64,000 nucleotides of DNA from Candidatus Daviesbacteria bacterium (lineage in GTDB: Bacteria > Patescibacteriota > Microgenomatia > Daviesbacterales > UBA10151): positions 2,020-66,019 of the forward strand of contig JACPEW010000011.1 of assembly GCA_016183305.1 (NCBI GenBank), in the 5' to 3' direction. The first letter of the stretch is position 1. Each line of letters begins with the position of its first letter. The notes beneath the pieces are model-generated. The model made no database searches. It saw nothing but the letters and a program-made list of their open reading frames with translations, and was not told the DNA's origin. Position numbers and translations under genes: made by a program. Positions 1-64,000 of this stretch are shown piece after piece.

Positions 1-54
1 GGACCAGCACCCAAGCCAGCAGCTAAACCTGCTACTTCAGCCACAGCCACATGA
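1..54 (+). CDS. 3' end of upstream CDS, possibly ribosomal protein S12 (rpsL) with Ala/Pro/Lys-rich C-terminal tail; partial
   Basis: Frame 1 is open from the window edge to TGA at 52-54 (GPAPKPAAKPATSATAT*). Its position immediately upstream of rpsG matches the conserved rpsL-rpsG-fusA order. Confidence 0.3.
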   Translation, partial: GPAPKPAAKPATSATAT

Positions 55-68
55 TAAGGATTTAAGAT

Positions 69-545
69 ATGAGAAGCAAAAAAGCGCCAAAAAAATTACT
101 TTCTCCAGATCCTGTTTATGGATCAAGACTGGTGACCAGATTTATTAATAAAATTATGGTTGCTGGTAAAAAAAGTACTGCAGAGAGTTTAGTTTATCAA
201 GCTCTGGAGACAATCAAAGAACAATCCAAGCAAGATCCTTTAGAAGTTTTTGAAAGAGCGATGCAAAACGTTGCTCCAAAAATGGAAGTAAGGCCTAGGA
301 GGGTAGGAGGAGCATCATATCAGGTGCCGATTGAGGTTAGAGGTGATAGAAAAGAAGCTTTAGCGATTAGATGGATTCTAGCTGGAGCTAAATCAAAGCC
401 TAATAAAGAGTATCATTCGTTTGGTAAAAAGCTAGCAGCCGAACTTATGGATGCTGCCGATAATACTGGTTTGGCTATTAAGAAAAAAGAAGATATTCAA
501 AGGCAAGCAGCAGCCAACCGCGCATTTTCGCACTTTAGATGGTAA
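69..545 (+). CDS. rpsG: 30S ribosomal protein S7
   Basis: 158 aa with typical S7 N-terminus (PDPVYGSRLVTRFINKIM). AAGGA RBS upstream. Conserved position before fusA. Confidence 0.95.
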   Translation: MRSKKAPKKLLSPDPVYGSRLVTRFINKIMVAGKKSTAESLVYQALETIKEQSKQDPLEVFERAMQNVAPKMEVRPRRVGGASYQVPIEVRGDRKEALAIRWILAGAKSKPNKEYHSFGKKLAAELMDAADNTGLAIKKKEDIQRQAAANRAFSHFRW

Positions 546-570
546 ATTCATAAAGTGCTAATATAACTAT

Positions 571-774
571 ATGACTATAGAAAATAGAGTTTCCAAGCCA
601 CAAACAAGAGATTTAAGAAAACTAATTGATTTTAAGAGGTCTGATGTTCCGGAACAGCTTATAGCTTTGGAGAGGATGGATCCTACCGCGTTAGGTATTT
701 TAACCGGCAGGATAGACCCAGTGCAACTTGTGATTTGTGATCGCTTAGCTATTGTTTCTGGTAATGTGGATTGA
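571..774 (+). CDS. hypothetical small protein (67 aa)
   Basis: ORF only, no recognisable domain. Lies in an unusually long rpsG-fusA spacer and is followed by a rho-independent terminator at 825-855. Confidence 0.2.
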   Translation: MTIENRVSKPQTRDLRKLIDFKRSDVPEQLIALERMDPTALGILTGRIDPVQLVICDRLAIVSGNVD

Positions 775-824
775 CTTAATCTAAGGTTGACTTTTAGGAT
801 CAGAGAAGTTAATATTTACTTGTA

Positions 825-855
825 GCCTCCAGAGTTTGAGGGGGCTTCTTTTTTT
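825..855 (+). terminator. rho-independent terminator
   Basis: GCCTCC...GGGGGC stem (one G-U pair) followed by TTCTTTTTTT. Confidence 0.5.
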
Positions 856-870
856 AGATAGAAAGATCAT

Positions 871-1098
871 ATGGATAAAAACTTAAGACAAGAAAAATTA
901 AAGATGTGGAAAGAAAACCTCAAACAACTTGAGGATCAACTTGTGGCTGTTCAGCACAAAAAAGGTTTAGCTGCTCAAGAAGGAGATTTGTCTGAAAACG
1001 CAGCTTATTCTATGGCAATCGAAGATGCAGAGACTTTTAGGGTGCAAATAGAGCAAGTGAAAAAGATTATTAGAGATTTAGAGAAAGGAGATAAATAA
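871..1098 (+). CDS. GreA/GreB N-terminal coiled-coil domain-only protein (75 aa)
   Basis: Contains the GreA N-domain signature EGDLSENAAY and the flanking heptad-like pattern (LKQLEDQLVAV...VQIEQVKKIIRDLE). The ORF ends at 1098, and no GreA C-terminal FKBP-like domain follows in any frame. Confidence 0.55.
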   Translation: MDKNLRQEKLKMWKENLKQLEDQLVAVQHKKGLAAQEGDLSENAAYSMAIEDAETFRVQIEQVKKIIRDLEKGDK

Positions 1099-1119
1099 TT
1101 TTCAAGTATCAGTTTTCAA

Positions 1120-1216
1120 TTATCAATGAATTTTCAATGTATTAATTTACAATTGAAAATTAGAAAATTAAATTATTGATTGAAAATTGTAAATTGGAAA
1201 TTGATAATTTCTAAAC
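1120..1216. repeat. AT-rich nested palindromes (TTTTCAAT/ATTGAAAA units) directly upstream of fusA start
   Basis: aattttcaat...attgaaaatt (perfect 10-bp inverted repeat), an outer caattatcaat...attgataatt inverted repeat, and repeated attgaaaattg/gtaaattggaaattg units. A 22-nt near-copy occurs inside miaA at 45078-45100. Confidence 0.4.
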
Positions 1217-3355
1217 ATGGCCATTCAGAAAACTAAACGGGATTTCCCACTAGATCGGATACGTAATATCGGTATCATTGCTCATATTGATGCTGGTAAA
1301 ACTACTACTACTGAAAGAATACTCTTCTATACAGGCAGAACCTACAAAATAGGTAATATTGATGAGGGTACTACAGTGACTGACTGGATGGAACAGGAAA
1401 GAGAACGTGGTATTACTATTGTATCTGCTGCTATTACTGCTTTCTGGACAGTTAAAAAGGGTATGTATGAGGGGAATGAAATTAGAATTAATTTAATTGA
1501 TACCCCAGGCCATGTTGATTTTACTGCTGAAGTAGAAAGATCTTTAAGGGTATTAGATGGAGCAGTAATTGTTTTGGATTCTTCTTCTGGTGTGCAATCT
1601 CAAACTGAGACAGTTTGGAGACAGGCTAATAAATACAAAGTGCCTTTGATTGCTTTTTCCAACAAAATGGATGTAGTTGGAGCGGATTTTATAGCTACTA
1701 TTCAGTCTGCCAGGGACCGTTTGGGCGCTAATGCAATAGCTTACAACCTGCCGATTGGCAAAGAAAATGATTTTAAAGGAGCGGTTGATTTATTGACTGA
1801 AAAAGCTTTGATTTGGGAAGGTGATGCAACTGGAGCCAAATTTAACGAAACAGAGATTCCTGCTGATATGGTTGATCAAGTAAAGCAAGCGAGAGAGAAG
1901 TTAGTGGAGGAGATTGCAGGCAGTGATGATGCGTTAATGGAAAAATATTTGGGAGGAGAAGAAATTACCGTTACCCAGTTAAAAGAAGCTTTGAGAAGAG
2001 CTGTGATTGATAATAAAATTGTTCCGGTGATGGCTGGTTCGTCTCTGCGGAATAAAGGTGTTCAGCCAATGCTTGATGCAGTCGTAGAATATCTTCCTTC
2101 TCCGCAAGATATATATACAGTGTCTGGTGTAAACCCAAGATCAAGCGAGACAGAAGAAAGAAAAGGTGACCCCAATGCTCCTTTGGCAGCTTTAGCATTT
2201 AAAATTCAAGTAGATCCTCATGTTGGAAAATTAACTTATATCAGGGTTTATTCGGGAACCTTAAAAAGTGGTTCTTATGTTTATAACTCTACCAAACAAA
2301 TTAAAGAAAGAATTGGCAGGTTGCTTTTAATGCATGCTAATGACAGAGAAGAGATTGAGGAGGCTTTTGCTGGAGAAATTGTGGCAGCTGTTGGGCTTAA
2401 AGATACTATTACTGGAAACACTCTTTGTGATGAAACTGCTCCAATTATTTTAGAATCTATCTCTTTTCCAGATCCAGTTATTTCTTTGGCTATTGAGCCA
2501 AAAACAAAATCAGATCAGGAAAAATTAGGCTATGCCCTACAGAGATTATCCGAGGAAGACCCCACTTTTAGGGTTAAATCAGATGTAGAAACAGCCCAAA
2601 CTATTATTGCTGGGATGGGTGAGCTGCAGCTTGAGATTTTGGTTGACCGGATGAAGAGAGAATTTAAAGTTGAGGCTAATGTTGGCCAACCTCAAGTTGC
2701 CTATAAAGAAACAATTACTAAAATTGCTGAAGGTGAGGGTAAATATATCAGGCAAACCGGTGGCAGGGGTCAGTATGGCCACTGTTTGCTGAGGATCGAG
2801 CCACTTCCCCGGGGAACAGGCAGAGAGTTTATATCAGAAGTGGTTGGTGGTGCTATCCCCAGAGAGTTTATTTCGCCAATAGAAAAAGGTGTTATAGAAA
2901 AAGAAGATACAGGAATTCTGGCTGGATATCCGGTGACTGATATTAAAGTAGCAGTTTATGATGGATCTTTCCATGATGTTGATTCTTCTGAAATAGCTTT
3001 TAAGATTGCTGCTTCTTTAGGTTTGTCTGAAGCTGCTAAAAAAGCAGACATGATTTTACTGGAGCCTATAATGAAGGTAGAAGTCACCACCCCTGATGAG
3101 TTTTTAGGAGAAATTATCGGTGATTTGTCTTCAAAACGGGCTCAAATTTTATCTTCAGAAACAAAGAATAAGGCCAGAGTTATTTTAGCTTTAGTGCCTT
3201 TGGCAGAAATGCACGGTTATGCTACAGCCATAAGAAGTATGTCTCAAGGCAGAGCTACTTACTATATGGAAGCAGACCACTATGAGCCAGTCCCTTCAAA
3301 TATTACTCAAAAGATCATAGAATCCTCAGGCTTTACAGGCAGGGTAGAGCACTAA
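1217..3355 (+). CDS. fusA: elongation factor G
   Basis: 712 aa with GTPase G-motifs ([21 protein letters not shown]) and full EF-G domain order. Confidence 0.97.
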
Positions 3356-4049
3356 TAATTTAGTTGTTGTCTTTCTTTATAAAAGTAGTATATTAAAAGT
3401 ATGAGTGTAGGTTTATCATCTCCTGATGTGTCTGCCGGAATGGATATACCTCCTGGTGCTGAACGGGCATACGCAATTGATTACAGGCGTGCGTTGTAGA
3501 AGTAGTTTTAGATGCAGGACTTGTTAGGCCGGCATCAAGAGAAATTAAATGAGGATTTACTTACGATGGTAAAGGACGCACATATCCGGATTTTGTTGTA
3601 CCTGAAGCAGTAAGCAGGGCTTTAGCTGAAAACCCAGTTTATCGGGAGATTTATTAGGGGGGAGGAATCATCAAATACATTATTTTCCATTGGCCAGGCA
3701 GGGTGAACAGCGTAGCTATGTTTTTAGAGAAGAGGGTCAACCAAGTTTGTGGGATACTGACGTTGAACGGGACTGTTTTCGTAAAATGGAACCTGGGATT
3801 AAAAGTTCATTGAATCGCTTAAAGCGGTTCCCCGATACCTTTAGACCCTCTGTGGGAGAAAGATTAAGAAGTAGTTTCTTTAAAATAACCGGGTCCGCAT
3901 TTTAACTATTGCATTTTGTAAGGATTTTAGGTATATTATTAACTGTTCCAGCTTAAGAGCTGGATTTTCTTGCCCTAAATGGATTATTGCATTAGTTGAT
4001 TATTTGTTTTAAACTATTAACTAAGAACTATTAACTAAAAATTAAACTT

Positions 4050-5234
4050 ATGGCTGACCAGAAAAAATTTGATAGATCAAAACCACACGTTAATGTTGGA
4101 ACCATGGGTCATGTTGACCATGGCAAGACTACCTTAACTGCTGCAATTACTAATGTACTGGCTGCAAAAGGTATGGCAGAAAAAAGGTCTGTTGACCAAA
4201 TTGATAACGCCCCAGAAGAAAAAGCCCGCGGTATTACTATTAATATTTCCCATCAAGAATATGAAACTGAAAAAAGACACTATGCTCATATTGATATGCC
4301 AGGTCATGCAGATTACATCAAAAACATGATTACTGGTGCTGCTCAAACCGATGGAGCAATTTTGGTAGTGTCTGCTCCAGATGGCCCAATGCCTCAAACC
4401 AGAGAACATTTGCTTCTAGCCAGACAAGTAGGAGTTCCAGCTATTGTAGTGTTTTTGAATAAAGTAGATATGGTAGATGATGCAGAACTTTTAGACTTGG
4501 TTGAAGAAGAAGTAAGGGATTTACTGAAAAAATATGAATATGATCCAAATTCCCCTATTATTAGAGGTTCAGCTAAAAAAGCTTTAGAAGGTGATCCAGA
4601 AGCAGTTAAAGCTGTTGAGGAGTTAATGAATAAAGTAGACGAGTGGATTCCTACTCCAGTGAGAGATACTGACAAACCATTTTTAATGGCAATTGAAGAT
4701 GTTTTCTCTATCAAAGGTAGAGGCACTGTGGTTACTGGAAGAATTGAAAGAGGTGGGGTTAAGGTTAATGAAGAAATTGAGATTGTTGGTATTAGACCAA
4801 CTAAAAAGAGTGTTGTAACAGGTATTGAAATGTTCCACAAGATGCTTGATGAAGGTCAAGCTGGAGATAATGCTGGAATATTGCTTCGGGGTGTTGAGAA
4901 AGATGATGTAGAAAGAGGCCAAGTTTTAGCCAAACCAGGTTCAATTACTCCTCATTCTGAGTTTGAAGCTGAAGTTTATATCTTAAGCAAAGAAGAAGGC
5001 GGAAGACATACACCATTTTTTAAAGGCTATAGACCACAGTTTTATGTCAGAACCACAGATGTGACTGGTGAGATTCAACTTCCAGAAGGAGTTGAAATGG
5101 CTATGCCTGGAGACACAGTTAAAGTTACAGGTAAGCTTATCACTCCAGTTGCTATGGAAGAAGGTTTAAGGTTTGCTGTTAGAGAAGGTGGAAAAACAGT
5201 TGGAGCCGGAGTTATTACTAAAATTATTGCTTAA
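4050..5234 (+). CDS. tuf: elongation factor Tu
   Basis: 394 aa with [22 protein letters not shown] motifs. Confidence 0.97.
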
Positions 5235-5297
5235 GATATTTCTGGTGATCAAAATGGGGTAAAAGCCCTCGCACATTAACAGTAGGAAGTAAAAAAT

Positions 5298-5606
5298 ATG
5301 CCAAGAGGACGTATCCGCGTAAAATTAAAAAGTTATGATCATAGAGTGTTAGATAATACTTGTGAGTCCCTATTGGATACAGCCCTCCGGACTGGAGCAA
5401 AAATTGTTGGTCCAATCCCTCTTCCTACTAAAATTGAAAGAATTACAGTTTTAACTTCCCCTCATACTGATAAAAACTCTAGAGAAGCTTTTGAATTAAA
5501 AACCCATAAAAGAATGGTTGATATTGTTGAGCCTACTCAAAAAACCATAGATTCCCTAATGCATCTAGAAATCCCAGCAGGCGTGGATATTGAAGTAAAA
5601 ATGTGA
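5298..5606 (+). CDS. rpsJ: 30S ribosomal protein S10
   Basis: 102 aa with typical S10 sequence (RIRVKLKSYDHRVLD). Ends in tandem stops TGA-TAA. Confidence 0.95.
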   Translation: MPRGRIRVKLKSYDHRVLDNTCESLLDTALRTGAKIVGPIPLPTKIERITVLTSPHTDKNSREAFELKTHKRMVDIVEPTQKTIDSLMHLEIPAGVDIEVKM

Positions 5607-5862
5607 TAAAAAGTAAGAGTAGATGACTAAAGTAATAGAGATAGGATAAATTCCTCCTTCTTATTTGTTTCATCTTAGTTCTTTTATGAGTTGGGTTAAT
5701 TAAATGATTCTATCCTGAACGGGTTATTAAGATTTTTTCTCCAAATGCGGGAGTGATATTTTCATTACCCCTCCACTTCCTAAAATAGAAATTAAAGGCT
5801 TTTTGTTTTGCCTTATCAAACTGACTTTTCTTTCTTTGTTTAGTTATGTAAATTTATTGTAG

Positions 5863-5881
5863 CACTCTATAGCACGCCGGC
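5863..5881 (+). terminator. GC hairpin with T-run (possibly bidirectional terminator)
   Basis: gcacgccggcgtgc palindrome followed by ttttt. Lies just downstream of the minus-strand Pur-alpha-like gene stop (5896). Confidence 0.4.
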
Positions 5882-5895
5882 GTGCTTTTTCCTTT

Positions 5896-6132
5896 TTACT
5901 GTGCAGCTACAAATTCTGCCATCTCTTTTAAATTATTCTGAAAGTTTTTCACATCTTCAGAAAATAGCAAAAAAGAATTTCTTTTTCTGTTTTGGCCTTC
6001 TCCCAAAAACTGAGATTCAGTAATTTTTAAATACTTATTGTTGTTGGAAGCGATATTAACATCAAAGAAGTAAGTTCTTTTGCCACACTTTAAAACAGCG
6101 GATTTGACTGGTTGCTTAATACTCTTTTCCAT
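5896..6132 (-). CDS. PUR-alpha-like DUF3276 family protein
   Basis: The core GKRTYFFDV...YLKITES...SFLLFSEDVKNF matches my recollection of the DUF3276/Pur-alpha repeat family. Start taken at internal Met (MEKSIKQ...) preceded by AAGGGGGTGA SD; the longer ORF 5896..6204 in the track has no SD. Confidence 0.55.
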   Translation of the reverse strand: MEKSIKQPVKSAVLKCGKRTYFFDVNIASNNNKYLKITESQFLGEGQNRKRNSFLLFSEDVKNFQNNLKEMAEFVAAQ

Positions 6133-6353
6133 GTCTTTTTGTTCACCCCCTTTCCAGTTACTCGCACCTACTTTGTTTATACCCCAACAAAAACCGAATG
6201 TCAATACCCCCTTTTTACTATAGTTGCATTTGAGCTTGAACTTGTGTTAAAATTCAATTTAACTGATGATTTTGTTATCAGGTTAAATTAAAATTAATTA
6301 AATTTCAGTAGATCGCGCGTCTAAAAGCGATACGGCGGTTGAAGCGAGATACT

Positions 6354-6393
6354 GAGTGAGATCCTGAGATTGTTGAAGGACTCACTCTTTTTT
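6354..6393 (+). terminator. terminator/attenuator hairpin in leader upstream of rplC
   Basis: GAGTGAG...CTCACTC 7-bp stem followed by TTTTTTG, 18 nt before the rplC start. Possible r-protein-mediated attenuation site. Confidence 0.45.
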
Positions 6394-6410
6394 GTGTTTG
6401 AATAAAGGTT

Positions 6411-7211
6411 ATGATCAATACATTATTTGGTATTAAAAAAGATATGACTGCTACCTATGACTCCCGCGGAAGAAGGGTAGGGGCTACTATGGTGGAAATT
6501 GTTCCTAATTTTGTAACTCAAGTAAAAACTAGTGAAGGCAAGGATGGATATAATGCAGTTCAGCTTGGAATTGGCAGTAAAAAAAGTGTTAAAAAACCCC
6601 AACTTGGGCATAGCAAAAAAGCTGGTATTGAGCAACCGCTTAGATGGATGAGAGAAGCCGCAACTGAGGAAAATACACAAGCAGAAAACTTAAAACCTGG
6701 AACAGCAATTAAACTGGATCAGGTTTTTTCAATAGGTGATTCTATTAAAGTTAGTGGCACTTCTAAGGGTAAGGGTTTTCAGGGTGGAGTTAGGCGCCAT
6801 GGTTTCCATGGGGGACCAAAAACTCATGGTCAATCAGATAGGTTAAGAGCTCCTGGTGCAATTGGTTCTGGTACCACCCCGGGTAGAGTCTATAAAGGTA
6901 AAAGAATGGCAGGGCATATGGGTAATTCAGGAGTTAGCGTAAAGAATTTAGAGGTTGTAGGTATAGATAAACAAAAGAATTTATTATTAGTAAAAGGCAG
7001 TGTGCCAGGTGCAGCAGGCAGTTTAGTGATGGTAACTAAATTAGGCAGAGTTAAGGGCTATACCCCACCTCCCGAAGAAAAGCCATCAGAAGAAGAACAA
7101 GCAGAAGCGCAGGAAGCAGAAGCCAAACAAGAACAGGCAGCTGAAGAAGTCCCTCAGTCAGAAGCTGGTCAGTCTGTAGCTGAAAAAGAAGGAGAGCAAA
7201 ATGCCAGTTAA
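6411..7211 (+). CDS. rplC: 50S ribosomal protein L3 with ~50-aa acidic Glu/Ala/Gln-rich C-terminal extension
   Basis: L3 core; tail EEKPSEEEQAEAQEAEAKQEQAAEEVPQSE... is not part of canonical L3. Confidence 0.95.
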   Translation: MINTLFGIKKDMTATYDSRGRRVGATMVEIVPNFVTQVKTSEGKDGYNAVQLGIGSKKSVKKPQLGHSKKAGIEQPLRWMREAATEENTQAENLKPGTAIKLDQVFSIGDSIKVSGTSKGKGFQGGVRRHGFHGGPKTHGQSDRLRAPGAIGSGTTPGRVYKGKRMAGHMGNSGVSVKNLEVVGIDKQKNLLLVKGSVPGAAGSLVMVTKLGRVKGYTPPPEEKPSEEEQAEAQEAEAKQEQAAEEVPQSEAGQSVAEKEGEQNAS

Positions 7212-7917
7212 GAAAACAACAACTAAAAAGTCTACAGCTAACCGTCTACCGTCTACCGCGAAAAAAGCAGTAGTCAGTAGTCAGAAGCCGGTAAGCTTGT
7301 CTATTCCTGTTTATTCTATGGTTGGCGCAGAATCTGGTAGCTTAACTTTACCTAAGGAGATTTTTGCTGTTAAGGTTAATAAGCAGCTTTTGGCGCAAGC
7401 TATGAGAATATATATGACCAATCAAAAAAATTTGAATGCTTTTACCAAAACTAGGGGTGAAGTAGAAGAAAAAGGTACAGGCAGGGCAAGACACGGAGCG
7501 GTTAGGGCTCCTATTTTTGTCGGAGGAGGAATAATCTTTGGTCCAAAGCCTCGTAAAGTTAGGTTGGAGTTGCCACAAGCAATGAAGAAGGCAGCCCTTT
7601 TCTCCGCTTTAGCATCAAAACTTGCAGACAAAAATGTAGTTGGAGTAACAGGAATTGAGAAAGCATTAGGCAAGACTAAAGAAGTAGTGCAATTATTAAG
7701 CAAAATTATTGGAAAAGATCAAAAAATAAAAAGCGCCTTAATTATGATTGAAGGAAAAAGTGATAATGTAGTCAGAGCAGCTAAGAATATCCAAGGGGTT
7801 GACGTGATACAAACGAATCTTCTTAACGCCTATGAGGTTTTAAGGCACGAAATGCTGATTTTGACAAAAGAGGCAGTGGAAAAATTAACCAAACCAAACC
7901 AAGAGGAGAAAAAATGA
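7201..7917 (+). CDS. rplD: 50S ribosomal protein L4 (N-terminal ~35-aa basic extension)
   Basis: 238 aa; gene order and L4 core. Confidence 0.93.
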   Translation: MPVKKTTTKKSTANRLPSTAKKAVVSSQKPVSLSIPVYSMVGAESGSLTLPKEIFAVKVNKQLLAQAMRIYMTNQKNLNAFTKTRGEVEEKGTGRARHGAVRAPIFVGGGIIFGPKPRKVRLELPQAMKKAALFSALASKLADKNVVGVTGIEKALGKTKEVVQLLSKIIGKDQKIKSALIMIEGKSDNVVRAAKNIQGVDVIQTNLLNAYEVLRHEMLILTKEAVEKLTKPNQEEKK

Positions 7918-8345
7918 TAGTTTTGAAAAAACCAATTATTACTGAAAAGTCTATGAAGCTTGCTCAAAACGGTTTATATACTTTTGAGGTTGCTAAAGAA
8001 GCTACAAAACCAATGATAGCAAAAATGGTGGCTGGGAAATTTAATGTTAAAGTATTAGGAGTTAAAGTAATAAATGTTAAAGGACAAAGCAAGTCACAAA
8101 GAAAGGTGCGGAAATTATATAGGACTACTGGGTTTAAAAAGGCCTTAGTTCAAGTTGGTAAAGGAGAAAAAATTGCTATTTTTGAGACTCCAAAAGAAGA
8201 AGAGGTAACAGTAACAACTGCAGAAGGCGAACCAATCAAATTAAGGGAGAAAAAAGATATCCTGGGTAGGACTAGAGTAAAAGTTGAAAAAGGAGCAGTT
8301 GGGGCAGCTCCCACAACCCAAAGAAAGGTAATAACAGGGAAATAA
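7914..8345 (+). CDS. rplW: 50S ribosomal protein L23 (extended C-terminus)
   Basis: 143 aa; the start overlaps the rplD stop (ATGA). L23 core at N-terminus. Confidence 0.92.
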   Translation: MIVLKKPIITEKSMKLAQNGLYTFEVAKEATKPMIAKMVAGKFNVKVLGVKVINVKGQSKSQRKVRKLYRTTGFKKALVQVGKGEKIAIFETPKEEEVTVTTAEGEPIKLREKKDILGRTRVKVEKGAVGAAPTTQRKVITGK

Positions 8346-9085
8346 TGAAAAATTTAAAAACATTATTAAAAAAGCATTCCGGTAGATCGTCCGGGGGTAT
8401 GGTTACTGTCCGGAGCCAGGGGGGAAGACACAAGAGATACTACAGGGAGATTGATTTTAAAAGGGATAAATTTGGAGTGTCAGGTGAGGTTGTAAGTTTG
8501 GAATATGATCCAAATAGAAATGTGGAAATTGCTTTAGTCAAATATTCAGACGGAGACCGTAGATATATTTTGGTTGCAAAAGGAATAAACATTGGAGATA
8601 AGGTAATATCAGGGGAAAAAGTAGAAAATAAAACAGGTAACACTATGAAACTTAAAAATATTACTGTCGGAGCTTTAGTTCATAATGTTGAATTAGTACC
8701 TGGTAAGGGCGGACAATTGGGAAGAAGCGCAGGGGTGGCTTTGCAGCTTCTAGCAAAAGAAGGTAATTTTGCTCATTTGAAATTACCTTCAGGAGAGATT
8801 AGAATGGTTCCTCTGCAGTCATTGGCCACAATCGGGGTTTTGGGTAATGAGGATATCAGGCAAAGAGTTTTAGGTAAAGCTGGTACATCACGTCATATGG
8901 GTATCAAGCCAAATGTCCGGGGTGTGGCGCAAGACCCAGACTCCCATCCTCATGGAGGAGGAGAAGGCAGGTCTGGTATAGGACGCAAAAGCCCGATGAC
9001 CAAATATGGCAAAAAAGCTGTTGGTAAAACCAGGAATAAAAGAAAACAGACAAGTAGATATATCATTAAGAGGAGGAAACCATAA
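8345..9085 (+). CDS. rplB: 50S ribosomal protein L2
   Basis: 246 aa with conserved GRNxxG/HPHGGGEG motif region. Confidence 0.95.
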   Translation: MKNLKTLLKKHSGRSSGGMVTVRSQGGRHKRYYREIDFKRDKFGVSGEVVSLEYDPNRNVEIALVKYSDGDRRYILVAKGINIGDKVISGEKVENKTGNTMKLKNITVGALVHNVELVPGKGGQLGRSAGVALQLLAKEGNFAHLKLPSGEIRMVPLQSLATIGVLGNEDIRQRVLGKAGTSRHMGIKPNVRGVAQDPDSHPHGGGEGRSGIGRKSPMTKYGKKAVGKTRNKRKQTSRYIIKRRKP

Positions 9086-9094
9086 AGGGTAAAC

Positions 9095-9337
9095 ATGAGT
9101 AGATCAACAAGAAAAGGACCATACATTGATGAGAAGTTAATGAAAAAGGTGCAGGCTCAAAAAGCTGGAGGGTCTAAAAACCCCATTAAAACCTGGGCAA
9201 GGAATTCACAAATTCCACCAGAATTTGTTGGGCATACATTTTTGGTTCATCAAGGGAAGAATTTCGTGACAGTATTTACAACTGAATCAATGGTAGGACA
9301 TAGATTAGGAGAGTATTTAGAGGTCATGGAAAGGTAA
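9095..9337 (+). CDS. rpsS: 30S ribosomal protein S19
   Basis: 80 aa with typical S19 sequence. Confidence 0.95.
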   Translation: MSRSTRKGPYIDEKLMKKVQAQKAGGSKNPIKTWARNSQIPPEFVGHTFLVHQGKNFVTVFTTESMVGHRLGEYLEVMER

Positions 9338-9380
9338 CTGAAAAGAGTACAGCTAAGACTTAAAAGTCCAAAACAAAAAT

Positions 9381-9806
9381 ATGGAGATAACAACGATACA
9401 AAAATATGTGCATACTAGCCCCCGGAAATTGAGGCTAGTTTCTGATATGGTAAGAAAAATGGCTCCACAAAAATCTTTGGATGTCTTAAGACTTACTCCT
9501 AAAATGGCAGCCAAAGATCTAGTAAAGGCTTTAGAAACAGTATTGGCAAACGCTAAACAAAAAGATTTAAATCCCCAAAATCTTAGATTTAGCAAAATTG
9601 AAATAAACGAAAGCGCAAAAATGCGTCGTTTCCGGGCAGGCACCAGAGGCAGGGTCAGACCGTTTAAAAGAAGAATGAGCCATATAAAGATAGTGCTGAC
9701 AGATGATTTAAAGAGTCATAAAGAGTCAAAAGTAAAAACATCTGACTCTAAGTTGCCAAAGACAACTGATCATTCTGTGACTCTGAAGAAAGGGGAGACT
9801 AAGTAA
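9381..9806 (+). CDS. rplV: 50S ribosomal protein L22 (C-terminal extension)
   Basis: 141 aa; gene order and L22 core. Confidence 0.92.
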   Translation: MEITTIQKYVHTSPRKLRLVSDMVRKMAPQKSLDVLRLTPKMAAKDLVKALETVLANAKQKDLNPQNLRFSKIEINESAKMRRFRAGTRGRVRPFKRRMSHIKIVLTDDLKSHKESKVKTSDSKLPKTTDHSVTLKKGETK

Positions 9807-10447
9807 TGGGGCAGAAGATTCACCCAATTGGCTTTAGAATGGGGATTGGAGCAGCCTGGAAGTCACGTTGGTTTGCTACTGGCTTGAAATACCGCCAGTA
9901 TGTTTCAGAAGACTTAATAATCCGTGAGTTGCTGATGAAAAAGCTTAGAGCTGCAGGAATTGGTTCTGTAGAAATTGAAAGAGCTGTTAATAAGCTAAAA
10001 GTAATTATCTATGTTTCCCGGCCAGGAGTTTTGATTGGACGGGGCGGAAGCGGATTAACCGGGATCAAAAAATTTGTGATGAATGAGATGAAAATTAAAA
10101 ATGATAATAGTTTAGAAATCGTACCAAGAGAATTAAAATCAGCTGATTTATCAGCATACCTGGTTGCTCAATCAGTTGCTGAGCAATTGGCCCGGAGATT
10201 GCCTGCGCAAAGAGTGATGAGTCAGGCAATAGAAAGAGCAATGAGAAGCGGAGCAAAAGGAGTAAGGGTAGTGCTTTCCGGAAGAATTGGGGGAGCAGAA
10301 ATTGCCAGACGCGAATGGAAAAGCCAAGGAACAATGCCTTTACATACTTTAAGAGCTGATATAGACTTTGCAGCTTATCCTGCTTTAACAAAATCAGGAT
10401 ATGTGGGAGTCAAAGTTTGGATTAATAAAGGAGAAGTGGAAATATAA
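9806..10447 (+). CDS. rpsC: 30S ribosomal protein S3
   Basis: 213 aa with KH domain region and S3 C-domain. Confidence 0.95.
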
Positions 10448-10857
10448 TGGGACTATTACAACCAAAAAGAACAAAATATAGAAAAACATTTAAAGGTAAA
10501 AGAGGCGGAGTGGCTACTAGAGGCAACAGCTTGTCTTTTGGCAACTTTGGCCTTAAGGCTATGGAGTGCGGTTTTATTTCTGCTAGGCAAATTGAGTCAG
10601 CAAGACGGGCGATGGCTCATTTTACCCAAAGAGGCGGACGTATTTGGATTAGGATTTTTCCAGATAAACCAATTACTAAACATCCAGCAGAATCAAGAAT
10701 GGGTTCAGGTAAAGGCGATGTGGAAGGTTATGTAGCAGTGATAAAACCTGGGCAATTAATTTTTGAAATGGGAGCTGTGGCCAAGGATGTAGCAGAAGAA
10801 GCATTAAGGTTGGCATCACATAAGCTGCCTTTGGATACTAAATTTATAGAAAGGTAA
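10447..10857 (+). CDS. rplP: 50S ribosomal protein L16
   Basis: 136 aa with typical L16 N-terminus [11 protein letters not shown]. Confidence 0.95.
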
Positions 10858-10861
10858 GAGT

Positions 10862-11140
10862 ATGAAAAAGAACGAATTTATACAAATTAAAGGTTTAGAT
10901 TTAAAAGAATTAAAGACTAAAGTAAGCAGTTTAAGAGATGAAATAGCAAATTTAGTTTTAGATAAAAATATGAAAAAACTAAAAGATAAAAAGAGTATCT
11001 TTAAAAAGAAAAAAGACTTAGCTCAAGTTTTGACAATAGTAAGACAAAAAGGATTGTTGTTAGAATTAGAAAACAAAAAAGAACTAAAACTTACAGCAGT
11101 TGGAAAGGTAGGACCCAAACAGTCCAAAACTAAAAAATGA
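10862..11140 (+). CDS. rpmC: 50S ribosomal protein L29 (Lys-rich C-terminal extension)
   Basis: 92 aa; position between rplP and rpsQ; N-terminal L29-like helix. Confidence 0.85.
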   Translation: MKKNEFIQIKGLDLKELKTKVSSLRDEIANLVLDKNMKKLKDKKSIFKKKKDLAQVLTIVRQKGLLLELENKKELKLTAVGKVGPKQSKTKK

Positions 11141-11547
11141 TAGGAAGAGTTACTTCAACAAGAATGAATACAACAGTTACAGTTTTAGTAGAAAGGGTTG
11201 CTATGCATCCTTTATACAAAAAGACTTATCTGCAAAGTAAGAAATATTTAGTAGATGCTCCTATGGAATTAAAAGAAGGAGACATGGTAGAGATTATAAA
11301 AGTCAGGCCAATTTCTAAGAATAAACATTGGAGGGTTGCGGAAGTAATTGGCAGGAATTTAGCAGAAATTACAGAAGAGCATTTAAAAGCTGAGGCTGAA
11401 AAAGTCATTTCAGAAGTGATGCCAGAGGAAAAGGAAGAGCTAAAAACTATTCGAGAGCCTCAGGTTGAAGAAGGCAAGAAAGCACAAAGAGTTGTAGAAG
11501 ATTCTACAAAGAAGTCTAAAACAACAAAGAAAGGGAAGGATAAATAA
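11137..11547 (+). CDS. rpsQ: 30S ribosomal protein S17 (C-terminal ~50-aa charged extension)
   Basis: 136 aa with S17 OB-fold core. Confidence 0.9.
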
Positions 11548-11549
11548 AA

Positions 11550-11918
11550 ATGGTACAACACAGAACAATGTTAACAGTTGCAGATAACAGTGGAGCAAAA
11601 GTGCTTCAGGTAATTCAGCCTTTGGGCGGTTCAGGCAAAAGAAAAGCTACCTTAGGTCAGATAGTAGTAGGGGTTGTTAAAGGAGCAGATCCTAATGGTC
11701 AGGTTAAAGATCATGAAATAGTCAAAGTAGTGATAGTTAGAACTAAAAAAGAATTTAGGAGAGAAGACGGTTCTTATATCAAATTTGATGATAATGCAGG
11801 AGTGGTTATCGATAATGATAAGAATTTGCGCTCAACCCGTATTTTTGGACCTATTGCTAGAGAAGTTAGGGAAGCTGGATTTACTAAGATAGTTTCACTG
11901 GCCCAGGAGGTATGGTAA
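11550..11918 (+). CDS. rplN: 50S ribosomal protein L14
   Basis: 122 aa with typical L14 sequence. Confidence 0.95.
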
Positions 11919-12298
11919 TCGGACTGAAGATAAAAACAATTAAAATTATGAAAATTAAAAAAGGTGATAAAGTAAAAATATTATTAGGGAAAGATCAAGG
12001 CAAGGAGGGCAAAGTAGAGTTGGTTTTAGGTAAAGACAAAAAAGTTTTTGTTGGTGGTGCAAACCTTTATAAAAGACATGTTAGAAAACAAGATGATATG
12101 CAAGGTGGAATTATTGAGCTACCCAAACCTTTAGATATTTCTAATGTAGCCTTGATTTGTCCTAACTGTAATAAAGTAACCAGGGTAGGTTATAGTATAC
12201 AAGGTAATGAGAAAGCAAGCTTGTCCCGAAAGAATCGGGATAAAATTAGAGTTTGTAAAAAATGCAAAAAGGAGATTAAAACTGATGCAAAGGCTTAA
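11912..12298 (+). CDS. rplX: 50S ribosomal protein L24 carrying a C-terminal 4-Cys (CPNC...CKKC) zinc-ribbon-like motif
   Basis: KOW-domain core ([15 protein letters not shown]). Cys pairs replace the usual DPKTG and SKKSG segments. The true start is probably the ATG at 11948 (MKIKKGD). Confidence 0.9.
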
Positions 12299-12824
12299 AC
12301 AAAAGTATACACAAGAACTAAGAGCAAAATTGCAGCAAGAGCTAGGTTTAAAAAATGCCTTAGCTGTCCCTGGCGTGAAGAAAATTGTTATTAGTATTGG
12401 ATTGGGTGAAGCTAAAGAAAATAGTGGTATTTTGGATAAAGTTAAAGTTTATGTGTCAATGCTTGCAGGCCAAGCGCCAGTAATAACTTTGGCAAAAAAA
12501 TCTATTGCTTCCTTTAAAGTAGCAAAAGGTCAACCAATCGGGATGATGGTAACGCTACGGGGTGATAAAATGTATGCTTTCTTAGATAAACTGGTAAATA
12601 TTGTTTTGCCTAAAGTCAGGGATTTTAGAGGAATTTCAGCGGACTCTTTTGATAGTTTTGGCAATTTAAATATTGGTTTGAAAGAGCAGACTATTTTTCC
12701 AGAAGTGGATTATAAAAGCATTGATAAGACCAGGGGCTTGGCTGTCACAATAACGACCAGCGCTAGAAACAAAGAAGAGGGTAAAAAATTATTAGAGTAT
12801 TTAGGAATGCCTTTTAGGATCTAA
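12285..12824 (+). CDS. rplE: 50S ribosomal protein L5
   Basis: Start chosen at [11 protein letters not shown], which matches the L5 N-terminus. The longer ORF from 12207 overlaps rplX in another frame. Confidence 0.92.
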
Positions 12825-12825
12825 T

Positions 12826-13005
12826 ATGGCAAAAGTAAGCAATATTGTTAAAAAGGAATTTAAATATGAAGTACAAAAAAGAAACCGTTGTATCAGGTGT
12901 GGCAGATCGCGTGGTTATATTAGAAAATTCGGCTTATGCAGACTTTGTTTTAGAGAATTAGCGCACTTGGGTTTATTGCCAGGTGTGAAGAAAGCGAGTT
13001 GGTAA
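12826..13005 (+). CDS. rpsN: 30S ribosomal protein S14 type Z (zinc-binding, 59 aa)
   Basis: [59 protein letters not shown]. The CxxC...CxxC pattern and conserved PGVKKASW end are present. It falls below the 60-aa ORF-track cutoff. Confidence 0.9.
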
Positions 13006-13006
13006 T

Positions 13007-13381
13007 ATGGATCCTGTTGGAGATGCATTAATTAGAATTAAAAATGGTTATCAAGTTGGTAAATTATCAGTTGAGATAAAATACTCTAAACTGATCTGGA
13101 AGTTATTAAAGCTTTTGCAAAAAGAGGATTATTTGACTGATGTGGCGCAAAAGGATAATGGAATAATAGCTACTCTGAAGTATAACTCTAGAATAGCTGC
13201 CATAACTGATGTAAAAAGAGTTTCTAAGCCTTCGTTAAGAATATATAAAGGCGTTAAAGAGTTGCCTAAGGTGTTAAATGGATTAGGTATTGCAATTATC
13301 TCAACGCCTAAAGGTTTAATGACAAACAAACAAGCGCTTAAAGAAAGAGTAGGAGGAGAGGTATTAGCATTAGTCTGGTAG
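13007..13381 (+). CDS. rpsH: 30S ribosomal protein S8
   Basis: 124 aa; typical S8. Confidence 0.95.
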   Translation: MDPVGDALIRIKNGYQVGKLSVEIKYSKLIWKLLKLLQKEDYLTDVAQKDNGIIATLKYNSRIAAITDVKRVSKPSLRIYKGVKELPKVLNGLGIAIISTPKGLMTNKQALKERVGGEVLALVW

Positions 13382-13396
13382 ACTAACAAATTTAAT

Positions 13397-13963
13397 ATGA
13401 GTAGAGTTGGAAATTCGCCAATTTTAATACCTGCCGGTGTAACAGTAGAACAAGCTGGAAATACGGTAAAGGTGACAGGGCCAAAAGGTAATCTAAGCCT
13501 TAATATAGATCGGGCAATTGAGATAAAGATAGAGAGCAGGAAGATTAATGTTAAAAGAAATAGCGATCAAAAAAGAGTTAGATCTTTACATGGTTTAACA
13601 AGGAATTTAATTGCCAATATAGTGGCCGGGGTAAATAATTTATGGAGTAAAAAGTTAGAATTAGTGGGAGTAGGATTCAGAGCGCAATTGAATGGTAATA
13701 AACTTGTTTTAAATGTTGGTTATTCTCATTCAGTAGAGGTTACTGCTCCAGACGGAATAACTTTTGAGGTAACAGACAATACAAAAATTAAAGTATCTGG
13801 AGTAGATAAGGAATTAGTTGGTCAGACAGCAGCAAATATTAAAAAAGTTAGAGTGCCAGATGTATATAAAGGTAAAGGAATCAGATACGAGGGTGAATAT
13901 ATTAGAAAGAAAGTTGGAAAAAGCGCTAAAGTAGGCGCAACTGGGGCAGCAGGAGTAAAATAA
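13397..13963 (+). CDS. rplF: 50S ribosomal protein L6
   Basis: 188 aa; typical L6. Confidence 0.95.
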   Translation: MSRVGNSPILIPAGVTVEQAGNTVKVTGPKGNLSLNIDRAIEIKIESRKINVKRNSDQKRVRSLHGLTRNLIANIVAGVNNLWSKKLELVGVGFRAQLNGNKLVLNVGYSHSVEVTAPDGITFEVTDNTKIKVSGVDKELVGQTAANIKKVRVPDVYKGKGIRYEGEYIRKKVGKSAKVGATGAAGVK

Positions 13964-13967
13964 ACTT

Positions 13968-14303
13968 ATGAATAAAACATTAAGGATTAAAAAACATCAA
14001 AAAATCAGGAAAAGAGTAGTTGGGACCAAAGACCGTCCAAGGTTATCTGTGTATAAATCAAATCAGCATATTTTTACCCAAGCGGTTGATGATCAAACTG
14101 GTAAAACCTTAGTTTCAGTTAGTGATTTAAAAATGGATAAGATGCAAAAAGGGCAGAGGGCATATGAAGTTGGGAAAAAAGTAGCAGAAAGCTTGCTAAA
14201 ACTTAAAATTAAAAAAGTGGTATTTGACAGGGGAGGTTTTTTATATCATGGTAGGATAGCTATGGTAGGCAAAGGCGCTAGAGAAGGAGGTTTAGAATTC
14301 TAA
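13968..14303 (+). CDS. rplR: 50S ribosomal protein L18
   Basis: 111 aa; typical L18. Confidence 0.93.
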   Translation: MNKTLRIKKHQKIRKRVVGTKDRPRLSVYKSNQHIFTQAVDDQTGKTLVSVSDLKMDKMQKGQRAYEVGKKVAESLLKLKIKKVVFDRGGFLYHGRIAMVGKGAREGGLEF

Positions 14304-14307
14304 GAAT

Positions 14308-14802
14308 ATGATGCAACCAAATAGAAGATTAAATAATAAAGAATCAAATAACCTGGAATCAGAGTTTTTTGAAAAAGTGGTGCAGGTTAACCGTGTTTCA
14401 AAAAAGACCAAAGGTGGAGATAAAAGATCATTATCTGTCCTGGTGGTAGTGGGAGATAAAAAAGGCCAAGTTGGAGTAGGGCTGGGCAAAGCTGCTGAAG
14501 TCCAAGCTGCAGTCAGAAAAGCTACCAGTTATGCTAAAAAACACTTAATTAAAGTTTCTTTAAAAGGAAGAACTATACCGCACTCAATCTTAGTCAAAAG
14601 TGGCGCAGCCAAAGTACTTCTAAAGCCTGCTCCAGTTGGTACTGGTGTTATTGCTGGAGGAGCAGTCAGGGTGGTGGCTGAGGCTGCAGGTATTCATGAT
14701 ATTGTTTCTAAGATCTTAGGCACTAAAAATCAAGCTTCTAATATCTATGCTACGCTAGAAGCATTAAGTAAATTAAAACATCTGAAAGAGGAAAAAGCAT
14801 GA
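14308..14802 (+). CDS. rpsE: 30S ribosomal protein S5
   Basis: 164 aa; typical S5. It is followed directly by rplO with no rpmD (L30). Confidence 0.95.
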   Translation: MMQPNRRLNNKESNNLESEFFEKVVQVNRVSKKTKGGDKRSLSVLVVVGDKKGQVGVGLGKAAEVQAAVRKATSYAKKHLIKVSLKGRTIPHSILVKSGAAKVLLKPAPVGTGVIAGGAVRVVAEAAGIHDIVSKILGTKNQASNIYATLEALSKLKHLKEEKA

Positions 14803-15233
14803 AAATACATCAATTGTTAAAAGTTACAGCAAGATCTAAAAAAAGGCTTGGCCAGGGAGTAGGTTCTGGAAAAGGTAAAACTGCAGGTAGAGGCACCAAA
14901 GGCCAGAAAGCGCGGGGTAAAATCCCAGTTGGTTTTACCGGCAGCCTGCCTCTTTATAAAAAATTGCCTTTAAGACGGGGTAAAGGTAATCCAAAAGTAC
15001 AAGCTAAGCCAAAATTACTCAGTCTTAGTCAATTAAATACATTTAAGGCTAATTTGGTTGTAGATATTGCAAAGCTTTTAGAGGCAAAAATCGTTTCCGA
15101 TAAGGATGCTAAAAATGGTATTAAGGTATTAGGCAATGGGGAAATTAAGACTGCTTTAACTGTTAACCTTCTAACATCAAATGCTGCCCGGGTAAAAATT
15201 GAGAAAGCAGGCGGGAAAGTAGGGAATGTCTAA
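14799..15233 (+). CDS. rplO: 50S ribosomal protein L15
   Basis: 144 aa; Gly/Lys-rich N-terminus typical of L15. Confidence 0.93.
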
Positions 15234-16518
15234 TATACTGGCCCCAATTTTTAATGCCTTTAAGATTCCTGATTTAAGAAGAAAAATCATTATCACAGTT
15301 ATTTTAGTTATAATTTTTAGGATAGCTGCGCATATTCCTGTATCTGGTATAGATTTAACTGGCCTTCAACAGCTTTTTGCCTCCAATCAATTTTTAGGCC
15401 TTCTTGATATTTTCTCAGGTGGAACTTTGGCTAACTTTTCAGTAATTTCATTAGGACTTAATCCATATATTAATGCCTCAATTATCTTTCAGCTTCTAAC
15501 CATGATTAGTCCTAAACTGGAAGCATTATCTAAAGAAGGTGAGATGGGCAGACAAATGATTAATCAGTATACTAGGTATTTGACTGTGCCTCTTGCTATT
15601 TTACAAGCAATTGGAATGTTTGTGCTGCTGAAAAACCAGGGCATAATTAATGTTATTAGTCCTCTTCAGATTGCTTCAATTATTATTGGAATGACAACAG
15701 GAACAATTTTCTTGATGTGGATTGGAGAACTTATTACAGAATATGGTATTGGAAATGGAATATCTCTTTTGATTTTTGCTGGAATTGTTTCTAGGGTACC
15801 TATTGTTTTAACCCAAACTGCCTCGATTGTGGACCAGACACAAGTAATTAATATTTTAATATTTATTGTTTTGGGAACTTTGACAGTAGCAGGAGTGGTA
15901 TTTATTAATGAAGGCAGAAGACAAATTACAGTCTCCTATGCCAGAAGGTTTGTAAGCGGTAGAAATGGCGGAACAGGAGCTCAGACTTATTTGCCGCTGC
16001 GGGTTAATCAAGCAGGAGTTATCCCTATTATTTTTGCTGTGTCTTTAGTATTGGTTCCATCTTTTGCAGGATCGTATTTAGCAAGCCTTCCCAATCCCCA
16101 ACTTTCTTCTTTGGGTCAAACTTTAGCTGCTAACTTTAACCCTGGAAGTGTAGTATATAATTTAGTTTACTTTTTGTTAGTAGTAGGGTTCACCTTTTTC
16201 TATACTGCAATAATTTTTAACCCTACAAAAGTAGCAGATGAGATAAAAAAATATGGCGGTTTTATCCCTGGGATTAGGCCAGGTACGCAAACAGCTGCTT
16301 TTTTAAACTATATTATGGTTAGGATTACTTTAGCAGGCGCATTATTCTTAGGCTCAATTGCAGTTTTGCCTTCATTGGCTTCGTCTGTTACTGGAATCCA
16401 AACTTTAGTATTAGGAGGAACAGGATTACTGATCGTAGTCTCGGTAATATTAGATACAGCTAAACAATTTGAGAGCAAATTAATTGAGAGAAGCTATGAG
16501 GTGTTTGCCAAAAGATGA
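15226..16518 (+). CDS. secY: preprotein translocase SecY
   Basis: 430 aa with 10 TM segments and conserved SecY motifs. Confidence 0.95.
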
Positions 16519-17039
16519 AAATAGCGTTAATTGGTCCACAAGGATCCGGGAAATCAACTCAGGCAGAACTGCTGGCCAAGGATTTAAATTTGCCTAAGAT
16601 TACTGTAGGGGATATTTTCCGCCAAATTGCCAGTGAAGATTCTGAAGAAGGAAGAAGAATTAATCAAATTTTAAGCGCTGGCCAGTTGGTTGATGACCAA
16701 ACAACAGCAAGCATGGTTAAAAAAAGGTTGGAGAAGGATGATGTAAATGGTGGTTTTATTATGGATGGTTATCCTAGAACTATTGAACAACAAAATATAT
16801 TTAACCCAAATTTTGATAAAGCGGTTTATTTAAATGTTCCTAAAGAAGAGGTGGTTAGCAGGTTGCTGCAAAGAGGCAGAGTTGATGATACTAAAGAGCT
16901 TATAAATAAACGTCTGGATCTATACTATCAACAGACTCAGCTATTACTGGATTATTACAGAAAACAAGGTATTTTGATAGAAGTAGACGGGTTAGGTAAT
17001 ATACAAAGGATTCAAGGTGAAATCAAGAAATCAATATGA
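16515..17039 (+). CDS. adk: adenylate kinase (short form)
   Basis: P-loop [10 protein letters not shown]; 174 aa. Confidence 0.92.
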
Positions 17040-17766
17040 ATTGAACTTGATGAGAAAGTCAGGTAAAATAGCAGCCTCAGCTTTAGCTAGGTCTTTGGAA
17101 AATATTAAGCCCGGGGTAGTTGAGTTGGAAGTTGATAAAATAGCAGAAAGAGAGATTTATAAATTAGGAGGAGATTTATCTTACAAAACTGTTCCCGGTT
17201 ATAAATATGCAACTTGTATTACGGTAAATGAGGAAGTAGTGCATGGGATCCCGACAGACAGGGAATTTATTAAAAATGATTTAGTTAGCGTAGATTTGGC
17301 AGTAATGTATAAAGGCTGGCATACAGATTGCGCCTGGACTAAATTAATAGGAAAAGATAGAGAAAAGGAAAAATTTCTGCAAATTGGAGAACAGGCTTTA
17401 TGGGAAGCAACAGGTCAGGCAATGGCAGGAAATAGAATAGGTGATATTTCTGCTGCGATTCAAAAAAGAGTAGAGGGTGCTGGTTATAATGTCGTAAGAA
17501 GTTTGGTTGGTCATGGTGTGGGCAGGTCCTTGCATGAGAATCCGCAAATACCAGGGGTGGGAGCAGCAGGAAGAGGAATGGTTTTAAAAGAAGGTATGAC
17601 ACTGGCAATTGAAGTAATCTATACTAGAGGAAGGGAAGAAGTAGTTTTAGGCAGCGATGGTTGGACTTTTAAAACAGCTGACGGGTCATGGGGAGGACTT
17701 TTTGAGATGACAGTTATTGTGGGAAGCAAGCAAGCTGAAGTTTTAACAGATTGGAGAAAAGTATAA
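17017..17766 (+). CDS. map: type I methionine aminopeptidase
   Basis: 249 aa; pita-bread fold with metal ligands. Confidence 0.92.
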   Translation: MKSRNQYELNLMRKSGKIAASALARSLENIKPGVVELEVDKIAEREIYKLGGDLSYKTVPGYKYATCITVNEEVVHGIPTDREFIKNDLVSVDLAVMYKGWHTDCAWTKLIGKDREKEKFLQIGEQALWEATGQAMAGNRIGDISAAIQKRVEGAGYNVVRSLVGHGVGRSLHENPQIPGVGAAGRGMVLKEGMTLAIEVIYTRGREEVVLGSDGWTFKTADGSWGGLFEMTVIVGSKQAEVLTDWRKV

Positions 17767-17821
17767 TGCCACTATGGGTTGTATTTTAAAAGCTAATTTG
17801 TTAAAATAATCAAACATCAAA

Positions 17822-18073
17822 ATGGTTCAAAATACTAAAGGTGTTATTGAGGTAGAGGGCAAAGTTAAAGAAGTATTACCCAATACTTTATTCAAGGTAG
17901 AGATTGATAGAAGTGTTGAGCTGCCTGAGCTTTTGGGGCGGGTAATCTTATGCCATATTTCTGGTAAGATGAGAATGCATTATATCAGGCTTTTGGAAGG
18001 TGATAGGGTTAAAATAGAAATGAGTCCAAAATATGATTTGGATAAAGGAAGAATTACATTTAGGCTAAAATAA
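17822..18073 (+). CDS. infA: translation initiation factor IF-1
   Basis: S1-like OB fold; [19 protein letters not shown]. Confidence 0.92.
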
Positions 18074-18115
18074 TATAACAGTTATAACAATTATAATTAT
18101 TATAAATATTATACT

Positions 18116-18232
18116 ATGAAAGTTCAGGTATCAATTAAAGCAAGGTGTAAATTTTGTAAAATCGTTAAACGCGGGAGTATGCTTTATGTGATTTGTTCCC
18201 GGGATCCAAGGCATAAACAAAGACAAGGATAA
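18116..18232 (+). CDS. rpmJ: 50S ribosomal protein L36 (38 aa, zinc ribbon)
   Basis: [38 protein letters not shown]; below the ORF-track size cutoff. Confidence 0.9.
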
Positions 18233-18237
18233 AAACT

Positions 18238-18654
18238 ATGGCAAGAATTGCAGGAGTAGATTTACCAGAAAATAAAAGAGTAGATATTGGTTTAACTTAT
18301 ATATATGGTATAGGCAGATCTAATGTGGCAAGAGTTATTGAGGATACTAAAGTAGCACCAGATAAAAGGATAAAGGATTTAACAGAGGATGAGATTAATA
18401 AAATACAAAAATCAGTTGAACAATTTAAAGTAGAAGGGGACTTAAGACAACAGATAGAACAGGATATTAAAAGATTAGAAGAAATCGGCAGCTACAGAGG
18501 TTTAAGACACAAAAAAGGCTTGCCAGCAAGAGGCCAAAGAACCAGAAGCAATGCCAGAACCAAACGCGGTAAAAGAAAGACTGTTGGAACTGTTAGAAAA
18601 GAGGTTGTTGCAAAAACAGGAGGCCCAGTAACAGGGGCAAGTAAAGGAGCATAA
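18238..18654 (+). CDS. rpsM: 30S ribosomal protein S13
   Basis: 138 aa; [11 protein letters not shown]-terminus. Confidence 0.95.
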
Positions 18655-19058
18655 TGGCAAAAAGACAAATTACATCTAAAACAACTAAATCAGTAAAAAA
18701 AGTAGAAAAAAAAGTTAACAGCGGTAGAGTATATGTGACTGCCACTTTTAACAATACTTTAGTTACTTTAACAGATACTTCAGGCAATACTTTGGCATGG
18801 GGTACTTCTGGGACAGCAGGCTTTAAAGGCGCTAGAAGAGCAACCCCGTTTGCAGCTATTTCTGCTATGGAAAAATTATCCCAAAAAGCTAAAGAAGTTG
18901 GAATGAGCGCAGTCGAGGTTTATATCAAAGGTCCAGGATCAGGCAGGGATGCTACAATCAAAGCTTTAAGAAGCGCTGGTATTAATATTACTATGATAGC
19001 TGATGTCACGCCGATTCCACATAATGGTCCCAGGCCGAAGAAAAGGAGAAGAGTCTAA
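18654..19058 (+). CDS. rpsK: 30S ribosomal protein S11
   Basis: 134 aa; typical S11. Confidence 0.95.
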   Translation: MAKRQITSKTTKSVKKVEKKVNSGRVYVTATFNNTLVTLTDTSGNTLAWGTSGTAGFKGARRATPFAAISAMEKLSQKAKEVGMSAVEVYIKGPGSGRDATIKALRSAGINITMIADVTPIPHNGPRPKKRRRV

Positions 19059-19660
19059 TGGCGCGTTATACTGGTCCAAAAAGAAGATTATCAAGAAGAG
19101 AAGGAATAGCTTTGTTTGCCAAAGACGCGAAAGCTTTGGAGAAAAAAGGGGCAATACCTCCAGGTCAACATGGGTTAAGTAGAAGACGCAGAATATCAGA
19201 ATATGGTGTGCAGTTGCGGGAAAAACAAAAAGCTAAAAGAATTTTTGGTATTTTAGAAAAACAATTTAAACGATATTTTGATGAGGCTAGCAAAGTTAAA
19301 GGCGCAACAGGACTAGCTTTACTTCAAACTTTAGAAACAAGGTTAGATAATGTAGTATACAGGCTTGGCTTTGCTAAAAGTAGAAATGCTGCCAGACAAC
19401 TAGTCAGCCATGGTCATATTAAAGTAGAGGACAAAAAAGTGACTATTCCTTCATTTAAAGTGAGTATAAATCAAACTATTGCAATCTCAGACAAATTGAG
19501 AGATAATGCACAGGTTAAAAAGAGCTTAGAGGATGGAACGGCCTTGCCAGAGTGGCTTGATAGAAAAGCTACAGTTGGCAAGGTTTTAAGAATTCCAGGG
19601 CGTGAGGAGATGGAACAATCAGTTAATGAACAGTTGATTGTTGAGTATTACTCCCGTTAA
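19058..19660 (+). CDS. rpsD: 30S ribosomal protein S4
   Basis: 200 aa; MARYTGPK N-terminus. Confidence 0.95.
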   Translation: MARYTGPKRRLSRREGIALFAKDAKALEKKGAIPPGQHGLSRRRRISEYGVQLREKQKAKRIFGILEKQFKRYFDEASKVKGATGLALLQTLETRLDNVVYRLGFAKSRNAARQLVSHGHIKVEDKKVTIPSFKVSINQTIAISDKLRDNAQVKKSLEDGTALPEWLDRKATVGKVLRIPGREEMEQSVNEQLIVEYYSR

Positions 19661-19677
19661 AAGATATAATTAAAAAT

Positions 19678-20583
19678 ATGTTTAAAGTTAAAACTGAAAG
19701 TGAAAAAGAAAATTTTGCAAGAGTAACCATTGAACCTCTTGAAGCGGGGTTTGGCCATACTTTAGGCAATAGTTTAAGAAGAGTGCTATTAACCTCTTTG
19801 CCTGGCGCTGCTGTAACTTCAGTTAAGGTTGATGGAGTATCCCACAGGTTCTCAGTGATAGACGGAATCTTGGAAGATGTTATTGAGATTATTTTAAATA
19901 TCAAAAAGATACGTTTAAATGTTCATTCTGATCAACCAATTAAACTCAGAGTTAAGGCAACTGGAAAAAGAGAAGTTAAAGCTAAAGATTTAGAGATTGA
20001 GGGAGATGGAGAAATTGTTAACCCAGAGCAACATATTGCTACCTTAACTGATGCAAAGTCCAAATTTAATATTGAAATGGAGGCTTCCCAAGGAAAAGGT
20101 TATTCTGTTTCGGACGACAGAAAAACTGATGAGCTAGGTGTAATCTCTATTGATGCTTTATTCACCCCTGTTGTAGCAGTAAATTATAGCGTTGAACCAA
20201 CCCGTGTTGGAAGAAGAACAGATTTTGATAAATTGGTTCTAGATGTGACAACTGATGGAACAATTTTACCTTTGAATGCTGTGAATTTAGCAGCTAGAAT
20301 TTTATCCGATACTTTTCATAAAGTTTATGAACCTGTGGTAGAGGAAGAGGTAAAAGAAGATTCTTCTAAGATTTCTGAGGAAGTATTAAAGTTAACAATT
20401 GAAGAATTGGATTTACCGGTTAGAATTACTAATGCTTTAAAGGCTATAGAAATAAATACAATTGAGGATTTAATCAATACCCCAAGATCTCAGCTTTTAA
20501 AAGCCAAAAATTTAGGAGCTAAATCTATTCATTTAATATCAGAAAAGTTAACTGAGAGGGGGCTTACTCTCCGTGAGGCATAG
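19678..20583 (+). CDS. rpoA: DNA-directed RNA polymerase subunit alpha (short, 301 aa)
   Basis: N-terminal dimerisation domain and C-terminal domain. Confidence 0.93.
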   Translation: MFKVKTESEKENFARVTIEPLEAGFGHTLGNSLRRVLLTSLPGAAVTSVKVDGVSHRFSVIDGILEDVIEIILNIKKIRLNVHSDQPIKLRVKATGKREVKAKDLEIEGDGEIVNPEQHIATLTDAKSKFNIEMEASQGKGYSVSDDRKTDELGVISIDALFTPVVAVNYSVEPTRVGRRTDFDKLVLDVTTDGTILPLNAVNLAARILSDTFHKVYEPVVEEEVKEDSSKISEEVLKLTIEELDLPVRITNALKAIEINTIEDLINTPRSQLLKAKNLGAKSIHLISEKLTERGLTLREA

Positions 20584-21007
20584 AGTTTATGGCAAACACC
20601 TTGGAAGAAATAAAAACGAACGTCAAAACCTCTTTAAAGGGTTAGTTTATTCCCTATTTCAAACTGGAACTATTCAAACTTCAGAAGCAAAAGCCAAAGC
20701 AATAAAACCCTTAATTGATAAAGTGGTAAATCTGGCAAAGCATAAGCAGGCAGAAGATCAACTTAAATCTTTTTTAACAGATAAAAATTTAAGAGAAAGA
20801 TTAATTAAAGAGATTGTACCAAAGTTAGGTACTAGGACATCCGGTTATGCTAAGTTTGTTAGAATGGGTACAAGGGAAGGCGATCAAACAACTATGATAA
20901 AAATAAGCTTAATTGGCGCTGAGCAATTACAACCAATTTTGCAGCCAAAACAAGTTAGGGAAACTTCGCAAGTATCTGCTGTTAAAAAGGGAGGAAAGAA
21001 GTCCTAG
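20573..21007 (+). CDS. rplQ: 50S ribosomal protein L17
   Basis: GTG start; MRHRVYGKHLGRN typical L17 N-terminus. Overlaps rpoA by 11 nt. Confidence 0.92.
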   Translation: MRHRVYGKHLGRNKNERQNLFKGLVYSLFQTGTIQTSEAKAKAIKPLIDKVVNLAKHKQAEDQLKSFLTDKNLRERLIKEIVPKLGTRTSGYAKFVRMGTREGDQTTMIKISLIGAEQLQPILQPKQVRETSQVSAVKKGGKKS

Positions 21008-21038
21008 ACCCTAGATTCTAGTGGCTAGTCACTAACAA

Positions 21039-21446
21039 ATGTCAACTAATGTGGTATCAGCAAAAAATATTAAAAGACAAATTCATAATATTGATGCTAG
21101 TGGAAAAGTATTGGGAAGGTTAGCTGGAGAGGTGGCAACTCTTTTGATGGGGAAAAATAAACCAGGATTTGTTCCCTATTTAGATACAGGTGATTTTGTA
21201 GTGGTAACAAATGCTAGCAAGGTTAAAGTTACAGGCAAGAAGGTAAAAAATAAAACTTATACTAGACATTCAGGTTATCCTGGGGGGCTTAAAGTGGAAA
21301 CCTTTGACAAGATGATCATAAAAAAGCCGGACTATGTAGTTGAGCATGCAGTTAAAGGGATGCTGCCTCATAATAGATTAGGTAATCAAATGATCAAAAA
21401 ATTAAAGGTTTTTGCTGGAGAGGATAAAACCAATGAATCCAAATAG
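21039..21446 (+). CDS. rplM: 50S ribosomal protein L13
   Basis: 135 aa; typical L13. Confidence 0.93.
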
Positions 21447-21843
21447 TAGTAAAAATGGAGTAGTATCAGTGGTTGGTAGAAAAAAAGAAGCGGCAGCCAG
21501 AGTGAGATTAAGTTCTGGTAATGGTCAGATTACTGTTAATGGTAAACCTGTTGCAGAATATTTCCGGGGACCAATGTTGCAAAAAATTTATTCCAGACCT
21601 TTAGAGATTACTAAGACGGCAGGAAAGTATTTGATTTCAATAAAAGTGGTGGGTGGAGGGCAAGTTTCACAGCTTGGAGCAGCTATTCATGGAATAGCAA
21701 GAGCTATAGCTAAGACAGAGCCAGCATTAAGAACTATCTTAAAAAAAGAAGGATATCTGACCCGGGATCCCAGGGCGAAGGAAAGAAGAAAATATGGTAA
21801 TGCCCAAAAAGCCAGAGCAAAAAAACAATCCCCAAAAAGATAA
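21433..21843 (+). CDS. rpsI: 30S ribosomal protein S9
   Basis: Start at MNPNSS with GGAGAGG SD; conserved [10 protein letters not shown] and C-terminal [18 protein letters not shown]. Confidence 0.92.
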
Positions 21844-21844
21844 T

Positions 21845-23242
21845 ATGGATATTCCAGCAAAGATCTTCAAAAGCTATGATATTAGAGGGATTTATCCCAA
21901 TGAGATAAATAAAGAAATTGTTGTTCCGGTAACAAAAGCAATTTATAAATTCTTGTTAAATAAAACTCCAAAGGACCCTCTTTCTGTAGTAGTGGGGCGG
22001 GATATGAGGCTTTCTTCTCCCGCTATATTTGAAGCCCTTACAACTACATTAGTCAATTTAGGCGCACAAGTTATAGATATAGGACTGGTATCTACCCCAA
22101 CATTTTATTTTGCTGTATTTAACGGCAAATATGATAGCGGAATTCAGATAACTGCTTCTCATAATCCTAAAGAATATAATGGTTTAAAAATTGTTAGATA
22201 TTCTCCTCAGGGATTGATCAAGATAGGTAAAGGCACAGGGATGGAGGAGATTAAAAATATAGTTTTAGAAGGAATGAAAATTGACGGTAAGCCTGGCGGG
22301 ACAATAATTAAAAAAGAAGGAGTAATAATTGAAGAGGTAAAAAATGCCCTAAAAATTGCTGGTCACCCCACTATTAAACCATTAAAAATAGTGGCTGATA
22401 CAGCTAATGCTATGGCAGCACTTTATATTGAAGAATTGTTTAAACATATTCCAGGAGAACTTATTAAAATGAATTTTGAGCTGGATGGAACTTTTCCAGC
22501 TCATCCTGCTGATCCATTGGAGCCAGAGAATGTAGCAGATTTGCAAAAAAGAGTGATTGAAGAGAAGGCTGATTTAGGAATAGCTACTGATGGTGATGGA
22601 GATAGGTTATTTTTTATAAATGAAAAAGGGGAAACAGTTCCTGCCTCGCATATTACCGCCTTAATCGCCAGGGATTTACTTAAGAAACATAAAGGCGAAA
22701 AAGTTATAGCGGATATTAGATATATTTTAACTCCAAAAAAGATAGTTGAAGAACTGGGCGGAACTTTTGTGATAACTAAAGTAGGTCATGCTTTTATTAC
22801 AAAAAAATTGCATGAAACTGGAGCAATATTTGCTGGAGAATCTTCAGCGCATTACTTTTTTAGGGAAACAGGTAACGCAGAATCTCAATTACCCATTATC
22901 TTAATTGTTCTAAAAACACTTAGTGAGGAAGAAAAAACTTTATCTCAAGTGATTGCTGAGATAAAAAGAAGTCATGAGTCTGGAGAAACTAATTTTAGAG
23001 TAAAAAATACACCTGAAGTAATTAATGCGGTAAAGCAGGAATTTTCTGATGGGGAAATTTCTGAATTAGATGGAGTGGCAATAACTTATGATGATTGGAG
23101 ATTGTCTTTAAGGTCTTCTAACACAGAACCATTACTCAGATTAAACATTGAAGCAGAAGTAGATGGTATAGTCAAAGAGAAAAAACAAAAAGTTATAGAA
23201 CTAATTAAGAAACATGCAGTTTTTGAAGACTTGCCAAATTAG
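21845..23242 (+). CDS. phosphoglucomutase/phosphomannomutase family protein
   Basis: Alpha-D-phosphohexomutase motifs (TASHNP, GDGDR). Start taken at MDIPAK; the upstream extension of the ORF overlaps rpsI. Confidence 0.85.
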   Translation: MDIPAKIFKSYDIRGIYPNEINKEIVVPVTKAIYKFLLNKTPKDPLSVVVGRDMRLSSPAIFEALTTTLVNLGAQVIDIGLVSTPTFYFAVFNGKYDSGIQITASHNPKEYNGLKIVRYSPQGLIKIGKGTGMEEIKNIVLEGMKIDGKPGGTIIKKEGVIIEEVKNALKIAGHPTIKPLKIVADTANAMAALYIEELFKHIPGELIKMNFELDGTFPAHPADPLEPENVADLQKRVIEEKADLGIATDGDGDRLFFINEKGETVPASHITALIARDLLKKHKGEKVIADIRYILTPKKIVEELGGTFVITKVGHAFITKKLHETGAIFAGESSAHYFFRETGNAESQLPIILIVLKTLSEEEKTLSQVIAEIKRSHESGETNFRVKNTPEVINAVKQEFSDGEISELDGVAITYDDWRLSLRSSNTEPLLRLNIEAEVDGIVKEKKQKVIELIKKHAVFEDLPN

Positions 23243-23264
23243 ATAGTTTATGGTTAAATAAATA

Positions 23265-23395
23265 TACATCAAGAGAACGCGTATCATACAGTACACGTCG
23301 GCAACCGTAAAGTTACGGTGCCAGATCCTAAGAGGAAGATGTGGCCGCGACATATGTCGGACAAACTATTAGCCTCTCTTGATGAGAGGTTTTTG
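23265..23395 (+). promoter_or_regulatory. SAM-I-like riboswitch with terminator/SD-sequestering expression platform
   Basis: Contains GGCAACC, a GTAAagTTAC hairpin and GGTGCCAGATCC, which resemble the SAM-I core. P1 ACATC/GATGT. Terminator CCTCTC-ttgat-GAGAGG+TTTTT ends 2 nt before the metK ATG and contains the SD. Anti-terminator pairing ATCAAGAG/CTCTTGAT. Confidence 0.5.
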
Positions 23396-23396
23396 A

Positions 23397-24512
23397 ATGG
23401 CAAAAAATAACGGTGTAACAACATTTACTTCTGAATCAGTCTGCGCCGGTCATCCGGATAAAATATGTGATGCAATATCTGATGCAATCGTTGATGCAGT
23501 TTTAACGCAAGATAGATTTGGCCATGTAGCCTGTGAGGTCTTGGCAGGATTTAATAGAGTAGTAATTTCCGGAGAAATTACGGCTAATGCTAGAGTAAAT
23601 TACGCGGATGTTGCTAGGCAACAAATAAAGAAATTGGGATATACAGATCCTAACTACAATTTTTCTGATAAATCTCCTGTCGAAGTCCATATTCATGAAC
23701 AATCCCCTGAAATTGGTGTAGGGGTTGATAAAAAAGGGGCAGGTGACCAGGGGATGATGTTTGGATATGCTTGCACAGAAACAACCTGCTTGATGCCGTT
23801 GCCTATTGCCATCGCTCATGCTCTAACCAAAAGAATGGATCAAGCCAGGGAAGAAAAAATAGTAAAATATTTAAGACCAGACGGAAAATCCCAAGTAACA
23901 ATTGAATATAGAGACGGAAAGCCTTATAAAGTAATTCAAGTTGTTATTGCTATTCCACACGAGGAATCTGTTAACTTAAATAAGGTTAAAGATGATATAT
24001 ACGAGTCAGTTGTTATACCTGTTTTAGATGTTTATGGATTTAAAATTAAGAAAGATCAGTTAATTGTCAATGGAACAGGGGTTTGGCATCATGGTGGTCC
24101 TGCTTCTGATTGTGGTTTAACAGGCAGAAAAATAGTGGTTGATGGATATGGTGGTTATGCCAGAGTTGGTGGAGGAGCATTTTCTGGAAAAGACCCAACA
24201 AAAGTAGATAGATCAGGAGCATATGCAGCAAGATTCCTGGCCAAAAATATTGTAGCTGCTAAATTAGCAGACAGGGCAGAAGTGAGACTGGCTTACTTTA
24301 TTGGAGCAAAAAAACCAACCATGCAGGATGTAGAAACCTTTGGGACCAACAAAAAATCTCATAAAGTAATACTTTCCTTCATGGAGAAGATCTTAGATAC
24401 CTCAGTGTCAGGAATATTAAAAGGTTTAGATTTACAAAGACCAATTTATTTACCAACAGCAGCTTATGGTCATTTTGGCAGAGAAGAATTCCCCTGGGAA
24501 AAAATAGTTTAG
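23397..24512 (+). CDS. metK: S-adenosylmethionine synthetase
   Basis: FTSESV..GHPDKICD, GAGDQGMMFGYA motifs. Confidence 0.95.
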   Translation: MAKNNGVTTFTSESVCAGHPDKICDAISDAIVDAVLTQDRFGHVACEVLAGFNRVVISGEITANARVNYADVARQQIKKLGYTDPNYNFSDKSPVEVHIHEQSPEIGVGVDKKGAGDQGMMFGYACTETTCLMPLPIAIAHALTKRMDQAREEKIVKYLRPDGKSQVTIEYRDGKPYKVIQVVIAIPHEESVNLNKVKDDIYESVVIPVLDVYGFKIKKDQLIVNGTGVWHHGGPASDCGLTGRKIVVDGYGGYARVGGGAFSGKDPTKVDRSGAYAARFLAKNIVAAKLADRAEVRLAYFIGAKKPTMQDVETFGTNKKSHKVILSFMEKILDTSVSGILKGLDLQRPIYLPTAAYGHFGREEFPWEKIV

Positions 24513-25297
24513 GAAAACTCCAAAATCATTGGTAAATGATCTGAGATAGGCATATCAGGTACTTGAAACTTCGTTACCTTGATATCAGAAGATACAAAAG
24601 TGTAATCAGCATACTTTTGAAAATTAGGTCCTCCATAAAAAGGGCTTAAATTACTTCTAGTTTTTCTGATATCAAATTCTCTAATTAAATTCCTCATATT
24701 TTTCCCGTAGATTTTAATGCTTTTAGTATCAGGTAATAAATTAAAATCCCCTACTAATAAAATTTTTGCCTCATTTTTTTGATCAATAATTTCTTTAACT
24801 TTCTGAGCTTCTTCTAAACGCTCAGGAGAATCTAGTTTATTGCCAGGCATAGGCCTGCCATGGAAATTAAAAATAACATATTGCTTATTGTTTATTTGAC
24901 AATTTATGAATTGTAAAGGAGTTGGTAAGTTAGAAAAATCTTCCTTTAACTTAGGAAAAGGCTGATCTTGAGAAACAATATAATTTGCTTGATAAGTAAT
25001 TTTTATTGAATTGTTAACCAAGATAGCTGATCCAGTAGTTGAATCAAAATTAATTGGATTTGCTTCATCGTCAAAGCTTTTGATTACAGGAAAATAAAAT
25101 ACTTGGAAATCAGGAAGAATTTGTTTGAACTCTGTTAATAAATTAGCCCTGATATTTCTATATTGTTTTACCTTTGATATAGTATCCTGCATTTCTTGAA
25201 AACAGAAAATATCAGTATTTAAAGATTGTTGTTTAATAAACTCAATAAGAGGTTTAAAGCATTTTCCACCCCAAGTATTAAGCGATATGAGTTTCAT
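24509..25297 (-). CDS. endonuclease/exonuclease/phosphatase (EEP, DNase I-like) family protein
   Basis: Starts MKLISLNTWGG; motifs FCFQEM, VGDFNLLPD, SDHLPMILEFS. The 641-aa ORF in the track is an artefactual read-through from the upstream recombinase/repeat. Confidence 0.75.
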   Translation of the reverse strand: MKLISLNTWGGKCFKPLIEFIKQQSLNTDIFCFQEMQDTISKVKQYRNIRANLLTEFKQILPDFQVFYFPVIKSFDDEANPINFDSTTGSAILVNNSIKITYQANYIVSQDQPFPKLKEDFSNLPTPLQFINCQINNKQYVIFNFHGRPMPGNKLDSPERLEEAQKVKEIIDQKNEAKILLVGDFNLLPDTKSIKIYGKNMRNLIREFDIRKTRSNLSPFYGGPNFQKYADYTFVSSDIKVTKFQVPDMPISDHLPMILEFS

Positions 25298-25332
25298 AAA
25301 TAGTATTCTAAGGATATGGGTGATAAAATACA

Positions 25333-25407
25333 ACGTGGTTACGGGGATTAGGTCACCGGTAGACCGCTCGAATGGGGTTCGAGAAGCAAAGAGTTCAATT
25401 CTCTTAT
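25333..25407 (+). tRNA. tRNA-Pro (anticodon GGG), CCA encoded
   Basis: Manual cloverleaf: acceptor CGGGGAT/ATCCCCG, D-stem GGTC/GACC, anticodon stem CTCGA/TCGAG with loop ATGGGGT (U33, GGG, G37), T-arm AAGAG-TTCAATT-CTCTT, discriminator A, CCA. Confidence 0.85.
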
Positions 25408-25513
25408 CCCCGACCAAGAGAGAAAAAGAGTCCGAAAAGGCGGAGGCGCTCCGTGCGTCGCCGCCCGCACGGAGCGCCGAGAAGCCCTTTTTATATTCTG
25501 CCGAGAGCTGCCG
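25402..25513 (+). repeat. att-like repeat copy 1 (tRNA 3' end CGACCA plus 105-bp segment with 13-bp GC hairpin)
   Basis: Near-identical inverted copy at 26959-27062 (1 mismatch); diverged direct copy at 28624-28729. Contains GGCGCTCCGTGCG-loop-CGCACGGAGCGCC. Confidence 0.8.
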
Positions 25514-26911
25514 ATTAGATAAAAAGAAGTTCGAGCCGACACGTTTTGCGAAGATTGCTAAATCTTCGCAATTATTTTTTGCGCGCGCGATTTTTTGCGC
25601 CTGTAAGGCGCAATTTACGAATTCTCTCATAGGTTCGAGCCAACTCGAACCAGTCTTTTCAACTTTGGCACTCTCTTCCTGTAATTTCAGTTTTGTTTCA
25701 AACAACTCGTTTTTCTTTTGTTTGTAGGTATCGGGGTCGACAACACTATCGAGAAAACTGTCTAAAAGTGTATTTTGTTTTCGGTCTACATCTTGAATTT
25801 CAGTTTTGAGATTTTGGATTGTTGTTTCTGATGATTGTTTTTCGGCTAACTCATCTCGCTCTAAAAATTTCAGCCAATGGTCAGCCCAGCTTTGAGGCAA
25901 TACCACATCAGAAACGACTTTTCTTATTTGATCTCCCATCTCAAAACCGGTGATTGGCGCTTGAGAACACGGACCAAGTTTCTTGGTGCAACGATAATAA
26001 ACGTAAGTACATTTACGATTTGTTGTTTTGTAAAATTTTGTATGCTGTTCGGCGGTGATCGCTGCCCCACATTCACTGCATCTAGCTAATCCCAAAAACG
26101 GAAAGCGGTATGATTTCTTGAAATGCTTAGTTCGCCTTTCCATTTCCTCTTGTACTTTCTGGAATAATTCTTTGGGAATAAAACACTTGTGATTTCCGTC
26201 ATGATACTCGTCGTTGTAAAACATAATACCGATATAAAACTTGTTTGAAAGTATCTGGCGGATTTCGTTGATATGCAGTGGTCTTCCGTTTTTGCGCTTC
26301 AGATCAAACTTGTAAACATATTTCGCAATATCCGTAAAAGTATGATTTCCTTCAGTAAACATTTCAAAAACTTTCTTTATTGCTTTTGACTTTTCTGGAT
26401 CGACGTCTATGCCTCTGGTTTTAGGATTGTTCACATACCCATAAGGGGCTTTTGCCGGTCAAACTCCGTTTCGTAGTTTTTGGCGCAAACCTCGTTTTAC
26501 GTTTTCGGAAAGATTGTCCACATAATATTTCGATTGGCCGAAGGCAATTGAAAGCATAAATTTACCTTGTGGTGTGTTTTCAAACCAAGAAGTTGGAAAT
26601 TTCAGGTCAAGTAGTTTGCCGGTATCGAGAAGATAAATAATTTTTCCGCCATCCATTGAGTTTCTGGCTAAACGATCGGGGTGCCATGCAACAATCCCGT
26701 TTGCGTGTCCCTTCTCGATTTTCTTCAGGACTTCGGCAAACTGCTCTCTTCCTGGCATTTTGGCGGTTTTTGCTTCCTCGACAAATTCGATAATCTCCAA
26801 ATGTTCTCGTTTGGCAAATTCTTTTAACTCGGCTATCTGGGCTTCGATAGATAAAATTTGCTTGTCTGCTTCGTCCCTCGATTTTCTGCAATACGCGATA
26901 TATTTTGTCAT
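25514..26911 (-). pseudogene. large serine recombinase interrupted by an in-frame TGA (26456-26458); 3' end runs into repeat copy 1 without a stop
   Basis: N-terminal catalytic domain (YCRKS..., DRLAR, VDNLSENVKRGL), in-frame TGA, then continuation PAKAPYGYVNN..., recombinase domain and Cys-rich zinc ribbon (CSECG...YYRCTKK), coiled-coil. TGA is used as a stop in rpsJ and rplD of this genome. Confidence 0.7.
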
Positions 26912-26958
26912 TTTGTTTTCTTCCTAAAATTTTTGCGTTTTATTTCCTTCTTTTTTTT

Positions 26959-27131
26959 CCGGCAGCTCTCGGCAGAATATAAAAAGGGCTTCTCGGCGCT
27001 CCGTGCGGGCGGCGACGCACGGAGCGCCTCCACCTTTTCGGACTCTTTTTCTCTCTTGGTCGAGATTTACGAAAAAGTTAGAACAGAATTTCGCAATTGT
27101 TAGCTCGGCCGCCTGCGGCGGCCTCGCTTCC
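26959..27131 (-). repeat. att-like repeat copy 2 (inverted; A-part plus B-part)
   Basis: 26959-27062 is the reverse complement of 25402-25513 including the cgaccaag junction. 27058-27131 is the reverse complement of 28557-28630 (1 mismatch). Confidence 0.8.
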
Positions 27132-27144
27132 TAACGTGTCAGCT

Positions 27145-27295
27145 CGAAAAGGATTTTGAGGCACAAAATCCTCAAAAAAAACGCAAAAATTTTAAAGAAC
27201 TTTTTTAAACTTCAAATGGCCGCCCCAGTTGAACTCAAACCCTTTCGGACTTGTCTGGGACGGCCATTAAAAAGCCGAAAGGGAAGTTTGAGTTC
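27145..27295 (-). ncRNA. candidate structured small RNA (promoter, nested stems/pseudoknot, terminator)
   Basis: Minus-strand TTGTAT-17-TATAGT promoter (27325-27330 / 27302-27307). Transcript predicted with stems AACUCAAAC/GUUUGAGUU, CUUUCGG/CCGAAAG and UGGCCGUCCCAG pairing with CUGGGGCGGCCA. Terminator GGAUUUUG-loop-CAAAAUCC+UUUUCG. Homologous to the region at 28740-28880. Confidence 0.4.
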
Positions 27296-27358
27296 AATTA
27301 CACTATATAAAATTTTCAAAATAAATACAACCATTGACTACTCAAAATTCCGGAAAAA

Positions 27359-27781
27359 ATGTATAATGAAATCAGAACTGTGGAGAAAAATTACTTGAAC
27401 AAGGAAATTTTAATTACTACTGATCCTCAGAAAATTCACTTCATTCTTCGTGCCGCCTACTTAGTAGCAAATCTAATAATAAATCAGGTTTTACGCAGTT
27501 TTACCTTTGCGCTTTCTCTCTTTGGCAAAGTGGAACCGAATATATACATTAATTTCATCATTGGGTTAGTTATAAGTGAGATAAGCTACAGAGTAGCCGT
27601 TAAAATTTACCAAACTAAATTTAACTTACTAAAAAACAAATTAGACAACGAACCTCCAGAAGGTGTTAAAATCATTCGGGGGTATTATGTGTTTCTTATT
27701 AATGCCTCTTTAGCAACGATTTTAAATTTTATTTTTTTCTTAGGCTATTTTATTTTCGTAAAATTAAATAGGGGAATATAA
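27359..27781 (+). CDS. hypothetical small membrane protein (2-3 predicted TM helices); start uncertain
   Basis: ORF in AT-rich cargo. Hydrophobic stretches LRAAYLVANLIINQVL, FIIGLVISEISY, ATILNFIFFLGYFIFV. Stop lies 3 nt before the next gene. Confidence 0.5.
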   Translation: MYNEIRTVEKNYLNKEILITTDPQKIHFILRAAYLVANLIINQVLRSFTFALSLFGKVEPNIYINFIIGLVISEISYRVAVKIYQTKFNLLKNKLDNEPPEGVKIIRGYYVFLINASLATILNFIFFLGYFIFVKLNRGI

Positions 27782-27783
27782 AT

Positions 27784-28509
27784 ATGAAATTAGTTTTTAA
27801 TGTAAATAGTATATTCAGTTATTTAGGCAAAAACAAAAAGGGAAACGCCACGGAACCAAATATCATTAAAGGTTTAGAACAAGTCGTCGGTAGTCTTGAA
27901 GAAATTAAGGATAATAATTTACGAAAAGAGCTAAAAAAGTATATTGAATTTTTTCACCCGGATGTACATGCACATGTATTGCTAGAATTTAACTTCCAAA
28001 ATAAGACATATTACTATTCTCATTTGATTTGGGGTGAGGATTTCTATATTAGCGAGTCTTTCATAGACTGTATTTCTATAAGCGATCAAACTTTTTTGAT
28101 TACAAATTCGTATATGGGTAGACTATTTTTGGAAAACCCTAGAAAAATTGCGGATTATTCATACGATGTACAAGTGTATGTCGAAGCAAAGGAAAACAGT
28201 AATACTATTCCACAAACAGTAGAGACTAAGTTGCAACTGTTTGGAATATATGATCTCGAAAAAGAGAGAAAAAGCGTTGAGGGTAATCTGAATAATTCGG
28301 GTAGTGATCCTTTATCAAAAGTGTCTTCGGCCATCTTTGGTAAAGTTACTAGCGAAACTGATCTTTTGCCTAAAGAGCCTACAATTGTGTTTTATTGGGA
28401 TAAAAACCAGAATAAGAAACTGTTAACTTACCAATTTACATCGAAGAACTTGGAGTATTTTGGGCAAGCCAATATTTTAGGCAATATAATAAAATTGTTT
28501 TCTCAGTAA
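27784..28509 (+). CDS. hypothetical protein (241 aa), no recognisable domain
   Basis: AGGGG SD 9 nt upstream; translationally coupled to the preceding ORF. AT-rich relative to flanks. Confidence 0.6.
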   Translation: MKLVFNVNSIFSYLGKNKKGNATEPNIIKGLEQVVGSLEEIKDNNLRKELKKYIEFFHPDVHAHVLLEFNFQNKTYYYSHLIWGEDFYISESFIDCISISDQTFLITNSYMGRLFLENPRKIADYSYDVQVYVEAKENSNTIPQTVETKLQLFGIYDLEKERKSVEGNLNNSGSDPLSKVSSAIFGKVTSETDLLPKEPTIVFYWDKNQNKKLLTYQFTSKNLEYFGQANILGNIIKLFSQ

Positions 28510-28556
28510 ATAAGCGATTGCTCCGCAATCGCAAAATCGCGCGCGCAAAAAATAAC

Positions 28557-28729
28557 GGAAGCGAGGCCGCCGCAGGCGGCCGAGCTAACAATTGCGAAAT
28601 TCGGTTCTAACTTTTTCGTAAATCTCGACCTGGAGAGACTTTTGGAATTTTGAGCCTGGATTGCTCTTTGCGGGAGGGGGCGCGCAGAGCTCTGAAAAGC
28701 CCTTTTTGTACGAGACTGCAAGTTGCCGG
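28557..28729 (+). repeat. att-like repeat copy 3 (B-part plus diverged A-part; putative attR)
   Basis: 28557-28630 is near-identical to the reverse complement of 27058-27131. From cgacc onward it is a diverged homolog of 25407-25513. Confidence 0.75.
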
Positions 28730-28739
28730 AGTGAAAAAG

Positions 28740-28880
28740 AGCAAAAAACGGAAGGTCGCGAAAATTTTTTAAAGAACTTTTTTTCAATAGTTTTAAACTT
28801 AAAAGGCGCAACCGGGGAACTCAACTTCAAATCGCTTCTAATTGTCCGGTTGCGCCATTTAAAAGAGCAATCCCATCCAA
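28740..28880 (-). terminator. terminator/3'UTR structure of LemA-TPM operon; homolog of sRNA-like module at 27145-27295
   Basis: 11-bp perfect stem GGCGCAACCGG/CCGGTTGCGCC followed on the minus strand by UUUUAAGUUU. Shares ttaaagaactttttt...aaactt...gaactcaa motifs with 27180-27240. Confidence 0.45.
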
Positions 28881-28901
28881 AGTAATAAATTAGATAAGAG
28901 A

Positions 28902-28979
28902 TTAGGGTATTCTTTCTTGTCCGTAGGATAATGCACCAATCAATCCTAAAATAACAACAATTATTAATACAATCTTCAT
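28902..28979 (-). CDS. small hydrophobic peptide (25 aa) MKIVLIIVVILGLIGALSYGQERIP
   Basis: AGAGGT SD 8 nt upstream; lies downstream of the TPM gene in the same orientation. Confidence 0.3.
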   Translation of the reverse strand: MKIVLIIVVILGLIGALSYGQERIP

Positions 28980-29031
28980 ATTTTTTACCTCTAGTTGCAG
29001 CACATGATGTTTAGGAAAATCTTGTCAATGG

Positions 29032-30075
29032 TTACCAACTACCACTAGCTCCACCTCCACCTGATCCGCCCCCTCCAAACCCACCACTACTGCCTGAGCC
29101 AAAAAAACCACCCCCAGTAATCCACCAATTTGTTGCTTTACCAGCTTTTTTAAGCTTATTATAATTTCTAGAAAGACGCCAATCTAATAATAACCCCAAA
29201 GCACCAAACACTACTGCACAAATTATACCCGTTTCTATTGATTTAACATAGAATCCCAACATAACTCCTAGAAAAAATCCTACTAAACCACCAAACCAGA
29301 TGTTTTTACTTCTAGCCAAAAACGAAAAAAAATAAATTACCGCTACCAAAACCGCTACCCCAATTACAATGAAAAACCCACCACTGATGAGATAATAACT
29401 TCCGTATAATGCCAGCAATATAAACATTAGTAAGACTGCAAGTATTTTGGATTTTGGTGTAGCTTTTTTAAGTATAGACCTCCATACAAAAACAACAATT
29501 ACAATAAGCGCTCCTATAGAACCCAAACCTCTGAGGATATTATCAACTGCATGATAGGAACTTTGAGAAGAAGATTCTTGAGGATTTCCTATCCGATTTT
29601 GTATGGCGGTAACTCCGTTAGTAATCCCCTGATAATAATTTTCCTTTTTGAATTCTGGTGCTATGATATTCCTAATAATTTCTCCTGCCTGACTATCGGT
29701 GATACTTGACTCTAAACCATAACCTACCTCAATTCTCATCTTCCTGTCATCTATCGCTGCTAAAAATAAGATGCCATTATCTCTTGCCTTTTTACCCATT
29801 TTCCATTCTTCAAAAGTCCTAACAGTAAAATCAGTTATGTCTTGACCATTCAGACTTTGTACAGTAGCAACAGCGATCTCATTTGTGGTTCGTTGCCCGT
29901 AGTCCTTCAATATGTTCTCTAAAGTGTTTTTTTGATCAGAGGTTAAAACACCAGCAAAGTCATTGACATAACCAATAGGGGCAGGGATGTGATTTGCATA
30001 AACACCAGTACCAAAGAAAAATAATAAAACTACAGAGAGAATAACGGTAATGAGGTTACGGATAGCATTTGTCAT
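29032..30075 (-). CDS. TPM-domain (YgcG-like) membrane protein with Gly-rich C-terminal tail
   Basis: The N-terminal signal/TM, YVNDFAGVL...ILFLAAIDDRKMRIEVGYGLE and C-terminal TM helices plus GGGSGGGG tail resemble TPM/YgcG family proteins. Confidence 0.8.
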   Translation of the reverse strand: MTNAIRNLITVILSVVLLFFFGTGVYANHIPAPIGYVNDFAGVLTSDQKNTLENILKDYGQRTTNEIAVATVQSLNGQDITDFTVRTFEEWKMGKKARDNGILFLAAIDDRKMRIEVGYGLESSITDSQAGEIIRNIIAPEFKKENYYQGITNGVTAIQNRIGNPQESSSQSSYHAVDNILRGLGSIGALIVIVVFVWRSILKKATPKSKILAVLLMFILLALYGSYYLISGGFFIVIGVAVLVAVIYFFSFLARSKNIWFGGLVGFFLGVMLGFYVKSIETGIICAVVFGALGLLLDWRLSRNYNKLKKAGKATNWWITGGGFFGSGSSGGFGGGGSGGGGASGSW

Positions 30076-30078
30076 TCA

Positions 30079-30651
30079 TTATGGAAACTGTACTTTGGGC
30101 ACGTTTTCGCTATCTTGAACAGATTGGAAATAAGTTTTAGTTGAGAAGCCAAAAACCCCAGCAAAAAGTTTACCAGGCAATGTTGTAGCTGAAGTGTTGT
30201 ATTGCTGAACAAGCTCATTATACCTCCGTCTTTCGACGGCTATCCTATTTTCTGTACCAGCTAATTCATCTTGCAGCTTCAAAACAGCTTGATCGCTTTT
30301 TATCTGAGGATAATTTTCAAAAACAGCAAAAAGTCGAGACAATGTGCCTTCCAGTTGGTTAGCTGCTTGTACTTTGGTCTCCGGGGTTTGAGCGCCAGCA
30401 TACTGAATCCTTGCTGCATTCACATCGCCAAATATTTTTTGCTCTTGTTTTTGTAACCCTTTAACTGATTCTACCAAGTTGGGGATTAAATCATATCTTC
30501 TTTGATATTGAACTTCAACTTGTTTCCATTGACCTTCAATAGCATTAGTCTGAATAATAAAGGAATTGTAGTAACCTACAGAAGCAATGATTAAAACAAC
30601 TATAACAGCAACTATTCCAACCACCGTAGTTAACGTAAACGGAAGTTTCAT
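30079..30651 (-). CDS. LemA family protein
   Basis: N-terminal TM plus YNSFIIQTNAIEGQWKQVEVQYQRRYDLIPNLV is a typical LemA pattern. LemA-TPM is a common pair. Confidence 0.8.
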   Translation of the reverse strand: MKLPFTLTTVVGIVAVIVVLIIASVGYYNSFIIQTNAIEGQWKQVEVQYQRRYDLIPNLVESVKGLQKQEQKIFGDVNAARIQYAGAQTPETKVQAANQLEGTLSRLFAVFENYPQIKSDQAVLKLQDELAGTENRIAVERRRYNELVQQYNTSATTLPGKLFAGVFGFSTKTYFQSVQDSENVPKVQFP

Positions 30652-31062
30652 CTGATTTTAGTATGGAGAATAAAAGACCTATTGTCAAGCAGAATTCTCT
30701 CTCCTGGCTAAGCTTAAATATCAATATAGCCAGAATGGTAGAAATTGGCCAATTGTTTCCAACCTCTTTAAATTTTCTGTATAGTACGGGGAGTAATAAG
30801 TTTTTGCGCATAGGTTGGGTGGGGCAAGAAAACATTAAATTGTTTTTGTGTTCCTGTCCCGCAACAGCGGGACTATAAGTAATAAGCAAAGCTTGCCTTT
30901 TGCCTTCGGCAAAACGTAAAAATCGCGCGCATTCTGTCTTTGTCTTTGCAAAAAATACATAGAGCGGGGCCGGAGGCCGAGCAGATGGAGTGGCGCGCCT
31001 ACCGGTTCGATTTAAAGCAAGTTCGGATTTTTCGATAAAGGTCGACATAATTTTTGGGGACT

Positions 31063-31093
31063 TGACCTTTGGGAAATATTTGGTAGTATAATT
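31063..31093 (+). promoter_or_regulatory. putative sigma70-type promoter for recA (TTGACC-N19-TATAAT), -10 ending 7 nt before the ATG (near-leaderless)
   Basis: Sequence motifs only. Confidence 0.3.
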
Positions 31094-31100
31094 AATAACT

Positions 31101-33539
31101 ATGGCTCAAAATAACTCCAGTAATAATGAAGCCAAAAAAGCTGCAATCTCTGCAGCAATGGCTCAAATCCAAAAACAATATGGTACAGGTTCTATTATGC
31201 GTCTTGGTGAACGCGTTGAAAAATTTGCTACAGATACTATTCCAACTGGTTCTATTGCCTTAGATTTAGCCTTGGGTGTTGGCGGTCTCCCCAAAGGCAG
31301 GATTATTGAGATTTATGGACCTGAAGCTGGCGGAAAATGCGTTACAACAGATACTGTAGTATTTACAGAATATGGTATGGTACCAATTGGTTTTTTAGGC
31401 GATCTCAATCAGAAGGGGTTTCAACCAAAGGAAATAAAGGTATATTCGGAAGGTGGGTTTGCCTATACAAGCCACTTTTATAATAGTGGAGTACAAAAAA
31501 CTATTAAAATAAAGACTTCCTATGGTTTTGAATTAGAAGGTACACCAAATCACAGAGTTCGTGTTTTGGATAATCAGGGAGAGTATATTTGGCGGCGGCT
31601 TGATCAATTAAAGATTGATGACAGTATTGCTATCCAAAGAGGGCAATATTGTTTTGGTTCAGGAGCTGATTTATCAAACTTTGGATATATAAAAAACAAA
31701 AACAACAGTCGTGGTAAAGATTTTAATCCCCCGTCTGTTCTTACATCTGATTTAGCAAGGCTAATGGGTTATCTAGTTGGTGATGGTACTTGTACGTCAG
31801 GGGGTTTTAATAAAAATGACATCCAGATTACTATTGCAGACGATGAAATAGCTGAAGATTTTTCAAATCTTTGTCTGCGTATTTTTGGAGAAACTCCGAA
31901 AATAACTTTAGATAAGCGTACTAAAAATACACAAAACTTCAGAATTCATAATGCAAAGGCGCGAGTTTTTCTAGCATATGCTGGTTTAGATTATGTTAGC
32001 GCTGAAGGAAAAGAGATTCCTTATTCAGTAATGCAAGGCTCGCAGACAATAGTAGCTAACTTTTTGTCAGCATTGTTCGAGACTGATGGTTGTTTTAGTA
32101 CTAATACTATTGAGTATTATACAAAATCTATAGAACTTATTAAGCAGCTGCAGCTTGTTTTGTTGAATTTCGGTATAGTTTCGAGAATTAAACCTAGACA
32201 AATTAAGAATTATCCAGGTAATACTTATTATTATTTATATATAGATGGAATTAATGATCAAAAAATCTTCTATAAGGAGATAGGATTTATATCCAAGAGA
32301 AAGAATGAAAAACTTCTTTTTTATATCCAACGGGAGCGTCAATATCAAAGCAACAGGGACACAGTTCCTTTTATAAATCATAAGATTGATGAATTGATGA
32401 AAGATTATAGAATTTCTCTAGGCAGTAGTACCAGACAGCATTGGGATGCGGTATATGATTATCGATCTGCTACTCCTGGTCATTCTTCCTTGACTTACCC
32501 CAGATTAAATAAAATTTTAAACATTTTCCAACCGGTAGAAAAATTATCCGTATACCAGGAGTTAAAAGAAATATTTTTGCGGAATATTTTTTGGGATAAG
32601 ATAGTAGAAATGCAACCTTCCAAGTCATTGGTAGTTGATTTTACAGTGCCGGAAACATTATCTTTTTTTGGAAGTGGTTTTATTAATCATAATACTACAG
32701 TGGCCCTTCATGTTATAGCTGAAGCTCAAAAAAAAGGCGGGGTAGCAGCTTTTATTGATGCAGAACATGCTTTAGACCCGCAAAGAGCTCAAAAGATTGG
32801 AGTAAATTTAGATGATTTGCTTATTTCTCAACCAGACACAGGTGAGCAGGGTTTGGAAATTGCAGAAAGTTTAATCCGGTCTGGTGGGATTGATGTGTTA
32901 GTCATAGATTCTGTAGCAGCATTAGTTCCTAGGTCAGAACTGGAAGGAGAGATGGGAGATTCTTCCATGGGTGTGCAAGCCCGTTTGATGTCTCAAGCCT
33001 TAAGGAAGTTAACTGGAGCAGTTTCTAATACCAATACCATTGTTATTTTCACAAATCAGTTAAGACAAAAAATTGGAGTGATGTTTGGTAATCCGGAAAC
33101 AACTACCGGAGGATTAGCCCTGAAATTTTATTCATCAATAAGATTGGATGTCAGAAAAATTGAGAATATAAAGGATGGGGATTTGGTGGTGGGTTCAAGG
33201 CACAGAGTTAAAGTAGTAAAAAATAAAGTCGCTCCCCCATTCAGGATTGCTGAATTTGATATGGATGAAAATGGTATTTCACATGAAGGAGAGCTTTTAG
33301 ATGTAGGAATTGAGCTAGGAATCTTGACTAAATCAGGTGCTTTTATTAAATGGAAGGAAAAGTTATTAGGCCAGGGCAGAGCTGCATCTGCTGCTTACTT
33401 AAAAGAGAATAAAAAAGAGGCTGAAAAATTAGAAAAAGAGATTAGAGATGCTTGGACTAAGCAAAAAGAAGGCAAAGAAAAAATCGTAGTTGGTCAAGAA
33501 GAAGAAACTTCAGCAGGTGCTTTAGAAGAAGCGGTTTAA
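31101..33539 (+). CDS. recA: recombinase RecA containing a 452-aa intein with LAGLIDADG homing-endonuclease domain
   Basis: N-extein ends GPEAGGK. Intein starts at Cys (CVTTDTVVF) and ends HN before TTVALHV. Spliced product restores the P-loop [23 protein letters not shown]. Two LAGLIDADG blocks ([22 protein letters not shown]). Confidence 0.9.
31338..32693 (+). mobile_element. RecA intein (P-loop insertion) with LAGLIDADG endonuclease
   Basis: Cys1 ... His-Asn / Thr+1 boundaries; Hint blocks plus double LAGLIDADG. Confidence 0.85.
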
Positions 33540-34201
33540 TGTCTAAAATAACCTCAGTAGAACCTCAAAAGAAAAACCCGAAAAGATTCAATATATTTTT
33601 AGATGGAGAATTTGCTTTTGGAGCAGATGAAGATTTAGTGGTTAATAGCAGGTTGGTAGTAGGTAAGGTGGTTCCGTCAGAAGAGCTCCAAAAAATATTA
33701 TTTGAGGTAGAGGTGGGGAAGTTGATGGAAAGAATGTACCGGTGGTTTGCCTTAAGGCAGCATTCAGAAAAGGAAGTCAGGGAATACTTTAGAATTAAGA
33801 ATTTAGAATTAAGAATAAAGGAAAAAGAGCAGATGAGTCAGTTAGTTATTGATGCTACCGTAGAGACCTTAAAGAGGAAAGGGATGGTTAATGATTTAGG
33901 ATTTACTAAAGCTTGGGTAGAAGCCAGAAGAAAAACAAAGCAAAAAGGAATTAAGGCAATAAAACAAGAGCTTTTCCAAAAAGGAATTGATAAGGAGATT
34001 ATTGAAGAAGTTATGGGTTATGGGTTAGGAGTTATAAGTGAGGAAGATTTAGCAAAACAGGCATTGGAGAAAAAGATGAAATTCTTGAAACATTTGAATA
34101 CTTTGGATCTGAAGAAAAAAGCGTATGAGTTTTTACTTAGAAAAGGTTTTGAATATGAGGTGGTTAAAAAAACAATTGAAAGTTTGACAAAAAAAGTGTA
34201 A
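33539..34201 (+). CDS. recX: regulatory protein RecX
   Basis: Position immediately after recA; three-helical-repeat-like sequence. Confidence 0.7.
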   Translation: MSKITSVEPQKKNPKRFNIFLDGEFAFGADEDLVVNSRLVVGKVVPSEELQKILFEVEVGKLMERMYRWFALRQHSEKEVREYFRIKNLELRIKEKEQMSQLVIDATVETLKRKGMVNDLGFTKAWVEARRKTKQKGIKAIKQELFQKGIDKEIIEEVMGYGLGVISEEDLAKQALEKKMKFLKHLNTLDLKKKAYEFLLRKGFEYEVVKKTIESLTKKV

Positions 34202-34319
34202 AATAAAATAAGAGAATTAGATAGAGTAAGTGAAATTATGATGAAAGTAATTCTCGGAAATTTAATACTTTCTTTCAGCTCCAGATAAGCGGAGCGTTTT
34301 TCTGATTCTCCAATAAATT

Positions 34320-35645
34320 ATGCAAAGAACATTTGGACCTATTAAGAGTAATAATGATGGGGGTTTTGTTAAACAAGAAGCAGAACTGGCTAAAAGGGAG
34401 GGTATTTTAGAAGAAAGAGAACGTCAAATCAGTGAAAAACAAAAGCTGATTGACGAAAAGCTTGAGCAGCTGGAAAAGATCAGAAAAGATTTAGTATCTA
34501 AGTTGGAAAAAGTTTCTTCTGTATCCCGTGACGAAGCCCAAAAGATCTTACTGGAGAATCTGGATCAGGAACTGGCTGGTGAGATTTCTAAAAAAATTAA
34601 AGAAGCTGAAGAAGAAATTAAGCTTACTGCAGATGAAAAAGCCAGAGAAGTTTTAGCTGATGCTATAAGGCATGGTGTTACTGATTATATCTCTGAATTT
34701 ACTACTTCAAAAGTTAGGCTGCCTGATGAAGAGATGAAAGGCAGGATTATTGGTAAGGAAGGCAGGAATGTTAGAACTTTTGAACAAGCTACAGGTGTTG
34801 ATGTAGTGATGGACGATGAAATCCCCGGTACTTTAATACTTTCTTCGTTTGATCCGGTAAGGCGTGAAATTGCCAAAGTTTCTTTAGAAAGATTAATGGA
34901 AGACGGGAGAATTCAACCCCAAAGAATTGAAGAGATAGTACAAAAAACTCAAGGGGATATTAATAAATTAATGAGGCAAGCAGGAGAAAAACTTTGCCAT
35001 GATGTTGGGGTCTATAATCTACCTGTTGAGCTTGTGGATATTATCGGTAGATTTAAATATAGATACTCCTATGGCCAGAATTTAATTTTACATACTCAGG
35101 AAGAAACCCAAATTGGTATAGCTTTAGCTAAAGAACTTGGGGCAGATGTTAATGTAGTAAGACTTGGGTGTTTACTGCATGATATAGGTAAAGTTGTTAC
35201 AGAAGGAGACGAAGGCACTCATGTTGATAAAGGCGTACAACTTGCCAAAAAATTTGGTCTGCCGGAAAAAGTCATTAATTGTATTGCAGAACATCATGAA
35301 GATAAACCTTTCTCAGCAGTAGAATCAATAATAGTTTATATTGCTGATGCTATTTCTGGAGGCAGGCCTGGAGCAAGACATGAGAATGTAGGGGATTATA
35401 TTAAGAGAATGGATGATATAGAAAAAATTGCTATTTCTTTTGAAGGAGTTGAAAAGGCCTTTGCTGTTCAGGCTGGTAGGGAAGTTAGGGTGATTGTAAC
35501 CCCAGAAAGAATTCCTGATGAAGAGCTGCCAAAATTAGTTCATGATATAGCTGAGAGAATTTCTAAAGAAGTAATGGTGCCAGGTGCTGTTAAAATTACT
35601 GCTATTAGAGAAACCCGTTATTCAGAAACCACAATGACTGTTTGA
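34320..35645 (+). CDS. rny: ribonuclease Y (KH + HD domains), apparently lacking the N-terminal membrane anchor
   Basis: Coiled-coil; KH (RIIGKEGRNVRTFEQATGVDV); HD (LLHDIGK...). Confidence 0.85.
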   Translation: MQRTFGPIKSNNDGGFVKQEAELAKREGILEERERQISEKQKLIDEKLEQLEKIRKDLVSKLEKVSSVSRDEAQKILLENLDQELAGEISKKIKEAEEEIKLTADEKAREVLADAIRHGVTDYISEFTTSKVRLPDEEMKGRIIGKEGRNVRTFEQATGVDVVMDDEIPGTLILSSFDPVRREIAKVSLERLMEDGRIQPQRIEEIVQKTQGDINKLMRQAGEKLCHDVGVYNLPVELVDIIGRFKYRYSYGQNLILHTQEETQIGIALAKELGADVNVVRLGCLLHDIGKVVTEGDEGTHVDKGVQLAKKFGLPEKVINCIAEHHEDKPFSAVESIIVYIADAISGGRPGARHENVGDYIKRMDDIEKIAISFEGVEKAFAVQAGREVRVIVTPERIPDEELPKLVHDIAERISKEVMVPGAVKITAIRETRYSETTMTV

Positions 35646-35823
35646 CAAATTGGTTTTTCCTGATATACTTTATTTATAATTTAATACTTAAAATGCGTTT
35701 GAGTCTACCGCAGTAGACAAGCAGCATACATCAGCATTAAGCAGAGTATGACAGAAATTGAAACTGTGTAAATACAATAAGCGTGTCGGCAACGGAGCGT
35801 TGTGAGATAGATTTTCTACAGTG

Positions 35824-35847
35824 ATCCTCCGGATGGAGGATTTTTTG
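35824..35847 (+). terminator. rho-independent terminator
   Basis: ATCCTCC-ggat-GGAGGAT followed by TTTTTT. Confidence 0.6.
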
Positions 35848-36334
35848 TAGGAAGTTTAAGCAAGGTGGTACCGCCCTCAAAATGAGAGCCCTTGTTAGAT
35901 GATTAACCTTAATGGTTAGTAGTTTAACAAAGGTTTTTTAGTGAGAAAATATGAAAGAGGTGAATAAAATATGGCAGCAAAAATTGAATTAGGTACAGGT
36001 TGATCTGTTGAACCAGAGTATGCTGATGGAAAAAGTAACTTTATCCTAAAAGATGGATAATTGGTAACATTAGTCTCAGTAACTGGGGCATTAACAGTTG
36101 TTTCTTGCAAACATGGGACTTGGGTTGGCTCAAGAGGGTATAATTCTTTCAAGCCAGAAGGTGAGGTATCAGTAAAGGAGCGATAAAAGGCTTTTAGCTA
36201 TTTTGGGGCTTGATAAAAGGGAAAACTTTTGGTAAGTTATGCGTGTTATGACAAAGAATATCAGCAAACACTAGAAATTATAATCTAATTTACTATGGAT
36301 GTTGATTTCTGATATTTTTTGCTATGTTAAGCTT

Positions 36335-36607
36335 ATGACAAAAAATGAACTAATTGAAAAAGTAGCTAAGAAGGCAAATTTGACCAAAAGAGCTGCTGCA
36401 GATGCAGTCAATACTACTTTTAACCTGGTTAGAGATGGGTTAGTCAAAGGAGAAAAAGTGGTTATCACTGGTTTCGGAACTTTTCTAATCAGATCAAGAG
36501 CAGCAAGGCGTGGCAGAAACCCTCAAACTGGAGAAACTATTCAAATTCCTAACAAAAAAACTCCAGGTTTTGCTGCTGGTAAAACCCTAAAAAGATTAAT
36601 TAAATAG
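36335..36607 (+). CDS. DNA-binding protein HU
   Basis: Start at MTKNELIEKVAKK; HU/IHF fold with GFGTF and RNPQTGE arm motif. Confidence 0.88.
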   Translation: MTKNELIEKVAKKANLTKRAAADAVNTTFNLVRDGLVKGEKVVITGFGTFLIRSRAARRGRNPQTGETIQIPNKKTPGFAAGKTLKRLIK

Positions 36608-36616
36608 CTCCTTTTT

Positions 36617-37576
36617 ATGCTCCGAGTTCTAAACTCTTTTAAAGTCCGATCCGGGTTGAAATTAGTTGATTACCGTTTAGGAGAAGATTTAGATTCTCAA
36701 GAGATTAAAGTCTATTTCCAATCCAGGGATTACAAAATTGGAAACTTACAAAATAGTGGTAGGCATGTCACAGGAATTTTAACTAAAGCAGGAGAAAAAT
36801 ATTTCCTAAAATTATCAACCAGTGAAGGAATTAGTATTGTTACCCAAAACGAATTTAACTGGAATAATTATTTTAATGCTAATAATCTTAATAATAAGTT
36901 TCATGTCCCCAAAAACTTCGATAGTGGTTATTTTAAAGATAAATACTTTTATTTAATTACCAACTATTTTAATGGCAAATTGCTTTGCCAATTCCGTGAC
37001 CAATACCAAAATCTTAATTTATTAACTAAGTCTCTTACGCAAATTATAGAGCTTGCTGAAAACATACAGCAGCTCCCAGACTATACATTTGCTATTGCTC
37101 AATACCAAGATGGAGATTCAAAATTAAGGTTTATTAATAAAGCGAACGCTTGGTTTGATGATATACCAATTAACATTCGTGACAAATATAATCTTCAATT
37201 ACTTATTAAAGTAGCTATAAAAGGAATTGATAAATTATTTAGCAAGCCTAGGCATGGAGATTTTGCCCCTTGGCATATTATGACGCTGGGAAATAATAAA
37301 TTAGGGTTGATTGATGGTGAACATGCTTTATCAGATGGGGTAGAAAATTATGATATTTGTTATTTTATTCAGCGGGTTTTTAGTGTCTTAAAAAAACCTG
37401 ATATTGCTGAAAATATTTATTTGGAATTGAGAAAAAGAAAATATGAAGTAGAGAAATTAAAAACAATACTGGCAGCAAGGGCAATAGGAGGATTTTTAGA
37501 TGAATCATTAAACAGTAACCCAGATTATATGTTTGCTAATGCTTTTAAGGATTGGGTTCTAGCACTAAATGATTAG
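36617..37576 (+). CDS. protein kinase-like/aminoglycoside-phosphotransferase-fold protein
   Basis: HGDFAPWHIM (HGD catalytic-loop-like) and LIDGEHA (DxE/D metal-binding-like) motifs. Asn/Tyr-rich. Confidence 0.5.
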   Translation: MLRVLNSFKVRSGLKLVDYRLGEDLDSQEIKVYFQSRDYKIGNLQNSGRHVTGILTKAGEKYFLKLSTSEGISIVTQNEFNWNNYFNANNLNNKFHVPKNFDSGYFKDKYFYLITNYFNGKLLCQFRDQYQNLNLLTKSLTQIIELAENIQQLPDYTFAIAQYQDGDSKLRFINKANAWFDDIPINIRDKYNLQLLIKVAIKGIDKLFSKPRHGDFAPWHIMTLGNNKLGLIDGEHALSDGVENYDICYFIQRVFSVLKKPDIAENIYLELRKRKYEVEKLKTILAARAIGGFLDESLNSNPDYMFANAFKDWVLALND

Positions 37577-37580
37577 GTTG

Positions 37581-38801
37581 CTAAAAGGGGTTTTTAGATA
37601 AGTTAATTGCAAAAAATATATTAATTAGGTTTCTTGGAAGAAATACTCCAGTAAGATAAGGATATAATAAAGCAAAGCTGAGTATGATTAGCAATATTAT
37701 TACTAATGCTAATTTTTTTGCTTGTTGATTAGCTAAAAGCTTATTTAGTTGATAGCCTAAAGCTAAGCTTAAAAAAGGCACTGACGGGCTAAAGTGGTAT
37801 AAAAACATTATTCTGGGAGATGCTGCCCAAGGTAACCAAAAAGCTAAAAATCCTAAAATAATAAGGAATAAATTTACAAATCTTTTTCTGATAACCTCTA
37901 TAGCAGTCAATATGATGGCAATACTGCCTGCCCAAAAGAGTGCTGGATTGCCAGAAGTAAAGATATTAGCCATGGTGTTTTTTTGATAATCTACAAAATA
38001 CCAAACAGGGTAAAGATTTAAAGGCCAAGACCACCACGGTGAAGTATATGTATGAGTGGCTTTTAGATTAGTATGATACCACCACATTTGCTGTTGCAGC
38101 TCCTTAAATTGGTCAAAACTATGTCCCAGTAAAAAGAAAGGTAAATAACTGATAAAATAAATGATTGGAGGAAGCATAATAAAAAAGGTAATTTGGCGGT
38201 AATGTTTATCTTTAAGTAGTATCGGTAAAAAGATTAGGTAAGCGTACGCGCCTGCCCATTTACTGGATATAGCCAGTCCTAAAAAAATAGCTGAGATAAT
38301 AAATCTTTTGTTAAGCAGAAAAAATAAAGCAGCCAGAAAAAAAGTAACATAATAAATATCATTCATGCCTGTTCTTGACTGGACAAAATTAAGGCCATCT
38401 AGAGAGAAAGCAAATGCAGCTATTAAAGCTGCATTTTGATTTTTTAATAGCCTAATACCTAACAGATAAACTAAATAAACAGATAAAATACCTAATATAA
38501 CTCCAGGCAATCTATAGGCCCAGGCATCCTGTGTACCAGTGATAAACATTGAAACAGCCATTAGTTCCTTGGCTAAAGGAGGATGAGTCCATTCAAATGC
38601 TACCCCAGGTGGTGGGCTAGTCCACCATTCCCAGGCTTCTTTGCTTCCTTTTAAATATTCTTTAGCAGTAAAAGCATGATAAACTTCATCAAATACAAAC
38701 TTATTTGGATAGTCTAATTTATATAAGCGCAAAAAGGCAGTCAGAAGCAGAAGCAGAATTAATATTTTTTTTGGACTAACTTCTTTTTGCAGCAATCTCA
38801 T
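37581..38801 (-). CDS. GT39/PMT-family (phospholipid-carrier-dependent) membrane glycosyltransferase
   Basis: The VFDEVYHAFTAKEYL motif in the first loop and multiple TM helices resemble the PMT/PMT_2 family. Confidence 0.7.
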   Translation of the reverse strand: MRLLQKEVSPKKILILLLLLTAFLRLYKLDYPNKFVFDEVYHAFTAKEYLKGSKEAWEWWTSPPPGVAFEWTHPPLAKELMAVSMFITGTQDAWAYRLPGVILGILSVYLVYLLGIRLLKNQNAALIAAFAFSLDGLNFVQSRTGMNDIYYVTFFLAALFFLLNKRFIISAIFLGLAISSKWAGAYAYLIFLPILLKDKHYRQITFFIMLPPIIYFISYLPFFLLGHSFDQFKELQQQMWWYHTNLKATHTYTSPWWSWPLNLYPVWYFVDYQKNTMANIFTSGNPALFWAGSIAIILTAIEVIRKRFVNLFLIILGFLAFWLPWAASPRIMFLYHFSPSVPFLSLALGYQLNKLLANQQAKKLALVIILLIILSFALLYPYLTGVFLPRNLINIFFAINLSKNPF

Positions 38802-40017
38802 GTTTGAGTATATTAATACTAATTAAAATAAAAAGACTAAAAGAAATCAATGACAAACCCTTGCTATTTTCATTTAATAAGTTATAAACAGTTGGATTAT
38901 ATAGTAATTTTGGTAACTGAAAATATACTTCATTGAAGTAAACATAAACATAGTATAAATTAAAAAAATGCAAAAAAGTTAATAAACTGGTTAGTACTAG
39001 TAATAATCTATCTCTATATAGAGAGCTTAATAATATTAAAAAAATTAACGCAGGATAAAGATATCTCTCATGTACTTTAGTGGGTAAAAAGAAGAATCCT
39101 AAAAAAGCTAGTGTTGCTAATGCGTAGATGGATAGTTTCTTCCTAGTATAAAAGTATCCCAGTATAATCCAGTAAGAACTAAATAAAATAATACCTATAG
39201 TTTGATAAGAGAGATTATTCCAAATCGTCTTATCAGGAATCCAAAACCCAACTACCCCCCAAAAATTGTAAGCATTTAAAGAGGTATAAGGATACTCTCC
39301 TGCTGTATTAAGAATATGTTGAACAAGACTTATTGTTGTTTGGTTTGGGAAAAACGGAACAGCTAAAACAAAAATTATTAAAAGTCCTGGTATTGTTAAT
39401 TTAATTATATTTGAAAGCTTGAAATGGTGTACAAGATAAATAGCTAGTATTGGGGCTATAGCTATAGCTTGTGGTTTGATTAAAAAAGCTACACCAAACA
39501 TAATTGAACTTAAAATTAAGTGATTATCTTTTAAGGCAATTAGAGTAATCAATAAAAATAATGCCAAAACACTATCGATTTGTCCCCAGATGGAACTGTT
39601 AAATAAAATAGCTGGATTAAATACAATTAAGCTAAGAGCAAGTAAAGCAAGTATAAGGGAAACTTTTTTCCTAACTTCTTGATATATCAATATCCCAATT
39701 ATTAAATCACAAATAATTGCTGGCATTTTAAGCAGGAAATAAAAATTGTTATCAGGAATTAGTAACTGATTTTTTAAAAATCCCAGCAGACCGAGAACAT
39801 ATAAATATCCTGGTGTGTAGTCAGTAAAAATATCTTTGCTGTAAAACTGGGCAAAATTTAAGTTATTTAATCTTATTGCCCAAGCAAACCAGTCATTAAT
39901 ATCAATTTGAAACCCGGAAAGCGGTGCTAGTAAAAGCCTAAAAGTAATACCGGCCAAAAGTAAGAGAATTAATATTTTATTTTCTTTATTTAAAAATATA
40001 GTTTTCACCCTTACCAT
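38776..40017 (-). CDS. polytopic membrane protein, putative GT-C-fold glycosyltransferase
   Basis: About 11 hydrophobic segments; overlaps the downstream gene start by 26 nt. Confidence 0.55.
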   Translation of the reverse strand: MVRVKTIFLNKENKILILLLLAGITFRLLLAPLSGFQIDINDWFAWAIRLNNLNFAQFYSKDIFTDYTPGYLYVLGLLGFLKNQLLIPDNNFYFLLKMPAIICDLIIGILIYQEVRKKVSLILALLALSLIVFNPAILFNSSIWGQIDSVLALFLLITLIALKDNHLILSSIMFGVAFLIKPQAIAIAPILAIYLVHHFKLSNIIKLTIPGLLIIFVLAVPFFPNQTTISLVQHILNTAGEYPYTSLNAYNFWGVVGFWIPDKTIWNNLSYQTIGIILFSSYWIILGYFYTRKKLSIYALATLAFLGFFFLPTKVHERYLYPALIFLILLSSLYRDRLLLVLTSLLTFLHFFNLYYVYVYFNEVYFQLPKLLYNPTVYNLLNENSKGLSLISFSLFILISINILKHEIAAKRS

Positions 40018-40049
40018 ATTTTAAACTTTTTGTATTAATATAAGTAGAT

Positions 40050-42026
40050 ATGGAATTTAATTTAATTCTTTTGGTTGTAGGATTTATTTTTACTTTTTTT
40101 CTGCCTGGTTTTCTTGTTATAGAAACTTTTTTCTCTGAACTTCTTTTCATACAGAAAATACCGCTTTATTTATTAATTAGTGTTTTAGTTTCAACCTATG
40201 CTGTCTATTTTGTGAGTTTAATATTTGGATTCTCTCAAAGCTCTATCCTTTTTACTATTCTAATCTTTCAACTTTGGTTAGCTATTTTTTTACTAAACAA
40301 GAGATTCAGTATTAAGCAATTTTATTTTCTGCTGTTTAAAAAAAATTTATATTGTCTGAAAGAGCATATGGTTGCTTTATTGACAAGCTGCGCAATCTTT
40401 ACTTTATTCCTAATTGCATTATATCCGGCAATTTTTTCATTTTTTAATAATTACTATGTAATGGCTTCTGTTAATTGGCAAGATACAGCAATGCATCAGT
40501 CGATTATCCAAACTATCTCCCAAGGAAACTTCCCCCCACAAGCACCTTATTTTAGCGGTCAACCTTTAAATTATTACTATTTTATTGATTTTCATACTGC
40601 TATTTTGCAAACTCTTTATGGGGATTTTTTTCCAAGAATTTTAGTTTATGATAATCCATTTTTTGTATTAATGTTTTTTCTATCTATTTATGCTTTAAGT
40701 TATAGTATATTCAAAAATAAATTATCAGCAATAATTGCAGGCTTGCTTGCTGTGTTTATTGGTAATTTTCTATTCATTAGATTTTTTAAGGATATTTATA
40801 TCAATTTAGATAATTCTAATAATTTTATAAATACAATAATAAATCTAGCTGCTATACGGAGTTATACCTTAGATAATGGCCAATTAATGCAGATGGTGCC
40901 AATGGCTGATTATTTTTTGCAGAATCGTCCAATGACGATAGGTTTGCCAACAGTAGCCGTGTTAATTCTGCTACTGGTGAATGGTCATGAAAAAAATAGC
41001 AGGAAATATTTTGTATTATCTAGCTTATTAACAGCAATGCTGTTTAAATTTCAATTATTCGCATTTGGTATTTCAATAATTATTTTTCTATTAAGCTGGT
41101 TTAGCTTTTTGAATGATAATTTTAAAAAAGAAATTAGTAAATTAGTCCGCTTAGTTAGTTTTTTAGCAGCATTTTCTGTACCTGTTTGGTTACTCTTTAG
41201 AAATAATAACTATGTATTAGAAACTTTTTTAAATAATTTTCGTTTAGGGGCTTGGGATAAGACTAAAGATTTTTATTGGTATTTACAATTTCCTTTTGCT
41301 AACTTTGGAGTGCTATTTATTCTATTCTTATTTTTTGTTTTATTGATAACCCTAAAAAAGGTAAATTTAACTGGAGGATTAAAGCTTTTGTTAATTCTAG
41401 GGATTATTTTATCCGTTATCCCTTTTGTTGTTCATTTTACAATTAATGATGGAGATATGCTTAAGTTTTTCTATTTTGCTATGATCCCTTTTTCTATAAT
41501 TTCCGGTTTAATCTTACAAAAGGTTTGGCGTAGTTCATATCTTGGACCCTTATTAGTAATTTTACTAATAGTTATTTCTTCTACTAATAGTTTGTTAACT
41601 TTAGCGTCAAGTTTTTTTAATAAGTATCAAGGGTATTCACAAGCGGATTATCAAGTTGGAATGTGGATCAGAAATAACAGTTTGCCGCAATCAGTTTTTT
41701 TATCCTTGCCTACTGTACATTCTCCAATATCTGATATTGGGGGAAGATTAAGAGTGTTATCTTACACAATGTGGCCTTATTCTCATGGTTTTAATAAGGG
41801 AGTGGATAATGTTTTCAGCAGACAAGCTGATATTGAAGGTATTTATCAATACCCCTCAGATACTGAAAACGTTAAAAGAATATTTAGCAAATATGATATA
41901 AACTATGTTTATTTAGGATCAGAAGAGAAAAATAAATATCCTTTTACTAAACAAATGTTTGACCAGCAGGCTTATCTTAAATTGATTTATGACTTTGCTG
42001 ATGTGCAAATTTATCAAATATTATGA
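40050..42026 (+). CDS. large polytopic membrane protein (658 aa), putative GT-C-like
   Basis: Many TM helices in the N-terminal two-thirds plus a C-terminal soluble domain. Confidence 0.55.
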   Translation: MEFNLILLVVGFIFTFFLPGFLVIETFFSELLFIQKIPLYLLISVLVSTYAVYFVSLIFGFSQSSILFTILIFQLWLAIFLLNKRFSIKQFYFLLFKKNLYCLKEHMVALLTSCAIFTLFLIALYPAIFSFFNNYYVMASVNWQDTAMHQSIIQTISQGNFPPQAPYFSGQPLNYYYFIDFHTAILQTLYGDFFPRILVYDNPFFVLMFFLSIYALSYSIFKNKLSAIIAGLLAVFIGNFLFIRFFKDIYINLDNSNNFINTIINLAAIRSYTLDNGQLMQMVPMADYFLQNRPMTIGLPTVAVLILLLVNGHEKNSRKYFVLSSLLTAMLFKFQLFAFGISIIIFLLSWFSFLNDNFKKEISKLVRLVSFLAAFSVPVWLLFRNNNYVLETFLNNFRLGAWDKTKDFYWYLQFPFANFGVLFILFLFFVLLITLKKVNLTGGLKLLLILGIILSVIPFVVHFTINDGDMLKFFYFAMIPFSIISGLILQKVWRSSYLGPLLVILLIVISSTNSLLTLASSFFNKYQGYSQADYQVGMWIRNNSLPQSVFLSLPTVHSPISDIGGRLRVLSYTMWPYSHGFNKGVDNVFSRQADIEGIYQYPSDTENVKRIFSKYDINYVYLGSEEKNKYPFTKQMFDQQAYLKLIYDFADVQIYQIL

Positions 42027-43177
42027 AAATATTACTTCTTTTTATTACAACACTAGTTATCTATTCAATCTCCGCTTTTGGTAATGATACTCCCTATAAT
42101 TACTTTATTTATTTAGCAGATGCATTTTTACATGGACAACTTTATGTCACAGAAAGCTTTCCTTGGTTAAATGAACTAATAAAATGGCAAGGTCACTTAT
42201 ATGTAGTTTATCCACCTATGCCAGCTATAATTTTGATGCCTTATGTATTTTTGTTAGGAAAAGGAGCTTCTCAAACTCTATCTTCTATTCTCTTAGGATC
42301 TGTTAATAGTGTTTTGGTTTATCTTTTGATTAAAAGATTAAATTATTCTGTAAAAACCGCTATTTTAGTTGCAATATCATTTGCTTTTGGTACAAACCAT
42401 TGGTATTTGTCCAGTGTTGGTTCAGCATGGTTTTTAGCTCATATTACTGCATTGTTTTTTTTGCTTCTTGCTTTGTTAGAAACCTTTGGAAAACAAAGAT
42501 TATTATTAATAGGAATATTGTTAGGGATGAGCTTTTGGGCAAGGACTACTGTAGTTTTTACTATATTCTTTTTTTATGTTTATTTTTTAAATAAGTTTTG
42601 GCCTTTAAACAGGAAAAATCTTTATAACTTTTCAGTTCTTAATTTAGGAATAATATTTTTTGTTTTACTAGACGCAACATATAATTTTTTAAGATTTGGA
42701 AATTTTAGTCCTCTTTCTCCTTATTCTTTAATCCCTGGAATAGCACAAGACCCAATTTTTCAACAAGGTTTCATGAATATAGCATATATCCAAAGACACA
42801 TAGAAGCTCTTTTTCTGAAATTACCGGTTTTTTCCTCCTCTCCTCCTTTTATAATTCCTTCTTTGCATAGCACTGCTATTTGGTTTACAAGTCCAGTGTT
42901 GTTGTATTCGTTAAGGGCAAAAAAATCTTTACTAATGTTAGCTTGTTGGGTAGCTATTATTGTAACGCAATCTGTAATTGCACTATGGGGAGGAGTAGGA
43001 TTTGCCCAATTTGGTTATAGGTTTGCTCAAGACTTTATGCCTTTTGTTCTAATTTTAGTAGCTTCTGGAATAGGACAAAAACCAACAAAATTAGCATATT
43101 TTTTGTTATGTATAAGCATATTAGTAAATTTATGGGGAATAGTGATGGTAAATATGTTTAATAGGTGGACTATCTAA
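42023..43177 (+). CDS. polytopic membrane protein (384 aa), putative glycosyltransferase/polymerase-like
   Basis: Multi-TM; overlapping start/stop with neighbours. Confidence 0.55.
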   Translation: MKILLLFITTLVIYSISAFGNDTPYNYFIYLADAFLHGQLYVTESFPWLNELIKWQGHLYVVYPPMPAIILMPYVFLLGKGASQTLSSILLGSVNSVLVYLLIKRLNYSVKTAILVAISFAFGTNHWYLSSVGSAWFLAHITALFFLLLALLETFGKQRLLLIGILLGMSFWARTTVVFTIFFFYVYFLNKFWPLNRKNLYNFSVLNLGIIFFVLLDATYNFLRFGNFSPLSPYSLIPGIAQDPIFQQGFMNIAYIQRHIEALFLKLPVFSSSPPFIIPSLHSTAIWFTSPVLLYSLRAKKSLLMLACWVAIIVTQSVIALWGGVGFAQFGYRFAQDFMPFVLILVASGIGQKPTKLAYFLLCISILVNLWGIVMVNMFNRWTI

Positions 43178-44922
43178 TGATATTGGCTTTATTTATATTT
43201 TTTATAGCATCTTTAATTTTCACTTCTCCGTTAGCCTTTAATATTGCAAATAGTATTCCCGGTACTGGTGCAGGTGATGGTTTTTTATATTTATGGAATG
43301 TATCTATTTTCTGGCAGGAGTTAATGTCAGGCAACAACCCCTTTTTTACTAAAATGGTTTTATATCCAGTAGGAGCTAATTTACTCTTTCATGATTATTC
43401 TCCTTTAACAAATTTTCTTTTAGGTGCTTTTAAAAATAATTTAGTTTTAGGTATGAATATATTGATTTTAATTGCTTTTACTCTAGCTGGTTTTTTTACT
43501 TTTGTATTAATTAAGGTTATTACCAACAATTATTTATTATCTGTGATTGCTGGTTTGTTTTATAGCTTTAGCCCTATTATGTTTTCATATCTGTTAACTG
43601 AACACTATTATTATCTCTTTGCCGCACCATATCTACCATTAAGTATCTTAACTGCTTTGAAATTCTGGCAGAAATGTGAAATTAAATATTTCCTTCAATT
43701 AATACTAATTTTTTGGCTTGTATTTTTTACATCTTATTATATGTCAATAGTTTATGCTGTAATGCTAGCAACTTTTTTCTTGACGAAGCTTCTATTGATT
43801 AAGTTTTTCAGGAACAAAACAACCTCTCTTCTAAGCGTTTTTAAGGTAATGTTGAGTCTGTTAGTTTATTTTATTATATTACCTATTTTAGTTATTTCCT
43901 TGTTTATTATTAATATAAAAGGGTCCAATGAATATATAGCTCCAGCCGGCTTTGCTGCTAATACCTGCAATGCTGATTTGGCAGGCTATATAATTCCCAA
44001 CCAGGCTGTTCCTCATTTGAGTAGCTTATCTATCAGTCTGTCTGAGATTTTTGGTTATCGGTCAGGAGGGGATACACCGTCTTATTACATAGGACCATTG
44101 TATTTGGTTTTAGCTATGATAGCTTTAGTAAAATATAGGGATAACAGCAATTCAGTAGCTATAAGTATTGTTGGAATAATAATTCTTCTACTTGCCTCAG
44201 GTACTAAGATCCAAGTAGGTAGAAATATTCTATTGGAAGAGATATATACCCCTTTCTATTGGTTTTCTAAATTGCCTTTTATGGGTTTTATAGGTTGTCC
44301 AGTGCGTTTTCCAATAGTTGTTTCATTAGTAGTAATAATTTTGAGCTTTTTTCTTATTAATGATTTTGTCAGAAAATATAAAATACCTAATATAATTATT
44401 TTTTTGCTACTTTGCGGTTTATTTCTTCTTGAGTATGGAATACCAAAAATTCAGCTAACCGCTATTAGCACACCTCAAGTTTATCAAGATATAGCTCGGT
44501 TTTCTGACAAGCTGTCGGTTCTAGAATTACCCTCTGGTCTCACAGAAACTTATGGATATTTTGGTTACGATTATTCCATATTAGGGTTACATGCGATGCA
44601 GATGTATTGGCAAACTATCTATAAAAAGCCTCGGATAGGAGGATTTATTTCAAGAATGCCACAGGGTACTTACAGTTTTTTTAGAGAAGAGCCAGTTATC
44701 TCTGATTTATTTAAAATGACAAACTATAACAATCAGCTAACTAACATTAGGTATAGTAAGCCTGAGGTAGAGAGGTTTATTAAACAGTTTCATCTTGGAT
44801 ATATAATTTTTTCTCCAAACAAAAAGCAACAGGAATATTTACAGGTAACAGAAAATTTATTAGGAGATATACCTTATCAGAAAATGTACAAGGAAGGATT
44901 TATTTTACTCCGTTTTTATTAA
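43165..44922 (+). CDS. large polytopic membrane protein (585 aa), putative GT-C-like
   Basis: Multi-TM N-terminal region plus C-terminal extracytoplasmic domain. Confidence 0.55.
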   Translation: MDYLMILALFIFFIASLIFTSPLAFNIANSIPGTGAGDGFLYLWNVSIFWQELMSGNNPFFTKMVLYPVGANLLFHDYSPLTNFLLGAFKNNLVLGMNILILIAFTLAGFFTFVLIKVITNNYLLSVIAGLFYSFSPIMFSYLLTEHYYYLFAAPYLPLSILTALKFWQKCEIKYFLQLILIFWLVFFTSYYMSIVYAVMLATFFLTKLLLIKFFRNKTTSLLSVFKVMLSLLVYFIILPILVISLFIINIKGSNEYIAPAGFAANTCNADLAGYIIPNQAVPHLSSLSISLSEIFGYRSGGDTPSYYIGPLYLVLAMIALVKYRDNSNSVAISIVGIIILLLASGTKIQVGRNILLEEIYTPFYWFSKLPFMGFIGCPVRFPIVVSLVVIILSFFLINDFVRKYKIPNIIIFLLLCGLFLLEYGIPKIQLTAISTPQVYQDIARFSDKLSVLELPSGLTETYGYFGYDYSILGLHAMQMYWQTIYKKPRIGGFISRMPQGTYSFFREEPVISDLFKMTNYNNQLTNIRYSKPEVERFIKQFHLGYIIFSPNKKQQEYLQVTENLLGDIPYQKMYKEGFILLRFY

Positions 44923-44924
44923 GG

Positions 44925-45938
44925 ATGAATAAGATATTAGTTATTTTAGGTCCGACTTCAACAGGTAAAACTGATTTAGCTCTTAAATTGGCTCAAAAAC
45001 TGGGAGGAGAGCTGGTATCAGTTGATTCAAGGCAGGTTTATAAGAATTTAGATATTGGGACTGGTAAATTACCAGTTCAATTGAAAATTGAGAATTGTAA
45101 ATTGAAAATTAAAAAGGGTGATGGATGGTGGAAAATTAATGGAGGAAAAATATGGATGTACGATGTAGTTGAAGCAAAAAAGCAGTACACAGTTTTTAAT
45201 TATGTTAAAGATGCTTCTAAGCTCATAGATGATATTTTACAAAGAGGAAAGTTGCCAATTTTAGCAGGAGGGACTGGATTTTATCTTAAAGCTTTGTTGG
45301 AGGGTTTGCCTAATTTGGCAGTTCCTCAAGATCTAAAACTAAGGGAAAAATTAGAAAAATTATCTTTAGAGCAGTTGCAAAAAAGACTTCAAGAATTATC
45401 TCTGAAAAAATGGGAAAGCATGAATCATTCCGATAGACAAAATTCAAGAAGGTTGGTTAGGGCTATAGAGTTAGTAATTTTGTCATTGCGAGGAGTGAAA
45501 CGACGAAGCAATCTTCCCATTCCGTTGAAGATCGCCACGCTAATCGCCCGCGATGACAATGTACTTAAGATTGGGCTGACTGCACCTAGGGAAATCCTAT
45601 ATCAAAGGATAGATGAAAGGGTGATTAGCAGAATAAATCAAGGGATGATTGAAGAGGCAGATAAATTACATAAAGAAGGTTTAAGTTTTGAGAGAATGAA
45701 ACAATTAGGTCTAGAGTATGGAGTTCTAGCAGATTACCTTATGGGTCAAATTGCTAGTAAAGACCAACTGATAAAAATTCTCCAGGATAAAATCCATGGT
45801 TTTGCCCGCAGGCAAATTACCTGGTTTAAGAAAGAAAAAGAGATGAAGTGGTTTGATATTGCCGGTTCACATTATCTTCACAAAGTAGAAGAATTAGTAA
45901 GCGAATGGTATGATAGTGGGTATGACACGGAAGATTGA
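44925..45938 (+). CDS. miaA: tRNA dimethylallyltransferase with two in-frame insertions
   Basis: P-loop GPTSTGKT, DSRQVYK, PILAGGTGFY, RRLVRAIEL motifs. Insertions at LKIENCKLKIKKGDGWW (AT-rich motif shared with the fusA upstream region) and at ILSLRGVKRRSNLPIPLKIATLIARDD (palindromic repeat). Confidence 0.85.
   Translation: MNKILVILGPTSTGKTDLALKLAQKLGGELVSVDSRQVYKNLDIGTGKLPVQLKIENCKLKIKKGDGWWKINGGKIWMYDVVEAKKQYTVFNYVKDASKLIDDILQRGKLPILAGGTGFYLKALLEGLPNLAVPQDLKLREKLEKLSLEQLQKRLQELSLKKWESMNHSDRQNSRRLVRAIELVILSLRGVKRRSNLPIPLKIATLIARDDNVLKIGLTAPREILYQRIDERVISRINQGMIEEADKLHKEGLSFERMKQLGLEYGVLADYLMGQIASKDQLIKILQDKIHGFARRQITWFKKEKEMKWFDIAGSHYLHKVEELVSEWYDSGYDTED
45476..45562. repeat. GC-rich palindromic MITE/REP-like element copy 1 (in-frame inside miaA)
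   Basis: Termini TGTCATTGCGAG ... GCGATGACAA (imperfect inverted repeat), internal hairpin ATCTTC..GAAGAT. Second copy at 62216-62296. Confidence 0.6.
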
Positions 45939-46890
45939 TATTTCTCATAGAACAGTTATTTTTATTGCAGTTTTTATACTGGGCATCTGGTTGATTTATT
46001 TAATATTAGACCTTTTAATAATTTTATTCGTGGCGTTAATCCTGATGTCTGCGCTTTTTCCTATAGTTAATTTTTTGCATAGGTTTAGAGTTCCTAAATC
46101 TCTGGGAATTGCTCTTACCTATACTATCGTAATAGCTATTGTCTCAACGCTCTTGGCCATTGTGGTACCTCCTCTAGTAGAAGAAACCAGAAGGCTTGTC
46201 TTAACGGTTCCTCCTCACTTGGATTCTTTGCTGGAAATTACAACAATTGATAAATCAGTTCTGCAATCACAGCTCTCTGATTTATCAAAAAACATTTTCT
46301 CAATTACTTTATCAGTATTCGATAACCTGTTAACAATAATTTTCTTATTGGTAGTAACGTTTTATCTTATGCTGGAAAGGGAGAATGTGGAGAGTAAATT
46401 TGCCTCTCTTTTTATTGGCAGAGAGGAACGGGTTAAAAAGTTAATAGTACAGATAGAAGAGAAATTAGGAAACTGGTTAAGAGGACAATTGTTACTTAGT
46501 TTAGTAATAGGAAGTTTAACCTACATAGGACTACTTATTTTAGGAGTTCCTTATGCTTTGCCTTTGGCAGTGGTGGCAGGTATTTTGGAAGTTGTGCCGG
46601 TGATTGGACCAATTATTTCAGCAATTCCTGCTGTTTTAATAACCTTAACTATTTCTCCTGTTTTAAGTTTAGGAGTGACTGCAATGTATTTTATTATCCA
46701 GCAACTGGAAAATAATCTGATTGTGCCTCAGGTAATGAAACGGGCAGTGGGCTTGAATCCTTTAGCAGTAATTTTAGCTATAGCTATAGGGTCTAGATTA
46801 TTAGGCATAGTAGGTGCTCTATTAGCTGTTCCCTTAACAGTAGTTCTTCAAATTATAGTAACAGAAATTCTTGAAGAGAATAAGTTTTAA
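45922..46890 (+). CDS. AI-2E family transporter (PerM/YhhT-like)
   Basis: Eight TM helices; conserved C-terminal region LAVVAGILEVVPVIGPIISAIPAVLITL. Confidence 0.8.
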   Translation: MTRKIDISHRTVIFIAVFILGIWLIYLILDLLIILFVALILMSALFPIVNFLHRFRVPKSLGIALTYTIVIAIVSTLLAIVVPPLVEETRRLVLTVPPHLDSLLEITTIDKSVLQSQLSDLSKNIFSITLSVFDNLLTIIFLLVVTFYLMLERENVESKFASLFIGREERVKKLIVQIEEKLGNWLRGQLLLSLVIGSLTYIGLLILGVPYALPLAVVAGILEVVPVIGPIISAIPAVLITLTISPVLSLGVTAMYFIIQQLENNLIVPQVMKRAVGLNPLAVILAIAIGSRLLGIVGALLAVPLTVVLQIIVTEILEENKF

Positions 46891-46901
46891 TTGTATAATA
46901 T
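46891..46901 (+). promoter_or_regulatory. extended -10 promoter (TTGTATAAT) for the downstream RNA
   Basis: TGnTATAAT motif about 6 nt upstream of the predicted RNA 5' end. Confidence 0.4.
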
Positions 46902-46904
46902 ACC

Positions 46905-47108
46905 TGCTTAGGAAGAAGGATGATTGACCTGTACTATTACGGTATGGGTAGGAAAGTCCAGACAGCGCAAAGCAGGATGTCCGACGTGGCAATCCTCTCC
47001 GCTGCAATCCTAGAACCAACAGAGTGACTTGCTCAATTGTTGAAATAAGGAGCATTAGATAAATAATCGTCTAAAAACAGAATCTGGCTTACTATCTTCC
47101 TAGGCACT
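46905..47108 (+). ncRNA. rnpB: candidate RNase P RNA, strongly miniaturised (~205 nt)
   Basis: Universally conserved J3/4-P4 AGGAAAGUCC (46950-46959) and ACAGAAUCUGGCUUA (47077-47091), with complementary P4 strands. P1 CUUAGGAAG/CUUCCUAGG pairs the ends. P2 GAUGAUU/AAUCGUC. Small P3 hairpin. Only ~105 nt between the P4 strands. Confidence 0.45.
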
Positions 47109-47137
47109 TTTTTACCCCCCCATAGTATACTCAATAT

Positions 47138-48670
47138 ATGCTTGCAAAAATCATCTCTGCCGCAAATATCGGCCTTGATGCAAAAATAATTACTTGTGAG
47201 GTAGATATTTCTGCCCAAGGTTTACCTAGCTTTACCATAGTTGGGTTGGGAGATAGAGCTATTGAAGAAAGTAAAGAAAGAGTGCGGACTGCATTTAGAA
47301 ATTCCGGCGCTAATTTCCCTTTACATAGGATTACTGTAAATCTTGCGCCTGCTGATATTCCCAAAGAAGGACCAAGTTTTGATTTACCGATTGCCTTAGG
47401 TTTACTTTTAGCCTCTGGGCAAATTACCAATAACCCGTCAATATTAAACCTCACAGATGCTTTGGTAGTGGGAGAACTTTCTTTAGATGGAACTTTAAGA
47501 AGGGTTAACGGGATATTGCCTTTGGCAATTTTGGCCCGGGAACAAGGAATAAAAAAGATTATCGTGCCAAAGGAAAATGGTCCTGAGGCAGCAGTAATAG
47601 AAGGCTCAGAAGTATTTGCTGTAAATTCATTCCAACAATTAATAAAGCTATTGTTGGGGCAAGAAGAGCTAAATCCAATTCAAAAGCCAGAATTTACTTT
47701 AGATGAAGAAACTGTAAACTCAGAGTATGATTTTTCTCAGATCAGAGGACAAGAACAAGCTAAAAGAGCTTTAGAAATATCAGCCGCAGGTTCACATAAC
47801 ATCCTACTAAAAGGTTCTCCCGGAGCAGGTAAAACAATGCTTGCCAGAAGCTTTTCTTCAATTCTGCCGCCACTGACTTTTGAAGAAGCAATTGAAGTAA
47901 CAAAAATATATTCAATCGCCGGGTTATTAGATACTGATAAATCACTGATTGTTAGCCGTCCATTCCGTTCTCCTCACCACAGTGCTTCTTATGTAGGATT
48001 GCTTGGTGGTGGAAATAATATTAGGCCTGGTGAAATCTCGCTGGCTCACAGAGGAGTTTTATTCTTGGATGAGGTAGCAGAATTTCCCCGCCAAAGTTTA
48101 GAAAGTTTAAGGCAACCCTTAGAAGACCGCAAAATTACAATTTCCCGTTCGTCAGGCTCAATAAGCTTGCCAGCGCAATTTATTTTATTGGCAGCTCAAA
48201 ACCCCTGTCCTTGTGGTTTTCTTGGTGATAAGAAAAGAAATTGCAGTTGTATGCCAGGACAAATTGCCAAATATAAACGAAGAATTTCAGGTCCTTTTTT
48301 AGATAGAATAGATATTTATTTGGAAGTCCCTGCTGTGGAGGTTGATAAGTTATCTTCAGACTTAAAAGTAGAAAGTTCTGCTGATATTAGAAAAAGAATT
48401 ATTAAGGCAAGAAAGATTCAATTGCAAAGGTTTAAGGGAAAGATTTTTACTAATTCGGAAATGAGTAGTAGTGATATTAAAGAATACTGTGTACTTATGC
48501 AAGATGGTTTAGAACTATTAAAGATGGCAGTCTCATCCCTTAACCTGTCAGCTAGAGGTTATCACCGGGTGCTAAAACTTTCCAGGACTATTGCTGATTT
48601 GGCAGCATCAGAAAATATTCAGGCAGAACATATTGCAGAAGCTTTACAGTATAGAACAAGGGAAGAATAG
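47138..48670 (+). CDS. comM: YifB/ComM family Mg-chelatase-like AAA+ ATPase
   Basis: N-terminal Lon-like domain, Walker A GSPGAGKT, ChlI-type core, C-terminal domain. Confidence 0.88.
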   Translation: MLAKIISAANIGLDAKIITCEVDISAQGLPSFTIVGLGDRAIEESKERVRTAFRNSGANFPLHRITVNLAPADIPKEGPSFDLPIALGLLLASGQITNNPSILNLTDALVVGELSLDGTLRRVNGILPLAILAREQGIKKIIVPKENGPEAAVIEGSEVFAVNSFQQLIKLLLGQEELNPIQKPEFTLDEETVNSEYDFSQIRGQEQAKRALEISAAGSHNILLKGSPGAGKTMLARSFSSILPPLTFEEAIEVTKIYSIAGLLDTDKSLIVSRPFRSPHHSASYVGLLGGGNNIRPGEISLAHRGVLFLDEVAEFPRQSLESLRQPLEDRKITISRSSGSISLPAQFILLAAQNPCPCGFLGDKKRNCSCMPGQIAKYKRRISGPFLDRIDIYLEVPAVEVDKLSSDLKVESSADIRKRIIKARKIQLQRFKGKIFTNSEMSSSDIKEYCVLMQDGLELLKMAVSSLNLSARGYHRVLKLSRTIADLAASENIQAEHIAEALQYRTREE

Positions 48671-48774
48671 ACAGTTTGCCACGGAAACCCCGCTTCATCC
48701 TGCACCATCTGGTGCAGGACTACGGGGGATCTTCCGGAATGATGAATCCACAGTTAGACCGGGAACATCAATTT

Positions 48775-48912
48775 TTAACCGCCGATTTTGAACATAGAGG
48801 TACCACAGACTGGGCAAGTTCCTTTTGAAGCCTTTTTACCATTTTTCATAGTTACCTCTTGTACATTTTCTGCGTCTCTTTTTGTTCGACATTTAACACA
48901 GTACATTTGCAT
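48775..48912 (-). CDS. small zinc-ribbon protein (45 aa; CxxC...CxxC)
   Basis: MQMYCVKCRTKRDAENVQEVTMKNGKKASKGTCPVCGTSMFKIGG. Strong SD AAGGAGGTGA 9 nt upstream. Not in the ORF track (<60 aa). Confidence 0.6.
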   Translation of the reverse strand: MQMYCVKCRTKRDAENVQEVTMKNGKKASKGTCPVCGTSMFKIGG

Positions 48913-48932
48913 AAATTAGTGTCACCTCCTTC

Positions 48933-49181
48933 CTAAAAGAAATTTAGATTCAAAATATGGTTTTGCGAAAGTACGAATAATACAAGCTGAGCGCCTATAG
49001 CCAGTGATGATAATATTAATATCTTGAGTAAATCTTGATAAAAATAGGCTAAATCAGTTGTTTCGTTTGTTTGACGAGAAGATGAATAACTGATTTGTTG
49101 ATCCTTGCCGTAAACCTGGCGGCGGATTATTTGCAAGCGTTTTTCTAAATCTGTAACCATACGCTCAATTGAGCCTAGCAT
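48933..49181 (-). CDS. hypothetical small protein with C-terminal hydrophobic segment
   Basis: ORF only. Confidence 0.25.
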   Translation of the reverse strand: MLGSIERMVTDLEKRLQIIRRQVYGKDQQISYSSSRQTNETTDLAYFYQDLLKILILSSLAIGAQLVLFVLSQNHILNLNFF

Positions 49182-49210
49182 GAAGCAGTAAGCGTGTCAA
49201 GCAGCAATAG

Positions 49211-49240
49211 TTGACAAGACTTATCTTTATCAAGTATATT
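49211..49240 (+). promoter_or_regulatory. sigma70-type promoter TTGACA-N18-TATATT, 13 nt upstream of the DUF4446 start
   Basis: Consensus -35 and near-consensus -10. Confidence 0.5.
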
Positions 49241-49253
49241 GAAAGAGTAACTT

Positions 49254-49724
49254 ATGTATCCGGATTGGTCCGTCATTGCAATGCTGGCATTGGCGGCAGT
49301 TTTTATTTGGCTGGGAGTCCTGACTTTTTTATTGTGGCAGCAAGATAAGTTTCTAAAATCACTTTTTCCAAGATCTGGAAGCCGTGATATCAGAAAAAAA
49401 TTTGAAGAAATTACAAATAAAGTTGAGGGTTTTTCGGATAAAGTTATTGATTTAGATGACAGGGTAGGAAAAGTCAGGAGCCAAGGATTAACTCATATTC
49501 AAAAGGTGGAACTTTTGCGTTTTAACCCTTATGATGATACAGGAGGAGATCAGAGTTTTGTAGTTTGTTTGTTAGACGATCAGGGAACAGGTGTTGTGAT
49601 AACAAGTTTGCATGCCAGGTCTGGAACTAGATTATTCGGCAAAGAGATAATTTCTGGGAAGAGCGCTAAACATCAATTGTCAAAAGAAGAAGAATTGGTG
49701 ATAAAAAAAGCGGTGGAGAGATAA
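49254..49724 (+). CDS. DUF4446 family protein
   Basis: The N-terminal TM and the LRFNPYDDTGGDQSF...VVITSLHARS pattern resemble the DUF4446 family. Confidence 0.65.
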   Translation: MYPDWSVIAMLALAAVFIWLGVLTFLLWQQDKFLKSLFPRSGSRDIRKKFEEITNKVEGFSDKVIDLDDRVGKVRSQGLTHIQKVELLRFNPYDDTGGDQSFVVCLLDDQGTGVVITSLHARSGTRLFGKEIISGKSAKHQLSKEEELVIKKAVER

Positions 49725-49739
49725 AAATTAATAATTACT

Positions 49740-50915
49740 ATGAATAAAATAACAGATTTATTTCAAAGCTTAACTAATTTACAAAAGATGTTGGTGCTGA
49801 TTATACTAGGAGTAGTATTATATGGAGCTTCAGCAAGCCTTTCTTATTCTTTATTTAGCCAAAATGCTGTAGGTCCTTCTGGCAGTTTAACCACATCACT
49901 TCCAACTCCATCAAATGCTTTTGATGAAGACCCAAATGAGCCCAAAACGGAAAGTTGTCCGCTAAACGGCACAATGAAAACCAAGAAAGCTAAAGACTTT
50001 TGGAGCAAGAGAAGACCGCTGGCTGTAATGGTTGAAAATCATACAGAATCAAGACCTCAATCAGGTTTATCTTCAGCGGATATCATATATGAAGCAGTAG
50101 CGGAAGGAGGGATTACCCGGTTTATGGCCCTCTATTATTGTAATCTTTCAGATGTTCAAGTTGGTCCTGTTAGGTCTGCCAGAACCTATTACTTGGATTG
50201 GCTGGGAGAGTATGACGCTCTATATGCTCATGTAGGAGGAGCAAATACGCCTGGTCCAGCTGATGCTCTATCGCAGATTATAAAATATGGTGTTAAAGAC
50301 CTAAACCAATTTAGTATAGGTTTTCCAGTCTTTTGGAGGGATTATCAAAGGTTAGGGCGGTCTGTTGCTACAGAACATACAATGTATTCAACAACTGCAA
50401 AACTTTGGGAGATTGGAGCAAAAAGAGGTTGGACTGCAACAGATTCTGCCGGGATAAAATGGGATAGTAAATTTACTCCTTGGAAATTTAAAGAAGAAAA
50501 AGGCGGAGGTTCAACAACTAAGCTAGTAGTGAATTTCTGGCAATCACAACCAGGCTATGAGGTTAACTGGACTTATGATTCTGCTTCTAATACTTACCAA
50601 AGAAAAAATGGTGGTTCTAACTATATTGATTTAAATAATAAAGCTCAACTAACTGCCAAGAATATTGTTATCCAATTCCAGCGTGAATCAAATGCCAATG
50701 ATGGTTATCCGGGCAATGTTCATCTTTTGTATGGGACTACCGGAAGCGGTAAAGCGCTTATTTTCCAGGATGGAAATGTGATAGAAGGTAAATGGATTAA
50801 GGTCTCCAGGACTGCAAGAAGCAAATATGTAAACGCTAGTGGAAAGGAAATAGAATTTAACAGGGGCCAAATTTGGATTCAAACTGTCCCGGAAGGATCT
50901 AAAGTAAGCTACTAG
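49740..50915 (+). CDS. DUF3048 domain-containing exported protein (YerB-like)
   Basis: The signal/TM segment and MVENHTESRPQSGLSSADIIYEAVAEGGITRFMALY resemble the DUF3048 family. Confidence 0.65.
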   Translation: MNKITDLFQSLTNLQKMLVLIILGVVLYGASASLSYSLFSQNAVGPSGSLTTSLPTPSNAFDEDPNEPKTESCPLNGTMKTKKAKDFWSKRRPLAVMVENHTESRPQSGLSSADIIYEAVAEGGITRFMALYYCNLSDVQVGPVRSARTYYLDWLGEYDALYAHVGGANTPGPADALSQIIKYGVKDLNQFSIGFPVFWRDYQRLGRSVATEHTMYSTTAKLWEIGAKRGWTATDSAGIKWDSKFTPWKFKEEKGGGSTTKLVVNFWQSQPGYEVNWTYDSASNTYQRKNGGSNYIDLNNKAQLTAKNIVIQFQRESNANDGYPGNVHLLYGTTGSGKALIFQDGNVIEGKWIKVSRTARSKYVNASGKEIEFNRGQIWIQTVPEGSKVSY

Positions 50916-50981
50916 AGGCAGAATCTAGTTGAAACCCACTGCTCAGAAAGGTGGTGAACAGAAGACTGTTCAAAAAATATT

Positions 50982-51572
50982 ATGCTTGAGGAACTTTTTG
51001 TCTCAAGAGTCCGGGTAAAAATATTACAACTTTTTTTGTCTTCGCCTCAGGAATCGCTTTTCCATGTCCGTGAAATAGTCCGGAGGGTTGCTGAAGAAAT
51101 TAATGCGGTAAGAAGAGAACTTTCCAGAATGGAAAAATATGGGATGGTTTCATCAGAGTGGCGGGCTAACAGAAGACTATATAGATTCAGAAAAGACTAT
51201 GTCTATTATAATGAGCTGGTATCGCTGGTTGCAAAAACAACAGGTTTAGGGGGAAGTTTAATAAAAAGCAAACAAAAACTCGGTAAGATAAAATTTGCCT
51301 TTATCTCAACAAGGTTTTTAAGAGGAAACTTGCCATCTAGCGATAATGTTGATATTTTAGTGGTAGGAAATATTGTCTTGCCAGAGTTACAGTCTCTTAT
51401 TTCAGATGAACAAGCTAAGCAAGATGCAGAGATTAATTATTCTTTTATGGATGAAGCAGAGTTTAAATTTAGGGTAAAAAGAAGAGATCCGTTTATCTTA
51501 AGAGTATTGGTTCAGCCTAAGGTGATGTTAATAGGAGACGAAGGAGAACTCTTAGAGGGGGTTATAGTTTAG
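50982..51572 (+). CDS. hypothetical protein, possible winged-helix N-terminal domain
   Basis: ORF with wHTH-like N-terminus (VREIVRRVAEEINAVRRELSRMEKYGMV). Confidence 0.4.
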   Translation: MLEELFVSRVRVKILQLFLSSPQESLFHVREIVRRVAEEINAVRRELSRMEKYGMVSSEWRANRRLYRFRKDYVYYNELVSLVAKTTGLGGSLIKSKQKLGKIKFAFISTRFLRGNLPSSDNVDILVVGNIVLPELQSLISDEQAKQDAEINYSFMDEAEFKFRVKRRDPFILRVLVQPKVMLIGDEGELLEGVIV

Positions 51573-52874
51573 GTGAAACCGAGAACTATTCTTTGGCTGA
51601 TTGTTCTCATTACTTTTGTAGCGGTTTTAATAGATATTCCTAATCTTCCTTCATTAAAAATATTAGATAAAAGAATAACTGCCCCTAAATTTCCTCTTAA
51701 ATTAGGGCTTGATCTGCAAGGAGGTACAGAAGTAGTTTTGGAAACCCAGATGGATAAAATTGATCCCAAAAATAGGGATACTGCTTTAGAATCTGCAAAG
51801 CAGGTAATAGAAAGAAGGATAAATTTATATGGAGTATCAGAGGCTTTAGTGCAGACATCCAAAATAGGAGAACAAAGAAGGATTATAGTTGAACTACCAG
51901 GGCTCAAAGAAGCATCATCTGCAGCAGGCTTAGTTGGAAAAACTGCGCAATTGGATTTCCGGGAGCTTGTAGCAACTCCTTCAGCAGAAGCTACTCAATC
52001 AGCACAGGCTTATTTATCTTCTTTTAAATCAACAGGTTTAACAGGAGCTGATTTAAAAGAAGCCAAGGTTACTTTTGGTAGCGGTCAAGGTGCCAGATCT
52101 GGACCGCAAGTTGGGATAGAATTTACAGCAGAGGGGGCTAAGAAATTTGCTGAAATTACCAAAAGAAATGTTAACAAACCTCTAGCAATGTTTCTGGATG
52201 ATGTGCCAATTAGCTGGCCTCCTCCTGTTGTTCAACAAGAAATTATTGGTGGCGATGCAGTAATTACAGGAGAATTTAGCATAGAGGAAGCAAAAAACTT
52301 GAGCGTTCAACTTAATGCTGGAGCCTTGCCTGTTCCAATAAAAATTATAGAACAGCAATCAATAGGACCCACTCTTGGTGCCCAATCAGTAAATAAAAGT
52401 ATAGTTGCAGGCATTATTGGCTTAGGCATAGTTGTTTTATATATGGCAGCTTACTATGGTATTTTAGGCTTGGTAGCTGATGCAGCTTTAATTATTTATA
52501 CAATTTTAGTGTTAGCTATTTTTAAAACTGGCCTTTTTATTCTACCGCCCATAACCTTAACTTTAGCAGGAATTGCTGGGTTTATCTTATCAATTGGTAT
52601 GGCAGTTGATGCAAATATTTTAATTTTTGAAAGAATGAAAGAAGAAATCCGCTGGGGTAAAAGTAAAACTATCGCTTTGGAATTAGGATTCAAAAGAGCC
52701 TGGTCTTCAATTTGGGCTTCAAATGTCTCATCTCTTATGACAGCTGCAATTTTATATGGTATGGGTACGTCATTAATTAAAGGTTTTGCTATTACTTTAG
52801 CAATTGGTGTCTTGGTATCGATGTTTACAGCAATGGTAGTAACCAGGACATTTATGAGGTTTATTATTAAATAA
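51573..52874 (+). CDS. secD: protein translocase subunit SecD
   Basis: GTG start; periplasmic domain plus 6-TM domain with conserved SecD C-terminal motifs. Confidence 0.9.
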   Translation: MKPRTILWLIVLITFVAVLIDIPNLPSLKILDKRITAPKFPLKLGLDLQGGTEVVLETQMDKIDPKNRDTALESAKQVIERRINLYGVSEALVQTSKIGEQRRIIVELPGLKEASSAAGLVGKTAQLDFRELVATPSAEATQSAQAYLSSFKSTGLTGADLKEAKVTFGSGQGARSGPQVGIEFTAEGAKKFAEITKRNVNKPLAMFLDDVPISWPPPVVQQEIIGGDAVITGEFSIEEAKNLSVQLNAGALPVPIKIIEQQSIGPTLGAQSVNKSIVAGIIGLGIVVLYMAAYYGILGLVADAALIIYTILVLAIFKTGLFILPPITLTLAGIAGFILSIGMAVDANILIFERMKEEIRWGKSKTIALELGFKRAWSSIWASNVSSLMTAAILYGMGTSLIKGFAITLAIGVLVSMFTAMVVTRTFMRFIIK

Positions 52875-52881
52875 CTTTTAT

Positions 52882-53751
52882 ATGCAATTTAAATCTAAAA
52901 CGCCACATTATGAATATTTAAAGAATAAATGGGTTTTACGCCACCGGGCTATTCAAAATAAATTTTGGGAAAATCATAGCGATGCTTTAAAACATTTAGC
53001 AGCAGGTTCTTTAGGAGGATTAATGTTGTTGTCCGCTCCTAATTTAGGGCAATTGCCTGTTTCAATTGAAGCTCATAGCCGTGAAGATATTTCAAAAAGC
53101 TTTGATAAAAATGTATTACTGGCTCAGGTTTTATCTGATAAAGCGCCTAAGGAAGTAAGGCCTCTTAATCTAGAAGAAGAAAAAGAAATTACTGATTTAT
53201 TATCCACAAATTTCGGTGTTAAAGTAACATCAGAGATAGATGGTATTAAGCTTAATAGAAACTATGGTTTGATAGGAGGGGAGCAGCATTTATACCGTTA
53301 TCCTGGTGATAATCTATATGCTCATGCCGGTAATGCGTCTGATTGGGCAAAATATGGTGGGGCAGGAATTGCGCCAGGGCTTGGCGCTTGGGGCTATTTT
53401 GCTCCTTCGCAAAAGGACTTTAAAGAGATTGACAAAAAAAGAGAGCGTTATTATTTAGCAATACAAACTTTCCTAACTCCAGGTTTTGCAGAAAATTTTA
53501 CAAAATTCCGGGATTTTTTCAAGTTTAGGAAAATGTTAGTAGTTAACCCAAAGACTGGTCAAGCAATAGTAGCTGTAATTGGTGATGCTGGACCATCAGA
53601 ATGGACTGGCAAACACCTAGGCGGTTCGCCAGAGGTAATGGATGTATTAGGATTAGCAACTGGACCGGGGAAAGGACCAGTGTTATATTTTTTTATTGAT
53701 GACCAAAAAAATGAAATACCTTTAGGTCCAATAAAAGGGTCTATATTATGA
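52882..53751 (+). CDS. membrane-anchored protein with C-terminal RlpA/3D-like double-psi beta-barrel motif
   Basis: N-terminal TM (HLAAGSLGGLMLLSAP). The C-terminal MLVVNPKTGQAIVAVIGDAGPS...GGSPEVMDVLGL matches the DPBB/RlpA-like pattern. Confidence 0.45.
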   Translation: MQFKSKTPHYEYLKNKWVLRHRAIQNKFWENHSDALKHLAAGSLGGLMLLSAPNLGQLPVSIEAHSREDISKSFDKNVLLAQVLSDKAPKEVRPLNLEEEKEITDLLSTNFGVKVTSEIDGIKLNRNYGLIGGEQHLYRYPGDNLYAHAGNASDWAKYGGAGIAPGLGAWGYFAPSQKDFKEIDKKRERYYLAIQTFLTPGFAENFTKFRDFFKFRKMLVVNPKTGQAIVAVIGDAGPSEWTGKHLGGSPEVMDVLGLATGPGKGPVLYFFIDDQKNEIPLGPIKGSIL

Positions 53752-54077
53752 AGCACTTTTACACACATTTAATAGAAATAGAATCAATTATTATAGAACT
53801 TGATAAGCTGGATTTGTCTATGGAACAAAAAACTCATCTGACTAGTTTAATTGATTCCAGTTTACACCATACTATTTTGGATGTTGTTTTGTCTCAGCTT
53901 AGCATTCAAGACAAGAAAATATTTCTAACTTACTTACAAGAAGGTAAGCATGATAAAATTTGGCAGTTTTTGAATGAAAAAGTTGATGGCGTAGAAGAAA
54001 AGATTAAAAAAGCAGCAGAGGATTTAAAGCTTCAGCTGCATAAAGATTTAAAAGAGACAAAAAAGAATCAACTATGA
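53748..54077 (+). CDS. hypothetical helical protein (109 aa)
   Basis: ORF translationally coupled between secD-associated ORF and secF. Confidence 0.4.
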   Translation: MKHFYTHLIEIESIIIELDKLDLSMEQKTHLTSLIDSSLHHTILDVVLSQLSIQDKKIFLTYLQEGKHDKIWQFLNEKVDGVEEKIKKAAEDLKLQLHKDLKETKKNQL

Positions 54078-54958
54078 ATTTAATGAAATATAAAGTTTGG
54101 TATTTTGTTTTTTCCTTGCTGATTATTTTACCAGGATTATATTTTCTTGTTACTTCTGGATTAAAATTGGGAATAGATTTTACAGGAGGAGCTTTGCTTG
54201 AATATAAATTTGAGAAGAAAATTAACTCACCGCAGTTAAAACAACAGATTGAGTCTCAAGGTATTATAGTTGGGCAAATTACTCCCTCAGCAAATAATGT
54301 GTATATTATCAGGACAAAACCAGCTGAACAGAATAAAGTAGCTGTTTTAAAGAATTTTTTAACCGCAAAGTTTGATAAGGTAGAGGAAAGAAGGATTGAG
54401 TTTGTTGGACCTATTATCGGATCTGAACTACAACAAAAAGCTGTTACTGCCACTGTGCTTGCTTCTGTGATGATTGTTTTATATATTGCTTATTCTTTTA
54501 GAAAAATACCTAAACCAGCATCAGCTTGGAGGTTTGGCATTTCTGCAGTAATTGCTTTAGTGCACGATATATTAGTGGTGGTAGGGGCATTTGCGGTATT
54601 AGGAAAGTTTTTAGGGGTGGAAATTGATACTCTTTTTGTAACAGCTCTTTTAACAGTAATAGGATTTTCTGTCCATGATACGATTGTGGTCTTTGACAGG
54701 ATTAGAGAAAACTTAGGAAAAAACATAGGAAAAAAATTTATTGATGTTGCTAATTTATCAGTAATTCAAACTCTGGGCAGATCTTTGAATACTACTTTAA
54801 CGGTTGTTTTTGTCCTCTTGGCATTATTGCTTTTTGGCGGAGAAACTTTAAAATGGTTTGTGGTAGCGCTTTTAGTAGGAATAATTTCCGGTACTTATTC
54901 TTCAATCTTTAATGCCACAGCATTACTTGTTTGGTGGGAAGAAAAGTTGAGCCACTAA
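54074..54958 (+). CDS. secF: protein translocase subunit SecF
   Basis: 6-TM domain with conserved SecF motifs (GVEIDTLFVTALLTVIGFSVHDTIVVFDRIRE). Confidence 0.9.
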   Translation: MNLMKYKVWYFVFSLLIILPGLYFLVTSGLKLGIDFTGGALLEYKFEKKINSPQLKQQIESQGIIVGQITPSANNVYIIRTKPAEQNKVAVLKNFLTAKFDKVEERRIEFVGPIIGSELQQKAVTATVLASVMIVLYIAYSFRKIPKPASAWRFGISAVIALVHDILVVVGAFAVLGKFLGVEIDTLFVTALLTVIGFSVHDTIVVFDRIRENLGKNIGKKFIDVANLSVIQTLGRSLNTTLTVVFVLLALLLFGGETLKWFVVALLVGIISGTYSSIFNATALLVWWEEKLSH

Positions 54959-54962
54959 TAAA

Positions 54963-56297
54963 CTATTTAAAAGATTTAATTCTTTCTAATAAATATTCCT
55001 CAGTATTTCTTGAGGAATCCTCTGAGACTTCTTTAAAGAGCTGTTCTAAAACTTTACCTACTTTTGGTCCTGGTTTAATATTTAAAACTTCCATTACATC
55101 ATTGCCAGTTACTTTTAAATCAGAGATGGAAAATGGTTTTTTTAAAACTTCTTTGATTCTTTTTTGGAATTCTTCCATCCTCCAGGAAATTGCTTTTTGA
55201 GTTCCGCCCCCCAGTCTATCTCCCACTCTTACTGCCATCATATCCTCAATATTTTCTAAACCAACATTTTTAATAAATCTTCTGACTGCAGAATCAGTTT
55301 GGTCTTCTGAGACTGTGAATAGATGCCGTCTGACTAACCTGTATAATTTGTCAGTTTGTTTTTTTGATAAATTAAATCTTTTGGCTATATCTAAAACAAT
55401 TCTTCCTCCAACTATGTCATGGTTATAAAAAGTGACATTACCATCAGCAGCGGTTTTAACAGTGTTAACTTTACCTATATCATGCAAAAGGCTAGCCAGT
55501 CTTACTAATGGGTCAGCAGATGGTGTGTGTTTGAGAGCCAGTAATGAATGTTCTCCAATATCATAAACCCGGTCATGCTTTGGTCCCTGCTGGACAATAC
55601 CAAAACATCTTTCCAGCTCCGGCAAGATAAGCTGTAAAATTCCTGACCCCCTTAATTTAACAATTCCTGCATAAGGGTCACTGGAGGCAAGCAGTTTAAA
55701 TAATTCATCCCTTATTCTCTCATTGGCAATTTCTTTCAGAAGATGGGCATTTTCTTTAACTGCTTTAAGAGTATTGGGTTCTATTTTAAATTCCAGTTCA
55801 GTTGCAATTCTGACTGCCCTCATTAAACGGAGAGCATCTTCTTTAAATCTTTGCTCGGGATTGCCGACTGTTTTGATAATTTTATTTCTAATGTCCTCTT
55901 GGCCATTAAATGGATCAATTATTTCATCTTTATCTGATAAAGCAAGAGCATTAATAGTAAAATCTCTTCTGGCAAGATCTTCTTCTATTTTATTTGTCCA
56001 ACCAACTTTATCAGGGTGGCGGTGATCTTTATAATCACTCTCTTTTCTCATAGTGGTAATTTCAAAAATTCCTAAGGGAGTATTTAATCCAACAGTTCCA
56101 AACTTATTATCATAAAATCCCTGAGGAATCAGTTTTAAAATTTCTTCTGGTTTAGCATCAGTGGTAAAGTCCCAATCATTTACTTGTCTGCTCATCATAA
56201 GATCACGGACTACTCCTCCAACGATATAAATTTGGAATTTAGCTTTTTCAAATTTATCTAAAATATCCTTTACCTTATTAGGTAAGTTTTTATTCAT
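54963..56297 (-). CDS. cca: CCA-adding enzyme / poly(A) polymerase family with HD domain
   Basis: Nucleotidyltransferase head (GGVVRD...DWD) and HD domain (LLHDIGK). Confidence 0.85.
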   Translation of the reverse strand: MNKNLPNKVKDILDKFEKAKFQIYIVGGVVRDLMMSRQVNDWDFTTDAKPEEILKLIPQGFYDNKFGTVGLNTPLGIFEITTMRKESDYKDHRHPDKVGWTNKIEEDLARRDFTINALALSDKDEIIDPFNGQEDIRNKIIKTVGNPEQRFKEDALRLMRAVRIATELEFKIEPNTLKAVKENAHLLKEIANERIRDELFKLLASSDPYAGIVKLRGSGILQLILPELERCFGIVQQGPKHDRVYDIGEHSLLALKHTPSADPLVRLASLLHDIGKVNTVKTAADGNVTFYNHDIVGGRIVLDIAKRFNLSKKQTDKLYRLVRRHLFTVSEDQTDSAVRRFIKNVGLENIEDMMAVRVGDRLGGGTQKAISWRMEEFQKRIKEVLKKPFSISDLKVTGNDVMEVLNIKPGPKVGKVLEQLFKEVSEDSSRNTEEYLLERIKSFK

Positions 56298-56332
56298 AAT
56301 CTTAATTTTACCTTTTAATTATCTGTGATACA

Positions 56333-57925
56333 ATGCAGCTTGACATGAAGTGGAAAATAATTCCTAAAAGGTCTGATGATTTAATTGAACAGCTGCTTAT
56401 AAATCGTGGTATTAAAACTAAAAAAGAAAAAGAAGACTTTTTCCATCCAAAATTAAAAGATTTTGAACAGGATTTAAATATTTCTGGAATTGAAAAAGCC
56501 ACTAAAAGAATCTTGAAAGCAATAGATAAAAATGAATTAATAATAGTTTATGGTGATTATGATGTAGATGGAATTTGTGCTTCAGCAATTTTATATAAAG
56601 GGTTAACTTCAATAGGAGCAAAAGTTTTGCCCTATATCCCACACCGGGAAAAAGAAGGATATGGGTTATCAGAGCAAGGATTGCAATTTGCTAAAGACCA
56701 GGGAGCAGCAGTAGTTATTACTGTTGATAATGGAATCGTAGCTGTAAACCAGGCTGTTTTTGCCAAAAACTTAGGCTTAGATTTAATCATTACAGATCAT
56801 CATGTGCCAGGAGAAAAAATGCCGGAAACATATGCAATTGTTCATTCAACTAAAATGTGTGGAGCTGCAGTTGCTTGGTGTTTAATCCGGGGTTTAGTAA
56901 AAAAGGAATTAGTTGAGGAATTGTTGCAATTTGTAGCAATTGCCACAGTTTGTGATTTAATTCCTCTTATTGGTTTAGGCAGGGCTTTTGTTTTTGAAGG
57001 TTTAAAAGTATTGAATAAAACAACAAATCTTGGATTGTTGGCTCTTGCTGCTGAGGCAGGAATAACCATAGGAGGTGTTAGGTCATTTGAGATAGGTTAT
57101 ATTATTGGTCCAAGGTTAAATGCTATGGGCAGGGTAGAGCATGCTATAGATTCTTTGCGTTTGCTTTGCACAAAAGACCCTAGTAAGGCCCAAAAGCTTG
57201 TTAAGCTATTATCTGAAACTAATACCACTCGTCAGAAGATGACTATGGATGCCTTAGAACAAGCAAAGTTATTAATAGACAGACAACAGTCAATTCATGT
57301 TTTAGTCAGTAAAGATTGGTCTGCTGGAATTATTGGTTTAGTAGCAGGTAAAGTTTGTGAGGAATATTATCGTCCAGCAATTGCTATCTCAGTTGGTGAG
57401 GAAGTTTCCAAAGGATCTGCCCGGTCTATAGATGGGATTAATATTGTTGAGGTTATAAGAGAACATGCTGATATTTTACTTGATGTGGGAGGTCATCCTG
57501 GAGCTGCTGGCTTTTCTATTTTAAGCAAGCATATAAAAATTTTTAAAAAAAGGCTGGAAGAGTATGAGATAGTATTACCAGAAGAGAACAGGGTTTTAGA
57601 AATTGATGCTTTAGTTGATAGTAAAAAGTTAACCAAAAGTTTAATTGCACAAATACAGAAATTTGAACCATTTGGCTTTGGCAATAAAAGGCCAGTTTTA
57701 GCAACTGAAAAAATGAGGATTTCAGATTTAAAAACAGTAGGAAATGGCAAGCATCTTAAATTTAAAACGGATAACATTGAATCTATAGCTTTTGGAATGG
57801 GGGATTTAGCTAATGTTTTGCAGGCAGGTCAATTAATTGATGTGGCATATAATTTAGAGTTAGATACCTATAATGGTTTTGAAAAAATACAACTTAAGGT
57901 AAAAGATATTAAATTAGCAAGCTAA
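56333..57925 (+). CDS. recJ: single-stranded-DNA-specific exonuclease RecJ
   Basis: DHH (IVYGDYDVDGICASAI), ITDHH, DHHA1 region. Confidence 0.88.
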   Translation: MQLDMKWKIIPKRSDDLIEQLLINRGIKTKKEKEDFFHPKLKDFEQDLNISGIEKATKRILKAIDKNELIIVYGDYDVDGICASAILYKGLTSIGAKVLPYIPHREKEGYGLSEQGLQFAKDQGAAVVITVDNGIVAVNQAVFAKNLGLDLIITDHHVPGEKMPETYAIVHSTKMCGAAVAWCLIRGLVKKELVEELLQFVAIATVCDLIPLIGLGRAFVFEGLKVLNKTTNLGLLALAAEAGITIGGVRSFEIGYIIGPRLNAMGRVEHAIDSLRLLCTKDPSKAQKLVKLLSETNTTRQKMTMDALEQAKLLIDRQQSIHVLVSKDWSAGIIGLVAGKVCEEYYRPAIAISVGEEVSKGSARSIDGINIVEVIREHADILLDVGGHPGAAGFSILSKHIKIFKKRLEEYEIVLPEENRVLEIDALVDSKKLTKSLIAQIQKFEPFGFGNKRPVLATEKMRISDLKTVGNGKHLKFKTDNIESIAFGMGDLANVLQAGQLIDVAYNLELDTYNGFEKIQLKVKDIKLAS

Positions 57926-57934
57926 TAATTAATT

Positions 57935-59647
57935 TTAAGCCCTAAGAATACCAACGCATGCTTCTACAATAAATGGTTTTCCAGATCTGGTAATCTGTTG
58001 TGCTTGTAGTAAGGCTGGTTCAACTTCTTCTGCTCTGGTGACTCTTATTCCTTGAATGCCAAATGCCTGACCAGCAGCCAAAAAATCAGGATTATGGTCT
58101 GTTTGGTCTGTTTCACATATCCGGCCATCGCCGGATTTTTCTTGTGTTATCTGGACTGAACCAAATGCCTTATTGTTCATAACTATACTACAAGTTGGTA
58201 TCTGATATGCCCTTTCTGTTCCAAATAAAGGGAGAACTCTTAGTCCGGCCCCATCTCCCATAAGGGCAAATACATCCCTATCAGGAGCTGCTATCTTGAC
58301 CCCCATTGCAGCAGGTAGGCCAAAACCCATAGCTCCAAGACCACCTGAAGCAAAAAAACTTTTAGGGTCTTCTGCTAAATACCTTTCAACAGCAACAAAT
58401 TTAGATTGTCCTGAGTCGCTTACCACAACTGCCTTACCTCTTGTTACTTTAGATAATATATCTATTACCTCATCAGGCATTAATTGGCTATCTGGAGAAG
58501 ATGATCCTACGGTTGTTTTAGCTTGTTGTATTTCTTCATCAAACATTGCCCGCCATGCAGTGTTTTTCTTCCAGATAGTTCTTTTAAGTATTTCTTCTAA
58601 AGCAAAAGCAGCGTTTGCTGCAATAGATAATTGGGCAGATCTTGTTTGATCGCATTGTTCAGGTGCAGTATCAATCTGAATTAGTGTAGCTTGCCGGGCA
58701 AACCTTTCCCCCAGCCCTCTAGTAGCTTTTTCGTCACGGCGCGCACCAACAACTAATATACAATCCGCATTATCTATTATTTGATTAGCTATATCTCTAC
58801 CTCTAACACCTATCATGCCAGCGTTTAAATGATGGGTATCTGGAAAACCGGATTTTCCATGTAAAGTATAAACAACATAACTATCAGTTTTTCTAGCTAA
58901 CTCATCAAGGAATCGTGGCGCATTGGGTGACATAAGTAGTCCATTACCAACTAAAATTACTGGTTTTTGGGAGTGATTAAGTATATCGGCAGCATGATTA
59001 AATTGCCATGCATCCATTGGAGTATTAACAGGATATATTGGAGCAGTATCGGGATAGAAAGGTTTAAAAGTATCTTTTGCTAATTGTATATCTTCGGGAA
59101 TTTCTACAACAACTGGGCCAGGGCGGCCGCTTCGAGTGCAATAAAATGCTTCTTGCATCACTTCTGTGGTGGCACCAGGCTTTCGAATTCGGAAAGCTTG
59201 TTTTACTACTACTTTGGTTAGTTCAGGTACATCAACATTTTGATATGTATCCAGGCCGATATATTTGCTGTGCCCGCTTCCAATAACAGCAATAAGTGAG
59301 GTAGAATCCTTTTTTGCATTTGCTAATGACGTTATTAAATCAGTTAAGCCCGGTCCTCCTATAGTTATTACAACACCTACTTTTCCACTCATTCGAGCAT
59401 ATCCTTCGGCAGCATAGCCTGCTCCTTGTTCGTGAGCAGGCCTAAAGAATTGTATTCTTCCTCTATTTGGAGAAGTAATCAAGGGATTATTGGATGTACC
59501 AGAATATACAAAGGCTTTATCTGTACCTTCTGCTTCCAAGTAACCTAAGACAGCATCGGCTGCAGTCATTGTTCTCTGGCCTATTTGTACTTCTCTTAAT
59601 ACCGCAGGTGTTTGTTTTGGGTTAGATGGGTCTATTTCTGGTGTCAT
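57935..59647 (-). CDS. thiamine-pyrophosphate-dependent enzyme (acetolactate-synthase large-subunit family)
   Basis: N-terminal TPP pyrimidine-binding domain, central domain, C-terminal TPP-binding domain. GC-richer than surroundings. Confidence 0.8.
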   Translation of the reverse strand: MTPEIDPSNPKQTPAVLREVQIGQRTMTAADAVLGYLEAEGTDKAFVYSGTSNNPLITSPNRGRIQFFRPAHEQGAGYAAEGYARMSGKVGVVITIGGPGLTDLITSLANAKKDSTSLIAVIGSGHSKYIGLDTYQNVDVPELTKVVVKQAFRIRKPGATTEVMQEAFYCTRSGRPGPVVVEIPEDIQLAKDTFKPFYPDTAPIYPVNTPMDAWQFNHAADILNHSQKPVILVGNGLLMSPNAPRFLDELARKTDSYVVYTLHGKSGFPDTHHLNAGMIGVRGRDIANQIIDNADCILVVGARRDEKATRGLGERFARQATLIQIDTAPEQCDQTRSAQLSIAANAAFALEEILKRTIWKKNTAWRAMFDEEIQQAKTTVGSSSPDSQLMPDEVIDILSKVTRGKAVVVSDSGQSKFVAVERYLAEDPKSFFASGGLGAMGFGLPAAMGVKIAAPDRDVFALMGDGAGLRVLPLFGTERAYQIPTCSIVMNNKAFGSVQITQEKSGDGRICETDQTDHNPDFLAAGQAFGIQGIRVTRAEEVEPALLQAQQITRSGKPFIVEACVGILRA

Positions 59648-59792
59648 AAAAAAATCTCCCCGGCAGGAGAATAAAAATATTACCTATAGTTTGATAGGTT
59701 TCTTACTTTTTTGCAGTGATATTTCTCACATTGCCACTAAAAACTTGGGGTCTTATATAATTGACCCCAGGTTATAAAAACTTATTTTATTT

Positions 59793-60263
59793 TTAACCCA
59801 CTGCTACAACTGTTTTCTCGGTTGCCCACCTTGCACCTGCAGGATCTATCTCCACCATTCTTATCACTGGTTGTGCAAATGCTGCTCTTACAACTTGAAG
59901 ACCTAAATCTAATTTTGTAGTAGTCTCATCTGTTGGCGAAACTGATATAGGCCATCGTTCTTTTCCTCTGACTACTTCTGCATTAGCTTGTTGTGGCTCA
60001 CTAGTTATTGGATCATTAAGGAATGTTAGAGATTCTAATTCTATTCTACCTTTTTTCCCATCAATACATACTACTGCATGACTTAAAGCATCAGCAAATG
60101 CATCCTACTCATGAGTTCCTTTGCCAATAAATGTTGGTAAACCACGCATTTGTACTTCTGCAGCAAAATTGTTACCATCTAAATGACCATTGCATAATTC
60201 AATAATAATTAGTTTACTAGCTTGTATAACTTGTAATAAACTAGGTTTTGCTTCTGGTGTCAT
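59793..60263 (-). pseudogene. hypothetical 156-codon ORF interrupted by in-frame TAG at 60105-60107
   Basis: AGGGGG SD upstream of the ATG at 60263. Continuous reading frame except for one TAG. Minus-strand hairpin plus U-run at about 59740-59775. Confidence 0.4.
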
Positions 60264-60285
60264 TATTTTCAACCCCCTTTCTTTT

Positions 60286-60552
60286 TTATCTAGTACCTGT
60301 TTTACTTTGGTACATAGCCATTCTGCGCAATCTTCTTACTTCGCTGTTACTAATTAGTTTAGGTGGTTCGAACACAAAACCTCTAAATCTTTCTAAATCT
60401 TCTGTAGAAGCATGGTAGGAGTCATCTTCAGTTTGGGCTGTAGGCTGTCTAGGCTTTTCTGTTCTAGTAGGGCAATGAAATGCATTACTTACAGTAGGGT
60501 CAGCATAAGTTCTAATTGTTGTGTATGGAATGAATCTTTCTCTGATTGTCAT
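60286..60552 (-). CDS. hypothetical protein (88 aa)
   Basis: ORF upstream of, and co-oriented with, the interrupted ORF. Confidence 0.35.
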   Translation of the reverse strand: MTIRERFIPYTTIRTYADPTVSNAFHCPTRTEKPRQPTAQTEDDSYHASTEDLERFRGFVFEPPKLISNSEVRRLRRMAMYQSKTGTR

Positions 60553-60877
60553 ATTTTTCTCATAAAAAAACCTCCCATTTGGGGAGGCTTATTTCCTTTC
60601 TTTTTTAGATAAAAGTTATCTAAAAAAACCTCCCAAAAAGCCCTCCAATAAGGAGGACAATAAGGAGGCTGACTAAAACTTCAATTCTTTGAATATCTAA
60701 ACTTAATATTCTTGTCATGAAAAAACAAAGCTTTTTATTTTTGAACCAAAATACCTCACAGCTCTGCTGCTGAGATGAATGGTTCAAAAAGAACTTTCCC
60801 AAAGAGATACTCCACAGTTTACTGCGGAGCAGTTCATTAACTTTGCTGAATTATTTTATTTTAACTTTTATATTTTG

Positions 60878-62206
60878 TCAAGGGCGGGTTATCATTAGAA
60901 AGCTCGTGTAATTATCTTTAGCATCCTGTAGGTTATCCTGAGTGATTTGTAAATTGTAAATTTCTGCCAAAACTTTACTGCCCATTACCGCAATATTTTT
61001 TCCTAATTTATTTTCTGCTAAGTATTTTGCTACTACTGCATGATCGATTAGTTCTTTAGTTCCTGATGTCTGTTTTAGGTGAGGATATTTTTTAGCAAGT
61101 GTACTTTTGCATTGAGCCAGAACTTGAGGGTGAGTCATGATAGTGGTTATTTCTGAAAACTTAATATCTTTTCTGATCATTAAAGCATGCGAAATTTTAA
61201 TAGCAAATTCTTTAACAATCTTAAACTTATAACTGGCTATAGCCTCAATGCTTTCTCCAACAATTCCGCCTACGGAATTATGAATAGCAAATTGTCCGCA
61301 GTCAATACCACCAGCATGTAATGCTTTTAAAACATTTTCAGAAGTATATAAATATTTGATTTTATACTTAGTAATACCTTCTTTCCTTAAATAATATTGT
61401 ATGGCTTCCTCATTAAAACTGCCTATTCCTCCTTGTATGCCAAAAGTTATAAATTTAGGGTTCTTCTGTTTTGGTAATAATTTGTTATAAACCCTGTCAT
61501 AAATTTCTCCTAATTTAATCCTCATTTGTTTGGTATAAGGATTAAAATGCTGTAAGTCTGTAAAAAGTTGCCAGGTATCATTGCATGTTTGTTCTTTAAC
61601 TTCCAATAATTTTTTAATACCTAATGAATCGATTGGGGTAGATTGAAAGCCATAGGCATTAAGCAGTCTTCCGATAAAGTGCGTTAAACCCTGGGAAGAA
61701 GCAGCTAATTTATCATGTGTTTTGGCAGTCATTTCTATTACCTGTACTTTTTTACTTTTAAAATATTCTTTCCAGAATTTAAAAGTTTCACTACTGCTTA
61801 AAAATTTATCAATAATTAGGGGTAGGTTATCAAAACCATTCTTGCTGCTATCTGGACCAAACATTGGATGAGTTAGTATTGCTTGGGCCTTTAAACCTTT
61901 TAAATATTTTCTAAAAACTTTAGCTGGATGAATCTTGACTGATAAAACATCTACAAGAACATGATGGTTTTGAAAATACTTCTTGTGGGTTGCTATGACT
62001 TTTTCAAAATTGCTGATAGGTACTGCATAAAAAATAACTTCACCCTCGTAAATGTCAGCAATATTATTTGTAATATAGGTATTTTTGGTTAACCCGTTAC
62101 TTGTTATTGGACCTTTGTCGTAGAGGGTGATAATAAAATCATCCTTAATAAGGCGGTATAAAGTCTGGCCAAATCTACCAAATCCCACAATGCTAATTTT
62201 TTTCAT
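60878..62206 (-). CDS. bifunctional prephenate dehydrogenase / prephenate dehydratase (TyrA-PheA fusion)
   Basis: N-terminal NAD-binding IVGFGRFGQ (TyrA). C-terminal PDT domain (ITFGIQGGIGSFNEEA..., THPQVLAQC). Start taken at MKKISIV because the longer ORF begins inside the upstream repeat. Confidence 0.75.
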   Translation of the reverse strand: MKKISIVGFGRFGQTLYRLIKDDFIITLYDKGPITSNGLTKNTYITNNIADIYEGEVIFYAVPISNFEKVIATHKKYFQNHHVLVDVLSVKIHPAKVFRKYLKGLKAQAILTHPMFGPDSSKNGFDNLPLIIDKFLSSSETFKFWKEYFKSKKVQVIEMTAKTHDKLAASSQGLTHFIGRLLNAYGFQSTPIDSLGIKKLLEVKEQTCNDTWQLFTDLQHFNPYTKQMRIKLGEIYDRVYNKLLPKQKNPKFITFGIQGGIGSFNEEAIQYYLRKEGITKYKIKYLYTSENVLKALHAGGIDCGQFAIHNSVGGIVGESIEAIASYKFKIVKEFAIKISHALMIRKDIKFSEITTIMTHPQVLAQCKSTLAKKYPHLKQTSGTKELIDHAVVAKYLAENKLGKNIAVMGSKVLAEIYNLQITQDNLQDAKDNYTSFLMITRP

Positions 62207-62215
62207 GAACCCCTT

Positions 62216-62296
62216 TCTGTCATTGCGAGCGAACATAGTGAGCGTGGCAATCTTCCGAGGTTGGAAGGTTCCTCGCTAATCACTCGGAATGACACA
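62216..62296. repeat. GC-rich palindromic MITE/REP-like element copy 2 (intergenic)
   Basis: TGTCATTGCGAGCGAA...CTCGGAATGACAC termini and internal hairpin CTTCC..GGAAG. Fills the aminotransferase/tyrA-pheA spacer. Confidence 0.6.
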
Positions 62297-63424
62297 TTAA
62301 AAATAATTCTCAATTTGGTCAATGTTAGTGCAAATACTAATCCTGATAGATTGTTTGCCACTTTTACCAAAAGCAGAACCTGGGGTAACGAGAATTTGTT
62401 TTTTTTCTAATAAATAATTGCAAAACTGCTCTGCGTCTTTAAAGTCTGCGGGGATTTTAGCCCAAATGTATAAACTTCCTTTAGGTAAAGTGAAAGTTAG
62501 TCCTAATTGTTTCAGATAATTTGCAATTATATCTCTTCTTTGTTGGTAACTTTTTATCATCTGTTGGTGCCATTTTTTATCAGGATGGTTTAAGGCAAAA
62601 GCCCCTAATTTTTGCAGGGGAGTAGATAAACCAGAATCCATTTGCGATTTTACTTTAGCTAACGCTGTAATTACTTTGCTATTACCAACAATCCAGCCCA
62701 TTCTAAAACCAGCAAAGGAAAAAGTCTTGGAAAAAGATCCTAGTTCAATTGCAATATTTTTAGCACCTGGAATTTGTAAAATAGAAGGAGCAATATAATT
62801 ATCAAAAGTTATTTCTGAATAAGCATTATCATAAGCAATAATAAGGTTGTGTTTTTTAGCAAACTTCACTAATTTATCCAATTGTTCAAGAGAAATTACT
62901 TGACCAGTTGGATTAGAGGGAAAATTAACCCACATGAATTTTGTCTTTTTAGAAATTTTTACATCTATTAATTTTTCTGGATTATAGTAAACAACTCTTC
63001 CTCCCACCATTAAAGCTGTATCAGTATAAGCAGGGTATCCTGGATCTGGAACTAAAACTTCATCGTCTGGGTCTAAAAGAGCCAAAGGTAAGTGGCTCAC
63101 CCCGTCTTTTGCTCCAAGTAAAGGGAAAACTTCAGATTCTTTTAAATTAACCTTAAATCTTTTTTTGTACCAATTAATTAACGCTTGGGAAAATTCGTTA
63201 TTTGCGCCAAAACCAGGATATAAATGAGATTTACCATCAGTAAGAAACTCATCAAATTTTTTAAGGTAAAAGAAGCTGGGTTTTACATCAGGATTACCTG
63301 CTCCAAAATCTAAAACCTTTTTTTTGGATTTTGCTTCTACTGCTTTAACTTTTTTCTGTAATCTGGAAAAAATATATTCAGAGAATACATTTAACCTTTT
63401 AGCGCTTTTTATCATAGTTTCCAA
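62297..63424 (-). CDS. class I/II pyridoxal-phosphate-dependent aminotransferase
   Basis: GNPD motif region and SFSKTFSFAGFRMGW (PLP-lysine region). Confidence 0.8.
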   Translation of the reverse strand: METMIKSAKRLNVFSEYIFSRLQKKVKAVEAKSKKKVLDFGAGNPDVKPSFFYLKKFDEFLTDGKSHLYPGFGANNEFSQALINWYKKRFKVNLKESEVFPLLGAKDGVSHLPLALLDPDDEVLVPDPGYPAYTDTALMVGGRVVYYNPEKLIDVKISKKTKFMWVNFPSNPTGQVISLEQLDKLVKFAKKHNLIIAYDNAYSEITFDNYIAPSILQIPGAKNIAIELGSFSKTFSFAGFRMGWIVGNSKVITALAKVKSQMDSGLSTPLQKLGAFALNHPDKKWHQQMIKSYQQRRDIIANYLKQLGLTFTLPKGSLYIWAKIPADFKDAEQFCNYLLEKKQILVTPGSAFGKSGKQSIRISICTNIDQIENYF

Positions 63425-63689
63425 CCTCTTTTTGGACCCTTAAAGAATATTGATGGAGTAAGTTAAACATTCTTTTGATAAAAATCTCAGATAAATTAAG
63501 CGATTTTGCTTGGTTTAGGTTGGATTCTAAAATTTTATTCCATCTTTGTTGGTCCAAAATAGGCAAGTTGCGTTTTTTCTTATGTTGTCCAATTTTCCTA
63601 GCCAAACTTAACCTTTTAGCAAGAAGAATTAGAAGTTTTTGGTCGACGCTATTTATCTGTTTCCGCCATTTATCTAATTTATTATCCAT
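63399..63689 (-). CDS. chorismate mutase (AroQ class)
   Basis: The RKQINSVDQKLLILLAKRLSLARKIGQHKK pattern resembles AroQ-class chorismate mutase. Confidence 0.75.
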   Translation of the reverse strand: MDNKLDKWRKQINSVDQKLLILLAKRLSLARKIGQHKKKRNLPILDQQRWNKILESNLNQAKSLNLSEIFIKRMFNLLHQYSLRVQKEVGNYDKKR

Positions 63690-64000
63690 TTTGGGCCTTA
63701 TGTCTAAGGTAGTGATCTATGATAACCAAGGCTGCCATTGCATCAACAATAGGAATTGCCCGGGGTAACACACAGGCATCATGTCTGCCAGCAGCCTCTA
63801 AGCTCACTTGGCGGCCATTTTTATCTACAGTTTCTTGTTTTTGGGAAATAGTAGAAACAGGTTTAAAAGCTACTCTAAAGTAGATCGTTTCACCGGTAGA
63901 AATTCCGCCCAATGTTCCTCCTGCATTATTAGTTTTTAATTTAATTTTTCCTTGTTGAGAAAAGAATTGATCATTATGTTCTGAACCCCTCATTTTGGTT
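63682..64000 (-). CDS. aroC: chorismate synthase, C-terminal part (runs off window edge)
   Basis: GGISTGE...KP.STI...GRHDACV.PRA.P..DAMAALV motifs. Confidence 0.8.
   Translation of the reverse strand, partial: TKMRGSEHNDQFFSQQGKIKLKTNNAGGTLGGISTGETIYFRVAFKPVSTISQKQETVDKNGRQVSLEAAGRHDACVLPRAIPIVDAMAALVIIDHYLRHKAQNG

Follow-up and report, generated by a model that had tools for sequence, protein, structure and literature searches.

In Candidatus Daviesbacteria bacterium (Microgenomatia, CPR), 247 nt separate an AI-2E family transporter gene from comM/yifB. This gap contains an RNA gene, and the question raised by the locus is one of size. As assembled, the RNA measures 198-200 nt, versus the 330-400 nt usual for bacterial RNase P RNAs. 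The original prediction, made on the 64,000-nt stretch of DNA analyzed here (the window), took it for a naturally miniaturised RNase P RNA of ~205 nt, with a degenerate remnant as the fallback. Were the small size real, no smaller bacterial RNase P RNA would be known, and its host would be the first bacterium without a specificity domain (S-domain).

The locus is a genuine rnpB, encoding RNase P RNA of bacterial type A. In permissive Rfam mode, the type-A model RF00010 matches window positions 46908-47107 on the plus strand over its full length (model positions 1-367) with 81.9 bits; the E-value is 1.9e-25 when computed on the region and 3e-23 on the window as a whole. The predicted identity was thereby confirmed, although the score lies below the curated (gathering) cut-off of 100 bits. 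Because of that shortfall, a default Rfam gathering scan of the window returned no RNase P RNA and a tRNA alone, and a permissive scan was needed to recover the locus. Both universal blocks of RF00010, AGGAAAGUCC and ACAGAAnnnGGCUUA, occur in the correct order and can form P4 with its bulged U, and the fold of the RNA is stabler than that of shuffled sequence (z=-3.84). A chance resemblance to RNase P RNA was also considered and is ruled out by the E-value (2e-25), a conserved promoter and synteny. The gene and its surroundings are as follows:

45922..46890, plus strand: AI-2E family transporter, 322 aa (MBI2314897.1), the upstream neighbor
46871..46899, plus strand: promoter, with -35 TTGAAG at 46871-46876, a 17-nt spacer and -10 TATAAT at 46894-46899 (10/12 consensus matches)
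46908..47107, plus strand: rnpB as assembled, 198-200 nt, with 67 nt of the S-domain absent (RF00010, 81.9 bits)
47138..48670, plus strand: comM/yifB, Mg-chelatase-like AAA ATPase, 510 aa, the downstream neighbor

The order miaA / AI-2E / rnpB / comM is kept in Daviesbacteria. The ComM of the window is 100% identical to a Candidatus Daviesbacteria protein, the next best matches being at most 84% identical, and all of the named matches beyond the identical one belong to Daviesbacteria, Microgenomates or Patescibacteria. The window as a whole has 35.8% GC and includes a ribosomal-protein operon. The promoter is of the sigma-70 type; its -35 hexamer falls within the last codons of the transporter gene, and P1 begins ~7-9 nt 3' of the -10 TATAAT. 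The same arrangement (TTGAnn, 17 nt, then TATAAT or TAAAAT) occurs upstream of 39/39 related RNAs, across two gene-cassette orientations. A promoter had been predicted here and is real, but the extended -10 ascribed to it is not, as the TG directly abuts the hexamer.

Within the assembled RNA, the elements of a type-A catalytic domain can be laid out in order:

46909..46916, plus strand: P1 5' strand UAGGAAGA, pairing with UCUUCCUA at 47095-47102 (extendable, 46905-46916 with 47095-47106)
46919..46925, plus strand: P2 5' strand GAUGAUU, pairing with AAUCGUC at 47065-47071
46927..46949, plus strand: P3 hairpin, a 9-bp stem (46927-46935/46941-46949) with a 5-nt loop
46950..46961, plus strand: conserved region AGGAAAGUCCAG, including the P4 5' strand (A46954-G46961, U46957 bulged)
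46963..46979, plus strand: P5 5' strand CAGC (46963-46966), J5/7, and P7 5' strand GGAUG (46975-46979)
46980..46996, plus strand: S-domain remnant around the junction 46983-46984, comprising UCCG (P8 5' half), ACGU and GGCAAUCCU
46983-46984, plus strand: assembled junction, reading ...GGATGTCCG then ACGTGGCAAT...
46997..47004, plus strand: 3' partners of P7 (C-UCC, 46997-47000) and P5 (GCUG, 47001-47004)
47008..47051, plus strand: P15-P16-P17 arm, with P15 UCCU (47008-47011) pairing with AGGA (47048-47051)
47017..47042, plus strand: P16 CAAC (47017-47020) pairing with GUUG (47039-47042), and inside it P17 GAG (47022-47024) pairing with CUC (47032-47034)
47055..47091, plus strand: J18/2 UUAGAUAAAU, P2 3' strand and conserved ACAGAAUCUGGCUUA, including the P4 3' strand CUGGCUU (47084-47090)

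The two conserved blocks on which the prediction turned, AGGAAAGTCC at 46950-46959 and ACAGAATCTGGCTTA at 47077-47091, are thus present, correctly ordered and complementary as P4 (AAG[U]CCAG with CUGGCUU, seven pairs plus the usual bulged U). The distance between the P4 strands, put at ~105 nt, measures 117 nt, and the supposedly tiny P3 is the 9-bp hairpin given above. P5, P15-P18 and the entire S-domain had been expected to be vestigial; P5 and P15-P17 are in fact present, while P18 and the S-domain core are missing as supposed. P18 is absent not only from this copy but from the whole clade. In place of ~140 model positions (P8-P14, the specificity domain), the window copy has ~20 nt, in which ACGU and GGCAAUCCU represent the end of J12/7 plus the P11/P10 3' strands; folded alone, this remnant is predicted to form a small hairpin. 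The L15 loop reads GAAAUA and has no GGU (CCA-binding) motif.

How unusual this form is becomes apparent from a set of 39 distinct RNAs, including that of the window, pooled from all loci. Thirty-eight of them are 255-337 nt long, the window (198 nt) being the sole outlier, and AGAGCAACAG is present in 38/39 and missing from the window only. For example, in four Daviesbacteria genomes whose ComM is 78-84% identical and whose RNA lies in the AI-2E/comM gap (L011, 317 nt and 121 bits by Rfam; L014, 294 nt and 111 bits; L008, 339 nt and 103 bits; L015, 293 nt and 101 bits), the RNA has P7-P12 with conserved ACAGUGACGA and GGGUGAAA, and P13/P14 and P18 are absent. The P4 strands are 185-187 nt apart in the two closest other species having upstream sequence (L017 and L018), versus 117 nt in the window, and 36 further lineages keep the S-domain too. 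Across the clade, L15 reads GAA(A/G)U(C/A/G), and GGU occurs in 0/38 sequences in which the L15 motif was located. The native Daviesbacteria RNA is thus one of 255-337 nt, without P13, P14, P18 or the GGU motif. The two gene-cassette orientations found among these genomes are fixed lineage differences, each with its own promoter context.

The type-A structure was then written onto the 39-sequence alignment and its pairs were counted. Standard pairs fill 95.3% of cells, versus 33-49% in controls with the partners shifted by 1-3 columns, and changes on both sides of a pair occur at 34 pairs, values that 0/500 shuffles reach. P1 (helix 1) is 93% paired with both-side changes at two pairs, P2 has such changes at 4/7 pairs and P3 at 9/9, P7 (helix 6) is 99% paired, and P16 and P17 covary at 4/4 and 3/3 pairs, respectively. 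The P1 and P2 pairings of the original prediction were therefore borne out by covariation in relatives, as it had proposed to check. P4 is invariant in 39/39 sequences, and covariation thus cannot test it; P5, P10/P11 and P15 are likewise invariant. Moreover, helices missing from the window covary in the clade, namely P8 (4/5 pairs), P9 (3/3) and P12 (3/5). As the helices of the S-domain either covary or are invariant, the missing part matters in the Daviesbacteria clade. Judged from these alignments, the family is a genuine structured ribozyme with a specificity domain maintained by selection.

The most telling comparison is with a strain of the same species. Two contigs of MAG GCA_964569495.1 (L021 and L022) encode AI-2E proteins that share a 90%-identity cluster with MBI2314897.1. 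Over the promoter, the RNA, the intergenic flanks and the start of comM, the window and L021 are identical at 271/271 aligned positions, and the sole difference in the RNA and its intergenic flanks is a 67-nt block, GUGUAAGCCGGAAGCCGUAAGGUCUAGUUAGAGCAACAGUGACGAACCGGGGUUAUGCUCGGGUGAA (GTGTAAGCCGGAAGCCGTAAGGTCTAGTTAGAGCAACAGTGACGAACCGGGGTTATGCTCGGGTGAA), which lies between G46983 and A46984 in the sister strain and is absent from the window; beyond 46983, the full-length path enters GTGTAAGCC / GTGTAAGCCGG. L022 has the same block with the same sequence as L021. The block is the specificity-domain core, made up of the P8 3' half, P9, the P10/P11 5' strands, J11/12, P12 and most of the joining region that follows. 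With it, the RNA (the L021 allele) is 267 nt long and scores 110.8 bits, above the Rfam cut-off. The S-domain with J11/12 (ACAGnGAcGA) and J12/13 (GGGUGAAA), the sites of contact with the tRNA T-arm, is accordingly absent in the window and present in the sister strain and in 38/38 relatives.

The flanks of L021 differ from those of the window by 33 substitutions in 2,341 aligned positions (~98.6% identity over 2.3 kb), which makes L021 a different strain of the same species; the two are therefore distinct strains, yet show zero divergence within the RNA. The last SNPs that separate the window strain from L021 and L022 are at 46811, 46815, 46833 and 46842, within the AI-2E gene, and its alleles at the last two are 46833-C and 46842-A. 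Three changes in the RNA, in P2 (C-G to U-A), P5 (an extra G-C) and P7 (G-C to A-U), were considered as adaptations to the deletion and rejected. The P2 closing pair, for instance, is U-A in both the window and L021 and C-G in many relatives; since the full-length L021 has all three changes in common with the window, they predate the deletion and are not adaptations to it.

These comparisons bear directly on the idea that a reduced-genome bacterium has evolved a minimal RNase P RNA of ~205 nt that is typical of its lineage. Such a form would be in keeping with the reduced RNase P RNAs of CPR bacteria, which score below Rfam thresholds, and with a clade that has dispensed with P13/P14, P18 and the GGU motif. 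It is nonetheless essentially excluded, as the sister strain and 38/38 relatives keep the S-domain, the smallest relative has 255 nt, and the apparently compensatory changes in P2, P5 and P7 occur in the full-length allele as well. Being conserved in no relative and accompanied by no change (0 substitutions in 271 nt), the window copy fails as a natural minimal form, and the miniature size that had been proposed is private to one assembly. The fallback of a degenerate remnant came nearer the truth, but a gap in the assembly is the most likely explanation instead.

The absence of the 67 nt is most likely a local assembly or scaffold-join artefact in a normal CPR-type rnpB. One reason for saying so is the position of the left breakpoint: the last SNP versus both sister contigs lies at 46842, and 46842 + 141 = 46983, the final base before the gap. 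The largest k used by MEGAHIT by default is 141, the edges of its graph are (k+1)-mers, and a strain-specific unitig would end exactly k bases past the last strain-specific SNP, where it merges with shared sequence. The contig of the window strain would thus have ended at its merge with sequence common to co-occurring strains, k=141 nt past the last SNP, after which the scaffolder, estimating the gap at zero or less, would have attached the next strain-resolved contig, dropping the intervening bases and leaving no Ns; scaffolder handling of negative gaps is as assumed in this proposed join. A breakpoint at 141 nt, equal to MEGAHIT's default largest k, together with a probable source project that used MEGAHIT and IDBA-UD, makes the scaffold-join artefact most likely. 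The project in question is a groundwater study (He et al. 2021), in which each filter was assembled with MEGAHIT v1.2.9 at default settings and the IDBA-UD scaffolder was then applied (PMC7906910). The MAG containing the window probably comes from that project, and its source samples probably belong to BioProject PRJNA640378. The link to the project is drawn indirectly, through adjacent Logan run accessions: the comM of the window strain is found in Logan run SRR12113430, adjacent to runs containing sequence of a MAG known to be from the project. The Logan run identifiers themselves do not appear in the He et al. 2021 supplements consulted.

The right breakpoint agrees less neatly. Downstream, the one known divergence, that of the L022-type strain, is at 47113, and 47113 - 141 = 46972 would be the start of the next strain-resolved contig. 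This lies 12 nt before the right breakpoint, so that an extra assumption is needed, either trimming by the scaffolder or an unseen variant. The 12-nt offset fits a scaffolder that overlaps or trims contig ends at a gap estimate of zero or less. The breakpoints themselves have no repeat of at least 6 nt and no microhomology, and their positions are unambiguous. A CGT/ACGT microhomology at the junction, suggested by distant relatives, was refuted by the same-species allele, which shows none. Because the breakpoint ends share no repeat and no k-mer, the gap cannot have come from a pure shortcut in the de Bruijn graph, nor from simple slippage.

Breaks at this locus are not confined to the window. 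A contig end cuts 10/59 RNA loci, and three independent assemblies (L016, L019 and L020) start just upstream of comM. L016, the only independent assembly of the window strain, is 100% identical to the window over 1,784 nt, and it begins at 47079, inside the P4 3' strand and hence downstream of the junction. An invertible RNA cassette was entertained as the cause of the three breaks ~60 nt upstream of comM and rejected, since k-mers shared by co-occurring strains fit them better. With conserved segments common to co-occurring strains, the gene is especially prone to broken contigs and mis-joins in MAGs assembled from short reads.

Internal deletions that make no structural sense also occur in the rnpB of other MAGs, and these were counted towards an artefact. 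In L005, from a Tectomicrobia genome (74% GC) of the same groundwater project, rnpB has no P10-P14 or P15-P17 and the P5/P7 pairing is broken, and in L002, from Bryobacterales, everything from P9 to half of P16/P17 is gone, the P5 and P7 3' strands included. As these gaps remove P15-P17 and/or the P5/P7 3' strands, the resulting RNAs could not function. Both resemble the window copy in being a type-A rnpB from a short-read MAG in which an internal gap shortens the P4-to-P4 distance; they differ in that their gaps reach beyond the S-domain, whereas that of the window lies entirely inside it.

This placement counts against an artefact, as a viable real deletion would have to fall in just this way; the gap is wholly within the S-domain, spares both P7 strands and leaves a closable hairpin, as ~10% of random 67-nt deletions in this RNA would. 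A real and very recent strain-level deletion has therefore to be weighed, one that would leave a catalytic-domain-only RNA still processing pre-tRNAs, less efficiently and helped by RnpA. Such an RNA would be the counterpart in nature of engineered C-domain ribozymes and of the Pyrobaculum type T RNA. All catalytic-domain elements are spared along with both P7 strands, the remnant can close into a hairpin, and the breakpoints offer no repeat or shared k-mer that might have caused a graph shortcut. There is also a biochemical precedent in Eco CP RPR from the Kirsebom laboratory, in which the S-domain has been cut out at P7 and the catalytic domain kept (PMC5839562). Without its S-domain, the E. 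coli RNA stays active and is ~120-fold slower (12 versus 0.095 without protein and 2161 versus 18 with protein; PMC5839562, Table 1), which is the behavior to be expected of the window RNA if its deletion is real. Unlike the window copy, this is a laboratory construct derived from E. coli, and it keeps the L15 GGU (a P18-deleted version was also made). Moreover, tRNA arrays on viral contigs are accompanied by RNase P-like RNAs whose S-domain is very reduced, and the window strain itself is present in Logan assemblies of four samples, but only downstream of the junction.

Against a real deletion stands the fact that it is a single observation with zero accompanying substitutions, and hence with no sign of persistence, in an RNA whose S-domain has been strongly conserved, with covariation, across all 38 relatives. 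The exact 141-nt distance between SNP and breakpoint would, in addition, have to be a coincidence of roughly 1-5%. Wide searches for a second case point in the same direction. A scan of 241 million JGI metagenome records with the clade-conserved anchors AGGAAAGTCCAGACAGC ... GCTGCAATCCTAGAAC gave 0 loci at the short spacing (20-50 nt) and 48 matches at the full-length spacing (90-120 nt). A short P4-to-P4 spacing was found at seven loci in ~185,000 species, none of them in CPR bacteria and none of them in the window's own genome. The form without an S-domain is thus a singleton from one assembly, and a real deletion that leaves a working RNA is judged unlikely. Searches with six junction-spanning ORFs gave no informative exact match, and the ORFs of neither allele were ever called as genes.

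A deletion could also be real and inactivating. In that case the locus would have only just become a pseudogene, with RNase P activity supplied by a second rnpB or a protein-only HARP elsewhere in the genome. Loss of T-arm recognition would be expected to be strongly deleterious, given an S-domain conserved clade-wide, and a second enzyme could sit outside the 64 kb of genome covered. Within the window, a second rnpB was rejected, as the permissive Rfam scan gave no RNase P-like signal across the 64 kb other than that at 46908-47107, and a scan of 20 window ORFs turned up neither rnpA nor a HARP-like domain. In relatives there is one rnpB, in synteny, and Lui et al. 2021 (PMC8172020) describe circularised Microgenomatia genomes as having one diverged RNase P RNA apiece. 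Furthermore, neither the promoter nor the RNA shows decay. Taken with these observations, a pseudogene backed by a second enzyme is very improbable.

Under the preferred reading, that of an assembly artefact, the cell would make a type-A RNase P RNA of 265-267 nt from its own promoter, as in the sister strain. The catalytic domain, formed by P1-P5 and P15-P17, would hold the active site around P4, the P7-P12 specificity domain would bind the T-arm of tRNA, and the RNA would work with the RnpA protein in cutting 5' leaders off pre-tRNAs; the catalysis and the protein partner are ascribed by analogy with what the RNase P family is known to do. From its sequence, the native RNA most likely combines a complete catalytic domain with CPR-style trimming (P13/P14, P18 and the L15 GGU missing, P12 short). 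The L15 contact with the 3' CCA of tRNA is probably absent, because GGU is replaced clade-wide, though the one tRNA gene of the window, for tRNA-Pro(GGG), encodes CCA.

Such trimming has precedents. Many CPR RNase P RNAs score below Rfam thresholds (Lui, Nielsen and Arkin 2021, PLoS Comput Biol, PMC8172020), and two Microgenomatia genomes were described in the same work as having RNAs without P12, P13, P14, P18 and the UGG motif; the GGU motif of L15 is likewise missing in about two thirds of CPR RNase P RNAs (PMC8172020). A reduced, low-scoring rnpB in Microgenomatia has therefore already been described, and the native RNA is of this known reduced CPR type. It shares with those RNAs a Microgenomatia host, a type-A core, scores near or below threshold, and the absence of P13/P14, P18 and GGU/UGG, and differs in keeping a short, covarying P12. 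The window copy is further without half of P8, P9, the P10/P11 5' strands, J11/12 and P12, a condition that PMC8172020 describes for no genome. Measured against RF00010, it retains P1-P5, a P4 pseudoknot that includes the two universal blocks (AGGAAAGUCC and ACAGAA...GGCUUA), P15-P17 and J18/2 in a full-length alignment, and departs from the model in its score (81.9 bits, versus 100) and in the missing S-domain core, P18 and P13/P14.

Outside the bacteria, the closest likeness is to type T, the RNase P RNA form of Pyrobaculum and related Thermoproteaceae (Lai et al. 2010, PNAS, PMC3012483). The window copy is also ~200 nt long and also consists of a catalytic domain with almost no specificity domain. 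Type T, however, is archaeal, conserved in its clade and shown to be active, whereas the form in the window is of bacterial type A, comes from a single assembly and is undiverged from a full-length allele. Separately, the RNase P-like RNAs found beside tRNA arrays on viral contigs are of bacterial type, and their much reduced S-domain has apparently evolved.

The evidence points to an ordinary CPR-type rnpB with a 67-nt hole that is private to one assembly. It is doubtful that the deletion is real and fixed, so that a living strain matures its tRNA 5' ends with a catalytic-domain-only type-A RNA of ~200 nt. If that were true, the strain would be a natural experiment demonstrating that a CPR bacterium can do without the specificity domain in vivo, with parallels in archaeal type T and in the short RNase P-like RNAs near viral tRNA arrays. 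CPR rnpB scores under the Rfam cut-off and escapes default scans, and, since the gene is prone to misassembly in MAGs, odd or small structural RNAs should be compared with those of strains of the same species before they are interpreted. Finally, the set of 39 RNAs, with its covariation-supported structure, documents the native RNase P RNA of Daviesbacteria.

In Daviesbacteria, the rnpB gene is carried in a cassette of ~300 bp that includes its promoter and that sits between the same two genes in either orientation, depending on the lineage. The RNA is encoded on the strand opposite to comM in four of the clade's loci (L011, L014, L015, and L017) and on the same strand as comM in the window, in L008 and L018, and in the sister-strain contig L021. 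In one orientation of the cassette, the -35 element lies within the final codons of the AI-2E gene, and in the other, the promoter and the start of comM are arranged divergently.

A different arrangement was observed in L022, the second strain contig of GCA_964569495.1, where comM (~1.5 kb) is absent and the RNA gene is directly followed (L022:1621-1748) by sequence found downstream of comM in the window (window 47112, 48694-48814). Identity between L022 and the window is 92% over the upstream miaA/AI-2E stretch and 100% in the RNA. This arrangement could reflect a real deletion, inter-strain recombination, or a chimeric contig arising from a strain mixture.

The RNA itself also varies by insertion within the clade. 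In GCA_016184225.1, an insertion of ~60 nt is located between P2 and the P4 3' strand (L008:2833-2907), with a hairpin inside it and, flanking it, a second copy of the conserved sequence of the P4 3' strand, AACAGAAUCUGGCUU. A simple hairpin has been inserted at the same site in other lineages (L014, L025, and L027).

Elsewhere in the window, its sole tRNA gene sits antisense within a 641-aa ORF, a stop-free read-through in which a serine-recombinase module is fused to an Exo_endo_phos domain. The features of this region (window 24509-26911, minus strand for the ORFs) are as follows:

Window 25342-25416, plus strand, tRNA-Pro(GGG)
Residues 13-157 of the 641-aa ORF, serine-recombinase module (Recombinase plus zinc ribbon)
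Residues 384-633 of the 641-aa ORF, Exo_endo_phos domain
Window 26459-26911, minus strand, separate Resolvase N-terminal ORF of 150 aa, just upstream of the 641-aa ORF

The region resembles a large serine recombinase in split form next to a tRNA, as is typical of an integrated mobile element. Beyond it, several ORFs at 27.3-28.8 kb had no Pfam matches.

Among more distant genomes, two RNase P RNAs were unusually short: an RNA of 187 nt that matches archaeal RNase P RNA over its full length at 111 bits (L004:496-682, uncultured archaeon MAG CAZJHM010000011.1), and a bacterial type-A RNA of 252 nt and 190 bits in Candidatus Gallimonas faecium (L006:3437-3688). Either may be type T-like, a reduced form, or the product of an assembly gap. 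Two bacteria with large genomes carry an rnpB with an internal gap:

L005:3384-3593, Tectomicrobia MAG JACPCT010000227.1
L002:7179-7395, Bryobacterales MAG PLRJ01000160.1

These gaps remove essential parts of the catalytic domain (P15-P17 and the 3' strands of P5/P7) and are almost certainly misassemblies. Since both genes nonetheless score slightly over the Rfam cut-off (104 and 102 bits), annotation would pass them as ordinary rnpB genes.

Viral contigs, some of them phages of 124-191 kb, also carry short bacterial-type RNase P-like RNAs, and a further one lies on a 1.5-kb contig consisting almost entirely of tRNA genes. The RNAs are ~200-240 nt in length, with 124-157 nt from one P4 strand to the other:

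L071:1378-1575, RNase P-like RNA on IMGVR_UViG_3300033144_007217 (39 kb)
L073:667-915, RNase P-like RNA
L075:10569-10811, RNase P-like RNA
L076:2239-2497, RNase P-like RNA
L072 and L074, RNase P-like RNA, same sequence
L001:584-792, RNase P-like RNA

Each is adjoined or enclosed by a tRNA array on the same strand; the L001 RNA lies between tRNA-Arg and tRNA-Leu with spacers of 0-1 nt, and that of L076 is flanked on both sides by tRNA-Arg genes. In full-length alignments to RF00010, L071 scored 63.8 bits (E=7e-18) and L001 65.5 bits. Both have ~30-38 nt in place of the specificity domain and lack P18, and the GGU motif is retained in L071. No paper on RNase P RNA encoded by phages turned up in a literature search. 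Unlike the RNA of the window, these short RNAs appear to be phage-borne RNase P RNAs that have evolved to a catalytic domain only.
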